NCBI GenBank assembly: GCA_038210415.1
Contig: JBBQWS010000012.1
Coordinates: 1,611-65,610, forward strand
Length of the DNA stretch: 64,000 nt
Reading direction: 5' to 3'
DNA from: Actinomycetes bacterium
Lineage (GTDB): Bacteria > Actinomycetota > Actinomycetes > Prado026
The translations under genes and the position numbers were made by a program. Each line of letters starts with the position of its first letter. Positions within the stretch are counted from its first letter, which is position 1. Shown piece after piece: positions 1 to 64,000 of the stretch. Under the pieces are notes generated by a model that saw nothing but the letters and a program-made list of their open reading frames with translations, ran no database searches and had not been told where the DNA came from.

Positions 1-165
1 CGTCGTCACAGTCGTCACCGCCTGGTACGCGGCGTCGAGCGGATCGATACCGAACGACATGTAGCCGAGCGTCCCGACCACCAGCACCGTCGTGAGCAGC
101 GCCAGTCCACGGCTGATCCTGTACGCCCGGCGCACGCCGGACCCGGGTCGAGGCGGTGGGTTCAC
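1..165 (-). CDS. potassium channel family protein, N-terminal fragment (gene runs off the left window edge)
   Basis: Reverse-strand translation from GTG at 165 gives VNPPPRPGSGVRRAYRISRGLALLTTVLVVGTLGYMSFGIDPLDAAYQAVTTVTT. That is one TM helix followed by a pore-helix-like A.Y..V.T.TT stretch, which normally leads into the VGYGD filter. Cut by the window edge, so not in the ORF track. Confidence 0.45.
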   Translation of the reverse strand, partial: MNPPPRPGSGVRRAYRISRGLALLTTVLVVGTLGYMSFGIDPLDAAYQAVTTVTT

Positions 166-174
166 GGGACCATC

Positions 175-1269
175 ATGCCGGGAACCCGAGCCGCCGAGAG
201 GGGACCTGACCCGGCGCGCCCCGACCCACGGGTTGGCGCCTGGCCGTACGCTGCTCCCGTGCCGCTCAGCGCTGTCCCCACGCCTGCCGTTCTCACACCG
301 GTTCCCAGTGGCACGCTCATGATCATCGGCGGCGCCGAGGAGAAGCTCGGCCGCAAGCCGGTTCTTCGGCGCTTCGTCGAGCTCGCCGGTGGCCGCGACG
401 CGCGCATCGTGGTCTGCGCCACGGCCTCGGCGCTCGGGGAGGAGATCACCCAGCTCTACCAGACCGTCTTCCGCCGGCTCGGCGTCGCGTTCACCGAGTC
501 GGTGCGGCCGCAGACGCGTGATGAGGCCGAAGGACCTGAGCTGGTCCGTGCCATCGAGCAGGCGACTGCGGTCTTCCTCACCGGTGGCAACCAGCTCAAG
601 CTGTCCGCGGTCGTGACAGGGACAGCTTTCGGCGAGGCGATCGCTGCGGCGTACCACCGCGGCGCCGTCATCGGCGGGACCAGTGCGGGCGCCAGCGTGC
701 TGAGCGAGCACATGGTGGCGTTCGGGACCGGCGGCGCCACCCCCAAGAACCGCATGTCCCAGCTGGCCCGGGGGCTCGGCCTGCTGCCCGGAGTGGTCGT
801 GGACCAGCACTTCTCGCAGCGCAACCGCTACGGACGTCTCCTTTCGCTGGTCGCCCAGAACCCCAGCCTGCTGGGCATGGGGATCGACGAGGACACCGCC
901 GCGATCGTGTCCGGCGGACGGTTCGTCGAAGTCGCCGGGCGAGGCAGCGTCTTCGTCTTCGACGGCCGGTCCGCGGTCAGCAACGCCGCCTCGGCGACCC
1001 GCACCACCCCGTTGCTGGTCTCCGGCGCTGTCATCCACGCGCTACCGGTGGGTTCGAGGTTCGACCTCGCCGAGGCACGGCTCGTCGACTACGAGGCGAT
1101 CGGGAGCGAGCCGCGGCCGGCCACAACGGAGGAGGAGCGCGAGCCGGTCGAGCCGTACGTCGGCATCGTGGCTCGCAAGGTCGCCGCCGAGGGCGCCGAC
1201 GACACCGTGGTCGAGCGCAATGCCCGGCGCCGGCGTCGCCGTAACGCCGACGATGACGACGACGAGTGA
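175..1269 (+). CDS. cphB: cyanophycinase (peptidase S51 family) with an unusual ~60-aa highly charged C-terminal tail
   Basis: ORF track, 364 aa. Motifs MIIGGAEEKLGR, TGGNQLKL and the Ser-nucleophile motif GGTSAGASV. Lies directly upstream of cyanophycin synthetase. Start is uncertain: 175 leaves only 9 bp to the divergent gene, and in-frame GTG 259 or ATG 319 are alternatives. Confidence 0.85.
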   Translation: MPGTRAAERGPDPARPDPRVGAWPYAAPVPLSAVPTPAVLTPVPSGTLMIIGGAEEKLGRKPVLRRFVELAGGRDARIVVCATASALGEEITQLYQTVFRRLGVAFTESVRPQTRDEAEGPELVRAIEQATAVFLTGGNQLKLSAVVTGTAFGEAIAAAYHRGAVIGGTSAGASVLSEHMVAFGTGGATPKNRMSQLARGLGLLPGVVVDQHFSQRNRYGRLLSLVAQNPSLLGMGIDEDTAAIVSGGRFVEVAGRGSVFVFDGRSAVSNAASATRTTPLLVSGAVIHALPVGSRFDLAEARLVDYEAIGSEPRPATTEEEREPVEPYVGIVARKVAAEGADDTVVERNARRRRRRNADDDDDE

Positions 1270-1282
1270 CATTCTGGACCCT

Positions 1283-4057
1283 ATGACCACCGATCTGACC
1301 CCGAGCAGCCCGGCCCGGGCCGACCTGACCATCGTCGAGACTCGGGTGTACCGCGGTCCGAACGTCTGGTCGTATGATCCCGCCCTGCACCTCATCGTCG
1401 ACCTGGGCTCGCTCGAGGAGTACCCGACCGACACGCTGCCCGGTTTCGTCGACGGCCTCCTGGCGGCACTGCCGGGGCTGGCGGAGCACAGCTGCTCGCG
1501 AGGTCACCGGGGCGGCTTCGTCGAGCGGCTGAGCGAAGGCACCTGGCTCGGGCACGTCACGGAGCACGTCGCCCTGCAGCTGCAGCAGGAGGCGGGGTTC
1601 GAGGTCCGCAGGGGGAAGACCCGGCAAGTGCCTGGCCAGGCGGGGCGCTACAACGTCGTCTACGGGTTCGGGGACGAGCGGGTCGGCCTGGCTGCGGCGA
1701 AGCTCGCCGTACGGCTGGTCAACCACCTCGTCGAGCCCGACCCTTCGTTCGACTTCGCGAGCGAGCTCGAACAGTTCCTGGTGGCCGCCGAGCGCACCGC
1801 CTTCGGTCCGTCGACGCAGGCGATCATCGACGAGGCGGTGTCGCGTGACATCCCGTGGATCAGGCTCAACCAGCACTCGCTCGTCCAGCTCGGGCAGGGG
1901 GTCCACCAGAAACGGATCCGGGCGACGATGACCTCGCAGACTTCGGCGCTCGCCGTCGACGTGGCTGGCGACAAGGACCTCACCGGCAAGCTGTTGGCCG
2001 CTGCCGGGCTGCCCGTGCCCAAGTCCGACTCGGTGCGCACCGCGGACGCCGCCGTCGAGCTGGCCCGCCGGATCGGCTACCCGGTCGTCGTCAAGCCGCT
2101 CGACGGCAACCACGGGCGCGGCGTGTGCCTCGATCTGCAGGACGACGATGCAGTCCGCACCGCATTCGTGGTGGCGGAGTCGGAGTCCCGGCGCGGCTGG
2201 GTCCTCGTCGAGAATCACGTCGTCGGTCGCGACTACCGCGTCCTCGTCGTAGGCGGCCGCATGGTTGCGATCGCCGAGCGCGTGCCGGCCCACGTCACCG
2301 GCGACGGCCGGCACACCGTGCGGCAGCTGGTCGACCAGACCAACGCCGACCCCCGTCGAGGCGTCGGCCACGAGAAGGTCCTCACCCGGATCAAGGTCGA
2401 CGAAGCGGCCGTCGAGCTGGTGCGCGACCAGGGCTTTGCGCTCGACGAAGTGCCTGAGGCCGGCGCGGTCGTCAAGCTCGCCCTCACCGGCAACATGTCG
2501 ACGGGCGGCATCTCGATCGACCGCACCTTCGAGGCGCACCCGGACAACGTCGACATCGCCGAGGAAGCCGCACGGGTGGTCGGCCTCGACGTCGCCGGCA
2601 TCGACTTCATCTGTCCGGACATCACTGAGCCGGTCCGTGAGGCCGGCGGCGCGATCTGTGAGGTGAACGCGGCCCCCGGCTTTCGGATGCACACGCACCC
2701 GACCGTCGGCGAGCCGCAGTTCGTGGCCAAGCCGGTCGTCGACCTGCTGTTCCCGCCCGGTACTCCGAGCCGGGTGCCGATCATCGCCATTACCGGCACC
2801 AACGGGAAGACGACGACCTCGCGCATGGTGGCGCACATCTTCAAGGGCCTGGGACGCAAGGTCGGCATGACGTCCACCGACGGGGTGGTGATCGACGAGC
2901 GGCTGGTGATCCGCGCCGACGCGTCCGGCCCGAAATCCGCCCGTATGGTGCTGCAGAACCCCCGGGTCGACTTCGCCGTCTTCGAGGTGGCCCGTGGCGG
3001 CATCCTTCGCGAGGGCCTGGGCTTCGACCGGTGCGACGTCGCCGTCGTGACCAACGTGGCCGCCGACCACCTCGGCATGCGCGGAATCGACACCCTCGAA
3101 CAGCTGGCCGAGGTGAAGGCGGTCGTCGTGGAGGCGGTGCCCCGCGACGGGTTCGCGGTGCTCAACGCAGACGACCCCCTCGTGCGGCAGATGCGGCAGA
3201 AGGCACCGAGCGGACAGGTGGTCTGGTTCACCCTCGCCGAAGAGGGCAGCGAGACCATGGAGATGGTGGACGCGTACTGCCGCCGCGACGGACGGGCGGT
3301 GGTGCTCGAGCGCAGCGAGCTCGGCGAGATGATCGTGATCCGGCACGGGCGGCGACGGATCCAGCTGGCCTGGACCCACCTGCTCCCGGCAACGTTCGGC
3401 GGCAAAGCTCGGTTCAACGTGGCCAACGCGATGGCGGCCGCCGGCGCGGCCTTCGCAGCCGGTGCTCCGCTGCACGACATCCGGCAGGGCCTGCGCACCT
3501 TCACCACCTCGTACTACCTCTCCCCCGGTCGCCTCAACGAAGTACAGGTCGGTGGCGTCACCGTCTTCGTCGACTACTGCCACAACGCCCACGGCATGCG
3601 GGCCATGGGCGATTTCGTCGAACGGCTCATGCAGGGTCGCGATCCTGGCCCGGACGTGATGCGGCACCGTTGTCTGGCTGTCGTCGCCACTGCCGGCGAC
3701 CGGCGCGACGACGACATGCGAGAGCTCGGCGCCGTCGCCGCCGAGTTCTTCGACTCGGTCATCGTCCGGGAGGACACCGCCCTGCGCGGACGTCAGCGCG
3801 GAGCGTCGGCCGAGCTCGTCGAGGAAGGCGCCAAGAGCGCCATGGCGAAGGGCGGTCGTTGCCGTTCGACTTCGATCGTGCTCGACGAGATCGACGCCGT
3901 CCGTGAGGCGATGGCCTGGGTCAACCCCGGGGACGTCGTCGTGGTCTGCGCCGACAAGCACGCGACGGTGCTGGCCGAGCTGGAGGCGCTGTCGCACCAG
4001 GCCCAGGCCGGCGCGCACGGCTCCGACCGCATCGCCGACCCCGACTTCGTCGGTTGA
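1283..4057 (+). CDS. cphA: cyanophycin synthetase CphA1-type (N domain + ATP-grasp G domain + Mur-ligase M domain)
   Basis: ORF track 1220..4057. N domain RVYRGPNVWSYDPALHLIVDLG, ATP-grasp YPVVVKPLDGNHGRGV, Mur-ligase P-loop ITGTNGKTTTSR and NVAADHLG. Start is ATG 1283 (after the cphB stop) or 1220/1253 (overlapping it). Confidence 0.9.
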   Translation: MTTDLTPSSPARADLTIVETRVYRGPNVWSYDPALHLIVDLGSLEEYPTDTLPGFVDGLLAALPGLAEHSCSRGHRGGFVERLSEGTWLGHVTEHVALQLQQEAGFEVRRGKTRQVPGQAGRYNVVYGFGDERVGLAAAKLAVRLVNHLVEPDPSFDFASELEQFLVAAERTAFGPSTQAIIDEAVSRDIPWIRLNQHSLVQLGQGVHQKRIRATMTSQTSALAVDVAGDKDLTGKLLAAAGLPVPKSDSVRTADAAVELARRIGYPVVVKPLDGNHGRGVCLDLQDDDAVRTAFVVAESESRRGWVLVENHVVGRDYRVLVVGGRMVAIAERVPAHVTGDGRHTVRQLVDQTNADPRRGVGHEKVLTRIKVDEAAVELVRDQGFALDEVPEAGAVVKLALTGNMSTGGISIDRTFEAHPDNVDIAEEAARVVGLDVAGIDFICPDITEPVREAGGAICEVNAAPGFRMHTHPTVGEPQFVAKPVVDLLFPPGTPSRVPIIAITGTNGKTTTSRMVAHIFKGLGRKVGMTSTDGVVIDERLVIRADASGPKSARMVLQNPRVDFAVFEVARGGILREGLGFDRCDVAVVTNVAADHLGMRGIDTLEQLAEVKAVVVEAVPRDGFAVLNADDPLVRQMRQKAPSGQVVWFTLAEEGSETMEMVDAYCRRDGRAVVLERSELGEMIVIRHGRRRIQLAWTHLLPATFGGKARFNVANAMAAAGAAFAAGAPLHDIRQGLRTFTTSYYLSPGRLNEVQVGGVTVFVDYCHNAHGMRAMGDFVERLMQGRDPGPDVMRHRCLAVVATAGDRRDDDMRELGAVAAEFFDSVIVREDTALRGRQRGASAELVEEGAKSAMAKGGRCRSTSIVLDEIDAVREAMAWVNPGDVVVVCADKHATVLAELEALSHQAQAGAHGSDRIADPDFVG

Positions 4058-4068
4058 TCGGGGGTCGG

Positions 4069-5496
4069 TCAGCCGACCAGCACCGTCAGGGTCTTCGACG
4101 TCGTCGAGGTGAGCGCGTTACCGGCGTACTTCACCGTCAGCTTCACCTTGCCGGCGACGGTCGCCGTACCTGCGGCGAACGAGAATGTCCCGCCCGGTCC
4201 GGTCATGACCGGGGGCAGCTTGGTGATGATGGTCCCGTCCCTGCGGGTGACGGTGACGAGCAGGCCGACGGCCGGCGGGAGCCCGTTGACCAGCAGCGTC
4301 CCCGTGGCCGTGACGGCGCTGCCCACTGCGACAGGGGTGGTCGACTGCAGGTTCAGCGCGGTGGGGCGCGGCAGGTGCGTGACGTACGCGAACAGCGCAG
4401 CCCCTGGGCCGTCCGGCCCGGCGCCGCAGACGGTCGGTGTCCCGTTCCAGTCCGCCAGCAAGGTCGTGCCTACGCGAAGGTCCCCGGACATGCCGAGGAC
4501 TCCGATGCCGCGGTCGCCGAGGTAGCTCAGGAAGCCGGGCGCCGTCGTCTGGCTGGCGGTGCCGCAGTTCGCCGTCGGGTAGTTCCACTCGGTCGCGACG
4601 ACCGGGACGGACGACGCCAACGCACCGAACCGGAACTCCCAGTCCCTGAGGTGTGCCGGTTGGTCGAGGCCGGCCGTGTAGAAGTAGGGGTGCACCGAGT
4701 ACGCCACGTTCGGCGGGTTCATCGTGTCGTGGACCAGGGCTGCCCCCTGGTTCGGGCCTGGCAGGATGCCGGAGCGGTTCAGCCCGTCGACGAGGATCAC
4801 ATTGCGCACACCGAGGCCGCGAAGGTGCGTGAGCAGCTGCTGATGGCCGACTGCGCCGCCCTGGTTGGCGTCCGGGGTCGAGCCCCCTTCCAGCCACTCG
4901 GCCCAGCTGGCCGCCGGGAGCGGAACGAGCGAGACGGGGGTCCCTGCGGTCGCGTCGATCGGTTCGTTGAACAGCTCGTACATCACGTCGGGCGCACCCG
5001 AGTAGACCGGCGCGAGCGCGTCCCATGCCTTCTGCGTCGCCAAGCTCGGCAGGTCGTGCGAGAGTCCGCAACTCAGGTTGTTGTCCTGCATCGACAGGAT
5101 GACCGCGAGGTGAGCGGTCCGGGCGTACCCGACGCCCGTCGCGATCGAACCGAGGTAGGCGCTGACAGTGGCCGGGTCCGGGCTCGACAGCGCGCTCTGC
5201 GACACCTGGAACCGCACGGTGTTCGCATGCCAAGCGACTGCGAGGTTGGTGATCTCGTCGGAGGAGAAGTGGCTCACAGCCGACGCGGTGTCGGGGTTCG
5301 TGCAGCCAGGGCCGGCCAGCAGGCCGATCATGGTGAACCCCCGGGGCGCGAACGGCACGTGGTTCAGCGTGAGGGTGGCACCGGACACACGGAGTCCGGT
5401 CGTGGCCGCACTCGCGGTGGCTCCGGCACCGAGCAGAGGACCGAGCGCGAGCGCCACCGCGATCGTCAGCGCCGTCGTGGTACGGCTGGCTTTCAT
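4069..5496 (-). CDS. secreted glycoside hydrolase family 5 (cellulase-like) with C-terminal Ig-like/beta-sandwich domain
   Basis: 475 aa. Signal peptide MKASRTTTALTIAVALALGPLLGAGATASA. GH5 acid/base motif YELFNEP and nucleophile motif VVATEWNY. The C-terminal ~100 aa are rich in T/V/G, consistent with beta strands. Confidence 0.75.
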   Translation of the reverse strand: MKASRTTTALTIAVALALGPLLGAGATASAATTGLRVSGATLTLNHVPFAPRGFTMIGLLAGPGCTNPDTASAVSHFSSDEITNLAVAWHANTVRFQVSQSALSSPDPATVSAYLGSIATGVGYARTAHLAVILSMQDNNLSCGLSHDLPSLATQKAWDALAPVYSGAPDVMYELFNEPIDATAGTPVSLVPLPAASWAEWLEGGSTPDANQGGAVGHQQLLTHLRGLGVRNVILVDGLNRSGILPGPNQGAALVHDTMNPPNVAYSVHPYFYTAGLDQPAHLRDWEFRFGALASSVPVVATEWNYPTANCGTASQTTAPGFLSYLGDRGIGVLGMSGDLRVGTTLLADWNGTPTVCGAGPDGPGAALFAYVTHLPRPTALNLQSTTPVAVGSAVTATGTLLVNGLPPAVGLLVTVTRRDGTIITKLPPVMTGPGGTFSFAAGTATVAGKVKLTVKYAGNALTSTTSKTLTVLVG

Positions 5497-5574
5497 CGCA
5501 TCCCCCCGGATGGTTCGGTCGTCGGCTCCTGTTCAGGCGAGTGTCCGGCACGGGCCAACCGCTCGCAGGTGGTT

Positions 5575-5592
5575 CCTGAGATAAGACTCAGG
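5575..5592. promoter_or_regulatory. palindrome CCTGAG-N6-CTCAGG in the divergent GH5/satD intergenic region (candidate operator)
   Basis: Read directly: CCTGAGATAAGACTCAGG, in a locally AT-richer patch of the 138-bp divergent spacer. Confidence 0.2.
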
Positions 5593-5634
5593 ACTCTATG
5601 GACCCCAAGATCAGTTGATTGCTAATCTTCAGAG

Positions 5635-6306
5635 GTGCCCTTACCCGCCGAACCGTACCGGGCCACCGCCCTCATCGGCGACGTGGTCGCGTCGAAGCAG
5701 GCGCCGGACCGTGGCGCCCTGCAGGACCGTCTGCTGCTGGCCCTGGCCGCAGTGAACTCCGCCGTCCCGTCGCTGCAACCGCTCGAGGCGACGATCGGCG
5801 ACGAGTTCCAGGGCGTGTACGCCTCGGCGAGCCTGGCCCTGCGCGCGAGCGCCCAGGTGCGGCTGCACCTGCTCCCCGTCGACACGAGGTACGGCCTGGG
5901 CACCGGTGAGCTGACCGTCTTCGATGTGGACCGTGCTCCGGTGTCGCAGGACGGCCCGGCCTGGTGGGCCGCTCGCGAGGCCATCGACTACGTACAGGGC
6001 CGACAGGCCCGACGCGGCCATGCGCGTCACCTGCGCACGTGGCTGGTCGACCCGCAGGAGCCCGACGCGGCGACGTACGTCAACGCGTTCCTCCTGAGCC
6101 GCGACGAGACCATCGGCCTGCAGAGCCACCGGGCCCGTCGGTTGCTCCTCGGATCGCTGCTCGGGCGGACCCAGCTCGAGCTCGCCGAGTCGGAGCAGAT
6201 CAGCCAGTCCGCCGTGTCGCAGCAGCTCGCGACCAGTGGGGCCTACGCGATCTGCGACGCTCATACCCTGCTCGAGAGCCTGCCCTCGATCGGAGGCCGT
6301 CCATGA
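5635..6306 (+). CDS. SatD family protein (poorly characterised; C-terminal HTH-like region)
   Basis: 223 aa. The N-terminus ALIGDVVASK ... IGDEFQGVY resembles SatD-family proteins as I remember them. The stop overlaps the start of a DUF3307-like membrane gene (ATGA), which is the usual SatD/SatE pairing. The GTG start has no good RBS. Confidence 0.55.
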   Translation: MPLPAEPYRATALIGDVVASKQAPDRGALQDRLLLALAAVNSAVPSLQPLEATIGDEFQGVYASASLALRASAQVRLHLLPVDTRYGLGTGELTVFDVDRAPVSQDGPAWWAAREAIDYVQGRQARRGHARHLRTWLVDPQEPDAATYVNAFLLSRDETIGLQSHRARRLLLGSLLGRTQLELAESEQISQSAVSQQLATSGAYAICDAHTLLESLPSIGGRP

Positions 6307-7025
6307 CGCTGGTTGCCCTCTGGCTGCTCGTCGCCGGCCTCGCCGACCTCGTGCGCGGTTCGACCGACGCCAAGCGGCGCTCGTTCCCGGCGGGGCTGGT
6401 CGTCTTCGCCACCGTGCTCGTGGTCGCGGTGCTAGGCGGGTTCACGTTCTCCGGCTACCTCGTCAGCCTGCTGCTCGTCGTGCTTCCAGCCTGGCTGTGG
6501 ATCGTCACGTCGTCGTCCGCGCTGCGCGGCCGATCGTCCGTCGCCGCACCGCTGAGCGTGCTCGGCGGCACGATGGCCGTGCTGCTGCTCTGGAGCGGAT
6601 CCACCCCGGTGCTGGCCGGCCACCTTGCCGACTGGTACGGCGGGCTCGGCGTCCCCCTGCTCGCCGACGTCCCGCTGGCGCGCTCCGCCACAGTGCTGGG
6701 CGCCCTGTTGTTCCTCCAGGTCTCGGCCAACATCGTGGTTCGACTGGTGCTGGACGGTGCGGGCAGCTCGGCTCCGCGGGGCGAGTCCAGCCTGCGGGGC
6801 GGGCGGGTGCTGGGGCCGATGGAGCGCACCTTCATCTTCGCCCTGGGTCTGGCCGGCCAGCTCACGGCCGCGTCGATCATCGTTGCTGCCAAAGGACTTC
6901 TGCGCTTCCCTGAGATCCAGGCCCGGCGCGAGACCTCCGACACGGTCGACGCCCTGACCGAGTACTTCCTGGTCGGCTCGATGGCGAGCTGGTTGCTCGC
7001 GCTCGCCTTCCTGCCTCTGGTCTGA
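6303..7025 (+). CDS. DUF3307 (SatE-like) integral membrane protein
   Basis: In-frame ATG at 6303 within track ORF 5964..7025. Sequence MTLVALWLLVAGLADLV..., with about 6 hydrophobic helices. 4-nt overlap with the satD stop. Confidence 0.55.
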   Translation: MTLVALWLLVAGLADLVRGSTDAKRRSFPAGLVVFATVLVVAVLGGFTFSGYLVSLLLVVLPAWLWIVTSSSALRGRSSVAAPLSVLGGTMAVLLLWSGSTPVLAGHLADWYGGLGVPLLADVPLARSATVLGALLFLQVSANIVVRLVLDGAGSSAPRGESSLRGGRVLGPMERTFIFALGLAGQLTAASIIVAAKGLLRFPEIQARRETSDTVDALTEYFLVGSMASWLLALAFLPLV

Positions 7026-7029
7026 CGCG

Positions 7030-7325
7030 ATGCGGCTCACCGGACGGTTCGTCACCCTCGATCCGCTGGCGCGGGAGCACGCGAACGACCTCGTCCGGAT
7101 CCGGCGTACCCCCGAGGTGCACGCCCGCTGGGGCGACGTCGACGGCGACCCGGGGTTCCCGTTCGAGGAGCCCGAGTCGGCACGTTTCGCATGGTGCAGT
7201 ACGCGGAGGAGTCGACCCCGCACTACCGCCACGCCGGCATCGACCTGTTCCTGGACCCCGCGGTGCACGGGCGCGGCGTCGGCCGGGACGTCATACGCGC
7301 CGTGGCCGTCGACCTCGTGCGCTAG
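7030..7325 (+). pseudogene. GNAT-family N-acetyltransferase remnant (frameshifted and C-terminally truncated)
   Basis: Frame 1 (7030..~7190) reads MRLTGRFVTLDPLAREHANDLVRIRRTPEVHARWGDVDGDPGFPFEE. The GNAT-like continuation MVQYAEESTPHYRHAGIDLFLDPAVHGRGVGRDVIRAVAVDLVR* is in frame 3 (7191..7325). Total length is far below a ~170-aa GNAT. Confidence 0.55.
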
Positions 7326-9007
7326 CCGACGGCGGCCGCGGCCTTGGCCCGGATCGTCTCGGGATCGTCGACCGTCGCTCCGGAGTCGCTCAGCCAGGCA
7401 TCGATCTCGGCCCGTTCGGCGTGGCACATGACCGCGACGACATCGCCGGGCTGCGCGTGCCTCAGCAGCCGCTGCAGCCCGGCCAGCTCGGTCGGCTCCT
7501 CGGGCAGGTCACTGACGCCGACCGAAGCGGCCCCGGCGCGATAGAGCGCCGCCATCTCCGCCGGGGTCCTGCCCCGCAGGTACCGCTCCTTGTGCCCGAT
7601 CACCACGTCGTCAGCGCCACGCGCCGCGAGCTCGCCGAGCAGCGTGAGCACGTCGTCGGTGCGGTCACCAGCCGTGCCGAGTACCAGCCGGACCGAGCAG
7701 CCCGGGGCGCGCAGCCCGTGCAGCACGGACAGCAATGACCTCAGCCCCGCTTCGTTGTGGGCCAGGTCGACCACCACGGTGACGCGGTGCAGGCTGTAGA
7801 CGTTCAACCGGCCCGGGTTGTGCTCCGGCCCCGGGCGGAACGTCCGCAGCCCCTCGACCACGGCGGCGCGCGGCAGCCCGAGCGCGAGCGCCGCAGCCGT
7901 GGCGGCGAGGGCGTTGGCCACGTCGTGCCTCGACAGACCGGCCATCGCCACCGGCAGGTCGAGCACCGGCAGCAGGAGGTCCGGGTCGAGCGAACCGTCC
8001 AGCACAGCCAGCTGCCCGTCCACGACGGTGGCTCCGCGGCCACCCTCGTCGATGGCGGCGCGCAACGAGGGCGACTCCGGGTCGAGGGAGAAGATCCACG
8101 GCCGGGCCTTCGTCCGGGTTCGCATGGCGAAGGTCCGCGGGTCGTCACCGTTCAGCACGGTCCAGCCGCCGGCCCTCGTCACCCCCACCACGATGGCCTT
8201 GACCTCTGCCAGCTGGTCGAGGGTGTCGATGCCCTGCATCCCCAGGTGGTCGGCCGAGACGTTCGTGACGACGGACACGTCGTTGTGGTCGACACCCATC
8301 CCCCGCAGCAGCAGCCCGCCGCGGGCGGTCTCGAGCACCGCGAGCTCTATACCCGGCTCGGCGAGCACGCGTCGCGCACCCCCGGGGCCCGACCAGTCGC
8401 CCGCCTCGACGAGCTCACCGTGCAGGTAGATGCCGTCCGTGTTGTTCCAGCCGGTGCGCAGCCCCGCCGTCATCGAGAGGTGGCTGATCAGCCGGGTGAC
8501 AGTTGTCTTCCCGTTGGTGCCGGTCACCGAGACAACCGGGATGCGTGGGTTGAGCACCTCGGGGCGCGGACCAAGCGGCGACACCCGAACCTCGGCCGCG
8601 GCCTCGGCGAGCCAGTCCGGCGGCAGCGCGGCCGGATCCCCGGAGAGCACCCGGGCGGCCACCTCGCCGAGCGACTCGGCCCGGCCGCGGTGCCGCCACG
8701 GGTACGCGACGACGATCTCCGCGAGGTCGGCACCCGGTCTGGCCCGAACCCCGAGCCGCGTCGTGCCAGAAGCGGTGGCTAGCCGACGGAGCACCGACTC
8801 ACCTAGCCGCAGCAACGCCGCCTGCCGCGCTCGGGTGGCTGGCGACCCGGGCCGGCCGATCCGGACGCCGAGGGCACGCGCCGCCGGGCCGAACTCCGCT
8901 ACGGACAGCCCGGCGTAAGGCCCGAGGTCTAGGGTCAGCTTGATCGCCGGACGGGGGAAGTAGAGGTTCGGCCCGTCGAGCACCCGCAGCTCGACCAGCG
9001 CGGACAC
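7322..9007 (-). CDS. cyanophycin-synthetase-like ligase lacking the ATP-grasp domain (CphA N domain + Mur-ligase M domain only)
   Basis: Track ORF 7322..9040. VELRVLDGPNLYFPRPAIKLTLDLG parallels the cphA N domain. VSVTGTNGKTTVTRL, VVTNVSADHLGMQGIDTLDQLAEVKAIVV and GRLNVY...VVVDLAHNEAG...LGTAGDRTDD parallel the cphA M domain almost block for block. Likely GTG start at 9007 (GAAGG upstream), 7 nt after the inhA stop. Confidence 0.8.
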   Translation of the reverse strand: MSALVELRVLDGPNLYFPRPAIKLTLDLGPYAGLSVAEFGPAARALGVRIGRPGSPATRARQAALLRLGESVLRRLATASGTTRLGVRARPGADLAEIVVAYPWRHRGRAESLGEVAARVLSGDPAALPPDWLAEAAAEVRVSPLGPRPEVLNPRIPVVSVTGTNGKTTVTRLISHLSMTAGLRTGWNNTDGIYLHGELVEAGDWSGPGGARRVLAEPGIELAVLETARGGLLLRGMGVDHNDVSVVTNVSADHLGMQGIDTLDQLAEVKAIVVGVTRAGGWTVLNGDDPRTFAMRTRTKARPWIFSLDPESPSLRAAIDEGGRGATVVDGQLAVLDGSLDPDLLLPVLDLPVAMAGLSRHDVANALAATAAALALGLPRAAVVEGLRTFRPGPEHNPGRLNVYSLHRVTVVVDLAHNEAGLRSLLSVLHGLRAPGCSVRLVLGTAGDRTDDVLTLLGELAARGADDVVIGHKERYLRGRTPAEMAALYRAGAASVGVSDLPEEPTELAGLQRLLRHAQPGDVVAVMCHAERAEIDAWLSDSGATVDDPETIRAKAAAAVG

Positions 9008-9014
9008 CGGCGGC

Positions 9015-9782
9015 TCAGCCTTCGATCGCGTGGACGCCACCGTCGACGTGGACGATCTCGCCGGTGGTCTTGGGGAACCAGTCCGACATCAGCGCCACGC
9101 AGCCCTGTGCCGCGGGAACGGGGTCACCGAGGTCCCAGCCGATCGGCGACCGCACGTTCCACATGTTCTCGAACTGCTCGAAGCCGGGGATCGACGTCGC
9201 GGCGATCGTCTTGATGGGACCCGCGGCGACGAGGTTGACCCGGATCCCCTTGGGGCCGAGGTCTCTGGCGAGGTAGCGCGAGGTCGACTCGAACGCAGCC
9301 TTGGCCACACCCATCCAGTCGTACTTGGGCCAGGCCACCGTCGCGTCGAACGTGAGGCCCACGACGGCACCGCCGTCGGTCATCAGCGGCAGGGCCGCCA
9401 TCGCCAGCGACTTCAACGAGAAGGCCGAGACGTGGACCGCGGTGGCGACGTCGGCCCACTCGGTGTTGAGGAAGTTGCCGCCCAGCGCTGCTGCTGGCGC
9501 GAAGCCGATCGAGTGCAGCACCCCGTCGAGGCCGTCGACGTGCTCGCGCACCCGCTCGGCCAGGGCCGCGAGGTCGTCGCTGCTCGTGACGTCCAGCTCG
9601 ACGACTGCGGCCGGGTGCGGGAGCCGGCCGCCGATCCGACGGGTGAGGCTCAGCCCCCGCCCGAACCCGGTGAGGACGACCGTCGCGCCCTCTTCTTGTG
9701 CCAGCCGCGCCACGTGGAAGGCGATCGACGCCTCAGTGAGCACGCCCGTCACGAGGATGCGCTTGCCCTCGAGGATTCCCAT
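9015..9782 (-). CDS. inhA: NADH-dependent enoyl-ACP reductase
   Basis: MGILEGKRILVTGVLTEASIAFHVARLAQEEGATVVLTGFGR closely matches the InhA/FabI N-terminus. GAGG lies 6 nt upstream of ATG 9782 (track start is 9794). Follows fabG1, as in mycobacteria. Confidence 0.9.
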   Translation of the reverse strand: MGILEGKRILVTGVLTEASIAFHVARLAQEEGATVVLTGFGRGLSLTRRIGGRLPHPAAVVELDVTSSDDLAALAERVREHVDGLDGVLHSIGFAPAAALGGNFLNTEWADVATAVHVSAFSLKSLAMAALPLMTDGGAVVGLTFDATVAWPKYDWMGVAKAAFESTSRYLARDLGPKGIRVNLVAAGPIKTIAATSIPGFEQFENMWNVRSPIGWDLGDPVPAAQGCVALMSDWFPKTTGEIVHVDGGVHAIEG

Positions 9783-9835
9783 GCCCTGCCTCATCCCTGG
9801 TTCGTGTGGTGCTGACTGCGGAGCGGTGCAGAAGG

Positions 9836-10705
<870 letters not shown>

Positions 10706-10710
10706 TCAGC

Positions 10711-11691
10711 GTGCGTGCCATCCAGATCAGCGAGTTCGGCGGTCCCGAGGTGCTTCAGTTGGTCGACCTGCCGGAGCCGGCAGCCACGGGGCACCAGTTC
10801 GTGGTCGACGTCGACACGGCGGGGGTCAACTACGCGGACACGCACCAGATCGAGAACACCTACCTGTCGCGACAGACGCTGCCCATGGTCCCCGGCGCCG
10901 AGGTGGTGGGCCGGGCGCCGGACGGGCGCCGCGTGCTGGCGGTCGCTCTGACCGGCGGCTACGCGGAGCGCACGCTCGCCACCCCGGCGACGACGTTCGA
11001 CGTGCCCGACGCGGTCGACGACGCGTCCGCCGTGGCGATGATGGTGCAGGGTGCGACCGCCTGGCACCTGCTTCAGACGTCGGCCCACCTCGTACCCGGC
11101 GAGACGGTCGTCGTGCACGCCGCCGCCGGCGGGGTCGGCACGATCGCGGTCCAGCTGGCCAAGGCCTGGGGCGCGGGTCGGGTGATCGCGACCGCCTCGA
11201 CCCAGGAAAAGCGCGACCTCGCCCTGTCCCTCGGGGCCGACGTGGCGGTCGAGGCCGACGGCGACGGGCTGACGGAGCGCTTGCGCGAGGCGAACGACGG
11301 ACGCCTGGTCGACATCGTGCTCGAGATGACCGGTGGCCCGGTGTTCGACCAGAGCCTGGCCGCCCTCGCGCCGTTCGGCCGCCTGGCAACGTTCGGCATG
11401 GCCGCCCGCACGCCACCGACTCCGGTGAACGCCGGTGACCTGATGGCGCACTCGCGTGCCGTGATCGGATTCTGGCTGGCCCACTGCTTCAGCCACCCCG
11501 AAATGCTCGCCGCCCCGATCGCTGAGCTGTTCGCGATGCTCGAGGCGGGCTCGCTCCGCGTCATCGCCGGTGGGCACTACCCGCTCGCCGAGGCGGCCAG
11601 GGCCCACCAGGACCTGCTCGCTCGGCGCAGCGTCGGCAAGCTGGTGCTGGACGTGAGCGGCGCAACCTCGACCGGAGGCGGCAGCGCGTGA
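10711..11691 (+). CDS. NADPH:quinone oxidoreductase / zinc-type alcohol dehydrogenase superfamily (MDR)
   Basis: VRAIQISEFGGPEVLQLVDLPEP and nucleotide-binding motif HAAAGGVGTIAVQLAK. AGGAGGAG lies 9 nt upstream of GTG 10711. Confidence 0.8.
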   Translation: MRAIQISEFGGPEVLQLVDLPEPAATGHQFVVDVDTAGVNYADTHQIENTYLSRQTLPMVPGAEVVGRAPDGRRVLAVALTGGYAERTLATPATTFDVPDAVDDASAVAMMVQGATAWHLLQTSAHLVPGETVVVHAAAGGVGTIAVQLAKAWGAGRVIATASTQEKRDLALSLGADVAVEADGDGLTERLREANDGRLVDIVLEMTGGPVFDQSLAALAPFGRLATFGMAARTPPTPVNAGDLMAHSRAVIGFWLAHCFSHPEMLAAPIAELFAMLEAGSLRVIAGGHYPLAEAARAHQDLLARRSVGKLVLDVSGATSTGGGSA

Positions 11692-13202
11692 CCGGGAACC
11701 ACGAGGTCGATGCTGACTTCCGCACCCTCCCGCACCGGGCGGTGGCCGACGCCGCGCTGAGCCGGTGCCGCGAGCTCGGCGCCGAGAACGCCGACGTACG
11801 CGTGGAGCGGCACAGCGGCCAGCTGCTGAGGCTTCGTGACGGACGGCTCGAAGGAAGCTCCGACAGCCAGGACACCGGGTTCTCCGTACGAGTCGTCCAC
11901 GACGGCTCTTGGGGCTTCGCCGCTGCCGTCGACCTCACCCCGGACGAGGCGGTGCGGGCCGCGGAGCGAGCCGTCGACATGGCCCGGCTGTCCCGGCCGT
12001 TGTCCACCGAGCGCGTCGTGCTCGCCGATGAGCCCGTCTACGTCGACGCGACGTTCGTCTCCGCGTACGACGTCGATCCGTTCGGTGTCTCCGAAGCCGA
12101 CAAGGTCGCGCTGCTCGCGTCGTGGAGCGAGCGCCTGCTGGCCGCCGCGGGGGTGGACCACGTCGACGCGAGCAGCTACGCCGTAAAGGAGCAGACCTTC
12201 TACGCCGATCTCGCCGGCACGAGCACGACCCAGCAGCGGGTCCGGATCGAGCCGGAGGTCACCGTCGTCGGTATCGACCCGTCCGGTGCTGGCTTCGAGA
12301 CGATGCGCACGGTCGCGCCGCCGGTCGGCCGGGGCTGGGAGTACCTCCTCGGTACCGGGTGGGACTGGGTCGCCGAGCTCGACGAGCTGCCCGAACTGCT
12401 GCGCGAGCGGCTGCTCGCCCCGTCGGTCGAGGCCGGCCGCTACGACCTCGTGGTCGACCCGACCAACCTCTGGCTGACCATCCACGAGTCGGTCGGTCAC
12501 GCCACCGAGCTCGACCGGGCCCTGGGCTACGAGGCCAACTACGCGGGCACCTCGTTCGCGACCTTCGACCAGCTCGGCACGTTGAAGTACGGCTCCGAGC
12601 TGATGCACGTCACCGGGGACCGCACCACCGTCCACGGCCTGTCCACCGTCGGGTACGACGACGAAGGTGTCGCCGCGCAGGAATGGGACCTGATCAAGAA
12701 CGGCCTGCTCGTGGGTTACCAGCTCGACCGCTCGATGGCGAGCCTCAAAGGATTCGCCCGCTCGAACGGTTGCGCGTACGCCGACTCCGCGTCGCACGTC
12801 CCCGTCCAGCGGATGCCCAACGTGTCGTTGCAGCCGGCCGCGAACGGCCCTAGCACGGCGGAGCTGATCGCCGGCGTCGACGACGGGCTCTACGTCGTGG
12901 GCGACAAGAGCTGGTCGATCGACATGCAGCGGTACAACTTCCAGTTCACCGGGCAACGGTTCTACCGGATCCGCGGCGGGCGGCTCGCCGGCCAGGTCAA
13001 GGACGCCGCCTACCAGGCGACCACCACCGACTTCTGGGGGTCGATGACCGGTCTGGGTGGTCCCCAGACGTTCCTGCTGGGCGGCGCCTTCAACTGCGGC
13101 AAGGCGCAGCCCGGACAGGTTGCCGCCGTCAGCCATGGCTGCCCAGCTGCGCTGTTCAGCCAGATCAACATCCTCAACACCGTGCAGGAGGCAGGGCGAT
13201 GA
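11688..13202 (+). CDS. tldD: TldD-family metallopeptidase
   Basis: 504 aa. HESVGHATELDR zinc motif and typical TldD length. The start overlaps the qor stop (GTGA). Confidence 0.85.
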   Translation: MTGNHEVDADFRTLPHRAVADAALSRCRELGAENADVRVERHSGQLLRLRDGRLEGSSDSQDTGFSVRVVHDGSWGFAAAVDLTPDEAVRAAERAVDMARLSRPLSTERVVLADEPVYVDATFVSAYDVDPFGVSEADKVALLASWSERLLAAAGVDHVDASSYAVKEQTFYADLAGTSTTQQRVRIEPEVTVVGIDPSGAGFETMRTVAPPVGRGWEYLLGTGWDWVAELDELPELLRERLLAPSVEAGRYDLVVDPTNLWLTIHESVGHATELDRALGYEANYAGTSFATFDQLGTLKYGSELMHVTGDRTTVHGLSTVGYDDEGVAAQEWDLIKNGLLVGYQLDRSMASLKGFARSNGCAYADSASHVPVQRMPNVSLQPAANGPSTAELIAGVDDGLYVVGDKSWSIDMQRYNFQFTGQRFYRIRGGRLAGQVKDAAYQATTTDFWGSMTGLGGPQTFLLGGAFNCGKAQPGQVAAVSHGCPAALFSQINILNTVQEAGR

Positions 13203-14584
13203 CCCCGCAGGAGCTCGTCGAGCGGACGCTGGCGCTCTCCCGCACGGACGGTTGCGTCGTGCTCGCCCAGGAGTCGAGCAGCGCCAACCTTCGCTGGGCC
13301 GGCAACACCCTGACCACCAACGGCGTGATGCGGGGTCGTGCGCTCACGGTCATCGCCACGGTCGACGGTGCCGAGGGCACCGCCTCAGGTTCGCTGTCGC
13401 GCAGCAACGTGGCCGCTGACGAGCTCGAACGGCTGGTGCGCGCCGCGGAGTCAGCGGCCCGCGCCGCCGGCCCGGCAGAGGACGCCCGCCCGCTGGTGTC
13501 TGACGCGCCCGCCTCAACGGACTGGGCCGACGAGCCGGCGGTGACGTCCGGCTCGGTCTTCGAGACGTTCGCCCCAGCGCTCGGCGCGGCCTTCGAACGA
13601 GCTCGAGCGCAGGACCGCGAGCTCTTCGGGTTCGCCGAGCACGACCTGGTGACCACCTACCTGGGCTCTTCGACCGGGCTCCGGCTGCGGCACGACCAGC
13701 CGACCGGGAAGGTCGAGATCACCGGGAAGTCCGCGGCCCGGACCCGGTCAACGTACGTCGGCCAGGCCACGAGCGACTTCTCCGACATCGACGTCGACGC
13801 CCTCGAGGCCGAGGTGGTCCGCCGGCTGGGCTGGGCCGAGCGCGCCATCGACATCGACCCGGGCCGCTACGACACGATCCTGCCGCCCGGTGCCATGGCT
13901 GACCTGATGATCTACCTGTACTGGTCCGGCTCGGCCCGCGAGGCGCACGACGGCCGAACGGTGTTCAGTCGTTCCGGCGGAGGCACCCGCATCGGAGACC
14001 GACTGGCCGACGTGCCCCTCGAGCTCTGGAGCGACCCGGCGCACCCGGGCCTTGCGTGCGAGCCTTTCGTCGCGACGGGCTCGTCGGGCTCCACCACGTC
14101 GGTGTTCGACAATGGGCTCCCCCTCGACCGCACGTCCTGGATCCGCGACGGCAAGCTCGCCGCGCTGCTGCAGACCCGCGCCTCTGCCGAGCTGACCGGG
14201 CTTCCGGTCACGCCCGGCATCGACAACCTGCTCCTCGCGGTGCCCGGGGCGACGGGCGATACCGACGACCTGGTCGCGGCGACCCGTGGCCGGGCCCTGC
14301 TGGTGACCTGCCTGTGGTACATCCGCGAGGTCGACCCGCAGACCCTGCTCCTGACCGGCCTCACCCGAGACGGCGTGTACGTCGTCGACGACGGCGAGGT
14401 CGTCGGTGCGGCCACCAACTTCCGGTTCAACGAGAGCCCGGTCGATCTGCTGAGCCGGATCGCCGGAGCGTCCGCGACCTTGCCGTGCCTGCCGCGTGAG
14501 TGGAACGACTACTTCACGCGTACGGCGATGCCCGCGCTGCGCATCAGTGGGTTCAACATGTCGACGCCCAGCCAGGCGAACTAG
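13199..14584 (+). CDS. pmbA: TldE/PmbA-family metallopeptidase partner subunit
   Basis: 461 aa. Lacks the HExxxH motif. 4-nt overlap with tldD, the canonical TldD/TldE pairing. Confidence 0.75.
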   Translation: MTPQELVERTLALSRTDGCVVLAQESSSANLRWAGNTLTTNGVMRGRALTVIATVDGAEGTASGSLSRSNVAADELERLVRAAESAARAAGPAEDARPLVSDAPASTDWADEPAVTSGSVFETFAPALGAAFERARAQDRELFGFAEHDLVTTYLGSSTGLRLRHDQPTGKVEITGKSAARTRSTYVGQATSDFSDIDVDALEAEVVRRLGWAERAIDIDPGRYDTILPPGAMADLMIYLYWSGSAREAHDGRTVFSRSGGGTRIGDRLADVPLELWSDPAHPGLACEPFVATGSSGSTTSVFDNGLPLDRTSWIRDGKLAALLQTRASAELTGLPVTPGIDNLLLAVPGATGDTDDLVAATRGRALLVTCLWYIREVDPQTLLLTGLTRDGVYVVDDGEVVGAATNFRFNESPVDLLSRIAGASATLPCLPREWNDYFTRTAMPALRISGFNMSTPSQAN

Positions 14585-14594
14585 CGGCTCAGCG

Positions 14595-14807
14595 TCACGA
14601 GTCCTCGAGGCGGAAACCGACCTTCATGCCGACCTGCACGTGCTCGACCTCGCCGTCGACGATCTGCCCACGGATCTCGGTGACCTCGAACCAGTCGAGG
14701 TGGCGAAGCGTCTGGCCGGCGCGGGCGATCCCGTTGCGTATGGCTACGTCGATCCCCTCGTCGCTGGTGCCGACGATCTCGGTGACGCGGTAGGTACGGT
14801 TCGACAT
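14595..14807 (-). CDS. dodecin family flavin-binding protein
   Basis: 70-aa product MSNRTYRVTEIVGTSDEGIDVAIRNGIARAGQTLRHLDWFEVTEIRGQIVDGEVEHVQVGMKVGFRLEDS from the internal ATG at 14807 of track ORF 14595..14897. Confidence 0.8.
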   Translation of the reverse strand: MSNRTYRVTEIVGTSDEGIDVAIRNGIARAGQTLRHLDWFEVTEIRGQIVDGEVEHVQVGMKVGFRLEDS

Positions 14808-14963
14808 GGCGACTCCTTGTTCGGACGCTGGTTCGGGGCGCCTCATCATGACCCATCGGCTGGACGTCACTCGAGATGCCCTCGCCAGTCGGGGCACGTA
14901 CCGTATTCACAGCACCGACGACGGCAGGTTTGGGCGGTTCGAGCAGCAGAGAGCAGGGAACAC

Positions 14964-15263
14964 GTGGCGGGCAGATCGGTGCCGGTCTACCGGATCACCG
15001 CTGCTGGCGCACCGTTGTCCGAGGAGCAGAGGGGCCGCACCCGGCGCTATCTGATCTCGATGGGAATCCGCACCCTGTGCTTCCTCGGCGCGATCGTCGT
15101 GGCGGGGCCGATGCGTTGGGTGCTGGTCGTCGGGGCGGTCGGCCTTCCGTATGTCGCTGTAGTCCTCGCCAACGCGGGCAAGGAAAGCAAGCGGGCGGCC
15201 CCGGTGGTCACCTTCGACGTGGCTCGCACCCAGCTTCCGCCGGGAGGTTCGGGCCCAAACTAA
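14964..15263 (+). CDS. DUF3099 domain membrane protein
   Basis: GTG 14964, in frame with track ORF 14496..15263. VYRITAAGAPLSEEQRGRTRRYLISMGIRTLCFLGAIVVAGPMRWVLVVGAVGLPYVAVVLANAG has two TM helices, a typical DUF3099 pattern. Confidence 0.65.
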   Translation: MAGRSVPVYRITAAGAPLSEEQRGRTRRYLISMGIRTLCFLGAIVVAGPMRWVLVVGAVGLPYVAVVLANAGKESKRAAPVVTFDVARTQLPPGGSGPN

Positions 15264-15330
15264 CCCACCTCGACATCATCTGAGGTAACCTTCCCCAGAG
15301 GCGCCGCGGTCCCCCGGTTGCGGTGCCCCG

Positions 15331-15375
15331 CGATGCCGGATGGCTCCCCCCGTGGCTGTCCGGCATCGCTTTTCC
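15331..15375. terminator. stem-loop between the convergent DUF3099 and moaA genes
   Basis: CGATGCCGGA-N18-TCCGGCATCG (10-bp perfect stem), followed on the + strand by CTTTTCCC. Confidence 0.4.
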
Positions 15376-15417
15376 CATTGGTGCAAGGCCTTTTCTCACG
15401 GCGCAACGCCCGCGGAT

Positions 15418-16404
15418 TCAGCCGCCGATGGCCGACATGGGTCGATCCGGCTGCAGGAAAGTCGGGTCGTCGATGCCATGTCCGGCCTTCTTCGCCAGCA
15501 GCGAACCGCGCATCATCTCGACCAACCGGGCGTCGTCCGCGCCCGCGCGCAGCGCCCCTCGCAGGTCGGTCTCTGACTGGGCGAACAGGCAGTCGCGCAG
15601 CTGGCCGTCAGCCGTGAAGCGCAGCCGGTCGCAGGAGCCGCAGAACGGCCGGGTCACCGATCCGATGACGCCGACCCGGCCACGGCCGCCGTCCACGATC
15701 CAGGTCTCGGCCGGCGCACTCCCCCGCGAGCCGTCCGGCTCCGGATCGAGCCGGAACGACGCGTGCAGCAGGGTCAGGATCTCATCGGCGGTCACCATCT
15801 GATTGCGATCCCAGCCGTGCTGGGCGTCCAGCGGCATCTGCTCGATGAATCGCAGCTCGTAGCCGCGCTCGAGGCACCAGGCGAGCAGCTGCGGCGCCTG
15901 CGTGTCGTTGACCCCGCGTAGCAGCACCGCGTTGACCTTCACCGGGCGCAATCCGGCCTGGTGGGCGGCGGCCAGTCCGGCGAGCACATCGGCCAGCCGG
16001 TCGCGGTGCGCCAACGCGATGAACTGATCGCGGTCCAGGGTGTCGAGGCTGACGTTGACCCGGTCGAGCCCGGCGTCACGCAACGGCCCCGCGACCCGCT
16101 CCAAGCCGATCCCGTTCGTCGTGACCGAGAGCTTGGGGCGAGGCTCCAGCGCAGCGACTCGCTCGACGATGGAGACCAGACCACGCCGGAGCAGCGGCTC
16201 GCCGCCGGTGAAGCGGACCTCGGTGACTCCTTCGCCGACGGCCAGCGAGATCAGGCGGACGAGCTCGTCGTCGGTCAGCAGGTCTGGAGTCGGCAACCAC
16301 TCGAGGCCCTCGGGTGGCATGCAGTAGGAGCAGCGCAGGTTGCACTTGTCGGTCAACGAGACGCGCAGGTCGGTCGCGATGCGACCGAACGTGTCCAGCA
16401 GCAC
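15418..16404 (-). CDS. moaA: GTP 3',8-cyclase (molybdenum cofactor biosynthesis, radical SAM)
   Basis: LLDTFGRIATDLRVSLTDKCNLRCSYCMP (CxxxCxxC cluster) and a C-terminal CGSCDRLRFTADG cluster. GTG 16404 gives a typical N-terminus; the track ORF extends spuriously to 16746. Confidence 0.88.
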   Translation of the reverse strand: MLLDTFGRIATDLRVSLTDKCNLRCSYCMPPEGLEWLPTPDLLTDDELVRLISLAVGEGVTEVRFTGGEPLLRRGLVSIVERVAALEPRPKLSVTTNGIGLERVAGPLRDAGLDRVNVSLDTLDRDQFIALAHRDRLADVLAGLAAAHQAGLRPVKVNAVLLRGVNDTQAPQLLAWCLERGYELRFIEQMPLDAQHGWDRNQMVTADEILTLLHASFRLDPEPDGSRGSAPAETWIVDGGRGRVGVIGSVTRPFCGSCDRLRFTADGQLRDCLFAQSETDLRGALRAGADDARLVEMMRGSLLAKKAGHGIDDPTFLQPDRPMSAIGG

Positions 16405-16513
16405 GTCGTCTCCTCCGTCACGCAGGGTTGCCAGGTCGTGGCCTCCGCCAGCGTACGCGCCGGCGGCGTGCCTGGCTCGCGGAGTCGCAAGGGTGTGCAG
16501 GTACCGTCGTGGG

Positions 16514-17281
16514 GTGTACGGCTTCTTGCGCGGACGTCGATGGATCGGCTTTGCGCTGCTCGCCGTCTTCTTCATGCTGCTGTTCGTCCGGCTCGGCTTC
16601 TGGCAGCTCAACCGGCTCTCCGAGCGACGCGCCTCCAACGCCACCATCACCGCGAACACGGCCGCCACGCCAGCGGCGTTCACCGACCTCGTGCTCTCGG
16701 CGCCGCATCCCGGCGACGCCCTGGAGTGGCGCACCGTGACCGTCACCGGCCGCTGGGACGGCGCCCACCAGGTCTATTGGCGCAACCGCACGTTCGACGG
16801 CGCCAACGGGTACGAAGTGATCACCCCGCTGCTGCCGGCGTCCGGGCCGGCCCTGCTGGTCAACCGTGGGTGGGTCCCGTCGGGTGCCTCTGCCGGCGCG
16901 CCCGACAACGTCCCTGTCCCCCAGGACGGGATCGTCTCCGTGGTCGGCTGGCTGCGGATGACCCAGCCGCAGCGCCCGAGCAGCTCTCTGCCGGCGAACC
17001 AGGTGCTGGCGATCAACGCCGAGGCGATCGCCAAGGGCATGCCGTTCCCGGTGTACGACGCGTACGCGATCCTGACCACCGAGTCGCCGGCGCCGCCCGC
17101 CGCGCCCAAGCTGCTGCCCGGGCCGGACCTGACCGAGGGCCCGCACCTGCTGTACGCGATCCAGTGGTACCTCTTCGCGGGGATCGCAGTCGCAGGCTGG
17201 TTCGTCTACGTCAGGCGGGAGGCGCAGGATCGGGCCGCCGCCGGTCCGCCCCCGGCCATGGCCCCGGCGTCGACGAGTTGA
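16514..17281 (+). CDS. SURF1 family cytochrome oxidase biogenesis protein
   Basis: VYGFLRGRRWIGFALLAVFFMLLFVRLGFWQLNR..., GYEVITPLL, LVNRGWVP and GPHLLYAIQWYLFAGIAV. GTG 16514 is in frame with track ORF 16340..17281. Confidence 0.75.
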   Translation: MYGFLRGRRWIGFALLAVFFMLLFVRLGFWQLNRLSERRASNATITANTAATPAAFTDLVLSAPHPGDALEWRTVTVTGRWDGAHQVYWRNRTFDGANGYEVITPLLPASGPALLVNRGWVPSGASAGAPDNVPVPQDGIVSVVGWLRMTQPQRPSSSLPANQVLAINAEAIAKGMPFPVYDAYAILTTESPAPPAAPKLLPGPDLTEGPHLLYAIQWYLFAGIAVAGWFVYVRREAQDRAAAGPPPAMAPASTS

Positions 17282-17813
17282 GGTCGCGGTACTCCACCGT
17301 CTCGTCGACCACGGTGAGCCCGCGCGCCCTGTAGTTGGCGAGCGCCGCGGGGCCGTCCAACGAGCAGGTGTGCACCCAGACCCGGGCGGCGCCCGGAGTC
17401 GCCCAGGCTTCGCGTAGCGCCTGCTCGAGCAACCACCCGCCGAGCCCCAGCCCGGTGAACTGCGGGAGCAGCCCGAAGTAGGCGACCTCGACCGCTCCCT
17501 GCGGCTGGCCGTCTAGCTCCGCGTACCCGGCGGGTGCGCCGCCGACCTGGGCGAGCAGCGTCCGGTGCTCGGGCCGGTCGACCCAGGCTTGCCACTGCGC
17601 GTACGTCCACGGCAGCCGGTCGACCCAGTACCAGTCGCCGCCCACGGCCGTGTAGAGGAAGCGGTTCAGCTCAGGCACCGCCGTCTCGACCTCCACGAGG
17701 TCCGCCGGGACGCGAGGTGGTCGCGCGGGCACGACGTCCGCAGGGCTGCGCTGCTCGAGGGTCCAGACCCGCACCTCGGTGGCTCCCGGCTCGGGGCCCG
17801 CGAGCAGGGTCAC
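17211..17813 (-). CDS. GNAT family N-acetyltransferase
   Basis: C-terminal 200 aa of track ORF 17211..18611. LLPQFTGLGLGGWLLEQALREAW is the acetyl-CoA loop (Q/RxxGxG/A-like) and ALANYRARGL fits the family. GTG at 17813. Confidence 0.7.
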   Translation of the reverse strand: MTLLAGPEPGATEVRVWTLEQRSPADVVPARPPRVPADLVEVETAVPELNRFLYTAVGGDWYWVDRLPWTYAQWQAWVDRPEHRTLLAQVGGAPAGYAELDGQPQGAVEVAYFGLLPQFTGLGLGGWLLEQALREAWATPGAARVWVHTCSLDGPAALANYRARGLTVVDETVEYRDLNSSTPGPWPGADRRRPDPAPPA

Positions 17814-17871
17814 GGCCGGCTCGGGCGCGGGGCGGCGCCACCGGTTCTGTCCACTCGGGCAGGATAGTGCG

Positions 17872-18627
17872 ATGGACCTCGGACTCGACGGCAGCGTCTT
17901 CCTTGTCAGCGGTGGCACCCGGGGTCTCGGCCGGGCCGCCGCGAACGTGCTGGTGGCCGAGGGGGCGTGCGTCGTGGTCTCCGGGCGCAACCCTGCCGCA
18001 GTGCAGGCGGCAGCTGCGGAGCTCCATCCGCAGCGAGCGCTGGGGATCAGCGCCGACAACGCCGACCCGGCCGCACCCGAGCGGCTCGTCGCTGCCGCCG
18101 TGGCCCGGTTCGGCCGCCTCGACGGTGCACTCATCAGCGTGGGCGGGCCGCCAGGCGGTGGCATCGACGACCTCACCGATGACCAGTGGCGGAAGGCTTT
18201 CGACACCGTGTTCCTGGGTGCTGTGCGGATGGCCAGGGCGGTGGCGCGGGCACTGCCGGTCGGCGGAGGGTCGATCGCGTTCGTCCTGTCGTCGTCGGTG
18301 CACGAGCCGATCCGGGGGCTCGCCGCGTCGAACGGTCTGCGCCCGGGGCTCGCGATGGTGGCGAAGTCGATGGCTGACGAGTGGGGGTCAGCCGGGATCC
18401 GCGTGAACGGGCTGTTGCCCGGCCGGATCGCCACCGACCGGCTCAAGTCGCTGGACAAGTCGGTCCGCAAGGGCGATGCCAGCGCGCTGAGGGCCGCCGT
18501 ACCGCTCAAGCGCGACGGCGACCCGGCGGAGTTCGGTCGGGTGGCCGCGTTCGTGCTCTCGCCCGCCGCCTCGTACGTCACCGGCGCGATGATCCCCGTC
18601 GACGGGGGCACCTACCGCGGGCTTTAG
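17872..18627 (+). CDS. SDR family oxidoreductase
   Basis: MDLGLDGSVFLVSGGTRGLGRAAANVLVAEGACVVVSGRN (TGxxxGxG). ATG 17872 is in frame with track ORF 17779..18627. Confidence 0.8.
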   Translation: MDLGLDGSVFLVSGGTRGLGRAAANVLVAEGACVVVSGRNPAAVQAAAAELHPQRALGISADNADPAAPERLVAAAVARFGRLDGALISVGGPPGGGIDDLTDDQWRKAFDTVFLGAVRMARAVARALPVGGGSIAFVLSSSVHEPIRGLAASNGLRPGLAMVAKSMADEWGSAGIRVNGLLPGRIATDRLKSLDKSVRKGDASALRAAVPLKRDGDPAEFGRVAAFVLSPAASYVTGAMIPVDGGTYRGL

Positions 18628-18820
18628 CGTCGACTGTCCCGTCGTACGCCCCGCCCCCCTCCCCACAAGGGTTCCTTCATGCCAATGGGACGAGTTCTCG
18701 CGACACTCTCCGGGAGCCGTGGGAAGCGCGCGACTGCGCCTTCCGCGGCCCTTCAGGCAACACAGTCCGCATCGCGCAAGCCTGACCACCGCGGCGCTGG
18801 CTCACGGGCAGCGGCCGATG

Positions 18821-20707
18821 TCAGGCCTGGAGCTCGGCCGCCGGCGTTTGCCGCTCGAACTGCGTGCGGTAGAGGTCGGCATACAGCCCTGCCGCAGCAA
18901 GCAGCTCGTCGTGGGTGCCCCGCTCGACGATCCGCCCGTCGTCCACGACCAGGATCAGGTCGGCGTCGCGCACGGTCGACAGCCGGTGCGCGATCACCAG
19001 GGATGTCCGACCCGTGAGCGCGGTGGCCAGGGCCCGTTGCACCGCCGCCTCGGACTCCGAGTCGAGGTGCGCCGTCGCCTCGTCCAGCACCACGATCCGG
19101 GGTGCCTTGAGAAGCAGTCGGGCGATGGCCAGCCGCTGCTTCTCGCCGCCGGACAAGCGGTAGCCCCGATCGCCAACGACGGTGTCGAGCCCGTCGGGCA
19201 GGCTGGAGACGAGGTCCCAGATCTGGGCAGAACGACACGCCTGCTCGAAGTCGGCGTCCGTCGCGCCCGGTGCGGCGTACTGCAGGTTGGCCCGGATCGT
19301 GTCGTGGAACATGTGTGCGTCCTGGGTGACCACCCCGATGACGCGGTGCAACGACTCCTGCGTGACGCCGCGGACGTCCTCTCCGCCCACCAGCACAGCG
19401 CCTTCGGTGACGTCGTACAGCCGGGACACCAGCGAGGTGATCGTGCTCTTGCCCGCGCCGGACGGGCCGACGAGCGCCACCAGCTCGCCGGGTCGCACGG
19501 TGAACGAGACACCGTCGAGCACGAGGGCCGAGGGAGCAGAGTCGAGCACGGCCACCGACTCGAGCGACGCCAGCGACACCTCGTCGGCGGACGGGTAGCG
19601 GAACACGACGTCGCGCAGCTCGATGGTGTCCGCTGACGGCGGAAGGGTGGTCGCGTCCGGTGCGTCGTCGACCATGGGCGGCAGGTCGAGCACCTCGAAC
19701 ACCCGCTCGAACGACACGAGCGCCGTCATGACGTCGACCTGCACGTTCGAAAGAGCGGTCAGCGGACCATAGAGCTGGGTCAACAACGAGGCCAGAGCCA
19801 CCAGGGTCCCGACCTTCAGGGTCCCGTTGATGGCCAGCACCCCACCCATGCCGTAGACGAGTGCCGTTGCCAGCGCCGCGACCGTGGTCAGGGCGGCGAA
19901 GAAGACCCGGCTGTACATCGCGGACAGGACGCCGATGTCACGCACCCGGCCGGCCTTGGCCGCGAACGCCGCCGACTCCTCGTCCGGCCGGCCGAAGATC
20001 TTGACCAGGAGCGCCCCTGAGACGTTGAACCGCTCGGTCATCGTCTGGCTCATGGACGCGTTGGTCTGCATGGCCTCACGGGTGATGGCCGCCAACCGCT
20101 TGCCGACCCAGCGCGCCGGCAGGACGAACAGCGGCAGCAGCAGCAAAGCGAGGGCCGTGATCTGCCACGACAGGATGATCATGGTCGTGAGGACGAGGAC
20201 GAGGCTGACGACGTTGGACACGACCGAGGACAAGGTGGACGTGAAGGCCTGCTGCGCCCCGACGACGTCGCTGTTGAGGCGCGACACCAACGAGCCGGTC
20301 TGGGTGCGGGTGAAGAACGCCACGGGCATCCGCTGGACATGGTCGAAGACCCGAGTGCGCAGGTCGTAGATGAGGCCCTCGCCGATCCGCGACGAGAAGT
20401 AGCGCCCGACCAGGGTGAGTGACGTCGCGATGATTGCGAGGGCGGCGATGCCGAACGCTGTACGGATCACGACCGCGGTGTCCTGCTTCGCGACGCCCTC
20501 GTCGATGATGACCTTGAACAGCAAGGGGGTGAGGACCACGGTGAAGGACGCCAGGACCACCGTGACCAGGAACCAGCTGATCTCGCGCCGATAGGGCCGG
20601 GCGAACCCGAGGATCCGCTTCGCTGTGCCAGGCGCGAGCCGCTTGCGGTCCGGGCCCTGCCGGGTCAGCGAGCGGTACTGCGACCAGTTCGAGTGGGACA
20701 TCGACAT
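18821..20707 (-). CDS. ABC exporter, fused permease/ATPase (MsbA/MdlB-like)
   Basis: Six-TM N-terminal half. Walker A GPSGAGKST, signature LSGGEKQRLAIAR, Walker B IVVLDEATAHLD. Start probably the internal ATG at 20707 (MSMSHSNW). Confidence 0.85.
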   Translation of the reverse strand: MSMSHSNWSQYRSLTRQGPDRKRLAPGTAKRILGFARPYRREISWFLVTVVLASFTVVLTPLLFKVIIDEGVAKQDTAVVIRTAFGIAALAIIATSLTLVGRYFSSRIGEGLIYDLRTRVFDHVQRMPVAFFTRTQTGSLVSRLNSDVVGAQQAFTSTLSSVVSNVVSLVLVLTTMIILSWQITALALLLLPLFVLPARWVGKRLAAITREAMQTNASMSQTMTERFNVSGALLVKIFGRPDEESAAFAAKAGRVRDIGVLSAMYSRVFFAALTTVAALATALVYGMGGVLAINGTLKVGTLVALASLLTQLYGPLTALSNVQVDVMTALVSFERVFEVLDLPPMVDDAPDATTLPPSADTIELRDVVFRYPSADEVSLASLESVAVLDSAPSALVLDGVSFTVRPGELVALVGPSGAGKSTITSLVSRLYDVTEGAVLVGGEDVRGVTQESLHRVIGVVTQDAHMFHDTIRANLQYAAPGATDADFEQACRSAQIWDLVSSLPDGLDTVVGDRGYRLSGGEKQRLAIARLLLKAPRIVVLDEATAHLDSESEAAVQRALATALTGRTSLVIAHRLSTVRDADLILVVDDGRIVERGTHDELLAAAGLYADLYRTQFERQTPAAELQA

Positions 20708-20763
20708 GCAGGTGGCTCCGGGGGTTGCGTGACCGGGCGGACGACGGAACGTGCTGGGCACAA

Positions 20764-20790
20764 GAACACCACAGACGCCTGACGGTGTTC
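20764..20790 (-). terminator. weak hairpin after echA (GAACACC-N13-GGTGTTC)
   Basis: 7-bp inverted repeat read directly. On the minus strand it is followed only by TTGTG, so termination strength is doubtful. Confidence 0.2.
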
Positions 20791-20824
20791 CCGGGTGCCT
20801 GCGCTCGACCGACCCGATCGCCAG

Positions 20825-21463
20825 TTAGTCCTGACCGGCCAGGTCCCGGATGCGACGTCGCTGGGCCGTCCGTTCAGCGACGAGTTGTGCGTCGTAGTCG
20901 CGGTGCGCCGCAGCCAGCAGCAGCGACTTCGTCTCGCGGACAGCGCCATAGGGAGCCAGGGTCAGCGACGCGACAACGTCGGCAGTGGCGTCCGCCAGCT
21001 GGTCGCCCGGCACAGCCGCGGTCGCCAGGCCCCACGAGACAGCCTCCGCCGCGCCGAGCCGCCGCCCCGAGACGCACAGCTCCAACGCCCGTGCGTAGCC
21101 GACGGCCTGCACCAGCGGCTGGGTACCGCCCAGGTCGGGCACCAGCCCAAGGGTCGTCTCCAGCATGCAGAACTGGGCGTCGTCGGTCATCACTCGCAGG
21201 TCGCAGGCGAGAGCAAGCTGGAAACCGGCCCCGACTGCGTGGCCCTGCACTGCGGCGATACTCACGAAGGCGGGATCGCGCAGCCACGAGAACGCGCTCT
21301 GGTATGCCGCGACCGTCTCGTCGAACGTCTCGGCGTCGACCGTGGCCAGGCTGGCGAACGAGGCTTCGCCCGGAATCCCCTCCGGAGTGAACATCCGCCG
21401 GTCGAGGCCGGCCGAGAACGACGGGCCTTCGGCGCGAAGGACTACGACTCGGCATCCGGCCAC
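20825..21463 (-). CDS. enoyl-CoA hydratase/isomerase (crotonase) family protein; conserved N-terminus lies upstream of the first canonical start
   Basis: RAEGPSFSAGLD oxyanion-hole motif and AAVQGHAVGAGFQLALACD. The in-frame upstream codons 21464..21571 read RLEVAGPVATVTLDRPERLNAQTPALWRGLAALPAA, a typical crotonase N-terminus, but contain no ATG/GTG/TTG. Confidence 0.75.
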   Translation of the reverse strand: MAGCRVVVLRAEGPSFSAGLDRRMFTPEGIPGEASFASLATVDAETFDETVAAYQSAFSWLRDPAFVSIAAVQGHAVGAGFQLALACDLRVMTDDAQFCMLETTLGLVPDLGGTQPLVQAVGYARALELCVSGRRLGAAEAVSWGLATAAVPGDQLADATADVVASLTLAPYGAVRETKSLLLAAAHRDYDAQLVAERTAQRRRIRDLAGQD

Positions 21464-21594
21464 GGCGGCAGGCAGAGCGGCCAGCCCACGCCACAGGGCC
21501 GGGGTCTGTGCGTTGAGACGCTCAGGGCGGTCGAGAGTGACGGTGGCGACCGGTCCGGCGACCTCGAGCCGAAACCCCTCGGCCCTGTTCTCGG

Positions 21595-21807
21595 TTACTT
21601 CTTCGCCTTGCCGCGAGTGGCTCCGCCGCGACCGCGGAGCGTGACGTCGGCTTCGGTCAGCACCCGATGGATGAAGCCGTACGACCGGCCCGTCGACTCC
21701 GCGAGGGCTCGGATGCTGGCGCCGCCTTGGTACTTCTTCTTGAGATCGTCGGCGAGCTTGCCTCGCTCAGCGCCGGTGACGCGGCGTCCCTTGCCAATGT
21801 CGGCCAC
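21595..21807 (-). CDS. small helix-turn-helix DNA-binding protein (conserved actinobacterial, Rv1473A-like)
   Basis: VADIGKGRRVTGAERGKLADDLKKKYQGGASIRALAESTGRSYGFIHRVLTEADVTLRGRGGATRGKAKK. GTG 21807 is preceded by GAGGAGG; the track ORF starts at 21876. Confidence 0.7.
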   Translation of the reverse strand: MADIGKGRRVTGAERGKLADDLKKKYQGGASIRALAESTGRSYGFIHRVLTEADVTLRGRGGATRGKAKK

Positions 21808-21892
21808 GGGGCCCTCCTCGGTTGAGCTGCTGGTGGCTTGCCCCCCATGATCACTCAACCATGCGACGGCCGCCACCGGTAGCCTCCGCCCG

Positions 21893-23491
<1,599 letters not shown>

Positions 23492-23647
23492 TGGGGACGA
23501 ACCTCTCCGGGGGACGGCGGTGAACGGGTGCTGACGCGATGATCGCGAGAACCGTTCGTCAGGGCTCGGAGCGGTGCATGCCCGTAGTCTACCGGCGCGA
23601 TCCGTGTCACCAGCCGAGCCGCGGCTGTTCCGACTGGGAGGTCCTCG

Positions 23648-24508
23648 ATGCAGTTCGACAACCAAGGGGTGGACGTCTCCGGGGTGGACGACCAGCGTGG
23701 TGGCGGCGGCATGGGCCGGGGCACGATGGTCGCCGGCGGTGGGGGCATCGTCGGGTTGATCGTCACCCTGCTCGTGGTGTTCCTTGGCGGCAGTGACACC
23801 GGTGGCACGGGCGGAGCAGCGGGCGAGACGCTCGACCAGCTCAAGGCCCGCTGCAACACCAACGGCGCCCTGAACCAGTACAACGACTGCTACCTGATCA
23901 AGGTCTTCAACGAGACCGACCAGGTGTGGAAGGCGGAGTTCGCCCGGCTCGGGCAGACCTACCGCCGACCTACCTTGACGTTCTTCACCGGGCAGGTACG
24001 CACCGGCTGCGGGGCTGCCTCGTCGCAGGTCGGGCCGTTCTACTGCCCGCCGGACCAGCACATCTACATCGACGTCGACTTCCTGAACCAGCTGCAGCAG
24101 CAGTTCGGTGCACAGGGTCGCTACGCCGAGGCGTACATCCTGGCGCACGAGTACGGCCACCACCTGCAGACGATGCTGGGCGTCGAGCCCAAGGTCCGTC
24201 GCCTACAGCAGGCCAACCCCACTCAGCAGAACCCGCTGTCGGTCAAGCTCGAGCTGCAGGCCGACTGCTTCGCGGGGGTCTGGGGCGCGCTGGCCAACCG
24301 GGACGGCAAGGTCACGGTGACCAAGTCCGACGTCGCCGAGGCACAGCGGGCCGCCGCCGCGGTCGGCGACGACCGGATCCAGAAGGCGTCGACCGGCCGG
24401 GTGAATCCGGAGTCGTGGACGCACGGTTCGGCCGCAGCCCGGCAGCGCTGGTACACCACCGGCTACAACAGCGCCAGCCTCCAGCGCTGCGACACCTTCG
24501 CCACGTAG
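23648..24508 (+). CDS. neutral zinc metallopeptidase (YpfJ-like), membrane anchored
   Basis: 286 aa. Gly-rich N-terminus followed by a TM helix, HEYGHHLQ zinc motif, and a C-terminal WYTTGY region typical of the family. Confidence 0.8.
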   Translation: MQFDNQGVDVSGVDDQRGGGGMGRGTMVAGGGGIVGLIVTLLVVFLGGSDTGGTGGAAGETLDQLKARCNTNGALNQYNDCYLIKVFNETDQVWKAEFARLGQTYRRPTLTFFTGQVRTGCGAASSQVGPFYCPPDQHIYIDVDFLNQLQQQFGAQGRYAEAYILAHEYGHHLQTMLGVEPKVRRLQQANPTQQNPLSVKLELQADCFAGVWGALANRDGKVTVTKSDVAEAQRAAAAVGDDRIQKASTGRVNPESWTHGSAAARQRWYTTGYNSASLQRCDTFAT

Positions 24509-24526
24509 CACCGGCTTACTGCGGGG

Positions 24527-24846
24527 TCACACGTTGAAGCCGAGCGCCCGCAGCTGTTCGCGGCCCTCGTCGGTGATCTTGTCGGGGCCCCACGGGGGCA
24601 TCCAGACCCAGTTGATGCGTACGTCGTCCGACAACGGGGCCAACGCCGACCGGGTCTGGTCCTCGATCACGTCCGTGAGCGGGCAGGCCGCGCTGGTCAG
24701 GGTCATGTCGAGAACAGCTGTGCGGTTCTGGTCGAGCGTGATCCCGTAGACCAGGCCCAGGTCGACGACGTTGATGCCGAGCTCGGGGTCGACGACGTCA
24801 CGCATCGCCTCCGTGAGCTCCTCGATCACGGCTACCGACGGCTCGC

Positions 24847-24850
<4 letters not shown>
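24527..24850 (-). CDS. sufT: Fe-S cluster assembly protein SufT (DUF59 / MIP18 family)
   Basis: 107-aa product MSEPSVAVIEELTEAMRDVVDPELGINVVDLGLVYGI...LTSAACPL from ATG 24850. Last gene of the suf operon. Confidence 0.85.
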
Positions 24851-27391
<2,541 letters not shown>

Positions 27392-27399
27392 CAAAGGCC

Positions 27400-27729
27400 T
27401 CAGTTCTCTGCGGATTGGGGGGTGACGCAGACCAGGACGTCGTCGCCCTCGATCTTCACGGGGTACACCGGCACCGGCCGCGTGGCCGGCAGGCTGGTGG
27501 GGCGTCCGGTGACCAGGTCGAAAGTCGAGCCGTGCAGCCAGCACTCGATGGTCAGGCCGTCCACCTCACCCTCGGCGAGGGACACGTCGGCGTGCGAGCA
27601 GACGTCGCTGATCGCGTGCACCTCGCCGTCGGTGCGGACCAGGCAGATCGCCAGGCCGTCGACCTCTACCCGCTTGGCGCTGCCTTCGGCCAGGTCGGCC
27701 AACGGGCACGCCCGGGTGAACTCACTCAT
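27400..27729 (-). CDS. Rieske [2Fe-2S] ferredoxin-type protein embedded in the suf operon
   Basis: 109 aa. CSHADVSL ... CWLHGSTF (CxH...CxxH Rieske ligands). Confidence 0.85.
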   Translation of the reverse strand: MSEFTRACPLADLAEGSAKRVEVDGLAICLVRTDGEVHAISDVCSHADVSLAEGEVDGLTIECWLHGSTFDLVTGRPTSLPATRPVPVYPVKIEGDDVLVCVTPQSAEN

Positions 27730-28904
27730 GCCTTAGCTCCTTCGAGAACTCCGCGCTCCAGCTCGGCATCGACGGCCTCGAGCAGGCGGTCAGCCAGCTC
27801 GGGGATGCCGATCTTCTGCAGGACGTCGGCGAAGAACCCTCGCACGACGAGACGCCGGGCCTCGTCCTGCGGGATGCCACGAGCCTGAAGGTAGAACAGC
27901 TGCTCGTCGTCAAACCGGCCGGTGGCACTGGCGTGGCCGGCCCCGACGATCTCGCCGGTCTCGATCTCGAGGTTCGGGACCGAGTCGGCGCGAGCGCCCT
28001 CGGTCAGCACGAGGTTGCGGTTCATCTCGTACGTGTCGGTGCCGACCGCGTTGCCCCGGATCAGCACGTCACCGATCCAGACCGTACGGGCGTCCGCGCC
28101 CTGGAGCGCACCCTTGTACGTCACGTTGCTGCGGCAATGCGGTACCGCATGGTCGACGAACAGCCGGTGCTCGAGATGCTGGCCGGGCCCGGCGAAGTAC
28201 AGCCCGAGCAGCTCGACGTCGCCCCCAGGCCCGTCGAACTCGACGACCGGGTGCAGTCGCACGACGTCGCCACCGAGGGTCACCACGACGTGCCGCAGGC
28301 GGGCGTCGCGGCCGACCCGGAGCCGGTGGCTCGACACGTGCACGCTGTCGTCGGCCCACTCCTGCAGGCTGACCAGGGTGAGCTGAGCGCCGTCGCCGAG
28401 CACGACCTCGAGCTGGTCCGCGTAAGTGGCCGAGCCCACGTGGTCGACCACGACCACCGCCACCGCGAACGGCTCCAGCTCGACGAGCAAGTGCCCGAAG
28501 GCGGCGCCGTCGGCGCCTTCGCCACGTCGGGTGACGACGGTCGGACTACCGGCGACGACGTCGCGCGGCACCGTGATGATGGTTGCCTGCTCGACCGCGG
28601 CCCAGGCCTGAGCGGCCACCCTGTCGTTAGGCGGGCCGCTGCGGTTGAGCCGTGCGTCGGTGCGGTCGACCGTCTCGACGCGTACCTGCGCGTCAGCATC
28701 GACCTCGACCACGACCTTGCCCTCGGGAGCGGCCACGGCAGTGCCGTCGTGCAGCCCGCGCAGGCGGCTGAGCGGGGTGAACCGCCACGCCTCCTCGCGT
28801 CCGTTCGGGACCGGATGGTCGGCGAGGTCGAACGAGGCGACCTCCACCGGCCGGACGTCGGCGGCGGTCTGCCCGCTCTCTGCTGGTGTGTGCGTGACTC
28901 CCAT
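27726..28904 (-). CDS. sufD: Fe-S cluster assembly protein SufD
   Basis: 392 aa, beta-helix-type repeats, C-terminal FYLQARGIPQDEARRLVVRGF typical of SufB/D. Located between sufB and sufC. Confidence 0.88.
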   Translation of the reverse strand: MGVTHTPAESGQTAADVRPVEVASFDLADHPVPNGREEAWRFTPLSRLRGLHDGTAVAAPEGKVVVEVDADAQVRVETVDRTDARLNRSGPPNDRVAAQAWAAVEQATIITVPRDVVAGSPTVVTRRGEGADGAAFGHLLVELEPFAVAVVVVDHVGSATYADQLEVVLGDGAQLTLVSLQEWADDSVHVSSHRLRVGRDARLRHVVVTLGGDVVRLHPVVEFDGPGGDVELLGLYFAGPGQHLEHRLFVDHAVPHCRSNVTYKGALQGADARTVWIGDVLIRGNAVGTDTYEMNRNLVLTEGARADSVPNLEIETGEIVGAGHASATGRFDDEQLFYLQARGIPQDEARRLVVRGFFADVLQKIGIPELADRLLEAVDAELERGVLEGAKA

Positions 28905-28906
28905 AG

Positions 28907-30325
28907 TCAGCCCACGGCCCCTTCCATCTGCAGCTCGATCAACCGGTTGAGCTCGAGGGCGTACTCCATCGGCAGCTCGCGGGCGATCGGCTCGACAAAG
29001 CCACGGACGATCATCGCCATGGCTTCCTCTTCGCTCATGCCGCGGCTCATCAGGTAGAAGAGCTGCTCGTCGGAGACCTTCGACACCGTGGCCTCGTGCC
29101 CCATCGAGACGTCGTCCTCACGAACGTCGACGTACGGGTACGTGTCGGAGCGGCTGATGTCGTCAACGAGGAGCGCGTCACAGCGGACGGTCGACTTCGA
29201 CCCGTACGCGCCCTCCTGAACCTGGACCAGGCCGCGGTAGGACGTCCGGCCACCGCCTCGGGCGACCGACTTCGACACGATGGTGGACGACGTGTGCGGC
29301 GCGCAGTGGACCATCTTGGCGCCGGCGTCCTGGTGCTGCCCTTCGCCCGCGAAGGCGACGGAGAGCGTCTCGCCCTTGGCGTGCTGGCCGAGCAGGAAGA
29401 CCGCCGGGTACTTCATCGTCACCTTGGAGCCGATGTTGCCGTCGATCCACTCCATGGTCGCGCCCTCTGCCGCAGTCGCCCGCTTGGTGACGAGGTTGTA
29501 GACGTTGTTGGACCAGTTCTGGATGGTCGTGTAGCGGACCCGGGCGTTCTTCTTCACGATGATCTCGACGACCGCCGAGTGAAGGGAGTCGGACGAGTAG
29601 ATCGGCGCCGTGCAGCCCTCGACGTAGTGAACGTAGGAGTCCTCGTCGGCGATGATCAGCGTGCGCTCGAACTGGCCCATGTTCTCGGTGTTGATGCGGA
29701 AGTAGGCCTGCAGAGGGATGTCGACCTTGACCCCCTTGGGCACGTAGATGAACGAGCCGCCCGACCAGACCGAGGTGTTCAGCGCCGCGAACTTGTTGTC
29801 GCCCACCGGGATCACGGTGCCGAAGTACTCGCGGAACAGCGCCTCGTGCTCGCGCAGTCCCGTGTCGGTGTCGACGAAGATGACCCCCTGCTCCTCGAGG
29901 TCCTCGCGGATCTGGTGGTACACGACCTCGGACTCGTACTGAGCCGCGACACCGGAGACGAGCCGCTGCTTCTCGGCCTCGGGGATGCCGAGCCGGTCGT
30001 AGGTGTTCTTGATGTCGTCGGGCAGCTCGTCCCAAGTGGTCGCCTGCTTCTCGGTCGACCGGACGAAGTACTTGATGTTGTCGAAGTGGATGCCGGACAG
30101 GTCGGAGCCCCACGTCGGCATCGGCTTCTTCTCGAACAGACGCAGGCCCTTGAGCCGCATGTCGAGCATCCACTGCGGCTCGCTCTTGAGCCCGGAGATG
30201 TTGCGCACGACGTCCTCGGAAAGTCCGCGTCGAGCGTTGTCGCCGGCTTCGGACTTGTCGTGCCAGCCGTACTCGTAGGTACCGAGACCTTCGAGCGGGT
30301 CGATCTCGGGGGTGGTCTGCGTCAT
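28907..30325 (-). CDS. sufB: Fe-S cluster assembly scaffold SufB
   Basis: [23 protein letters not shown]..., [24 protein letters not shown] 30325 overlaps the sufR stop (ATGA). The upstream Arg-rich part of the track ORF is spurious. Confidence 0.92.
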
Positions 30326-31005
30326 GACGCGGTCCCTTCGGAGGTGGCTGGTACGGCGGGCTGGCGCGGGATGGCCGTGGTGCAGACGTGCGCACCGGCG
30401 GCGATGGTCGCAAGGCGTTGGACGTGCGTGCCGAGCAGGTCGGCGAAGAGCTCGGTCTCGGCCTCGCACAGCTGCGAGAACTCGGCCGCCACGTGGGCCA
30501 CCGGGCAGTGGTGCTGGCACAGCTGGTCGCCGAGCCCCCCGGGACCGGAGGCGATCGAGGCGGCGTAGCCCTCCCCGGTGAGCGCGGCGGCCAGAGCGGC
30601 CGCCCGTTCACCGCGCGGAGCGGCGAGGATCATCGGCTGGTAGCGCTCGCGGATGCGCTCGACCCGGCGGCGGGCGAACGTCTCGACGGCCTCGGCTCCC
30701 CCGACCTCGGCCAGGTAGCGGAGCGCCTGGCTGGCGAGGTCGTCGTAGGCCTGGTGGAACGTATCGCGTCCGAGCACGGTGAGCGCGAACACCCGGGCCG
30801 GACGACCACGGCCCCGGCGCGGGTCGGGTCCGTACGGCGGGCGGTCGCTGCCCTCGACCTGGCCGTCGAGCACAAGAGCGTCAAGGTGGCGGCGTACTGC
30901 AGCGGACGTCAGGCCCATACGGGTCGCCAGCGCGGCGGCAGTGGCCGGGCCTTCGGAGAGCAGTGATCGGACCACGCGCACCCGAGTGCCTCCGTGGTCG
31001 TTCAC
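30322..31005 (-). CDS. sufR: SufR-type transcriptional regulator (winged HTH + Cys-rich Fe-S sensing domain)
   Basis: N-terminal wHTH ([35 protein letters not shown]) and C-terminal Cys motifs ([10 protein letters not shown] ... LCEAE ... HVCT). First gene of the suf operon. GTG 31005 has GGAGG 6 nt upstream; GTG 31026 is the alternative. Confidence 0.8.
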
Positions 31006-31026
31006 CTCGACCTCCGCGATTTTCAC

Positions 31027-31058
31027 AACGTCAGTGTGCGCTTATTCGTCTCGACGTT
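31027..31058. promoter_or_regulatory. inverted repeat AACGTC-N20-GACGTT in the 5' region shared by sufR and the divergent aac(3) gene (candidate SufR operator)
   Basis: Read directly from ACAACGTCAGTGTGCGCTTATTCGTCTCGACGTTCAAC. Only 6-bp arms, so weak. Confidence 0.2.
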
Positions 31059-31090
31059 CAACTCGAACCGCCGCTCGCTAGCCTGAGCCC

Positions 31091-31963
31091 ATGTCATCAG
31101 CCGGCCACGTGGCCTCCGAGGCCGCCAGGATCGCCGCTACCCCGACGCCGAGGACCCGCGAAGGGCTCGGCGCCGACCTGCGTGCGCTGGGCGTCAGGTC
31201 GGGTGACACGCTGCTGGTGCACTCGTCGCTCACCTCGGTGGGCTGGGTCGTCGGCGGTCAGGTGGCCGTCGTACAGGCCCTGCTCGACGTGCTCGGGCCG
31301 GACGGCACGCTCGTCGTGCCCGCCCATTCCGGCGACAACAGCGACCCCAAGGAATGGGCGAACCCGCCAGTGCCTCAGGACTGGTGGCAGCCGATTCGCG
31401 ACCACATGCCGGCGTTCGACCCCGACCTCACCCCGACCCGCTCGATTGGCGTGATCGCCGAGGCCGTACGCACCTGGCCCGGCGCGACTCGGTCGGATCA
31501 CCCGGTGACCTCGTTCGCCGCCGTCGGCCCGCGGGCCGGCGAGATCACGGCAGTGCACGACCTCGACTGTCAGGCCGGCGAACGCTCTCCACTCGCCGCT
31601 CTGGAGCGACTGGCTGCCCGCGGGCTGTTGCTCGGCGCGGGCTGGGACTCCTGCACGAGCTTCCATCTGGCGGAGTACCGGGTCCCCGGCCTCCCCAGGA
31701 CCGAGCACGGCGCCGCCGTCCGGGTTCGCGCGGAGGACGGTTCGGTCGGCCGGTCCTGGGTCACGTTCAGTGATCTCGCTCTCGACAGCGAGGACTTCGC
31801 GGACCTCGGGACCGCGTTCGAAGATTCGCCGAACAGCGGAGTGACCGTGGGGCAGGTGGGCTCGGCCGACGCCCGGCTGTTCCCGCTCCCGGAAGCCGTC
31901 GCGTTCGCGGAAGCGTGGCTGCGGGCGCACCGGGCCGCAGCCGCGCCCGGCTCGGGTTCCTAG
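31091..31963 (+). CDS. aminoglycoside 3-N-acetyltransferase family protein, AAC(3)
   Basis: 290 aa. TLLVHSSLTSVGWVVGG, GTLVVPAHSGDNSDP, NPPVPQDWW and HPVTSFAAVG are hallmark AAC(3) (Antibiotic_NAT) blocks. Confidence 0.85.
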   Translation: MSSAGHVASEAARIAATPTPRTREGLGADLRALGVRSGDTLLVHSSLTSVGWVVGGQVAVVQALLDVLGPDGTLVVPAHSGDNSDPKEWANPPVPQDWWQPIRDHMPAFDPDLTPTRSIGVIAEAVRTWPGATRSDHPVTSFAAVGPRAGEITAVHDLDCQAGERSPLAALERLAARGLLLGAGWDSCTSFHLAEYRVPGLPRTEHGAAVRVRAEDGSVGRSWVTFSDLALDSEDFADLGTAFEDSPNSGVTVGQVGSADARLFPLPEAVAFAEAWLRAHRAAAAPGSGS

Positions 31964-31973
31964 ACTCCTGCAC

Positions 31974-32909
31974 ATGGAAGCTCCCGCGGTCGAGGTCATC
32001 GACCTCGTCGTCCGGTACGGCCAGAAGACCGCGGTCGCGGGGCTGTCGATGACTGCGCCGCTGGGCGCTGTCACCGCGGTGCTGGGACCGAACGGCGCCG
32101 GCAAGACCACCACGATCGAGGCCTGCGAGGGGTATCGGCGAGCGGCGTCCGGGTTCGTACGGGTGCTGGGCCGCGACCCGCAGGACCGGCACGCGAGCCA
32201 CGCGGCCGACCTGCGCAGCCGGGTCGGGGTGATGCTTCAGGCCGGCGGGGTCGCAGGCGCAGTGCGGGCCGGCGAGATCCTCGCCTACTCCGCGGGCCTG
32301 TACGCCGCCCCGCTCGACCCGGCCGCGCTGGCTGCCCGGCTCGGCATCGAGCACGTGCTCCGCACGCCGTACCGGCGGCTCTCCGGCGGAGAGCAACAAC
32401 GGGTCAAGCTCGCACTCGCCGTCGTCGGCCGCCCGGAGCTCGTGTTCCTCGACGAGCCCACCGCCGGGCTGGACCCGCAGGCGCGACACGCAGCCTGGCA
32501 GCTGGTCCGCGACCTGCGCACCAGCGGCGTCTCGGTCGTCCTCACCACGCACCTGATGGACGAGGCCGAAGAGCTCGCCGACCATGTCGTGATCATCGAC
32601 CGAGGGGTGACGGTCGCCGCCGGTTCGCCAGCCGAGCTCACGGCCCGCGACGCGGAGAACTCACTGCGGTTCCGCGGTCCCGGCGGCCTGGACCTCGCCC
32701 AGCTGCTGCTGGCCCTTCCCGAACGAACCCGGGCCGCCGAGGTCTCACCGGGCTCCTACCGGATCGACGGCCACGTCGACCCGTCTCTGCTCGCCACGGT
32801 GACCGCATGGTGCGCGTCGAACGGCGTGATGCCCGAGGGGCTCGCGGTCGAGCGGCGCAGCCTCGAGGACGTCTTCCTCGCCCTCACCGGAAGGGAGCTG
32901 CGCGCATGA
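31974..32909 (+). CDS. ABC transporter ATP-binding protein (DrrA / ABC-2 type)
   Basis: Walker A GPNGAGKTTT, signature LSGGEQQRVKLA, Walker B LVFLDEPTAGLD. Confidence 0.88.
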   Translation: MEAPAVEVIDLVVRYGQKTAVAGLSMTAPLGAVTAVLGPNGAGKTTTIEACEGYRRAASGFVRVLGRDPQDRHASHAADLRSRVGVMLQAGGVAGAVRAGEILAYSAGLYAAPLDPAALAARLGIEHVLRTPYRRLSGGEQQRVKLALAVVGRPELVFLDEPTAGLDPQARHAAWQLVRDLRTSGVSVVLTTHLMDEAEELADHVVIIDRGVTVAAGSPAELTARDAENSLRFRGPGGLDLAQLLLALPERTRAAEVSPGSYRIDGHVDPSLLATVTAWCASNGVMPEGLAVERRSLEDVFLALTGRELRA

Positions 32910-33673
32910 CCGACCTGGACCTCCGCCCACGACCCGGCGCCGCTCCCGCACGACGGCGGGTGGCACGCCACGCCCGCTTCGAGATCGGCCAGCTGCTTCG
33001 CAACGGCGAGCAGCTGCTGCTGACTCTGGTGATCCCGGTCGTGCTCCTGGTGCTCATGGCCAAGGTCGAGATCGTCGACCTCGGGCCCAGCGGCCGGCTC
33101 CAGTTCCTCGTCCCCGGCATGTTCTGTCTGGCCGTGCTGTCGACCGCATTCACCGGGCAGGCGATCGGCACCGGCTTCGAGCGACGCTACGGCGTGCTCA
33201 AACGGCTCGGCTCCACCCCCCTCACCCGCACCCAGCTGCTCGCCGGCAAATCCCTGGCCGTCCTCGCCGTCGAGCTGGGCCAGGTCGCGCTGCTGGCCGC
33301 GGTGGGGGTCGCTCTGGGCTGGCGGCCCACCGCGCCCGCCTACGGCGTGGCCCTGCTGTTCCTGGTCGTGGGCACGATCGCCTTCGCCGCAGTCGGTCTG
33401 CTGATGGCGGGGACGCTGCGGGCCGAGGTCACCCTCGCCGCGGCCAACCTCGTCTACGTCCTTCTGCTCCTCGGCGGGGGCATCGTGGTGCCGACCTCGA
33501 AGTTCCCAGCCGGGATGGCCAGGGTGCTCGAGTGGCTTCCCTCCAGCGCCCTCGCCACCGGGCTCCGGTCGGCACTCGGCGGGCAGGGCCTGGCCGTCCA
33601 CGCCCTCGTCGTGCTCGGTGTTTGGGCGGCCACCGGCTTCGTGGCAGCTGCCCGGCTCTTTCGCTGGGAGTAG
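32906..33673 (+). CDS. ABC-2 type transporter permease
   Basis: ATG 32906 overlaps the ATPase stop (ATGA). About 6 TM helices, in frame with track ORF 32807..33673. Confidence 0.8.
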   Translation: MTDLDLRPRPGAAPARRRVARHARFEIGQLLRNGEQLLLTLVIPVVLLVLMAKVEIVDLGPSGRLQFLVPGMFCLAVLSTAFTGQAIGTGFERRYGVLKRLGSTPLTRTQLLAGKSLAVLAVELGQVALLAAVGVALGWRPTAPAYGVALLFLVVGTIAFAAVGLLMAGTLRAEVTLAAANLVYVLLLLGGGIVVPTSKFPAGMARVLEWLPSSALATGLRSALGGQGLAVHALVVLGVWAATGFVAAARLFRWE

Positions 33674-33781
33674 CCAAGCAGACCCCGAACACCTGTGCAG
33701 CGTCCAGCTCGGAGCCGCCGGGCACCGGCGAACCCGCGTCACCACCGCGCCTCGGTCGGCGGAACATCGACTGCGCCGAAG

Positions 33782-34007
33782 GGCACGCCTCAAGCCGGCC
33801 CACCACCCGCTCGGCTGGCAGTGCGGCTGCAGCCAGGACGAGTCCCTCGGCGAGAGTGGCCGGCGGAGAAGCTGCGATCGCCGCCTGGCGGGTGACCACC
33901 ACCTCCAGGGCGAGCCCGAGGCGCACTGCCTCCGCGGCGGCCCAGCGCGCTGCAGCGTGCCCGGATTCGCCCCCGTCGACGTCCACAACGATCACCGCGT
34001 CACCCAT
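33782..34007 (-). pseudogene. possible universal stress protein (UspA-like) N-terminal remnant
   Basis: MGDAVIVVDVDGGESGHAAARWAAAEAVRLGLALEVVV resembles the first beta-alpha unit of actinobacterial USPs. Similarity fades after ~70 aa, and the open frame then runs into the convergent permease gene. Confidence 0.25.
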
Positions 34008-34116
34008 GGCGACCGGGTCCTCCGGTCAGCGCGTGCTGCATCCAATCCGGGGTACGAAGCGGAAGAAGAGGAGACGAGCCAATTCCGTCGTCCCACTCGA
34101 GCGAAGGACAGGACAC

Positions 34117-34929
34117 ATGCGCAAGATCCTCGGAGCCGCCGCCATCGCGGCGCTCACCCTCCCCGGAGCACTGCTCCTGACCGCCCCGGCGCAGGCTGCC
34201 GACAACGCCATGGTCTCCGTGCTGCACGGCATTCCTGGTGTCACGGTGGACGTCTACGTGAATGACAAGCTCACGCTCGACAACTTCAAGCCCGGCACCC
34301 TGGCCGGCCCCCTGACCCTGCCGGCCGGAACGTACAACATCAAGATCACCGACCCGGCAGACGCCACCAAGGTCATCATCGGCCCGGCGGCCGTGCCGGT
34401 TTCCGGCGGCATGAACTACACCATCGTCGCGTTCCTCGGCACCGACGGAAAGCCGACCGCGAAGCCGTTCGTGAACGACATCAGCAAGTTGTCGGCAGGC
34501 CAGGGCCGAGTGACCGTCCGCCACGTGGCCAACGCGCCCGCCGTCAAGGTGACCGCCGGTGGGGCCACGCTGATCCCCAGCCTGGCAAACGGCTCCGAGG
34601 CCGTGGCGAACGTCCCGGCGAAGACCTACCCGGTCGCGGTCCTGCCGGCCGCTGGCGGCGCAGCAGTCTTCTCGACGAACCTTCCCGTGACCGAAGGCGC
34701 GAACACGATCGTCTACGCGTACGGCGACCTGGCCGGCGGAACCTTCGCCGCGAAGGTCCAGACGATCACGGGTCTGCACTCGATGCCGAGCGGCGTGCCT
34801 GCCGGTGACGGCGGTCTGGCCGACGACGGCGCCGGGTTCCCGGCCTGGGCGGTAGCTCTCGTGGCGGTCGGACTCCTTGGCACCGGGCTCTCAGCCCGCC
34901 GTCTTGCGACCTCCCGGTCCCAGGGCTGA
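34117..34929 (+). CDS. secreted DUF4397 domain protein with C-terminal sorting-signal-like tail (no LPXTG)
   Basis: ATG 34117 after GAAGGACAGGAC. Signal peptide MRKILGAAAIAALTLPGALLLTAPAQA. Two DUF4397-like repeats (VSVLHGIPGVTVDVYVND..., VTVRHVANAPAVKVTAGG...). Tail is MPSGVPAGDGG..FPAWAVALVAVGLLGTGL-SARRLATSRSQG. Confidence 0.7.
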   Translation: MRKILGAAAIAALTLPGALLLTAPAQAADNAMVSVLHGIPGVTVDVYVNDKLTLDNFKPGTLAGPLTLPAGTYNIKITDPADATKVIIGPAAVPVSGGMNYTIVAFLGTDGKPTAKPFVNDISKLSAGQGRVTVRHVANAPAVKVTAGGATLIPSLANGSEAVANVPAKTYPVAVLPAAGGAAVFSTNLPVTEGANTIVYAYGDLAGGTFAAKVQTITGLHSMPSGVPAGDGGLADDGAGFPAWAVALVAVGLLGTGLSARRLATSRSQG

Positions 34930-34963
34930 CCGTCGCCGACCAAGAAGGCGGACCAGGACGAAC

Positions 34964-35644
34964 ATGTCGCTGAACCGACGCACTGCGGCCGGCGCGGGGC
35001 TCCTCGTGAGCCTCGCGCTGGTCGTCGGCGTTCCCAGCTGCTGGGCGCTGACCCGCCCGGCCGGCGATGTCGGATCGCTGCCGGTGACGGCGCCCTCGAT
35101 CCCGCCCACGCCGGACGCCCCGACCGCAACTCCGTCTCCGCGCGCCACCACCCCGACGGCCACCAGCCCCGCGCCGGCGACCCCCAACCCGCCGCCCGTG
35201 CGGTTCGCAGCTCCCCGACTCGGCGTGACCGCCGCCGTCGACCCGGTGGGGGTCGACTCCCGTGGCGCCGTCGCCATCCCGCCAGACGCCCGACGGGTGG
35301 GCTGGTACCGGTTCGGCCCGGTACCGGGCGACCCGGTCGGATCTGCCGTCCTGGTGGGCCATCGCGACTCTCGTACGCAGGGCAAGGGCGCGTTGTTCCC
35401 GATGGCAGACCTGGTCGTCGGTGACGTCCTGCTGGTCGCGCAGGTCGACGGGAGCGTGTTGAAGTACCGCGTCGTCGAACGCAGGCTGTACCAGAAGGTC
35501 GGACTGCCGGTTCAGATCTTCTTCGCCCGGTCGGGGCCACCCCGGCTCACCGTCATCACCTGCGGCGGACCCTACGACCCCGACAGGGGCGGCTACCAGG
35601 ACAACCTGGTGGTCACGGCCGTACCGTTGGGGTCCAACCCGTGA
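34964..35644 (+). CDS. class F sortase
   Basis: N-terminal TM anchor plus Pro/Thr linker. VLVGHRDS (catalytic His), LTVITCGG (TLxTC Cys motif), and GWY...GPxPG typical of class F. ATG 34964. Confidence 0.8.
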
Positions 35645-36228
35645 ACCGGCTCGAGGAAGGCACGCCCGTGGAAGTGCAGCCTCTCGCGGACGCCGACGTC
35701 GCCCACGGCTTTCGAGAGGGCGATGAGACCTGCCTCGCCGAGGCCTACGCCCGTTGGAGCTCGTTGGTCTTCTCGGTCAGCCTGCGCTCTCTGGGCGACC
35801 GCAGCGATGCCGAAGACGTGACGCAGACTGTCTTCGTCGCCGCCTGGCAAAGTCGCGCCCGGTACGACGCGTCGTCCGGCAACATGGCGGCGTGGCTGCT
35901 CGGCATCACTCGCAACAAAGTCGCCGACCGCTGGGCGGCGAAAGCTCGCGAACGGCGAGCCGTTGCGGCGGTGCTCGAGGTGACGGCGCCGGAGCCGGTC
36001 AGCCCCGCTGCAACCGAGGAGGTCGCAGACCGGGTGCTGCTGGCGGACGAGCTTGCCAGGTTGGGCGAGCCCCAGCATCGGATCATGATGCTGGCGTTCT
36101 ACCAGGACCTCACCCACGCCCAGATCGCAAGCCTGCTGAGCCTCCCGCTCGGCACCGTGAAGAGCCACATCCGCAGATCGTTGGAACGACTTCGTACGCG
36201 ATTGGAGGTGGACGGTGCAGCACTGTGA
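35641..36228 (+). CDS. ECF (sigma-70 family, SigK-like) RNA polymerase sigma factor
   Basis: 195 aa. Region 2 [14 protein letters not shown], region 4 [29 protein letters not shown]. The GTG start overlaps the sortase stop (GTGA). Confidence 0.88.
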
Positions 36229-36976
36229 GCAGGAGACCCTCGCGCTGCTCGCGCTCGGCGAGTCGGCAGCGTCCGCGGAGGACGACCGCCATCTCAGTCG
36301 TTGTGCGCCCTGCCAGTCCGATCTTGCCTCGCTACGCGTGGTCGTGACGACGAGCCGGCAGATCACCCCGGCGGACCGTCCCGTCTCGCCACCGCCTGCC
36401 GTCTGGGACCGGATCATCGGCGAGCTCGGGATAGCACCGGCCCCGGAGGCCCTTTCGGAGCGCGACTCGGAGTCGGAGTCGGAGTCTGAGCCGGTCGTGG
36501 CCGTGGTGGCGCTTGACGGACACCGGCGCACGCGCTGGACGCGGCGCACCGCCCGCCTCACAGCCGCTGCGGCATTCGTTGCGGTGCTCGCCGGGGTCGT
36601 GGGGGCGGGCCTGGTGCGCTCGGGCGGGTCGAGCGACCCCGTGCTCCTCGCTGCGACCGACCTGAAGCCGTTGTCGGTTGCCAATGCCTCAGGCAGCGCG
36701 TCGATACACCGGTCGGACGCAGGCGAGACACTGAGGGTGCAGATCAGTGGACTCCGAAACGTGCCGGATGGTTTCTACGAGGTGTGGCTCGCGGACAAGC
36801 AGACCAAGAAGATGGTGGCCGTCGGCATTCTCGACGCCAACGACCAAGGGTCCTTCGACGTGCCCGGCGGCCTCGACCTGGCGGAGTACCGCGTCGTCGA
36901 CGTGTCGTTGGAGGCGTTCGACGGCAATCCCCTGCACTCCGCGATCAGCGTGGTGCGGGGCGTCTTCCCCGCCTGA
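36215..36976 (+). CDS. anti-sigma-K factor RskA family protein (zinc-finger anti-sigma N-terminus, one TM, extracytoplasmic RskA domain)
   Basis: [12 protein letters not shown] motif, TM helix [21 protein letters not shown]-terminal [21 protein letters not shown]...[12 protein letters not shown] typical of the RskA C-domain. Overlaps the sigma gene by 14 nt. Confidence 0.82.
36464..36490 (+). repeat. hexanucleotide microsatellite (GAGTCG)x4.5 encoding DSESESESE in the anti-sigma cytoplasmic linker
   Basis: gactcg gagtcg gagtcg gagtct gag, read directly. Confidence 0.9.
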
Positions 36977-37001
36977 GCGGCGCCGGAGGCTGACACCTAG
37001 G

Positions 37002-37952
37002 ATGATTCCTGTGACGACCACGGCCGACTCGGACAGGGCTGCTGTAAAGGGCGTGAATGCTCGTACGGCCCACCGCGTCTACGTCGCAGGCGTCGTCGTC
37101 CAGGCGGGCATCGTCGTCACCGGCGGTCTGGTCCGGCTGACGGGATCCGGGCTCGGCTGCCCCACTGTGCCGCAGTGCGTGCCGGGGTCCTACGTCCCGG
37201 TCGAGCGGCAGCCGCAGGGTTACCACAAGCTGATCGAGTTCGGGAACCGCTCGCTCACGTTCGTCGTGGCTGCTGTCATCGTGGCCTGCGTCGTGGTGGC
37301 CTGGCGCAGCGTGCCCCGACGCCCGCCCCTCGTGCTCCTCGCCGCGGTCGGTCTGCTCGGTGTCCTCGGTCAGGCACTCCTCGGCGCCGTTGCCGTGCTC
37401 ACCAAGCTCAGCCCCGGGATCGTCGCAGCGCACTTCCTGCTCTCGTTGCCGCTGATCGCTGCGGCGGTCGCACTCGCGGAGCGGTCGAAGGACGCCGGGG
37501 ACGCCCCCCCGGCCGCCACCGTGGGTCGCGAGGTGAGGCTGCTCTCCCGCGCGTTGCTCGGAGCCGCGCTGGTCGTGATCGCCCTCGGCACCGTCGTGAC
37601 CGGCAGCGGGCCGTACTCCGGCGACAAGGACCAACCCGCGCGGTTCGGTGTCGACGAGGCGAAGGTGTCCTGGCTGCACGCAGACGCGGTGCTGCTCTTC
37701 GTCGGTCTCGTCGTCGCCCTGGTCGTCGCGGTCCGCATGAGTGACGCCCCTCGGGTCGCGGTCCGCCGGGTCTACGTGCTGGTCGCAGTCACGCTGCTGC
37801 AGGCCCTGATCGGCTACACGCAGTACTTCACCGGCCTGCCGTGGGCGCTGGTGTCCGTGCACATGCTCGGAGCCACCCTGCTGTGGATCTCGGTGCTACG
37901 CGTGCAATTCGCACTGCGCCGTCGCGACGCGGCCCCGTCGAGCGCTCAGTAG
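37002..37952 (+). CDS. ctaA: heme A synthase (COX15/CtaA family)
   Basis: ATG 37002 in frame with track ORF 36747..37952. VRLTGSGLGCPTVPQC Cys pair, HKLIEFGNR, multiple TM helices, HF/HM His ligands. Confidence 0.82.
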   Translation: MIPVTTTADSDRAAVKGVNARTAHRVYVAGVVVQAGIVVTGGLVRLTGSGLGCPTVPQCVPGSYVPVERQPQGYHKLIEFGNRSLTFVVAAVIVACVVVAWRSVPRRPPLVLLAAVGLLGVLGQALLGAVAVLTKLSPGIVAAHFLLSLPLIAAAVALAERSKDAGDAPPAATVGREVRLLSRALLGAALVVIALGTVVTGSGPYSGDKDQPARFGVDEAKVSWLHADAVLLFVGLVVALVVAVRMSDAPRVAVRRVYVLVAVTLLQALIGYTQYFTGLPWALVSVHMLGATLLWISVLRVQFALRRRDAAPSSAQ

Positions 37953-38599
37953 TCGCTCGCTCCGGAGTCACTGGTCTCGACGGACTGGGTGGGCACGCCC
38001 TTGACGCAGACGATCTGCACGCCGACCTCGGTGCTCCCGAGGAACTTCACCTCGGCCTGCTGGCCACCGTCGGACTCGATCAGCACGCGGTAGCCCTGGC
38101 TGGGGGAAGCAGAAACGACCCGGACCACGGCGCCCGTGCACTTGGCCAGGATACTTCCGCCGGGTGAGACCAACGAGCGGAAGACGGGGCTGGACCCGCC
38201 GCCGGTGCTCGGTCCCGTGGTTGGGGTCTGCGACGGCTGCTGACTGGGTTCGGTCGACGGGTGGCTGCTGGGCCCGGAGCTCGGTCGAGTGGACGGACGC
38301 GGTCCCTCGGAGCTGTGACCACCGCCAGCCGGTGGCGAACGAGTCGGGTGCACCGACGGGCCGGTCGAGGTGGTCGGGTCGGGCGTGGCGTCGGTGCTGG
38401 GCCCGGCGCTGCCGATGGGGGCAGCGCGGTCCTGGCCGGCGATCTCGCTCTGGCTGAGCGTCACCACGGAGGAGGGCTCACCGACGGCTCCACGGACCAC
38501 CGCCACGGTGCCCATGCCTACGGTGGTGGCCACCGCTGTGACGGTGAGCCACCCGACCACGATGGCGGAGCGAGAGGGCATGACCCCATGCTCGGGCAT
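37946..38599 (-). CDS. hypothetical membrane-anchored protein: TM anchor, ~110-aa Pro/Ser/Thr-rich linker, small C-terminal beta-rich domain with two Cys
   Basis: 217 aa. IVVGWLTVTAVATTVGMGTVAVV anchor, STDATPDPTTSTGPS...PSQTPTTGPSTGG linker, C-terminal ILAKCTGAVVRVVSASPSQGYRVLIESDGGQQAEVKFLGSTEVGVQIVCVKG. No family recognised. Confidence 0.5.
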   Translation of the reverse strand: MPEHGVMPSRSAIVVGWLTVTAVATTVGMGTVAVVRGAVGEPSSVVTLSQSEIAGQDRAAPIGSAGPSTDATPDPTTSTGPSVHPTRSPPAGGGHSSEGPRPSTRPSSGPSSHPSTEPSQQPSQTPTTGPSTGGGSSPVFRSLVSPGGSILAKCTGAVVRVVSASPSQGYRVLIESDGGQQAEVKFLGSTEVGVQIVCVKGVPTQSVETSDSGASDY

Positions 38600-38615
38600 C
38601 GCCCGACTTCTTGGA

Positions 38616-38631
38616 CTAAGGGCGTCCTAAG
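38616..38631. promoter_or_regulatory. direct repeat CTAAG-N6-CTAAG (11-bp periodicity) in the divergent promoter region upstream of the response regulator gene
   Basis: GGACTAAGGGCGTCCTAAGAGG read directly. AT-richer than its surroundings. The spacing fits OmpR/PhoB-type tandem half-sites. Confidence 0.25.
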
Positions 38632-38712
38632 AGGTGACCAACTGCGCGGACGGACCGACCCATCACCCCCGGAACCGCGCGGGTAGGCGCCCGGCAGGGC
38701 TACGGTTCGAAG

Positions 38713-39396
38713 GTGGCCCACGTACTGGTAGTCGAGGACGACCCGTCGATCCGCACCGCACTGAACCGCACCCTGGGCGAACGGGGTCACGCCGTCTCAT
38801 CCGCCCCCGACGCGATGTCGGGGCTGCGTGAGGCGCTCGACAACCGGCCCGACCTCGTGGTCCTCGACCTCGGGCTCCCCGACCTGGACGGCAGCGAGCT
38901 TCTCCGCATGTTGCGGGCGGTGAGCGCGGTGCCCGTGATCGTCGCGACCGCCCGCGACGACGACGCCTCTGTGGTCCGAGCTCTCGACGCCGGTGCCGAC
39001 GACTACGTCGTCAAGCCCTACAGCGCCGAGACCCTCGACGCGCGGATCCGCGCGGTGCTCCGGCGGGCCTCGTCACCCGACGAGGAACAGCCGCTCGTCG
39101 TCGGCGGGCTCTACGTCGACCCACGGTCACGGGTCGTCACCGTCGACGGGCAGACGGTCGAGCTGAGCCCTCGCGAATTCGACCTGCTCGCCTACCTGGC
39201 CGCGCGTCCGGGCCAGGTCGTGTCCAAGCGTGAGCTCCTCACCGAGGTGTGGCGCCTGCCCTACGGAGGCGCCGACAAGACCGTCGACGTTCACCTGTCG
39301 TGGCTGCGTCGCAAGCTCGGCGAGAACGCCCAGGAGCCGCGCTACCTGGTGTCGGTGCGCGGCGTGGGAGTCAAGTTGGTGGAGCCCGCCGCGTGA
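38713..39396 (+). CDS. OmpR/PhoB-family response regulator
   Basis: 227 aa. VLVVEDDPSIR, DLVVLDLGLPDLDG (phospho-Asp), C-terminal winged helix (LSPREFDLLAYLA..., VDVHLSWLRRKL). Confidence 0.92.
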   Translation: MAHVLVVEDDPSIRTALNRTLGERGHAVSSAPDAMSGLREALDNRPDLVVLDLGLPDLDGSELLRMLRAVSAVPVIVATARDDDASVVRALDAGADDYVVKPYSAETLDARIRAVLRRASSPDEEQPLVVGGLYVDPRSRVVTVDGQTVELSPREFDLLAYLAARPGQVVSKRELLTEVWRLPYGGADKTVDVHLSWLRRKLGENAQEPRYLVSVRGVGVKLVEPAA

Positions 39397-40691
39397 GGCG
39401 TCAGATACTCATCACGGTGGCCGCCTCGACCCTGCTGGTGCTCCTGGCATTCCTGATCCCGCTCGCCTGGCTGGTGCGGGCGTCCGCGGCCGACCGCGCT
39501 TCGAGCGAGGCGACCCTGGGCGTGCAGCCGCTCACCTCCACCGTCGGCCTGCTCGGGGCCGGGCTGCCGGGCGTGGTCGCCGACACCCAGGAACAGCTCG
39601 GCGAGCCGGTCACGGTGTTCCTCGGGAACGGCCAGGTGGTGGGGACCCCCCGCCCGGTGACCGACTCGGTACGCCTGGCCCGCGGCGACGTCGCCAACCG
39701 CGTCGCGCCACGCGCTTTCAGCGCGAACCTGCCTGACGGTGGCCGCGAGATCCTGATCCCGGTCGTCGGCCTCGATGCCGGGACGGCGGTCGTCCGGGTC
39801 GAGGTTCCGGCGGCCAAGCTGACCGATGGCGTGGCCACTGCCTGGTGGGTGCTCGGCGGGCTCGGGGTGTCGCTGCTCGCGCTGGCGCTGCTGGTCGCGG
39901 ACCGGCTCGCCCGCTCGTACCTCGGGCCGGTCCTGGCCCTGACCGACACCGCTGCGCTGCTGGGTGCCGGCGAGCTGTCGGCCCGGGTGGTGCCAAGCGG
40001 CCCACCCGAGGTCACGGCCGCGGGCCGGGCCCTGAACCGGCTCGGATCCCGGATCGGCGACCTGCTCACCGCCGAGCGAGAAGCCGCCGCCGACCTGTCG
40101 CACCGGCTGCGCACACCCGTGGCCGCCCTGCGACTCGACGTTGACGGCCTCTCCGACCCCGAGGACCGCGAGCGGATGGCTCGCGACGTCGCCGAGCTCT
40201 CGCGCGCCATCGACCAGCTCATCGCCGAGGCGCGACGTCCGATCCGCGAGGGGATGGTGCCCGCTTGCGACGCCACGGCCGTCGTCGGTGCACGGGTGGC
40301 GTTCTGGCGGGTCCTGGCCGAGGACACCGACCGGGAGCTGACCGTGTCGGTCGCCCCCGGACCGCTGAGGGTCCGGCTGGTTCCGGGCGACCTCGCTGAC
40401 GCCGTCGACGCCCTGCTCGGCAACGTGTTTGCTCACACCCCCGACGGCACGTCGTTTCGGGTCGTGCTGTCCTCGCGGGCCGGTGGCGGCGCGCGGTTGG
40501 TGATCGAGGACACCGGTCCGGGCCTGCCGGGCGGCGACGTGATGTCGCGAGGCGAGAGCGGCGCCGGCTCCACCGGGCTCGGGCTCGACATCGTGCGGCG
40601 GTCGGCCGAAGCCTCGGGCGGGTCGCTGGCCCTCGTCCCGGCGCACGACGGCGGCACGCGGGTCGTGCTCGAGCTCGGGCCGCCGAGCTGA
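39393..40691 (+). CDS. sensor histidine kinase (two TM, HAMP, HisKA, HATPase_c)
   Basis: GTG 39393 overlaps the regulator stop (GTGA). H-box LSHRLRTPVAAL, N/G boxes LLGNVFAHTP, IEDTGPGLP, GSTGLGLDIV. Confidence 0.9.
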   Translation: MRRQILITVAASTLLVLLAFLIPLAWLVRASAADRASSEATLGVQPLTSTVGLLGAGLPGVVADTQEQLGEPVTVFLGNGQVVGTPRPVTDSVRLARGDVANRVAPRAFSANLPDGGREILIPVVGLDAGTAVVRVEVPAAKLTDGVATAWWVLGGLGVSLLALALLVADRLARSYLGPVLALTDTAALLGAGELSARVVPSGPPEVTAAGRALNRLGSRIGDLLTAEREAAADLSHRLRTPVAALRLDVDGLSDPEDRERMARDVAELSRAIDQLIAEARRPIREGMVPACDATAVVGARVAFWRVLAEDTDRELTVSVAPGPLRVRLVPGDLADAVDALLGNVFAHTPDGTSFRVVLSSRAGGGARLVIEDTGPGLPGGDVMSRGESGAGSTGLGLDIVRRSAEASGGSLALVPAHDGGTRVVLELGPPS

Positions 40692-40692
40692 C

Positions 40693-40706
40693 CCCTGCCG
40701 GCAGGG
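40693..40706 (+). terminator. perfect 14-bp palindrome CCCTGCCGGCAGGG immediately after the kinase stop codon
   Basis: Read directly. GC-rich hairpin between convergent genes with no U-tract, so function is uncertain. Confidence 0.3.
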
Positions 40707-40897
40707 CAGGAACGCGGCCTTCCCTTTGCTCGCCCTGTGGCTGGCGGGGTGCGCCCGACCGACCGTCGACCCGCGACCTCGCCCTTCGGGCCGGTTGCGC
40801 GGCCCGACATCAGCATCGAGTCAGCGGACGCGGCAGTGGTCGTGCTCACGCGGGACGCCCGACGCCGGTCGAGACCGCCTGCGCCCAGGCCAGCCCC

Positions 40898-41866
40898 TCA
40901 GCGCTGCCAGAGCGGCCCGAGCGGCAGCAACGGGTCGATCGCGACTGCGACGAACAAGACGGTGAGATAGCTGATCGACCCGTGGAAGAGCCGCATCGGA
41001 CGAAGGTCGTCAGCGCCTGAACGGGCCCGACCGAGCAGACGGTAGGCCTCCCGCAGGAAGAAGCCGCCGAGCACCACTGCCGCCGTGGCATAGACCACCG
41101 TCGTGGACGCCACGGGCACCAGGACCATGGAGGCCGCCACCATGACCCAGCTGTACGCCACGATCTGCCGGGCGACCTTCAGCGGCGACGCCACGACGGG
41201 CAACATGGGCACGCCCGCGGCGGCGTAGTCGTCGACGAAGCGCAACGACAGCGGCCAGTAGTGCGGCGGGGTCCAGAAGAAGATCACCGCGAACAGCACG
41301 AACGGTGTCCAGCTGAGCGATCCGGTGACGGCGGACCAGCCGATCAGGACCGGCATGCAGCCCGCCGCGCCTCCCCAGACGATGTTCTGCGGAGTGCGCC
41401 GCTTGAGCAACATCGTGTAGACGACGACGTAGAAGGCGATGGCGGCCAGCGCGAGCCAGGCAGCCGGCGGGTTGACCAGCAACGCCATCCAGACGACGGC
41501 GGCGACCCCGAGCACGAGCCCGAACACCAGCGCGGCACGCGGGCTGATGGCGCCGGTCGCCAACGGCCGACGGCCGGTGCGGTGCATGAGCGCGTCGATG
41601 TCGCGATCGACGTAGCAGTTCAGCGTGTTCGCGCTGCCCGCCGCGAGTGCCCCACCGACGAGCGTCGCCACGACCAGCCCGAGCCGGGGTACGCCGCCGG
41701 CTGCCAGGAACATCGTGGGCACCGTGGTGACGAGGAGGAGCTCGATGATGCGGGGCTTGGTGAGCGCGACGTACGAACTGACCCTCGCCCTGACACCCGA
41801 ACGGCCGGCGGGCGGGACGACACCGGCACCCGCGCCCACGCGGGGCCTGGGGTCGACGGCGGTCAC
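40898..41866 (-). CDS. ctaB: protoheme IX farnesyltransferase (heme O synthase)
   Basis: 322 aa. UbiA-family motifs [15 protein letters not shown] and polytopic TM pattern. Pairs with ctaA. Confidence 0.9.
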
Positions 41867-42048
41867 GCGAACGTCCTCCGGTGAGCAGTAGGTCGGGCAC
41901 GGATCGAGAATCAGGGCTTACGGCACCATGACGACATCGGAATACCGCTCATCGTATCGGTAGGCTCGCCGACAGAGGTGGGTGGACTCCCCCTCGAGGC
42001 CGCGCCTCCCCGGCGGTCCCACGTCTCCCGAGAGGATCAGCGAGCCCG

Positions 42049-44156
42049 GTGCAGAGCGACGAGACCGCAACCCAGCCGACCGGATCTGCGACTCCCTGGA
42101 CCGACTTGGACGACCGGGCCGTCGCGACCGCTCGTGGCCTGGCGATGGACGCGGTCGAGAAGGTCGGCAACGGCCACCCCGGCACCGCCATGAGCCTGGC
42201 GCCCGCCGCGTACCTGCTGTTCCAGAAGTTCATGCGGCACGACCCGTCCGACCCCACCTGGGTCGGACGCGACCGCTTCGTGCTGTCCTGCGGCCACTCG
42301 AGTCTCACGTTGTACACCCAGCTGTTCTTCGCCGGGTACGGCCTCCAGCTCGCGGACCTGCAGGCGTTCCGCACGGCCGGGTCCCTGACCCCAGGACATC
42401 CCGAGCACGGGCACACCCGTGGCGTCGAGACCACGACCGGCCCGCTGGGCCAGGGAGTCGGGAACGCGGTCGGCATGGCGATCGCCGCGCGTCGCGAGCG
42501 AGGACTGTTCGACCCGGCTGCAGCGCCCGGCACTTCCCCGTTCGACCACCTGATCTGGGCGATCTGCTCCGACGGCGACCTGGAGGAGGGCGTGTCCGGA
42601 GAGGCCAGCTCGCTCGCGGGACGCCAGCAGCTCGGCAACCTGACCCTGATCTGGGACGACAACCACATCTCCATCGAGGACGACACCGCGGTCGCGTTCG
42701 ACGAGGACGTCGTCGCCCGCTACGCCGCGTACGGCTGGCACACGCAGTACGTCGAGGTGAACGCCGACGGCAGCGCCGACGTCGTCGGTCTGACCGCCGC
42801 CCTCGAGGCCGCCCGGGCCGAGACGGCCAGGCCCTCGTTCATCGCGCTGCGCACCGTGATCGGCTGGCCGGCCCCGACGCTGCGGAACACCGGCAAGGCG
42901 CACGGCTCGGCCATGGGCGCGGCCGAGATCGCGGCGACCAAACCGCTGCTGGGACTCGACCCGGCCCGGTCGTTCCAGGTCGACGCCGACGTGCTCGAGC
43001 ACACCCGCGCGGTCACCGCCCGCGGCCAGGCCGCTCACGCCGCGTGGCAGGTCGGCTTCGACGCCTGGCGGGCGGCCAGTCCCGAGGCGGCCGCGCTCTT
43101 CGACCGGCTCCAGGCGCACGAGCTGCCAGCCGGGTGGGCACAGGCGCTCCCCTTCTTCCCCGCAGACCCCAAGGGGATGGCGACCCGCAAGGCGTCCGGC
43201 GAGGTCCTCACCGCGCTCGCGGCAGTGCTGCCGGAGCTGTGGGGCGGTTCGGCCGACCTCGCCGAGTCCAACAACACCACCATGAAGGGCGAGCCGTCGT
43301 TCCTTCCTGCGGGCGTCGAGACGGCCAACTGGAAGGGCGGACCGTACGGTCGCACGCTGCACTTCGGCATTCGCGAGCACGCCATGGGCTCGATCATGAA
43401 CGGCATCGCCCTGCACGGGCCGACCCGGGTCTACGGCGGCACGTTCTCGTGTTCAGCGACTACATGCGCGGCGCGGTGCGGCTCGCGGCACTGATGGGTC
43501 TGCCCGTCACGTACGTCTGGACGCACGACTCCATCGGGCTCGGCGAGGACGGCCCGACCCACCAGCCGGTCGAGCACCTGGCCGCGCTGCGCGCCATCCC
43601 CGGCCTCGACGTCGTACGACCCGCCGACGCCAACGAGACCACCGTGGCGTGGCGCACCATCCTCGAGCGCAGGAAACGTCCGGCTGGGCTCGCTCTGAGT
43701 CGGCAGAACCTCCCGGTGGTCGACCGCGGCGTCCTGGCCTCCGCCGAAGGGGTCGCCCAGGGCGGCTACGTCCTAGCCGAGGCCGACGGTGGCGCGCCAC
43801 AGGTCGTGCTCATCGGCACCGGTTCCGAGGTGCAGCTGGCCCTCGCCGCACGTGATCACCTCCAGGCCGAGGGGATTCCCACCCGGGTGGTCTCCATGCC
43901 CTGCGTCGAGTGGTTCGACGAGCAGGACGCGACGTACCGCGAGAGCGTGCTGCCGCGCGCGGTCCGAGCCCGAGTGTCGGTCGAGGCCGGCATCGCGCTC
44001 ACCTGGCACCGGTTCGTCGGCGACGCCGGCCGCTGCGTGAGCCTGGAACACTTCGGCGCTTCGGCGGCGTCCGAGACCCTGTTCGAGGAGTTCGGCATCA
44101 CGCTGGACGCGGTAACCGCCGCCGCGAAGGCAAGCATCGCCGACTCCGCCGGCTGA
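42049..44156 (+). pseudogene. tkt: transketolase, reading frame broken by an apparent 1-nt deletion at 43446/43447
   Basis: Track ORF 42049..43494 carries the N-terminal ~466 aa ([28 protein letters not shown]) up to ...VYGGTF. The expected continuation [41 protein letters not shown] is in the frame of track ORF 41982..44156. Observed ACGTTCTCGTGTTC versus expected ACGTTC(C)TCGTGTTC. Confidence 0.85.
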
Positions 44157-44204
44157 GCACGACCCAAGACCGTCCGGACGCACCCCTTCCCGAGGAGAGC
44201 CAGC

Positions 44205-45317
44205 ATGAGCCCTGCTTCACCGCCGATCACGAGCCTCGCCGCCAACGGAGTCTCGGTGTGGCTCGACGACCTGAGCCGGCATCGCCTGCTCACCGGCGAC
44301 CTGAGCGCCCAGGTCGACCGGGGAGTTGTCGGCGTGACCACGAACCCGTCGATCTTCGAGCAGGCGCTGCGCGCAGGCGCCGACTACGCAAGCCAGGTAC
44401 GCGATCTCGCCGCGCGCGGGCTGTCCGTCGACGAAGCCGTCCGCATGATCACCACGTACGACGTGCGGTGGGCCTGCGACGTCCTGCGCCCGGTCGCCGA
44501 CCGCACCGCCGGGGTCGACGGCAGGGTCTCGATCGAGGTCGATCCAAGGCGGGCCCGCGACACCGAGGCGACGGTCGCCGAGGCACGCGGACTCTGGTGG
44601 CTGGTCGACCGTCCCAACGCCCTGATCAAGATCCCGGCAACAGTCGAGGGCCTACCCGCGGTCACCCGCGTCATCGCCGACGGCATCAGCGTCAACGTGA
44701 CCCTGATCTTCAGCCTCGACCGCTACCGCGCCGTCATCGACGCCTACCTCACCGGGCTCGAGCAGGCGCTCGCGGCCGGACACGACCTCTCGATGATCCA
44801 CTCGGTCGCGTCGTTCTTCGTCAGCCGCGTCGACACCGAGACCGACGCCCGGCTCGAGAAGATCGGCACCCCGGAAGCACTGGCCCTGCGTGGCACCGCC
44901 GCGATCGCCAACGCCCAGCTCGCCTACGAGGTCTTCGAAGCCTCGCTGGCAACCCCCCGCTGGCAGGTGCTGGCGGCGCGGGGAGCTCGCCCGCAGCGGC
45001 CGCTTTGGGCTTCGACCGGGGTCAAGAACCCGTTGTTCGACGACACCCGCTACGTCGTCGAGCTGGTCGCCCCCGGAACCGTCAACACCATGCCGGAGAA
45101 GACCCTCGACGCCGTCGTCGACCACGGCGCCGTGCGAGGCGACTCCATCCGGCCGGCCTACGCGCAGGCCCGCGCGGCGCTCGCAGCGATCACCTCCGTC
45201 GGTGTCGACCTGCACGACGTCGTCCAGGTGCTCGAGGTCGAGGGGGTCAAGAAGTTCGCGGACTCCTGGAACGACCTGCTCGCCTCGCTGCAGCAGGCGC
45301 TCGAGCAGGCGGTCTGA
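44205..45317 (+). CDS. tal: transaldolase (long actinobacterial type)
   Basis: 370 aa. VTTNPSIF and IKIPAT (Schiff-base Lys context). Positioned between tkt and zwf. Confidence 0.92.
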
Positions 45318-45318
45318 C

Positions 45319-46842
45319 GTGACCCTCGTCAACCCGTTGCGGGACGCCCGCGATCGGCGGCTCCCCCGCGTGGCCGGACCCTGCGGGATGGTCATCTTCG
45401 GGGTCACCGGCGACCTCGCCCGCAAGAAGCTGATGCCGGCAATCTACGACCTGGCCAACCGCGGTCTCCTGCCACCGGGGTTCGCGCTCGTAGGGTTCGC
45501 CCGTCGCGACTGGGCCGACCAGGATTTCATGCAGGTAGTCCACGACTCCGTCAAGGAGCACGCCCGCACCGAGTTCCGCGAGGACGTGTGGAACAACCTC
45601 GCCGAGGGCCTCCGATTCGTCCCTGGCGACTTCAGCGACGACGCGGCGTTCGCCCAGCTCAAGGCGACGATCGAGGAGCTCGACGCGAGCCGGGGCACCG
45701 GCGGCAACCACGCGTTCTACCTGTCGGTCCCGCCCAAATTCTTCCCCGACGTCGTCCGGCAGCTCAAGGAGCATGGCCTCGCCGAGGGTCCCGGCGACGC
45801 GTGGCGCCGGGTGGTCATCGAGAAGCCGTTCGGGCACGACCTCGCCAGCGCGCAGGAGCTCAACACCGTGGTCGGCGAGGTCTTCGACTCCGGGTCGGTC
45901 TTCCGCATCGACCACTACCTGGGCAAGGAGACCGTCCAGAACATCCTCGCTCTGCGGTTCGCCAACGAGCTGTTCGAGCCGATCTGGAACGCCAACTACG
46001 TCGACCACGTGCAGATCACCATGGCCGAGGACGTCGGCATCGGCGGCCGAGCCGGCTACTACGACGGCATCGGCGCCGCCCGCGACGTCATCCAGAACCA
46101 CTTGCTGCAGCTTCTGGCCCTCACCGCCATGGAGGAGCCCGTCTCCTTCGAGGCCTCGGCGGTCCGGATCGAGAAGGAAAAGGTGCTGTCGGCAGTCCGG
46201 CTGCCCAAGGACCTCGCAGCGAACACCGCGCGTGGCCAATACGCCGCCGGTTGGCAGGGCGGCACTCCGGTCTCGGGCTACCTGCAGGAGGACGGCATCT
46301 CCGCCGAGTCGACCACCGAGACCTATGCCGCGGTCCGGCTCGACATCGACACCCGGCGCTGGGCGGGCGTCCCGTTCTACCTGCGCACCGGCAAACGGCT
46401 CGGTCGCCGGGTCACTGAGGTCGCGATCGTCTTCAAGCGCGCACCGCACCTGCCGTTCGAGACGACGGCCACCGAGGAGCTCGGCCAGAACGCGCTGGTG
46501 TTCCGGGTGCAGCCCGACGAGGGTCTGGCCCTGCGGTTCGGCTCCAAGGTCCCCGGCACCGCGATGGAGGTCCGCGACGTCACGATGGACTTCGCGTACG
46601 GAGAGGCGTTCACCGAGTCGAGCCCCGAAGCGTACGAGCGGCTGATTCTCGATGTGCTCATCGGCGAGGCGCCGCTCTTCCCCCGGCACGAGGAGGTCGA
46701 GCAGTCTTGGCGGATCCTCGACCCTGTCGAGGAGTTCTGGGCGGCCCGGGGCCAGCCTGAGCCCTACCCTGCCGGGACCTGGGGTCCGGACGGCGCAACC
46801 AAGATGCTCGCCCGCGACGGACGCACCTGGAGGCGACCATGA
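45319..46842 (+). CDS. zwf: glucose-6-phosphate dehydrogenase
   Basis: GTG 45319. VIFGVTGDLARKKLMPAIYDL (NADP site), RIDHYLGKE, ANELFEPIWN. Confidence 0.93.
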   Translation: MTLVNPLRDARDRRLPRVAGPCGMVIFGVTGDLARKKLMPAIYDLANRGLLPPGFALVGFARRDWADQDFMQVVHDSVKEHARTEFREDVWNNLAEGLRFVPGDFSDDAAFAQLKATIEELDASRGTGGNHAFYLSVPPKFFPDVVRQLKEHGLAEGPGDAWRRVVIEKPFGHDLASAQELNTVVGEVFDSGSVFRIDHYLGKETVQNILALRFANELFEPIWNANYVDHVQITMAEDVGIGGRAGYYDGIGAARDVIQNHLLQLLALTAMEEPVSFEASAVRIEKEKVLSAVRLPKDLAANTARGQYAAGWQGGTPVSGYLQEDGISAESTTETYAAVRLDIDTRRWAGVPFYLRTGKRLGRRVTEVAIVFKRAPHLPFETTATEELGQNALVFRVQPDEGLALRFGSKVPGTAMEVRDVTMDFAYGEAFTESSPEAYERLILDVLIGEAPLFPRHEEVEQSWRILDPVEEFWAARGQPEPYPAGTWGPDGATKMLARDGRTWRRP

Positions 46843-47750
46843 TCGTCGACCTGACCGACACCACCGCCGCCGCCATCGCGGCCGCCCTCGTACAGGCCCG
46901 GCACACCGCCGGCGTACCTGCCGTGGGCATGGTCCTGACTCTGGTCATCGTGACCAACGAAGGCGACAGCTACGACGCGCTCCGGGCCGCACTCGAGGCC
47001 GCCCACGAGCACCCGTCGCGGGTCCTGGTGACGATCCTGCGGCCCGGCAGGTCCGCTCCCAAGCTCGACGCCGAGGTGCGGTTCCTGGGCGACTCAGGGC
47101 CCGGTGAGACCGTCGTCATGCGCCTGCACGGAGAGCTGGCGTCGCACGCCGAGAGCGTGCTGCTCCCCCTGCTGCTCCCGGACGCACCGGTGGTGGCCTG
47201 GTGGCCGGGCGGGGCCCCGGACAACCCCGCGCTCGACCCGGTCGGCTCGCTCGCGCAGCGCCGGATCACCGACTCCGCAGCGGCCGACGACCCGATGACT
47301 GAGCTCGCGCGTCGGGCCAACGGCTACCAGCCCGGCGACACCGACCTCGCCTGGACCCGGATCACGCAGTGGCGCACCCTGCTGGCTGCATCCCTGGACC
47401 AGCCGTTCGACCCGCTCGTGGGCGGGTCGGTCAGCTGCGAGCCCGGCAGCCCGAGTGCCGAGCTGCTGGCCCGTTGGCTGGAGTCGCGGCTCCGGGTCCC
47501 GATCGAGCGCACCATCTCCGGCGGTCCCGGCATCACTTCGGTGAGTCTGGTCACCGAAGGCGGCGAGATCCTCGTCAGTCGGCCCGACGGCCGGGTGGCG
47601 CACATGATCCGGCCGGGGCAGCCCGAACGTCAGGTCTCGCTGATGCAGCGCGAGACGGCTGAGATCATGGCCGAGGAGATGCGTCGGCTGGACCCCGACG
47701 ACATCTACGGCGAGATCGTCACCCAGACGTCCGCCGCTCCGGCGTCCTGA
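46839..47750 (+). CDS. opcA: glucose-6-phosphate dehydrogenase assembly protein OpcA
   Basis: 303 aa. 4-nt overlap with zwf, in the canonical zwf-opcA-pgl order. Confidence 0.85.
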   Translation: MIVDLTDTTAAAIAAALVQARHTAGVPAVGMVLTLVIVTNEGDSYDALRAALEAAHEHPSRVLVTILRPGRSAPKLDAEVRFLGDSGPGETVVMRLHGELASHAESVLLPLLLPDAPVVAWWPGGAPDNPALDPVGSLAQRRITDSAAADDPMTELARRANGYQPGDTDLAWTRITQWRTLLAASLDQPFDPLVGGSVSCEPGSPSAELLARWLESRLRVPIERTISGGPGITSVSLVTEGGEILVSRPDGRVAHMIRPGQPERQVSLMQRETAEIMAEEMRRLDPDDIYGEIVTQTSAAPAS

Positions 47751-48532
47751 TGAGCACTCCGACGGTGCTGGTGCACAGAGACGCTGGCCTCCTCGCCCAG
47801 GCCGTCGCCGCCCGGTTGGTGACCCGCGTGGTCGATGCCCAGTCGGCCCGTGGCCGCGCTTCCGTCGTGCTCACCGGCGGCGGGCTCGGCACCGCCACCT
47901 TGGCGGCTCTCGCGCAGTCGCCCGCCCGCGATGCCATCGACTGGGGTCGGGTCGACGTGTGGTGGGGCGACGAACGATTCCTGCTCTCCGGCGACCCGCA
48001 GCGCAACGAGACCGGCGCTCGGGCGGCCCTGCTGGACCACGTCGACGTGAACCCGGCCCGGGTGCACCCGATGCCTGCCTCGGACGGCCCCGACGGCAAC
48101 GACCCCGAGGCAGCCGCCGTGCGTTACGCCGCCGAGCTGGCGGCGGCGGTGCAGCCGGGAGACCACCTCGGCGTGCCGACCTTCGACGTGCTGCTGCTCG
48201 GCGTCGGCCCGGACGCCCACGTCGCCTCGCTCTTCCCCGAACAGCCAGCGCTGCACGAGACCGACCGCACGGTGGTTGCCGTACGCGGGGCGCCGAAGCC
48301 GCCCCCCATCCGGATCAGCCTGACCCTGCGCAGTATCCAGGCAGCGACGGACGTGTGGTTGATCGCAGCCGGCGCGGAGAAGGCCGGAGCGATCCGGCTG
48401 GCGCTGGGAGCGGCCGGTCCGGTCCAGGTTCCGGCCGCTGCAGCGCGAGGCGCGCGCTCCACGCTGGTGCTGCTCGACGAGGCCGCTGCGTCGGCACTGC
48501 CGCCGGGGCTCACCCGGCTGGCCAGCCCCTAA
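47750..48532 (+). CDS. pgl: 6-phosphogluconolactonase
   Basis: 260 aa. VLTGGG, WWGDERF and LGVGPDAHVASLFP motifs. Confidence 0.9.
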   Translation: MSTPTVLVHRDAGLLAQAVAARLVTRVVDAQSARGRASVVLTGGGLGTATLAALAQSPARDAIDWGRVDVWWGDERFLLSGDPQRNETGARAALLDHVDVNPARVHPMPASDGPDGNDPEAAAVRYAAELAAAVQPGDHLGVPTFDVLLLGVGPDAHVASLFPEQPALHETDRTVVAVRGAPKPPPIRISLTLRSIQAATDVWLIAAGAEKAGAIRLALGAAGPVQVPAAAARGARSTLVLLDEAAASALPPGLTRLASP

Positions 48533-48561
48533 CCTGAGGACCCCGCGAAAGACGAGCCGGG

Positions 48562-48897
48562 TCAGCTCTTGTCGCGGAACTTCGCCAGCGCCTCGGCCAG
48601 GATCGCCTCGCCGTCCTCCTCGGACCGCCGCTCGCGCACGTACGCCAGGTGAGTCTTGTACGGCTCGGTCTTAGGCGGTGCGGGCGGGTTCTCCTGGTCG
48701 CGGCCCGCTGGCCACCCGCAACGCGGGCAGTCCCAGGTCTCCGGGATCGCGGCCTCGGCCGAGAACGACGGCCGGGTCTCGTGACCTTTGGCGCACCAGA
48801 ACACGATCCGGCTGCGCGGGGCCGTGTCGCCGCGCTCGGCTTCGCCCATCGGACCCGCACCGACCCGGCTGCCGCGGATAGCGCTACCACTGGCCAC
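48562..48897 (-). CDS. rbpA: RNA polymerase-binding protein RbpA
   Basis: 111 aa. FWCAKGHE...WDCPRCG (Zn-ribbon-like core) and C-terminal KTHLAYVRERRSEEDGEAILAEAL sigma-interaction helix. Confidence 0.9.
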   Translation of the reverse strand: MASGSAIRGSRVGAGPMGEAERGDTAPRSRIVFWCAKGHETRPSFSAEAAIPETWDCPRCGWPAGRDQENPPAPPKTEPYKTHLAYVRERRSEEDGEAILAEALAKFRDKS

Positions 48898-48927
48898 GAG
48901 GAATCTCCTGCTCTCGAGTCAACTGGA

Positions 48928-49176
48928 TCAGGTGGTGACGCGTTTGAGAATGAGCCCGAGGCCCACGACGCAAGCGAACCACACCAGCAGGATCGCGATG
49001 GTGATTCGGTCAAGGTTGCGCTCTGCGACCGAGGAACCGCCGACACTGGACGTGACGCCGCCACCGAACATGTCGGACAGTCCGCCGCCCTTGCCTTTGT
49101 GCAGCAGCACCAGCAGGATCAGCAACAGACTGGTGATCACCAGGATCGTGACCAGAGTGTAAGCGAGCAGGTTCAT
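48928..49176 (-). CDS. secG: preprotein translocase subunit SecG
   Basis: 82 aa from ATG 49176: MNLLAYTLVTILVITSLLLILLVLLHKGKGGGLSDMFGGG...ERNLDRIT. The start overlaps the stop of the upstream ABC ATPase gene (ATGA). Confidence 0.88.
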   Translation of the reverse strand: MNLLAYTLVTILVITSLLLILLVLLHKGKGGGLSDMFGGGVTSSVGGSSVAERNLDRITIAILLVWFACVVGLGLILKRVTT

Positions 49177-50210
49177 GCGGTAACGCCTCTCTCCTCCGGG
49201 AAGTGGCACGCCACTTGATGACCCGGTGCGATCTGCAGGAGTGGCGGCTCCTGAGTCTTGCAGACCTCTTGCGCTTTCCAGCACCGAGTGTGGAACCGGC
49301 ACGCGGGTGGCGGGTTGAGTGGGCTCGGCAGGTCGCCCTGGAGCAGGATACGCGCCCGAGCCTTCTCCTTCGCCGGATCCGGCACGGGGACCGCCGACAT
49401 CAGCGCGTGGGTGTACGGGTGCATCGCTCGTTCGTACAACGCGTCGCGGCCGGCCATCTCCATGACCTTGCCGAGGTACATGACGGCCACACGGTCGGAG
49501 ATGTGCCGCACGACGGACAAGTCGTGCGCGATGAACAGGTACGCGAGATTGAACTCGCGTTGCAGGTCCTCCAGCAGGTTGATGACCTGCGCCTGGATCG
49601 ACACGTCGAGCGCGGACACCGGCTCGTCCGCGACGATCAGCTTGGGCTGCAGCGCGACCGCTCGTGCGATCCCGATGCGCTGCCGCTGACCGCCGGAGAA
49701 CTGGTGCGGGTAGCGGTTGTAGTGCTCCGGGTTCAGCCCGACCAGCTCGAGCAGCTCCTGGACCCGCTTCTTGTCGCCACCGGGCGGGCTGATCTTCTGG
49801 AGCTTCAGCGCCGTGCCGATGATCGTGCCGACGTTGTGTCGCGGGTTCAGCGACGAGAAGGGGTCCTGGAAGATCATCTGGATGTCCCGGCGAAGCGGCC
49901 GCAGGTCGCCCGTCGAGACATGCGTGATGTCCTGCCCTTCGAAGATCACCTGGCCGTCCGTCGGCTCAAGCAACCGGTTCACCAGGCGGCCGAGGGTCGA
50001 CTTGCCGCAACCGGACTCCCCCACGACCCCGAGCGTCTCGCCCGCCGCGACCGTCAGCGAGACGCCGTCGACCGCCTGGACCGCACCGACCTGCTTCTTG
50101 ATGAAGATGCCACGGGTCACCGGGAAGTACTTCTGCACGCTCCGCACCTCGAGCAGCGGGACGCCACCGCCCGCCGAAGCACCAGCCGGCTGTTCGATCG
50201 ACGTGGTCAC
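49173..50210 (-). CDS. peptide/nickel ABC transporter ATP-binding protein (OppF/DppF-like)
   Basis: Walker A GESGCGKST, signature FSGGQRQRIGIARA, Walker B LIVADEPVSALD, C-terminal oligopeptide-type CRFHTRC motif. GTG 50210 has AGGAG 8 nt upstream. Confidence 0.88.
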   Translation of the reverse strand: MTTSIEQPAGASAGGGVPLLEVRSVQKYFPVTRGIFIKKQVGAVQAVDGVSLTVAAGETLGVVGESGCGKSTLGRLVNRLLEPTDGQVIFEGQDITHVSTGDLRPLRRDIQMIFQDPFSSLNPRHNVGTIIGTALKLQKISPPGGDKKRVQELLELVGLNPEHYNRYPHQFSGGQRQRIGIARAVALQPKLIVADEPVSALDVSIQAQVINLLEDLQREFNLAYLFIAHDLSVVRHISDRVAVMYLGKVMEMAGRDALYERAMHPYTHALMSAVPVPDPAKEKARARILLQGDLPSPLNPPPACRFHTRCWKAQEVCKTQEPPLLQIAPGHQVACHFPEERGVTA

Positions 50211-50250
50211 TGCGCGATCTCCTGGTGGTCGGTCGTGACGCGGTGCCCGG

Positions 50251-51318
50251 TCACAGGGTGGGCGCGATCTCGTCGCGGAAGATGTCCGTGCGCTGAGCGT
50301 CACTCAAGTGACACGCCACGGCGTGCCCCGGAACGACGGTCACCAACTCAGGCCGCTCGGTCTGACATCGGTCGCCGTTCAGCGGCGCGTAGGTGCAGCG
50401 CGGGTTGAACGCGCAGCCGGAGGGCACCGAGATCAGGCTCGGCGGGGTCCCCGGGATCGGCCGCAACCGCTCCTCACGGACCCGGTCGAGCCGGGTCACC
50501 GAGCCGAGCAGCCCCCAGGCGTACGGGTGCTGCGGTCGGTAGAAGACGTCGTCGGCTGTGCCGTACTCGGCGCAGCGGCCGCCATACATCACGAGCACGT
50601 CGTCGGCGATCTCGGCGACGACGCCGAGATCGTGGGTGATGATGATGATCGCCGAGCCGAACTCGGACTGCAGATCCTTCATCAGGTCGATGATCTGCGC
50701 TTGCACGGTGACGTCGAGCGCGGTGGTCGGCTCGTCCGCGATCAGCAGCGACGGGTCGTTGACGAGCGCCATGGCGATCATCGCCCGCTGCCGCATCCCG
50801 CCCGAGAACTGATGACCGTAGTCGGAGTACCGCTTGTCCGGGTTCGGGATGCCGACCCGTCGGAGCATCTCGATCGTGCGGTCTCGGGCCTCCGACTTGG
50901 ACACGTCAGGGTGGTGCTGGCGGTAGCCCTCGGCGATCTGGGCCCCGACCTTGAAGTACGGGTGCAGCGCCGAGAGCGGGTCCTGGAAGATCATGGCCAT
51001 CTTTGAGCCGCGCAGCTTGCGGACGTCCTCGGCGCCGGCGTGGACGAGCTCCTGGCCGTCGAGCCAAATCTCGCCGCCGAGGTGCGCACGAGTGCCCTTG
51101 TGCAGCCCGAGGACGGCCTGGGCGGTCACGCTCTTGCCGCTGCCCGACTCCCCCACGATGCCGAGCGTCTGGCCCTTCTCGAGCGTGAACGACAGACCGT
51201 CCACCGACTTGACCAGGCCGTCGTCGGTCGGGAAGTGGACCTGGAGGTCGCGCACCTCCAGGTAGGACCGCGGTGCGGCGGACGGGGCGGAGACCCCATC
51301 TTCCAAGACCGATGACAC
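50251..51318 (-). CDS. peptide/nickel ABC transporter ATP-binding protein (OppD/DppD-like)
   Basis: Walker A GESGSGKSV, signature FSGGMRQRAMIAMA, Walker B LLIADEPTTALD, C-terminal CAFNPRC. GTG 51318 is internal to the fused track ORF 50251..52113. Confidence 0.88.
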   Translation of the reverse strand: MSSVLEDGVSAPSAAPRSYLEVRDLQVHFPTDDGLVKSVDGLSFTLEKGQTLGIVGESGSGKSVTAQAVLGLHKGTRAHLGGEIWLDGQELVHAGAEDVRKLRGSKMAMIFQDPLSALHPYFKVGAQIAEGYRQHHPDVSKSEARDRTIEMLRRVGIPNPDKRYSDYGHQFSGGMRQRAMIAMALVNDPSLLIADEPTTALDVTVQAQIIDLMKDLQSEFGSAIIIITHDLGVVAEIADDVLVMYGGRCAEYGTADDVFYRPQHPYAWGLLGSVTRLDRVREERLRPIPGTPPSLISVPSGCAFNPRCTYAPLNGDRCQTERPELVTVVPGHAVACHLSDAQRTDIFRDEIAPTL

Positions 51319-51380
51319 GACTGGCACTCCCTGACTCGTGAGACGACCTGGCGGTGGACGAGCTGGCTGCGGCGTCCGGA

Positions 51381-52394
51381 CTAGCTGAGCCGGACCTTCG
51401 GGTCGATCGCCGCGTACAGGATGTCGACGATGAGGTTGGCCACGATGATGAAGAACGCCGCGATGATCGTGACGGCCATCAGGACGGGTAGGTCGTAGTT
51501 CGTGGCCGCATCGACGGTCACCGCGCCGAGCCCGCGGAACGTGAAGATCTTCTCGGTGATCACGGCGCCGCCGAGCAGCCCGCCGAGGTCTAGGCCGGCA
51601 ATCGTGACGATCGGGGTCAGCGCGGCGCGCAGCCCATGCTTGAAGATGACCCTTCGCTCGGACAGACCCTTGGCTCGCGCCGTGCGGATGTAGTCCTCGT
51701 TCATGGTCTCGAGCATGTTCGCGCGGGTGATCCGGGTGTATAGCGCGGCGTTCAGGATCGCGATGACGATCCACAGCGGCAGCAGGTTCTGGGCCCACTC
51801 GAAGGGGTTCTGCGAGAAGGGGACGTAGTGCGGGATGGGATACCAGCCCCAGGCGATGATCGGGAACAGCAGCACGGTCGCGCCGGTGAAGAACGAGGGC
51901 AGCGAGTATCCGCCCAAGGTCAGGAACATCAGCACTCTGTCGAGCAGGCTCCCGCGTCTCAAGGCGGAGATCACCCCCACCGTGACGCCGCCGACGATCC
52001 ACAGGACGAAAGCGCCGATCGCGATCGAGAAGGTGATCGGGAAGGCATCGGTGATCAGCCCGGTGACGGGGGTCTCGCGGCGGAACGAGTAGCCCAGGCA
52101 GGGCGCCGGACACACGTTGACCACGTCAGAATTGGTCGCTTCGGTGGACTGGCCCCACGGATACGTACGGCCGAGCGGGATGGCATAGAGCCACCGCCCG
52201 TACTGGATCAGGAAGGGCTGGTCGAGCTCCAGCTTCTTCTCGATCTTCGCGATCTTCTCGGGGGTGCAGTTCTTGCCGCAGTAGAGCGTCGCGGGGTTCG
52301 ACGGGACCAGGTTGAACAGCCCGTAGGTGACGAAGCTGATCACGAACAGCAGGACGGCGACTCCGGTCACCCGCCTGATCAAGAACCGACCCAT
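51381..52394 (-). CDS. ABC transporter permease (OppB/DppB-like)
   Basis: 337 aa. MGRFLIRRVTGVAVLLFVISFVTYGLF N-terminus and EDYIRTARAKGLSE (EAA loop). Confidence 0.88.
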   Translation of the reverse strand: MGRFLIRRVTGVAVLLFVISFVTYGLFNLVPSNPATLYCGKNCTPEKIAKIEKKLELDQPFLIQYGRWLYAIPLGRTYPWGQSTEATNSDVVNVCPAPCLGYSFRRETPVTGLITDAFPITFSIAIGAFVLWIVGGVTVGVISALRRGSLLDRVLMFLTLGGYSLPSFFTGATVLLFPIIAWGWYPIPHYVPFSQNPFEWAQNLLPLWIVIAILNAALYTRITRANMLETMNEDYIRTARAKGLSERRVIFKHGLRAALTPIVTIAGLDLGGLLGGAVITEKIFTFRGLGAVTVDAATNYDLPVLMAVTIIAAFFIIVANLIVDILYAAIDPKVRLS

Positions 52395-52453
52395 GGTCTC
52401 CTCGTTCCGTCCCGCGTCACGATCTTGCGTTGCTGAGGGTCATCCTGCACGCC

Positions 52454-52496
52454 CTGGTCCCGGAATGCACGCGCTTGGCGGGCATTCCGGGACCAG
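52454..52496 (-). promoter_or_regulatory. perfect 15-bp inverted repeat (CTGGTCCCGGAATGC-N13-GCATTCCGGGACCAG) between the substrate-binding-protein gene and oppB: intercistronic stem-loop
   Basis: Read directly. Lies in the 147-bp spacer inside the operon, downstream (in transcript sense) of the binding-protein gene. Confidence 0.6.
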
Positions 52497-52541
52497 AGTC
52501 AGTGCGGTCTTACGTGGCGACCGGCTTGGTCACCGTCGTGC

Positions 52542-54248
52542 TCAGGCGACGGACAGCGTCGCCAGGTCGACCTCACCGTAGAACGCGTGCAGGAACGCGC
52601 CCTTGACCTTCGAACCGACCATCTGGTTGGTGGTGCCCCAGATGAGCGGAATGATCGCGGCCTTGTCCTTCACGACCATCTCGTCCAGGTCACCCCAGAG
52701 TGCGGCCTGCTTGGTCAGGTCGGTCTCAGCGTTGGCTGCGTCGATCTTCGCGTTGACGTCCTGGTCGTTCAGCTGGCTGAAGATCTGGTTGCCTTCCGAC
52801 TTGATCTGCCGACCGTCGAACAGCGGCGGGATGACGGACGAGCCGTTGGGCCAGTCCGGGCCCCAACCGGCGAGGGACAGGTCGCCCTGCGTCGCCGGCT
52901 TGCCGATGGTGTCGTAGTAGACGTCGGAGTTGATCGCGTTCAGCGTGACCTTGAACAGGGCAACCCGCTCGAGAGCCTCCTTGAACGCAGCAGCCGACTT
53001 GGCGCCGGTTGCCGTGTTCCCGAAGTCCAGCTTGAGGTTGACCGGAGCCGTCACGCCTGCCGACGCCAGCAGGGCAGTGGCTGCAACCGGGTCACCCTCG
53101 GGGTTGTCGGTCGCGCGGTCCTTGAAGTCCTTGAACGACGACAGCGCCGGGGTGATGGTCGACGTGGCGTACTTGCCAGCCGCCTCGCCACCACGGGTGC
53201 CGCGGTAGGACTTCTTGTTGATCGCCAGCTGGATGGCCTGGCGGACCTTCACGTCGGTGACCTTGGCCGTGTTGATGGCGAGGTACCGGGTGAAGCCGTC
53301 GAAGCCGCTGGAGATCCGTGACTTCAGGGCCGGATCGGCCAGGAAGGCGTTGAGGTTCTCACCCTGGATCGTCGAGTCCAGCATGATCGCGTTCTGGTCC
53401 TCGCCGGAGTCGGCCTTGAGCCGGGCGTCGATCGTCGGACCCTCGATGCCGAAGGTCACGTTGATCGTGTCCGGGTAGGCCTTGCGGATCGGGTCGGTCT
53501 TCTCGTCCCAGCTCTTGTTGCGGACCAGCACCATGTTCTTGTCGCGGTTGTACGTCTGGACCTGGTACGGACCGGTCGACCACAGCACGTTGTCGTACTT
53601 GATGTTGGTGTCCTTTGCTTGCGGCACCGGCGAGAAGGTGGGCAGCGAGACGGTGTAGTTGAAGTCACCGATCGCCCGGTTGAGCTCGAACTTGACCTTC
53701 TTGCCGTCGCACGTGACAGCGGTGAGACCTTCCGGCGACTTGTCGACGTACGGGCCCTTGTAGGTCGCAGCGTTGCCGGCCAGGTAGTCCTTGGCGTACG
53801 ACGGACCGCCGGAGATCTGGTCGGAGAACGAACGCTCGATGCCGTACTTCAGGTCCGGACAGGTGACGTCAGTGCCGTCTTGGAACTTCACACCGTCACG
53901 GATGGTGAATTCCCAGGTCTTGTTGCCGTTGCTGGCGGTGCCGAGGTCGGTCGCCAGGTCGGGCTCGAGGTCGGAGCCAGCCTTGCCGGCCACCGACTTG
54001 TACCCGGTCAGCGAGCGGTACAGCAGCCGCGAGCCAAAGTTCAACGCGTCAGAGACGTAGTTGCGCTGCGGGTCGAGGTGCTCGAAGTCGGCGATCATCA
54101 GAACATTGAGCGTGCCGCCCTTGTTGCCGGCCGGCGCGGCTGAGGACGAGTTCGCCCCCGGGCTGCTGCTCCCGCCGCAAGCGGCGAGTGCCAGGGCCGC
54201 GACGGCGCCAAGGCTGGCTACCTTCACGCCCGTCTTTGTGAGCGTCAT
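52542..54248 (-). CDS. ABC transporter substrate-binding lipoprotein, family 5 (peptide/nickel)
   Basis: 568 aa. Lipobox LALAACGGSS, with the length and motif pattern of SBP_bac_5. Confidence 0.85.
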   Translation of the reverse strand: MTLTKTGVKVASLGAVAALALAACGGSSSPGANSSSAAPAGNKGGTLNVLMIADFEHLDPQRNYVSDALNFGSRLLYRSLTGYKSVAGKAGSDLEPDLATDLGTASNGNKTWEFTIRDGVKFQDGTDVTCPDLKYGIERSFSDQISGGPSYAKDYLAGNAATYKGPYVDKSPEGLTAVTCDGKKVKFELNRAIGDFNYTVSLPTFSPVPQAKDTNIKYDNVLWSTGPYQVQTYNRDKNMVLVRNKSWDEKTDPIRKAYPDTINVTFGIEGPTIDARLKADSGEDQNAIMLDSTIQGENLNAFLADPALKSRISSGFDGFTRYLAINTAKVTDVKVRQAIQLAINKKSYRGTRGGEAAGKYATSTITPALSSFKDFKDRATDNPEGDPVAATALLASAGVTAPVNLKLDFGNTATGAKSAAAFKEALERVALFKVTLNAINSDVYYDTIGKPATQGDLSLAGWGPDWPNGSSVIPPLFDGRQIKSEGNQIFSQLNDQDVNAKIDAANAETDLTKQAALWGDLDEMVVKDKAAIIPLIWGTTNQMVGSKVKGAFLHAFYGEVDLATLSVA

Positions 54249-54329
54249 GCGCTCTCCTTGATCTTTACGTCGCCACCGGAGTGGCGGTTTTCCTGCGTCA
54301 GACGGCGGGCGCCGCAGACGTTCTGACCG

Positions 54330-55406
54330 CTAGCGGCCAGCCTTCGGGTCGAGGGCGTCACGCAGCCCGTCACCGAAGAGGTTGAAGACGAGCACGACCA
54401 GGAACAAGGCCAGGCCCGGGATGAAGAAGTACGCAGGGTCCTGCTCGGCGTACCGCACGGCGTCGGCGAGCATGTTGCCCCAGGTCGGCGTCGGCGGGTT
54501 GATGCCGACCCCGAGGAACGACAGCGCGGCCTCGAACCCGATGTAGGTCGGGATCGTCAGCGAGGCGAAGACCAGGATCTGGGTCCACAGGTTCGGCAGC
54601 ATCTGCCGGAAGATGATGTGCGACCCCGAGGCGCCCAGCGCGCGGGCCGCCTCGACGAACTCGCGCTCACGCAGCGACAGCACGGTGCCACGGATGATGC
54701 GGCCGAAGTACGGCCAGCCGAACAACCCGAAGATCATGATCAGGTAGAACACGCGTGCTCCGGTGTTGTCCTCCTTGAGCCCGAACCGCGGGAACAGGCC
54801 CTGCGTGATGATCGGTGTGAAGGACAACAGGAAGAGCAGCAACGGGAACGCGAGCAACAGATCCATGAACCGGCTGATCGCGCCGTCCCAGAACCCGCCG
54901 AGGTAGCCGGCCACAGAGCCGAAGACGGTGCCGAGGAACACCGACAGGAAGGTCGCGCCGAGCGCGATGGTCAGCGAGATGCGCATGCCGTAGACAAGTC
55001 GGGCGAAGATGTCGCGGCCTAGGCCCGGCTCGACACCGAACGGGTGCCGCCAGGAGATGCCGCCCCAGCCGCCGATCGGCAGACCGCCGGTGTCGGCGTC
55101 CACGGCGTCGCTGTAGATCTTGTCCGGGGACAGGTCCAGCAGGTGGTTGATGACGTCCGAGAGCAGCGCAGCGACCAGCAACAGGACGATGATGATGCCG
55201 CAACCCATCGCGACCTTGTCCTTCTTCAGCCGCGCCCAGGCGATCTGCCCGAGCGATCGACCCTCGAAACTGGCTGCGCCCTGAACTGGTTCGCCGACCG
55301 GCGAGTCGAGCAGCGCGGTTGTCGACTTCGCGGTGAGGCCCTCAGCCGCAGCGACGTCAGCGATCTTGTCCGAGTCGCTCGGACCGTCGTGGGACATCAT
55401 CGACAT
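54330..55406 (-). CDS. ABC transporter permease (OppC/DppC-like) with long cytoplasmic N-terminal extension
   Basis: ISLTIALGATFLSVFLGTVFGSVAGYLGG and REREFVEAARALGAS (EAA loop). Start is ATG 55406 or the track start at 55466. Confidence 0.85.
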   Translation of the reverse strand: MSMMSHDGPSDSDKIADVAAAEGLTAKSTTALLDSPVGEPVQGAASFEGRSLGQIAWARLKKDKVAMGCGIIIVLLLVAALLSDVINHLLDLSPDKIYSDAVDADTGGLPIGGWGGISWRHPFGVEPGLGRDIFARLVYGMRISLTIALGATFLSVFLGTVFGSVAGYLGGFWDGAISRFMDLLLAFPLLLFLLSFTPIITQGLFPRFGLKEDNTGARVFYLIMIFGLFGWPYFGRIIRGTVLSLREREFVEAARALGASGSHIIFRQMLPNLWTQILVFASLTIPTYIGFEAALSFLGVGINPPTPTWGNMLADAVRYAEQDPAYFFIPGLALFLVVLVFNLFGDGLRDALDPKAGR

Positions 55407-55638
55407 CGGCGGTGATCCAACCTTCCGTGTCTTGCGGGTGGGGCGGGCTCTCGCGGCGCGGGTCACGCGCAGTGCAGGAACAGGATCACCTTAAGAGCCC
55501 GCCATGGCGGTTATTGCACACACACGGTGTTCGGGACGCAATCGTGACCGAACGGTTACTCGACTTCAAGCCCTCCGGCCGCTGGCCCTCGGCACCGATA
55601 TATTTCCTGTCCCGCGCAGATTTGGCGCGAGCGCGCAC

Positions 55639-56430
55639 TCAGTCGACCGGAGCCAGTCGGAACTTGCAGACGGCTGAGAACTCTGCCGCGTCGAGGCTCG
55701 CACCGCCGACCAGGGCACCGTCGACGTCGGGCTGAGCCATGATCCCGGCCACGTTCGACGCCTTGACCGAGCCGCCATAGAGGACCCGGACGTGGTCGGC
55801 CAGATCGCCGGAGTACAGCTCCGCCAGCCGGGTCCGGATCGCCGCACAGACCTCCTGGGCGTCGTCGGGAGTGGCCACCTCGCCGGTGCCGATCGCCCAC
55901 ACCGGCTCGTACGCGACCACTGCCACGCGGGCCTGGTCGGCCGGGACGTCGGCGAACGCGCCGTCCAGCTGACTAAGCGTGTGCGCGACCTGCTCGCCGG
56001 CCCGTCGGACCTCGAGCCCCTCGCCGACACAGACGATCGGCACGAGTCCGTGCCGGAACGCCGCCTTGACCTTCGCGTTGACCAAGGCGTCGTCCTCGTG
56101 GTGATACTGCCGGCGCTCGGAGTGGCCGACCACGACGTAGGTGCAGCCGATCTTCGACAGCATCGCGCCGGAGATCTCACCGGTGTACGCCCCGGCGTCG
56201 AACGCGGAGAGGTCCTGGGCGCCGTACTTCAGCTTGAGCTTGTCACCGTCGACCAGCGTCTGCACCGAGCGCAGGTCGGTGAACGGGGGCAGGACCGCTA
56301 CCTCGACCGCCTCGAAGTCCTGCGCGGACAACGAGAAGGCGAGCCGCTGGGTGAGAGCGATGGCCTCGAGGTGGTTCTGCGTCATCTTCCAGTTGCCGGC
56401 CATCAGCGGCATACGTCCGGTGCTGCTCAC
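55639..56430 (-). CDS. tpiA: triosephosphate isomerase
   Basis: [17 protein letters not shown] and [14 protein letters not shown] 56430 overlaps the pgk stop (GTGA); ATG 56412 is the alternative. The rest of the 606-aa track ORF is an artefact. Confidence 0.92.
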
Positions 56431-57641
56431 GCGTTCTCCTCGAGTACGGCCAGGCCGGGCAGGGTCTTGCCCTCGAGCAGCTCCAGGCTGGCGCCGCCTC
56501 CGGTGGAGATGTGGGTGAAGCCGTCCTCGGGCAGGCCAAGCAGCCGCACCGCAGCGGCGGAGTCGCCGCCGCCGACGACGGTCGTCCCGTCGACCGCGAT
56601 GATCGCTTCGGCGACCAACCTGGTGCCAGCGGCGAACGGCGCCATCTCGAAGACACCCATCGGGCCGTTCCAGACGACCGTCTTCGCATTGGCCAACCGG
56701 GCGGCGAACAGCTCGATGGTCCGCGGCCCGATGTCGAGCCCGCTCCACCCCGGCTCGATCGAGTCGACCGGGACCACTTTGGTCGTGGCGTCGGCGCTGA
56801 ACGCGTCGGCGACCACGACGTCGACGGGAAGCAGCAGCTCGACCCCGCGTCGCGCGGCGTCGTCGAGGAACCCGCGGCAGGTGGGGATCTGGTCGGCCTC
56901 GAGCAACGAGTTGCCGACGCCGTGGCCCTGGGCGGCGAGGAAGGTGAAGCACATGCCTCCGCCGATGAGCAGCCGGTCGACGTGCTGGAGCAGGTTGCCG
57001 ATCACCCCGAGCTTGTCGGAGACCTTGGACCCCCCGAGCACCACGACGTAGGGGCGGTCGGGGTCGTGGAGGACCTTGCCGAAGACCTCGGCCTCTGCCT
57101 GCACGAGCCCGCCGGCCGCGTGCGGCAGGAGCAGGGCGACGTCGTAGACGCTGGCCTGCTTGCGGTGCACGACGCCGAAGCCGTCGCTGACGAAGAGGTC
57201 GGCGAGGCCGGCGAGCTTCGTCGCGAACGCCGCCCGTTCGTCGTCGTCCTTGCTCGTCTCGGCGCCCTCGAACCGGAGGTTCTCGAGCATCGCGACCTGG
57301 CCGTCCTGGAGGGCCGCGACGACGGCGTGCGCCGACTCCCCCACGACGTCGGACGCCAAAGTGACCGGCTGGCCGAGCAGCTCGGCGAGCCGTGCCGCAG
57401 CGGGCGCCAGCGAGAACTCCGGTCGGACCTCGCCCTTGGGACGGCCGAGGTGGGCGCACACGACCACGCGGGCCCCGCGAGCGAGCAGGGCCCGGATCGT
57501 CGGGACACTGGCCCGGATCCGGCCGTCGTCGGTGATGACCCGTAGGCCAGCCGCGTCCTCGCCCAGCGGGACGTTGAGGTCCGCCCGGACGAGGACGCGG
57601 CGACCCGCGACGTCGAGGTCGCTGATCGAGCGAACAGCCAT
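56427..57641 (-). CDS. pgk: phosphoglycerate kinase
   Basis: [35 protein letters not shown] and [12 protein letters not shown] 57641 is internal to the track ORF. Confidence 0.93.
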
Positions 57642-57643
57642 GC

Positions 57644-58822
<1,179 letters not shown>

Positions 58823-59803
58823 TCAGGTATGCAGCATGTCCGGGGTGAGGTCGGCCTCGGTGCTCGGCAGACCGAGGTCGGAGGCCCGCTTGTCAGCCAT
58901 CGCGAGCAGCCGCCGGATCCGGCCGGCGACGGCATCCTTGGTCAGCGGCGGGTCGGCGAGCTGACCTAGCTCCTCGAGGCTGGCCTGCGAGTGCTCCAGG
59001 CGAAGCGCTCCAGCCGAAGCCAGGTGCTCAGGGATGTCGTCGCCGAGGATTTCCAGGGCCCGCTTGACCCGGGACCCGGCCGCGACGGCCGCCCGCGCCG
59101 ACCGGCGAAGGTTCGCGTCGTCGAAGTTGGCGAGCCGGTTCGCGGTCGCCCTGACCTCGCGACGCATGCGGCGTTCCTCCCAGGCCAGGACACAGTCGTG
59201 CGCACCTAGCCGGGTCAGCAGCGCACTGATCGCGTCGCCGTCGCGGACCACCACCCGATCGACCCCACGGACCTCACGGGCCTTCGCCGGGATACCGAGC
59301 CGGCGGGCGGCGCCGACAAGGGCGAGTGCGGCCTCGGGCCCCGGACAGGTGACCTCGAGGGACGACGACCGCCCTGGCTCCGTGAGCGAGCCGTGGGCCA
59401 GGAACGCACCGCGCCACGCGCCCTCTGCGTCGCAGGTCGAGCCGGACACCACCTGCGGCGGCAGACCTCGGACCGGGCGACCACGGCCGTCGAGCAGGCC
59501 GGTCTGGCGAGCCAGCGCCTCGCCGTCCTTGATCACGCGTACGACGTAGCGGTTGCCCCGCCGCAACCCACCCGGCGCGAGGACTGAGATCTCGCTCGGA
59601 TGGCCGAAGACCTCGGCGACCTCCTTGCGCAGCCGCCGGGCCGCCGCCCCGGTGTCGAGCTCCGCCTCGACCACGATGCGACCGCTCACGATGTGCAGCC
59701 CGCCAGCGAATCTGAGCATGGCCGAGACCTCGGCCTTGCGGCAGCAGGGCTTGGTGACGACCAGCCGAGCCAGCTCGTCCTTCACCGCTGACGTCATTGC
59801 CAT
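58823..59803 (-). CDS. whiA: DNA-binding sporulation/cell-division regulator WhiA
   Basis: [32 protein letters not shown], with LAGLIDADG-like domains and a C-terminal HTH. ATG 59803. Confidence 0.9.
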
Positions 59804-60747
59804 AGGGGGATCTTGCCACGACGCAGGATGGTCTCGTACGCGACCGCCAAGAGTGCCGGGTCGTGACGCGCCGAGCCGTCTGCGGCCCGAACCGGCGCGA
59901 GCACCAGCTCTGCGCCCAGCCGGGCCGACGAGGCGCGCAAGGATTCCGCGTCGTCTGCCTGGGACTCGTCGGCCAGGACGATGTCGACCCGTAGCCCCGC
60001 TGCGTGCTGGGCGAGCACCTCGAGGTGCCGGTCCGGCGAGAAGCCGGCCGTCTCGCCCGCTTGCGGCTCGAGGTTGAGCACGACGATCCGGCGGGCCGGC
60101 GTCGTCACGAGCGCTTCGCACAGCTCGGGGACGAGCAGGTGCGGCAGGACGCTGGAGAACCACGATCCCGGCCCCAGCACCACCCAGTCCGCGGCGTGGA
60201 TCGCAGCGACGGCCTGCGGGCAGGCTCGCGGCGCTGCAGGAACCAGCGCGATCGACATCACCTCGCCGGGCGCTGTCGCGACCGCCACCTGGCCCTGGAC
60301 CAGCGTCAGGTCGCCGGTGTCAGCAGAGCGGACCCAGGCGGTTATGTCGAGCGGGTCCAGCGACATCGGCAGCACCCGGCCGTGCGCCCCGAGCAACCGC
60401 GCGACGTAGTCGAGCGCCTCGACGGTGTCGCCGAGGATCTGCCACAGCGCCACGATCAGCAGGTTCCCCACCGCGTGCTCGTCGAGCGGGCCCTGGCTCT
60501 GGAACCGGTGCTGGGCGACGTCGCTCCAGAGCCGGCCCCACTCGTCGTCTCCGCAGAGTGCGGCGAGGGCCATCCGCAGGTCACCGGGCGGAAGGCAGCC
60601 GAACTCGCGTCTGAGCCGGCCGCTCGACCCACCGTCGTCGGCGACCGTGACGACCGCGGTCAGCTGGTCGGTCACCCGCCGCAGCGCGGTGAGGGAAGCC
60701 GCCAGGCCGTGTCCGCCCCCGAGGGCCACCACCGGTACACGAGTCAC
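59794..60747 (-). CDS. yvcK: YvcK/CuvA-like gluconeogenesis factor (CofD family, UDP-sugar binding)
   Basis: 317 aa. [24 protein letters not shown] and GDLR motifs. Sits in the rapZ-yvcK-whiA order. Confidence 0.88.
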
Positions 60748-61625
60748 TCGCGGCCCAGGTCTCGGTGCACGACGTGGGTGTCGACGCCCTCGGCGACCAG
60801 CTGCGCACCCAGCCGCTCGGCCATGGCGACGCTGCGGTGCTTGCCGCCGGTACAGCCGACCGCCAACGTGACGTAGCGCTTGCCCTCGCGGATGTAGCCC
60901 GGGATGACCAGGTGCAGCACCCCGCCGTACCGCACCAGCAGCTCCTGGGCGTCCGGACTGCTCGTGACGTAGTCCGCGACGTCCGGGTCGAGCCCCGTCT
61001 GCGGGCGTAGCTCCGGGACCCAGTGCGGGTTCGGCAGGAACCGCACGTCGACCACCAGGTCGGCGTCGACCGGCAGCCCGTACTTGAACCCGAACGAGAC
61101 CACGGTCGCCTGAAGCGGAAGGCGGTCTTCGCCGCCGAAAGCATGCTCGATCTGGATCCGGAGCTCGTGGACGTTCATGCCGCTGGTGTCGATGACGAGG
61201 TCGGCCTCCCCGCGCAGGTCGCCGAGAAGCAGCCGTTCGCGGGCGATCCCGTCGACGATGCGACCGTCGTCCTGCAGGGGGTGCTTGCGCCGTACCCCCT
61301 CGAACCTGCGCACCAGCGCCTCGTCGCTGGCCTCGAGGAAGACGATGCGCGGGTCGACTGCGAGCGCGCTCAGCTGGTCGATCGATTCGCGGAGGTCGGC
61401 GAAGAACGAACGTCCGCGGACGTCGACGACTGCGGCCACCCGCCGGATCGCCCCCTGGGTGTGGCCCGCCAGCTCGACCATCGGTCCGAGCAGGCCCGGA
61501 GGAAGGTTGTCGACGACGAACCAGCCGAGGTCCTCGAGCACCCGGGCCGCCGTGCTTCGGCCGGCCCCGGACATGCCGGTCACGATGGTGAGCTCAGGAC
61601 CAGGCGTCAGCTCGGCGGCGGTCAT
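60744..61625 (-). CDS. rapZ: RNase adapter protein RapZ (P-loop NTPase)
   Basis: 293 aa. TGMSGAGRSTA Walker A, and a C-terminal GCTGGKHRSV motif. Confidence 0.9.
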   Translation of the reverse strand: MTAAELTPGPELTIVTGMSGAGRSTAARVLEDLGWFVVDNLPPGLLGPMVELAGHTQGAIRRVAAVVDVRGRSFFADLRESIDQLSALAVDPRIVFLEASDEALVRRFEGVRRKHPLQDDGRIVDGIARERLLLGDLRGEADLVIDTSGMNVHELRIQIEHAFGGEDRLPLQATVVSFGFKYGLPVDADLVVDVRFLPNPHWVPELRPQTGLDPDVADYVTSSPDAQELLVRYGGVLHLVIPGYIREGKRYVTLAVGCTGGKHRSVAMAERLGAQLVAEGVDTHVVHRDLGRE

Positions 61626-61661
61626 GGGGCTGATTGTCGCGTACGCCGGACCCTGGTGGGC

Positions 61662-63638
61662 TCAGTCGAGGATCTCGCCGGTCGTGACGTTGACCGCAGC
61701 CACCGCGACCGGGTCGCCGACGGCCGGCTCGGCGAGCGCCCGCACGATCGCCGCGGCGGTCTGCGGGCCGATGCCGGCGACCTCGGCGACCTCGTCCTGG
61801 CTGGCTGCCCGAAGCCGCTTGACCGAGCCGAAGTGCCGGAGCAACGCCTTGCGGCGCACCTCACCCAACCCCGGCACGGCGTCGAGACGGGAGTCGACCA
61901 TGCTGCGCGAACGGCGCTGCCGGTGGTACGTGATCGCGAACCGGTGGGCCTCGTCGCGCACGCGTTGCAGCAGGTAGAGCGCCTCGCTCGTTCGCGGCAG
62001 GATCACCGGCTCCGGGTCACCCGGCAGCCACACCTCCTCCAGCCGCTTGGCCAGCCCGCACAGGGCGACATCGACGACACCCAGCTCGGCGAGGGACGCG
62101 CGGGCCGCCTCGACCTGGGGCTGACCCCCGTCGACCACGATGAGGTTCGGTGGGTAGGCGAACCGGCGCGGTCGACCGGTGTCGGGGTCGACGCCTGGCC
62201 GAGTCGAGTCCTCCTCGGCGGCCGCGAGCTCAGCCTGGTCGTCGAGATGGCGGCGGAACCGGCGGGTGATCACCTCGGCGATGCTGCGCACGTCGTCGGA
62301 ACCGTTCTCACCGACGGTTCGGATCTGGAACCTGCGGTACTCGGACTTTCGGGCGAGGCCGTCCTCGAACACCACCATCGACGCCACGATCTCGGTGCCC
62401 TGCAGGTTGGAGATGTCGAAGCACTCGATCCGTAGCGGAGCCTGGTCGAGGCCCAGTGCGTCCTGCAGCTCTTGCAGGGCGACGCTTCGGGCCGTCAGGT
62501 CGCCGGCCCGCCGGGTCTTGTGGAGAGCGAGGGTCTGCTGGGCGTTGCGCTGCACCGTCTCCTGAAGGGCGCGCTTGTCGCCACGCTGGGGCACTCGCAG
62601 CTCGACCGGCCCGCCGCGCAGCGACCCGAGCCACTCGGCGACAGCGACGGCGTCCTCGGGCAGCGCCGGGACCAGGACTTCGCGCGGCACGGCATCGCCT
62701 CGCTCGCCGCCGTACAGCTGGAGCAGGAGGTGCTCGACGAGGTCGCCCTCGCTGAGCTCCTCGGTGCGCTCGACGACGAAGCCCCGCTGCCCGCGGATCC
62801 GCCCGCCGCGCACGTGGAACACCTGGACCGCGGCCTCGAGCGGGTCGTCGGCCAGGGCGATGACGTCGGCGTCGGTGCCGTCGCCCAGCACCACAGCGCT
62901 CTTCTCCATCGCGCGGCGCAAGGCCCCGACGTCGTCACGGAGCCGGGCGGCCCGCTCGTAGTCGAGCTGGTCGGCCGCGTCGCGCATCTGCTGCTCGAGC
63001 CGTCGGGTGAACCGGTCGGTCTGGCCGGCCATGAACGCGCAGAAGTCCTCGACGACGGCGCGGTGCTCCTCGGCGGACACCGCGCCGACGCACGGCGCGG
63101 AGCACTTGTCGATGTAGCCCAGCAGGCACGGGCGCCCGATCTGACCGGCCCGCCGGAACACCCCGGCGCTGCAGGTGCGGACGGGGAAGACCCTGAGCAG
63201 CAGGTCGACGGTGTCGCGGATCGCCCAGGCGTGGGAGTACGGGCCGACGTAGCGCACACCTTTGCGCTTCGCCCCACGCAGCACCTGGACCCGAGGGAAC
63301 TCCTCGTCGACCGTCACGGCGAGGTAGGGGTAGCTCTTGTCGTCGCGGTACTTCACGTTGAACCGCGGGTCGTACTCCTTGATCCAGGAGTACTCCAGCT
63401 GCAGGGCCTCGACCTCGGTGGAGACGACCGTCCACTCGACGGACGCTGCGGTCGTGACCATCGACTGGGTCCGCGGGTGCAGACCGGCGAGGTCCTGGAA
63501 GTACGAGCCGAGCCGTGACCGCAGGCTCTTGGCTTTGCCGACGTAGATCACCCGACGGGACCCGTCACGAAAGCGGTAGACGCCGGGCTCGTCAGGCACG
63601 GACCCCGCTGCAGGTCGGTACGTCGACGGATCAGCCAC
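61662..63638 (-). CDS. uvrC: excinuclease ABC subunit C
   Basis: 658 aa. GIY-YIG N-terminus (GVYRFRD...[12 protein letters not shown]), UvrB-interaction region, Endo-V-like domain and C-terminal (HhH)2. Confidence 0.93.
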
Positions 63639-63676
63639 CGGTCCACTGTACGGCGGGACTCAGACAGGCAGCGGTC

Positions 63677-63999
63677 TCAGCCGATGACGACCTGGTCCCC
63701 ACTCACGGAGGCCGAGCGCTTGGCGAGTCCCTGCTGAGCCGGCCCCTGCTGGACCGACCCGTCCTTGATCGAGAACCTGCTGCCGTGGCAGCCGCACACG
63801 ATCAGACCCGACTCGATCCGGCTGACCGTGCAGCCCTGATGCGGGCAGGTGCCGTCGAAGGCCAGGAATGTCCCTGCAGTCGGCTGGACCACTACGGTGC
63901 CGTCGGCGATCACCCCACTGCCGAGCGGTACGGACGCGACCGGGACCTTCTGCGTCTGGACCGCAGTCGCCCCGCCGCCCGCGGAAGATGTTCCGCCGC
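63677..63999 (-). CDS. Rieske [2Fe-2S] domain protein, probably lipoprotein/secreted; N-terminus lies beyond the right window edge
   Basis: CPHQGCTV ... CGCHGSRF Rieske ligands. The frame stays open upstream of track ORF 63677..63913 to the window end (...CGGTSSAGGGATAVQTQKVPVASVPLGSG...). Confidence 0.75.
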   Translation of the reverse strand, partial: GGTSSAGGGATAVQTQKVPVASVPLGSGVIADGTVVVQPTAGTFLAFDGTCPHQGCTVSRIESGLIVCGCHGSRFSIKDGSVQQGPAQQGLAKRSASVSGDQVVIG

Positions 64000-64000
64000 A

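Follow-up and report, generated by a model that had tools for sequence, protein, structure and literature searches.

The four-gene locus and its promoter

Four genes, encoding a DUF4397 surface protein, a sortase, an ECF sigma factor and an RskA-type anti-sigma factor, lie side by side in the window, by which we mean the whole 64-kb stretch of DNA that was analysed. The features of the block and its flanks are as follows.

31974-32909: flanking ABC ATPase (Pfam)
32906-33673: flanking ABC-2 permease (Pfam)
34037-34066, + strand: SigK-type ECF promoter, 50 nt before the ATG at 34117
34117-34929, + strand: DUF4397 protein gene, 270 aa (Pfam PF14344)
34771-34821, + strand: conserved tail motif, G219-A235, GLHSMPSGVPAGDGGLA
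34837-34926, + strand: hydrophobic helix F241-L258 and basic tail S259-G270 (3 Arg)
34964-35644, + strand: sortase gene, 226 aa, membrane-anchored (Pfam PF04203)
35641-36228, + strand: ECF sigma gene, 195 aa, GTG start, SigK-like (Sigma70_r2 and Sigma70_r4_2)
36215-36976, + strand: anti-sigma gene, 253 aa, GTG start, single-pass (PF10099 RskA_C)
37002-37952: flanking CtaA (Pfam)

The first-pass annotation had described four co-directional genes with tight junctions, and we find them so: a gap of 34 nt separates the DUF4397 and sortase genes, the sortase and sigma genes share a 4-nt overlap (GTGA), and the sigma and anti-sigma genes overlap by 14 nt. The same four genes were obtained from the list of open reading frames and from independent gene calls on the public contig L081, which encodes an identical protein. 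The block may, as the first-pass annotation put it, interrupt an otherwise conserved neighbourhood of ABC-2 and ctaA genes; its placement between them recurs in 8 related loci.

The four-gene module occurs in hundreds of actinobacterial species. The DUF4397 protein has 706 homologues, the genomes of at least 582 species contain relatives, and carriers include Microbacteriaceae, Cellulomonadaceae, Geodermatophilus, Kribbella, Jiangellales and Nanopelagicales. Gene order was compared in 80 loci, which are the closest (best-scoring) relatives and not a random sample, are phylogenetically non-independent and span at least five actinobacterial orders; the DUF4397 gene is immediately followed by the sortase gene in 75 of the 76 informative loci, and all four genes occur in order in 63/72, as expected from the linkage that the first-pass annotation had proposed. 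The flanks of the 80 loci are otherwise unrelated and hold no fifth conserved gene. Eight loci (L014, L024, L041, L065, L069, L070, L075 and L015) carry the DUF4397-sortase pair without an adjacent sigma/anti-sigma pair; in L015 the regulators are divergent, in a fasciclin-sigma-anti-sigma unit that lies beside the pair. These comparative data indicate that the module is more than a chance arrangement.

An ECF-type promoter, suggested earlier as something to look for upstream of 34117, was found 50 nt before this position, and at the same position in approximately 67 loci. It consists of a -35 element TGCATCC (34037-34043), a 17-nt spacer and a -10 element GGAAGA (34061-34066; motif form GGAAGA/T), and has a PWM score of 31.4. 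It is the sole match to GCATCC-N16-18-GRAAG in 64 kb, where 0.12 were expected and any match at all turned up in 11 of 100 shuffles. Across 1.04 Mb of related loci, 67 of the 75 sites scoring at least 14 bits fall less than 200 nt upstream of the DUF4397 gene; the PWM was trained on the same sites that it later scored, and the count of sites elsewhere is the sole control. The remaining strong sites precede a tail-less DUF4397 paralogue, the divergent fasciclin genes of L010 and L025 and the unit in L015, and the motif also precedes a fasciclin-sortase pair in L082. Its presence before fasciclin genes as well links the module with the SigK/RskA regulon; the unit in L015 is the mpt83-sigK-rskA minimal cassette of the literature (PMC7509140).

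A conserved C-terminal tail on two unrelated passengers

The DUF4397 protein begins with a Sec signal peptide (residues 1-27, AQA/AD), and its AlphaFold2 model (pLDDT 78) contains two beta-sandwich lobes, 31-119 and 129-217. The DUF4397-like repeats described in the first reading were thereby recovered in part: PF14344 matches residues 31-146 and hence the first lobe (94.9 bits against a cutoff of 30.6, E 6e-27), but the second (129-217) falls below the Pfam threshold and is visible in the model and through a weak in-register match of the protein to itself (E 0.10). The best fold matches of the model are the extracellular domains of PepT1/PepT2 and AlgF domains.

The last 52 residues run GLHSMPSGVPAGDGGLA (219-235), DDGAG, FPAWAVALVAVGLLGTGL (241-258) and SARRLATSRSQG (259-270), and the three-part layout claimed for them, of motif, hydrophobic helix and basic tail, is borne out as the geometry of a sorting signal at the extreme C-terminus. 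Neither LPXTG nor LAXTG occurs in the protein, again as claimed; LPXTG-like tails are likewise absent from the rest of the 64-kb window, with no LPXTG or LAXTG. When the tails were compared with Pfam and NCBIfam, no model matched even at E<=10, and no curated sorting-signal model recognised them; the tail has neither an LPXTG-like pentapeptide nor a curated anchor model.

The tail is nevertheless strongly conserved. All 80 DUF4397 proteins of the compared loci end in the form G-L-H-S-x-P-x-G-V-P-A-G-E-A-G-L-A, approximately 23 uncharged residues and an Arg/Lys tail, and the motif, the uncharged stretch of about 23 residues and the basic tail are found in 119/120 database homologues. A conserved motif had been predicted for such tails, and 188 of the 189 non-redundant tails from orthologues carry one; the [MV]P[SA]G form anticipated for it proved too short, as the core common to both passenger families described below is PxxVx[AST]GxxG[LV]A, 12 residues that correspond to P224-A235 in the window protein. 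The 188 tails, from which a logo was built, have a median geometry of a 9-residue spacer after the motif Gly, ~23 uncharged residues and a final ~9 residues that include ~4 Arg/Lys. Two motif residues, P224 and G230, do not vary in the DUF4397 alignment (A1). Most DUF4397 tails read G-V-P-A-G and a minority G-V-P-T-G, while the second Pro is missing from about a quarter of them and from 6/7 fasciclin tails. Few parts of the protein are as well conserved as the motif, even though it sits in a disordered linker (pLDDT <50 for residues 225-242, followed by a helix at 243-268; AlphaFold2).

The same core is carried by 7 fasciclin proteins, and in 6/6 contigs with downstream sequence the gene after the tail-bearing fasciclin encodes a sortase that belongs to the clade of the window enzyme. 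GWY, GHVD, TLITCGG and YxDN are common to these sortases, whose matches to the window sortase have E values of 3e-7 to 8e-29; the contigs are mostly ~1 kb, one with a scaffold gap and one with a probable frameshift. The occurrence of one tail and one sortase clade with both DUF4397 and fasciclin proteins indicates that tail and sortase travel together on two unrelated passengers. In L083 a fasciclin-sortase pair stands without regulators, the fasciclin proteins of L010 and L025 are tail-less, and the window itself holds no fasciclin gene. A tandem DUF4397 paralogue in L007 stops exactly where the motif would begin, so the DUF4397 fold is independent of the tail. Six-frame translation of 1.1 Mb recovered the motif, a TM-like uncharged stretch and a basic end on DUF4397 genes; the sole other open reading frame with all three, in L068, is probably spurious. 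Against 1.84 billion (1.84e9) representative proteins, a tail-only profile found 86, none longer than 294 aa; one of them is a fasciclin (MPT83-like) protein and all others are DUF4397 proteins, whole or fragmentary. The tail is probably a previously undescribed signal, and the stretch predicted to serve as sortase substrate would span HSMPSGVPAGDGGLADD.

Several known signals invite comparison. The pilin signals of Streptococcus pyogenes are EVPTG/QVPTG, and the minority G-V-P-T-G tails resemble their V-P-T-G, which is cleaved before Gly; the frequent absence of the second Pro suggests that this resemblance is probably superficial. A dedicated sortase with a single adjacent substrate is known from the SrtB-IsdC system (class B, NPQTN, iron-regulated isd locus) and from the class GN 'marine' systems. 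The window pair is like both in combining a variant motif, a hydrophobic segment and a basic tail, and in standing under a specific environmental regulator. It differs in that its motif is 12 residues long with no in-register LPXTG-like pentapeptide, its regulator is an ECF sigma factor of the same operon and its enzyme belongs to a class-F-like actinobacterial clade.

The sortase, the sigma factor and the anti-sigma factor

The sortase comprises an N-terminal helix (5-30), a Pro/Thr/Ala-rich linker (31-77) and a catalytic domain (78-221), and matches PF04203 over residues 84-220 (51.4 bits against a cutoff of 26.6, 1e-13). Its AlphaFold2 model (pLDDT 86) has the sortase fold with an eight-stranded beta-barrel, and gave 107 PDB matches at E<=1e-3; the best 50 of the 107 are all sortases, with target-normalised TM-scores of ~0.5-0.74. 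The best structural matches belong to classes C, E and A, the top single one being the class C enzyme 2xwg (27% identity), and no lid segment is seen in the model. The class F assignment made at first sight can be kept in a qualified form: NF033748 is the best and only substantial NCBIfam match, and covers positions 5-152 of 155, but the score is 113 bits against a cutoff of 166. Ten members of the clade match nearly the full model at 117-140 bits, all below the cutoff of 166. By these profile scores the clade is a sub-threshold sister branch, for which class F is the nearest family.

The catalytic His133 (VGHRD, 35360-35362) and Cys200 (ITCGG, 35561-35563) are invariant in 76 orthologues, among which no conserved Arg, the canonical catalytic residue, is found between C200 and the C-terminus. 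The Cys is followed by Y211 (75/76), [DS]213 and N214 (73/76), which form Y-x-[DS]-N, and preceded by R189 (70/76, 92%) and K178 (71/76, 93%); PDB profile alignments of the sortase end at the Cys. As a conserved Arg is missing after the Cys, the chemistry could differ from classical transpeptidation. The only characterised class F enzyme is that of Propionibacterium (Cutibacterium) acnes, a housekeeping sortase that uses LPXTG (Di Girolamo et al. 2019, cited in PMC8225981 and PMC13251363). The window enzyme is like it in being actinobacterial, membrane-anchored and nearest to NF033748, and unlike it in that its clade lies below the family cutoff and adjoins one substrate gene, the product of which contains no LPXTG. 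The class E sortases of Streptomyces act on LAXTG substrates (chaplins) scattered across the genome (PMC8225981); they too are actinobacterial enzymes with a non-LPXTG motif and developmentally or stress-regulated surface proteins, but the motif, sortase class and genetic organisation of the window pair are different.

The sigma factor has sigma-70 regions 2 and 4 only, as in the ECF group, with PF04542 and PF08281 above cutoff and TIGR02937 at 72.7 bits against a cutoff of 42.9. Its NCBIfam matches to PRK12519 (129 bits) and to PRK09646, SigK (109.5 bits against a cutoff of 226), are below cutoff. Among PDB sequences it scores 71 bits with RpoE (2q1z), 69 with SigL and 65 with SigK (4nqw), and SigK is therefore no closer to it than RpoE or SigL. 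Sigma factors of ECF18/19 typically have a redox Cys pair, according to PMC7509140; the window sigma has a single Cys (C31) and hence lacks the SigK redox pair. It thus shows neither the equivalog score nor the cysteine pair of SigK proper (ECF19-type); like SigK, it has an RskA-type partner, and the same promoter motif stands before the fasciclin genes of L010, L025, L015 and L082. That partner carries a cytoplasmic HxxxCxxC domain (H26, C30, C33, read directly from the translation), an acidic Ser/Glu linker, one TM segment (~115-135) and an extracytoplasmic RskA_C domain (50 bits against a cutoff of 29.4, 5e-13, residues 116-239), and matches NF052375 at 55 bits. RskA_C after a single TM segment, encoded by a gene that overlaps the sigma gene, is the layout of an RskA protein.

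The mpt83-sigK-rskA minimal cassette and the mycobacterial SigK regulon, work of Veyrier et al. (2008) that PMC7509140 describes, offer the closest regulatory comparison. Both cassettes place an ECF sigma gene before an overlapping RskA-type anti-sigma gene, with autoregulation, predicted in the case of the window, from a promoter before the upstream exported-protein gene, and relatives of the window cassette have the same promoter motif before fasciclin (MPT83-like) genes. The window differs in that its exported protein is a DUF4397 beta-sandwich and not a fasciclin, a sortase gene is inserted, anchoring would use a sortase signal and not a lipobox, the sigma factor lacks the two redox Cys and scores below the SigK equivalog cutoff, and the anti-sigma carries HxxxCxxC.

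Proposed mechanism and alternative readings

The block is probably an autoregulated SigK/RskA-type envelope module, in which a stress-type sigma factor would induce the DUF4397 protein and a class-F-like sortase that anchors it through the tail motif; the first-pass annotation had put this reading forward as a sigma-regulated module of a dedicated sortase and its substrate, and every computational test that it had suggested was favourable. In the mechanism that we propose, the membrane anti-sigma would release the ECF sigma, RNA polymerase would start from TGCATCC-N17-GGAAGA (34037-66), and the four genes would be transcribed as one operon, the use of this promoter by the window sigma being itself predicted. 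The DUF4397 protein would be exported through the Sec pathway, and its C-terminal helix and basic tail would keep it in the membrane. The sortase, a predicted membrane-anchored cysteine transpeptidase, would recognise the disordered juxtamembrane motif PxxVx[AST]GxxG[LV]A and probably cleave it, most likely at the invariant Gly after the small residue, and the two-lobed beta-sandwich protein would then be transferred to the cell wall. We infer the action of the sortase on this tail, as well as the wall anchoring, the cleavage site and the acceptor, peptidoglycan or lipid II. The lack of a phenotype in an Actinoplanes mutant without all four class F sortases (PMC13251363) counts against this reading, as do a tail that has no LPXTG and fits no curated sorting-signal model, the use of LPXTG by the P. 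acnes enzyme, the sub-cutoff class F scores of the clade and the missing Arg after the catalytic Cys.

There is a small chance that the cassette is instead a signalling module, in which sortase and substrate help to control RskA and tie SigK activity to wall-anchoring status, either because the DUF4397 protein, anchored or unprocessed, binds RskA_C or because the sortase makes the first extracytoplasmic cleavage of RskA. The co-inheritance of the four genes in 63/72 loci with no other conserved neighbour, the binding-type, non-enzymatic two-lobed fold of the DUF4397 protein and the statement that the extracytoplasmic site-1 protease for RskA is unknown (PMC7509140) are in keeping with this, but the eight DUF4397-sortase pairs without adjacent regulators and the regulator-free pair of L083 argue against it, the RskA proteins contain no copy of the tail motif, and the usual ECF scheme, in which autoregulated output genes stand upstream, accounts for the arrangement. 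Should the tail be a permanent type I membrane anchor, with the motif used for docking, glycosylation or as a hinge and the sortase serving unlinked LPXTG/LAXTG proteins, then the missing LPXTG, the missing canonical Arg of the clade and the failure of curated sorting-signal models to match the tail would be expected; we regard this as improbable, as it leaves unexplained the same core on fasciclin proteins beside the same sortase clade in 6/6 contigs, the 75/76 adjacency and the tail-less L007 paralogue.

It is still more improbable that the enzyme is a release protease, which would cleave the tail and hydrolyse the acyl-enzyme, so that the protein is shed to the medium or to the wall matrix and not attached covalently. 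To our knowledge, all characterised sortases are transpeptidases, and a signal peptide alone suffices for secretion, as the tail-less L007 paralogue and the L010 and L025 fasciclins illustrate; both points weigh against hydrolysis, for which the invariant Y-x-[DS]-N in place of the canonical Arg and the secreted MPT70 among the fasciclin proteins of the mycobacterial SigK regulon (PMC7509140) can be cited. Pilus-type polymerisation, with DUF4397 subunits joined head-to-tail into a fibre as by class C sortases, would suit the class C top fold match (2xwg, 27% identity) and the two Ig-like lobes of the substrate; given a sortase model without a lid segment, a cassette without a second pilin or sortase gene and a DUF4397 alignment without an invariant Lys, and therefore without a candidate pilin-motif nucleophile, we consider it exceedingly improbable.

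In many soil actinomycetes class F sortases outnumber those of any other class, and both their physiological roles and their native substrates are explicitly called unknown (PMC13251363, 2026; PMC11231552, 2024). The cassette offers a first candidate natural substrate and a defined peptide motif for a poorly understood class-F-like clade, and points to the regulator expected to induce the system; SigK itself is familiar through MPT70 and MPT83, two tuberculosis antigens. A wider, and rather unlikely, reading is that the tail is the native signal of the whole Arg-less class-F-like branch and that anchoring is also wired into SigK/RskA, with the sortase or its anchored product acting on the extracytoplasmic part of RskA, possibly as the missing site-1 step; if so, there would be a sorting code unrelated to LPXTG, and the cell would sense its wall-anchoring capacity through the cassette. 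A sortase that uses a 12-residue non-LPXTG signal and has no canonical Arg would, if confirmed, be a potential orthogonal protein-ligation enzyme. The comparison across loci further suggests that, depending on the lineage, the exported proteins of the SigK regulon, whether fasciclin or DUF4397, have come to carry a lipid anchor, this sortase tail or no anchor.

The four-gene cassette and its conservation

The cassette consists of four co-directional genes, and Pfam agrees with the first-pass annotation on the identity of the DUF4397 protein, the ECF sigma factor and the RskA-type anti-sigma factor:

34117-34929, + strand: DUF4397 protein gene, 270 aa (Pfam DUF4397, 6e-27)
34964-35644, + strand: sortase gene, 226 aa (Pfam Sortase, 1e-13)
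35641-36228, + strand: ECF sigma gene, 195 aa, GTG start (Pfam Sigma70_r2/r4_2)
36215-36976, + strand: anti-sigma gene, 253 aa, GTG start (Pfam RskA_C, 5e-13)

The ORF list also reproduces the tight junctions claimed for this block, with 34 nt between the first two genes, a GTGA overlap of 4 nt between the sortase and sigma genes and one of 14 nt between the sigma and anti-sigma genes, and independent gene calls on L081, a public contig encoding an identical DUF4397 protein, give the same four boundaries. G+C content around the cassette is ~0.69-0.73, the window being high-GC actinobacterial DNA.

Databases contain 706 homologues of the DUF4397 protein, almost all of ~265-290 aa, and a scan of one genome per species found relatives of the protein in at least 582 genomes. 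The best 80 loci from these genomes, with which the window proteins were compared by tblastn, come from Microbacteriaceae (Cryobacterium, Agromyces, Microbacterium, Herbiconiux and others), from Cellulomonas, Actinotalea, Sanguibacter, Cellulosimicrobium, Georgenia, Brachybacterium and Citricoccus, and from Geodermatophilus, Kribbella, Marmoricola, Jiangellales MAGs and Nanopelagicales MAGs. The proposed association of DUF4397, sortase, ECF sigma and RskA genes holds in most of this sample: of the 76 loci with room for 900 nt or more, 75 have the sortase gene directly 3' of the DUF4397 gene, the sole exception being a decayed copy (L008), and of the 72 with room for 2.6 kb or more, 63 have all four genes in the same order and on the same strand. 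In eight loci the DUF4397-sortase pair has no regulators beside it; one of them is L015, where the regulators lie divergently upstream. Clustering of the flanking ORFs of the best 80 loci revealed no fifth conserved gene, and the ABC / ABC-2 ... ctaA flanks are shared by only the eight loci closest to the window (complete in L002, L003, L005, L006, L009, L023 and L071, and up to the contig limit in L004); L040 has ctaA alone in common with the window flanks. Therefore, the four genes behave as a unit, kept together while changing genomic contexts. In the decayed locus of Cryobacterium shii (L008 7734-8774, + strand), the sortase and sigma genes are lost, the C-terminal domain of RskA has become joined to an N-terminal part that is repetitive and unrelated, and the DUF4397 gene retains its tail and promoter.

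Promoter and regulatory pair

In 81 sequences, alignment of the 130 nt that precede the DUF4397 gene gave the consensus TGCATCC, exactly 17 nt, GGAAGT, positioned 45-60 nt before the start codon. The second hexamer is matched at four or more of its six bases in 65 of the 81 sequences, and 60 of these 65 have the 17-nt spacer. An ECF-type promoter had been suspected upstream of 34117, and one element was indeed located there:

34037-34066, + strand: promoter element, sole match to GCATCC-N16-18-GRAAG in 64 kb (expected 0.12)

A PWM built from 60 sites, scanned over both strands of 1.04 Mb of loci at a cut-off of at least 14 bits, returned 75 sites, 67 of them within 200 nt upstream of a DUF4397 gene. 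The remaining eight belong to a DUF4397 paralogue in L007 (one), fasciclin genes (three), L050 (one) and the interior of sigma genes (three). The fasciclin genes (MPT83-like; L010 6212-6802, L025 6101-6691 and L015 6179-6796, all on the - strand; PF02469, 4e-17) are tail-less and divergent, and have their own promoter copies. The site in Microbacterium awajiense (L050 ~5781, - strand), seen once, is of SigK type and precedes a Zn-dependent quinone-oxidoreductase-like gene, which is a possible extra regulon member. The intragenic sites, TGCATCC-N17-GAAGAG on the + strand of three related MAGs (L003 8898, L004 8922 and L005 3435), may be internal anti-sigma promoters; the window sigma gene has no internal site at 14 bits or more. 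Loci without adjacent regulators retain CATCC-N17-GAAC-like elements, and in L082, a contig with a fasciclin-sortase pair, the pair is preceded by TTGCATCC-N17-CGAAGG.

The divergent unit of L015 is a fasciclin-sigma-anti-sigma cassette, back to back with the DUF4397-sortase pair, and is the same as the published mpt83-sigK-rskA minimal cassette, whose SigK-binding site is reported to be conserved across Actinobacteria (PMC7509140). On these grounds, the window sigma factor is functionally within the SigK/RskA circle. It nevertheless differs from SigK itself, which has a redox Cys pair, whereas the window protein has one Cys; its best NCBIfam models, PRK12519 and the SigK equivalog PRK09646, both score below cutoff, and among solved structures it is equidistant from RpoE, SigL and SigK. 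In the anti-sigma factor, H26, C30 and C33 form an HxxxCxxC motif, and a single membrane segment is accompanied by an RskA_C ectodomain; the protein gave no match against PDB sequences.

The C-terminal tail and the adjacent sortase

The first-pass annotation had read a sorting-signal layout without LPXTG at the C terminus of the DUF4397 protein. This reading stands: the last 52 residues, GLHSMPSGVPAGDGGLA / DDGAG / FPAWAVALVAVGLLGTGL / SARRLATSRSQG, comprise a motif, a hydrophobic stretch and a basic end, LPXTG is absent, and the candidate recognition stretch is TGLHSMPSGVPAGDGGLADD. The same ending occurs in all 80 locus proteins and in 119 of 120 listed homologues, the other being P0046 (427 aa). 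A logo of 188 non-redundant tails yielded a conserved motif, G-[LM]-H-S-x-P-x-[GS]-[VI]-[P/N/H/Q/D]-[A/S/T/G]-G-[E/S/Q]-x-G-L-[AV]; past the motif Gly, the medians are a 9-residue spacer, a 23-residue uncharged stretch and a 9-residue end with four Arg/Lys. P224 and G230 are invariant in an unbiased full-length DUF4397 alignment. In the AlphaFold2 model (pLDDT 78), the signal peptide is followed by two beta-sandwich lobes (31-119 and 129-217). The motif falls in a disordered segment (~218-242), with pLDDT <50 from residue 225, and a helix covers 243-268. The nearest folds are PepT1/PepT2 extracellular domains and AlgF domains, and on this modelling the lobes would be of a binding, Ig-like type and not an enzyme; the sequence itself gave no meaningful match in the PDB. 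The 17-residue motif, one of the best-conserved parts of the protein and situated in a disordered juxtamembrane linker, has the look of a recognition peptide, and the sorting-signal models in Pfam and NCBIfam do not match the tail even at E<=10.

The sortase had been called class F. Its membership of Pfam Sortase stands and class_F_sortase (NF033748) is its best NCBIfam model, but its score of 113 bits is below the cutoff of 166. The clade members tested score 113-140 bits over nearly the full length of this model, also below cutoff, and no other NCBIfam family comes near; we therefore describe the window enzyme as class-F-like and not as a certified class F member. In its AlphaFold2 model (pLDDT 86), a membrane helix at the N terminus (5-30) is joined by a Pro/Thr/Ala linker to a sortase barrel (78-221). 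A Foldseek search gave 107 PDB matches at E<=1e-3, and the best 50 of the 107 consist entirely of sortases, with class C, E and A enzymes at the top and none of class F, for which, according to the literature, no structure exists (PMC11231552). The single sequence had no match in the PDB, and a profile aligned with PDB sequences only up to the Cys. Across 76 orthologues H133 and C200 are invariant, and no Arg is conserved after the Cys. There, the strand Y-x-[DS]-N-[VLI]-[VI]-V contains the (nearly) invariant Y211 and N214, while R189 (92%) and K178 (93%) sit before C200. By hand alignment to the S. aureus SrtA sequence, N214 presumably lies opposite R197. Position 212 was considered as the catalytic Arg equivalent and rejected, being variable (Q/R/L/A).

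When 1.1 Mb (loci and window) was translated in six frames, a stringent form of the motif was followed by a transmembrane-like uncharged stretch and a basic end only in DUF4397 genes and in one other ORF (in L068), which is probably spurious. A 53-position profile made from the tail by itself matched 86 of 1.84 billion representative proteins at E<=1e-3, none longer than 294 aa; all but one are DUF4397 proteins or fragments of such proteins, and the sole exception, P0319, has a fasciclin (FAS1) domain. The ending P-x-x-V-x-[AST]-G-[NDE]-x-G-[LV]-A-A, an uncharged stretch and RxRR is present in seven fasciclin proteins, and in each of the six contigs that reach past the stop codon (L082, L083, L085-L088) a sortase gene comes next. 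As far as the contigs permit, these sortases have the GW[YF], GHVD, LFRxxG, TLITCGG and YRDN motifs as in the window enzyme, and for five of the six the match to that enzyme has an E value between 3e-7 and 8e-29; the L086 contig covers only the membrane anchor, linker and first catalytic-domain residues. The core PxxVx[AST]GxxG[LV]A is common to both kinds of tail, and the GLHS prefix and second Pro are confined to DUF4397 tails. The tail and the sortase clade thus travel together on two unrelated passenger domains, which is the strongest available argument for the tail as the signal of the sortase. A natural control is found in Cryobacterium glucosi, where a tandem DUF4397 paralogue (L007 5881-6729, + strand) ends exactly where the motif would begin and is therefore a naturally tail-less version, presumably secreted; both its ends are rich in His (GGHGHG..., ...EKGHRH), and a SigK-type promoter of its own has its site at 5928. 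The fasciclin gene of L083 (6798-7504, + strand) appears to be broken by a frameshift that leaves the portion for the signal peptide before the annotated start and in a different frame, and overlaps a gene called as a P450, so that a miscall or assembly error may explain it.

We propose that the sigma factor would fire the promoter ahead of the DUF4397 gene, that Sec would export the protein and the tail would hold it in the membrane, and that the sortase would then cleave the tail, with the bond between a small residue and the invariant Gly after it as the most plausible site, for transfer of the protein to the wall. With the anatomy, conservation, promoter and tail-sortase co-inheritance established here, we assign high confidence to the operon and its regulation, good confidence to the predicted pairing of the sortase with the tail as its substrate, and moderate confidence to the predicted covalent wall anchoring and the exact scissile bond.

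Other roles for the pair were weighed. A signalling role toward RskA is rather unlikely, and would be compatible with the cleavage and anchoring proposed here. The uncharged stretch and basic end could serve as a plain membrane anchor; given the co-travel of tail and sortase we consider this improbable, and a sortase acting as a release protease slightly more so. Pilus polymerisation is highly improbable and was rejected, as the DUF4397 alignment has no invariant Lys. Within the preferred reading of the tail as a sortase signal, an EVPTG-like interpretation of G-V-P-[AST]-G was down-weighted, since fasciclin tails do not conserve the second Pro.

The design proposed for the cassette, in which a dedicated sortase serves one neighbouring substrate through a variant motif and under its own specific regulator, is familiar from SrtB-IsdC and similar systems, and the regulatory pair is already known from SigK/RskA. 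The searchable literature contains no description of the cassette or of the motif; as far as this literature and the curated libraries can be searched, novelty lies in the motif, in the fact that it is paired with an Arg-less sortase clade of class-F-like type, and in the insertion of the tail-sortase pair into a SigK/RskA cassette. Class F roles and substrates are called unknown in reviews and in a 2026 genetic study (PMC11231552; PMC13251363), and the cassette is of solid interest in making this question directly testable.

Genes flanking the cassette

In the window, Pfam identifies the flanking genes as an ABC ATPase, an ABC-2 permease and CtaA. Neither a sigma-70 promoter nor a + strand terminator was found in 33400-38200, hence none after the anti-sigma gene, and ctaA starts 25 nt past the anti-sigma stop; read-through into ctaA is therefore possible. 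Convergent with ctaA, a gene (37946-38599, - strand) encodes a protein of 217 aa that is rich in Pro, Ser and Thr, has a hydrophobic segment at its N terminus and matches nothing in Pfam or NCBIfam. The 443-nt spacer between the ABC-2 permease and DUF4397 genes holds the start of an ORF (33675-34007, - strand) whose N-terminus weakly resembles that of a universal stress protein (Pfam Usp, E 0.009) and which looks like a gene remnant because this spacer is much shorter in the closest relatives. Further upstream, an AAC(3)-type aminoglycoside N-acetyltransferase gene (31091-31963, + strand; PF02522, 4e-87) lies between a SufR-like HTH regulator gene (30322-31026, - strand) and the ABC transporter, and the regulator and ABC genes are also present in the loci of the closest relatives.
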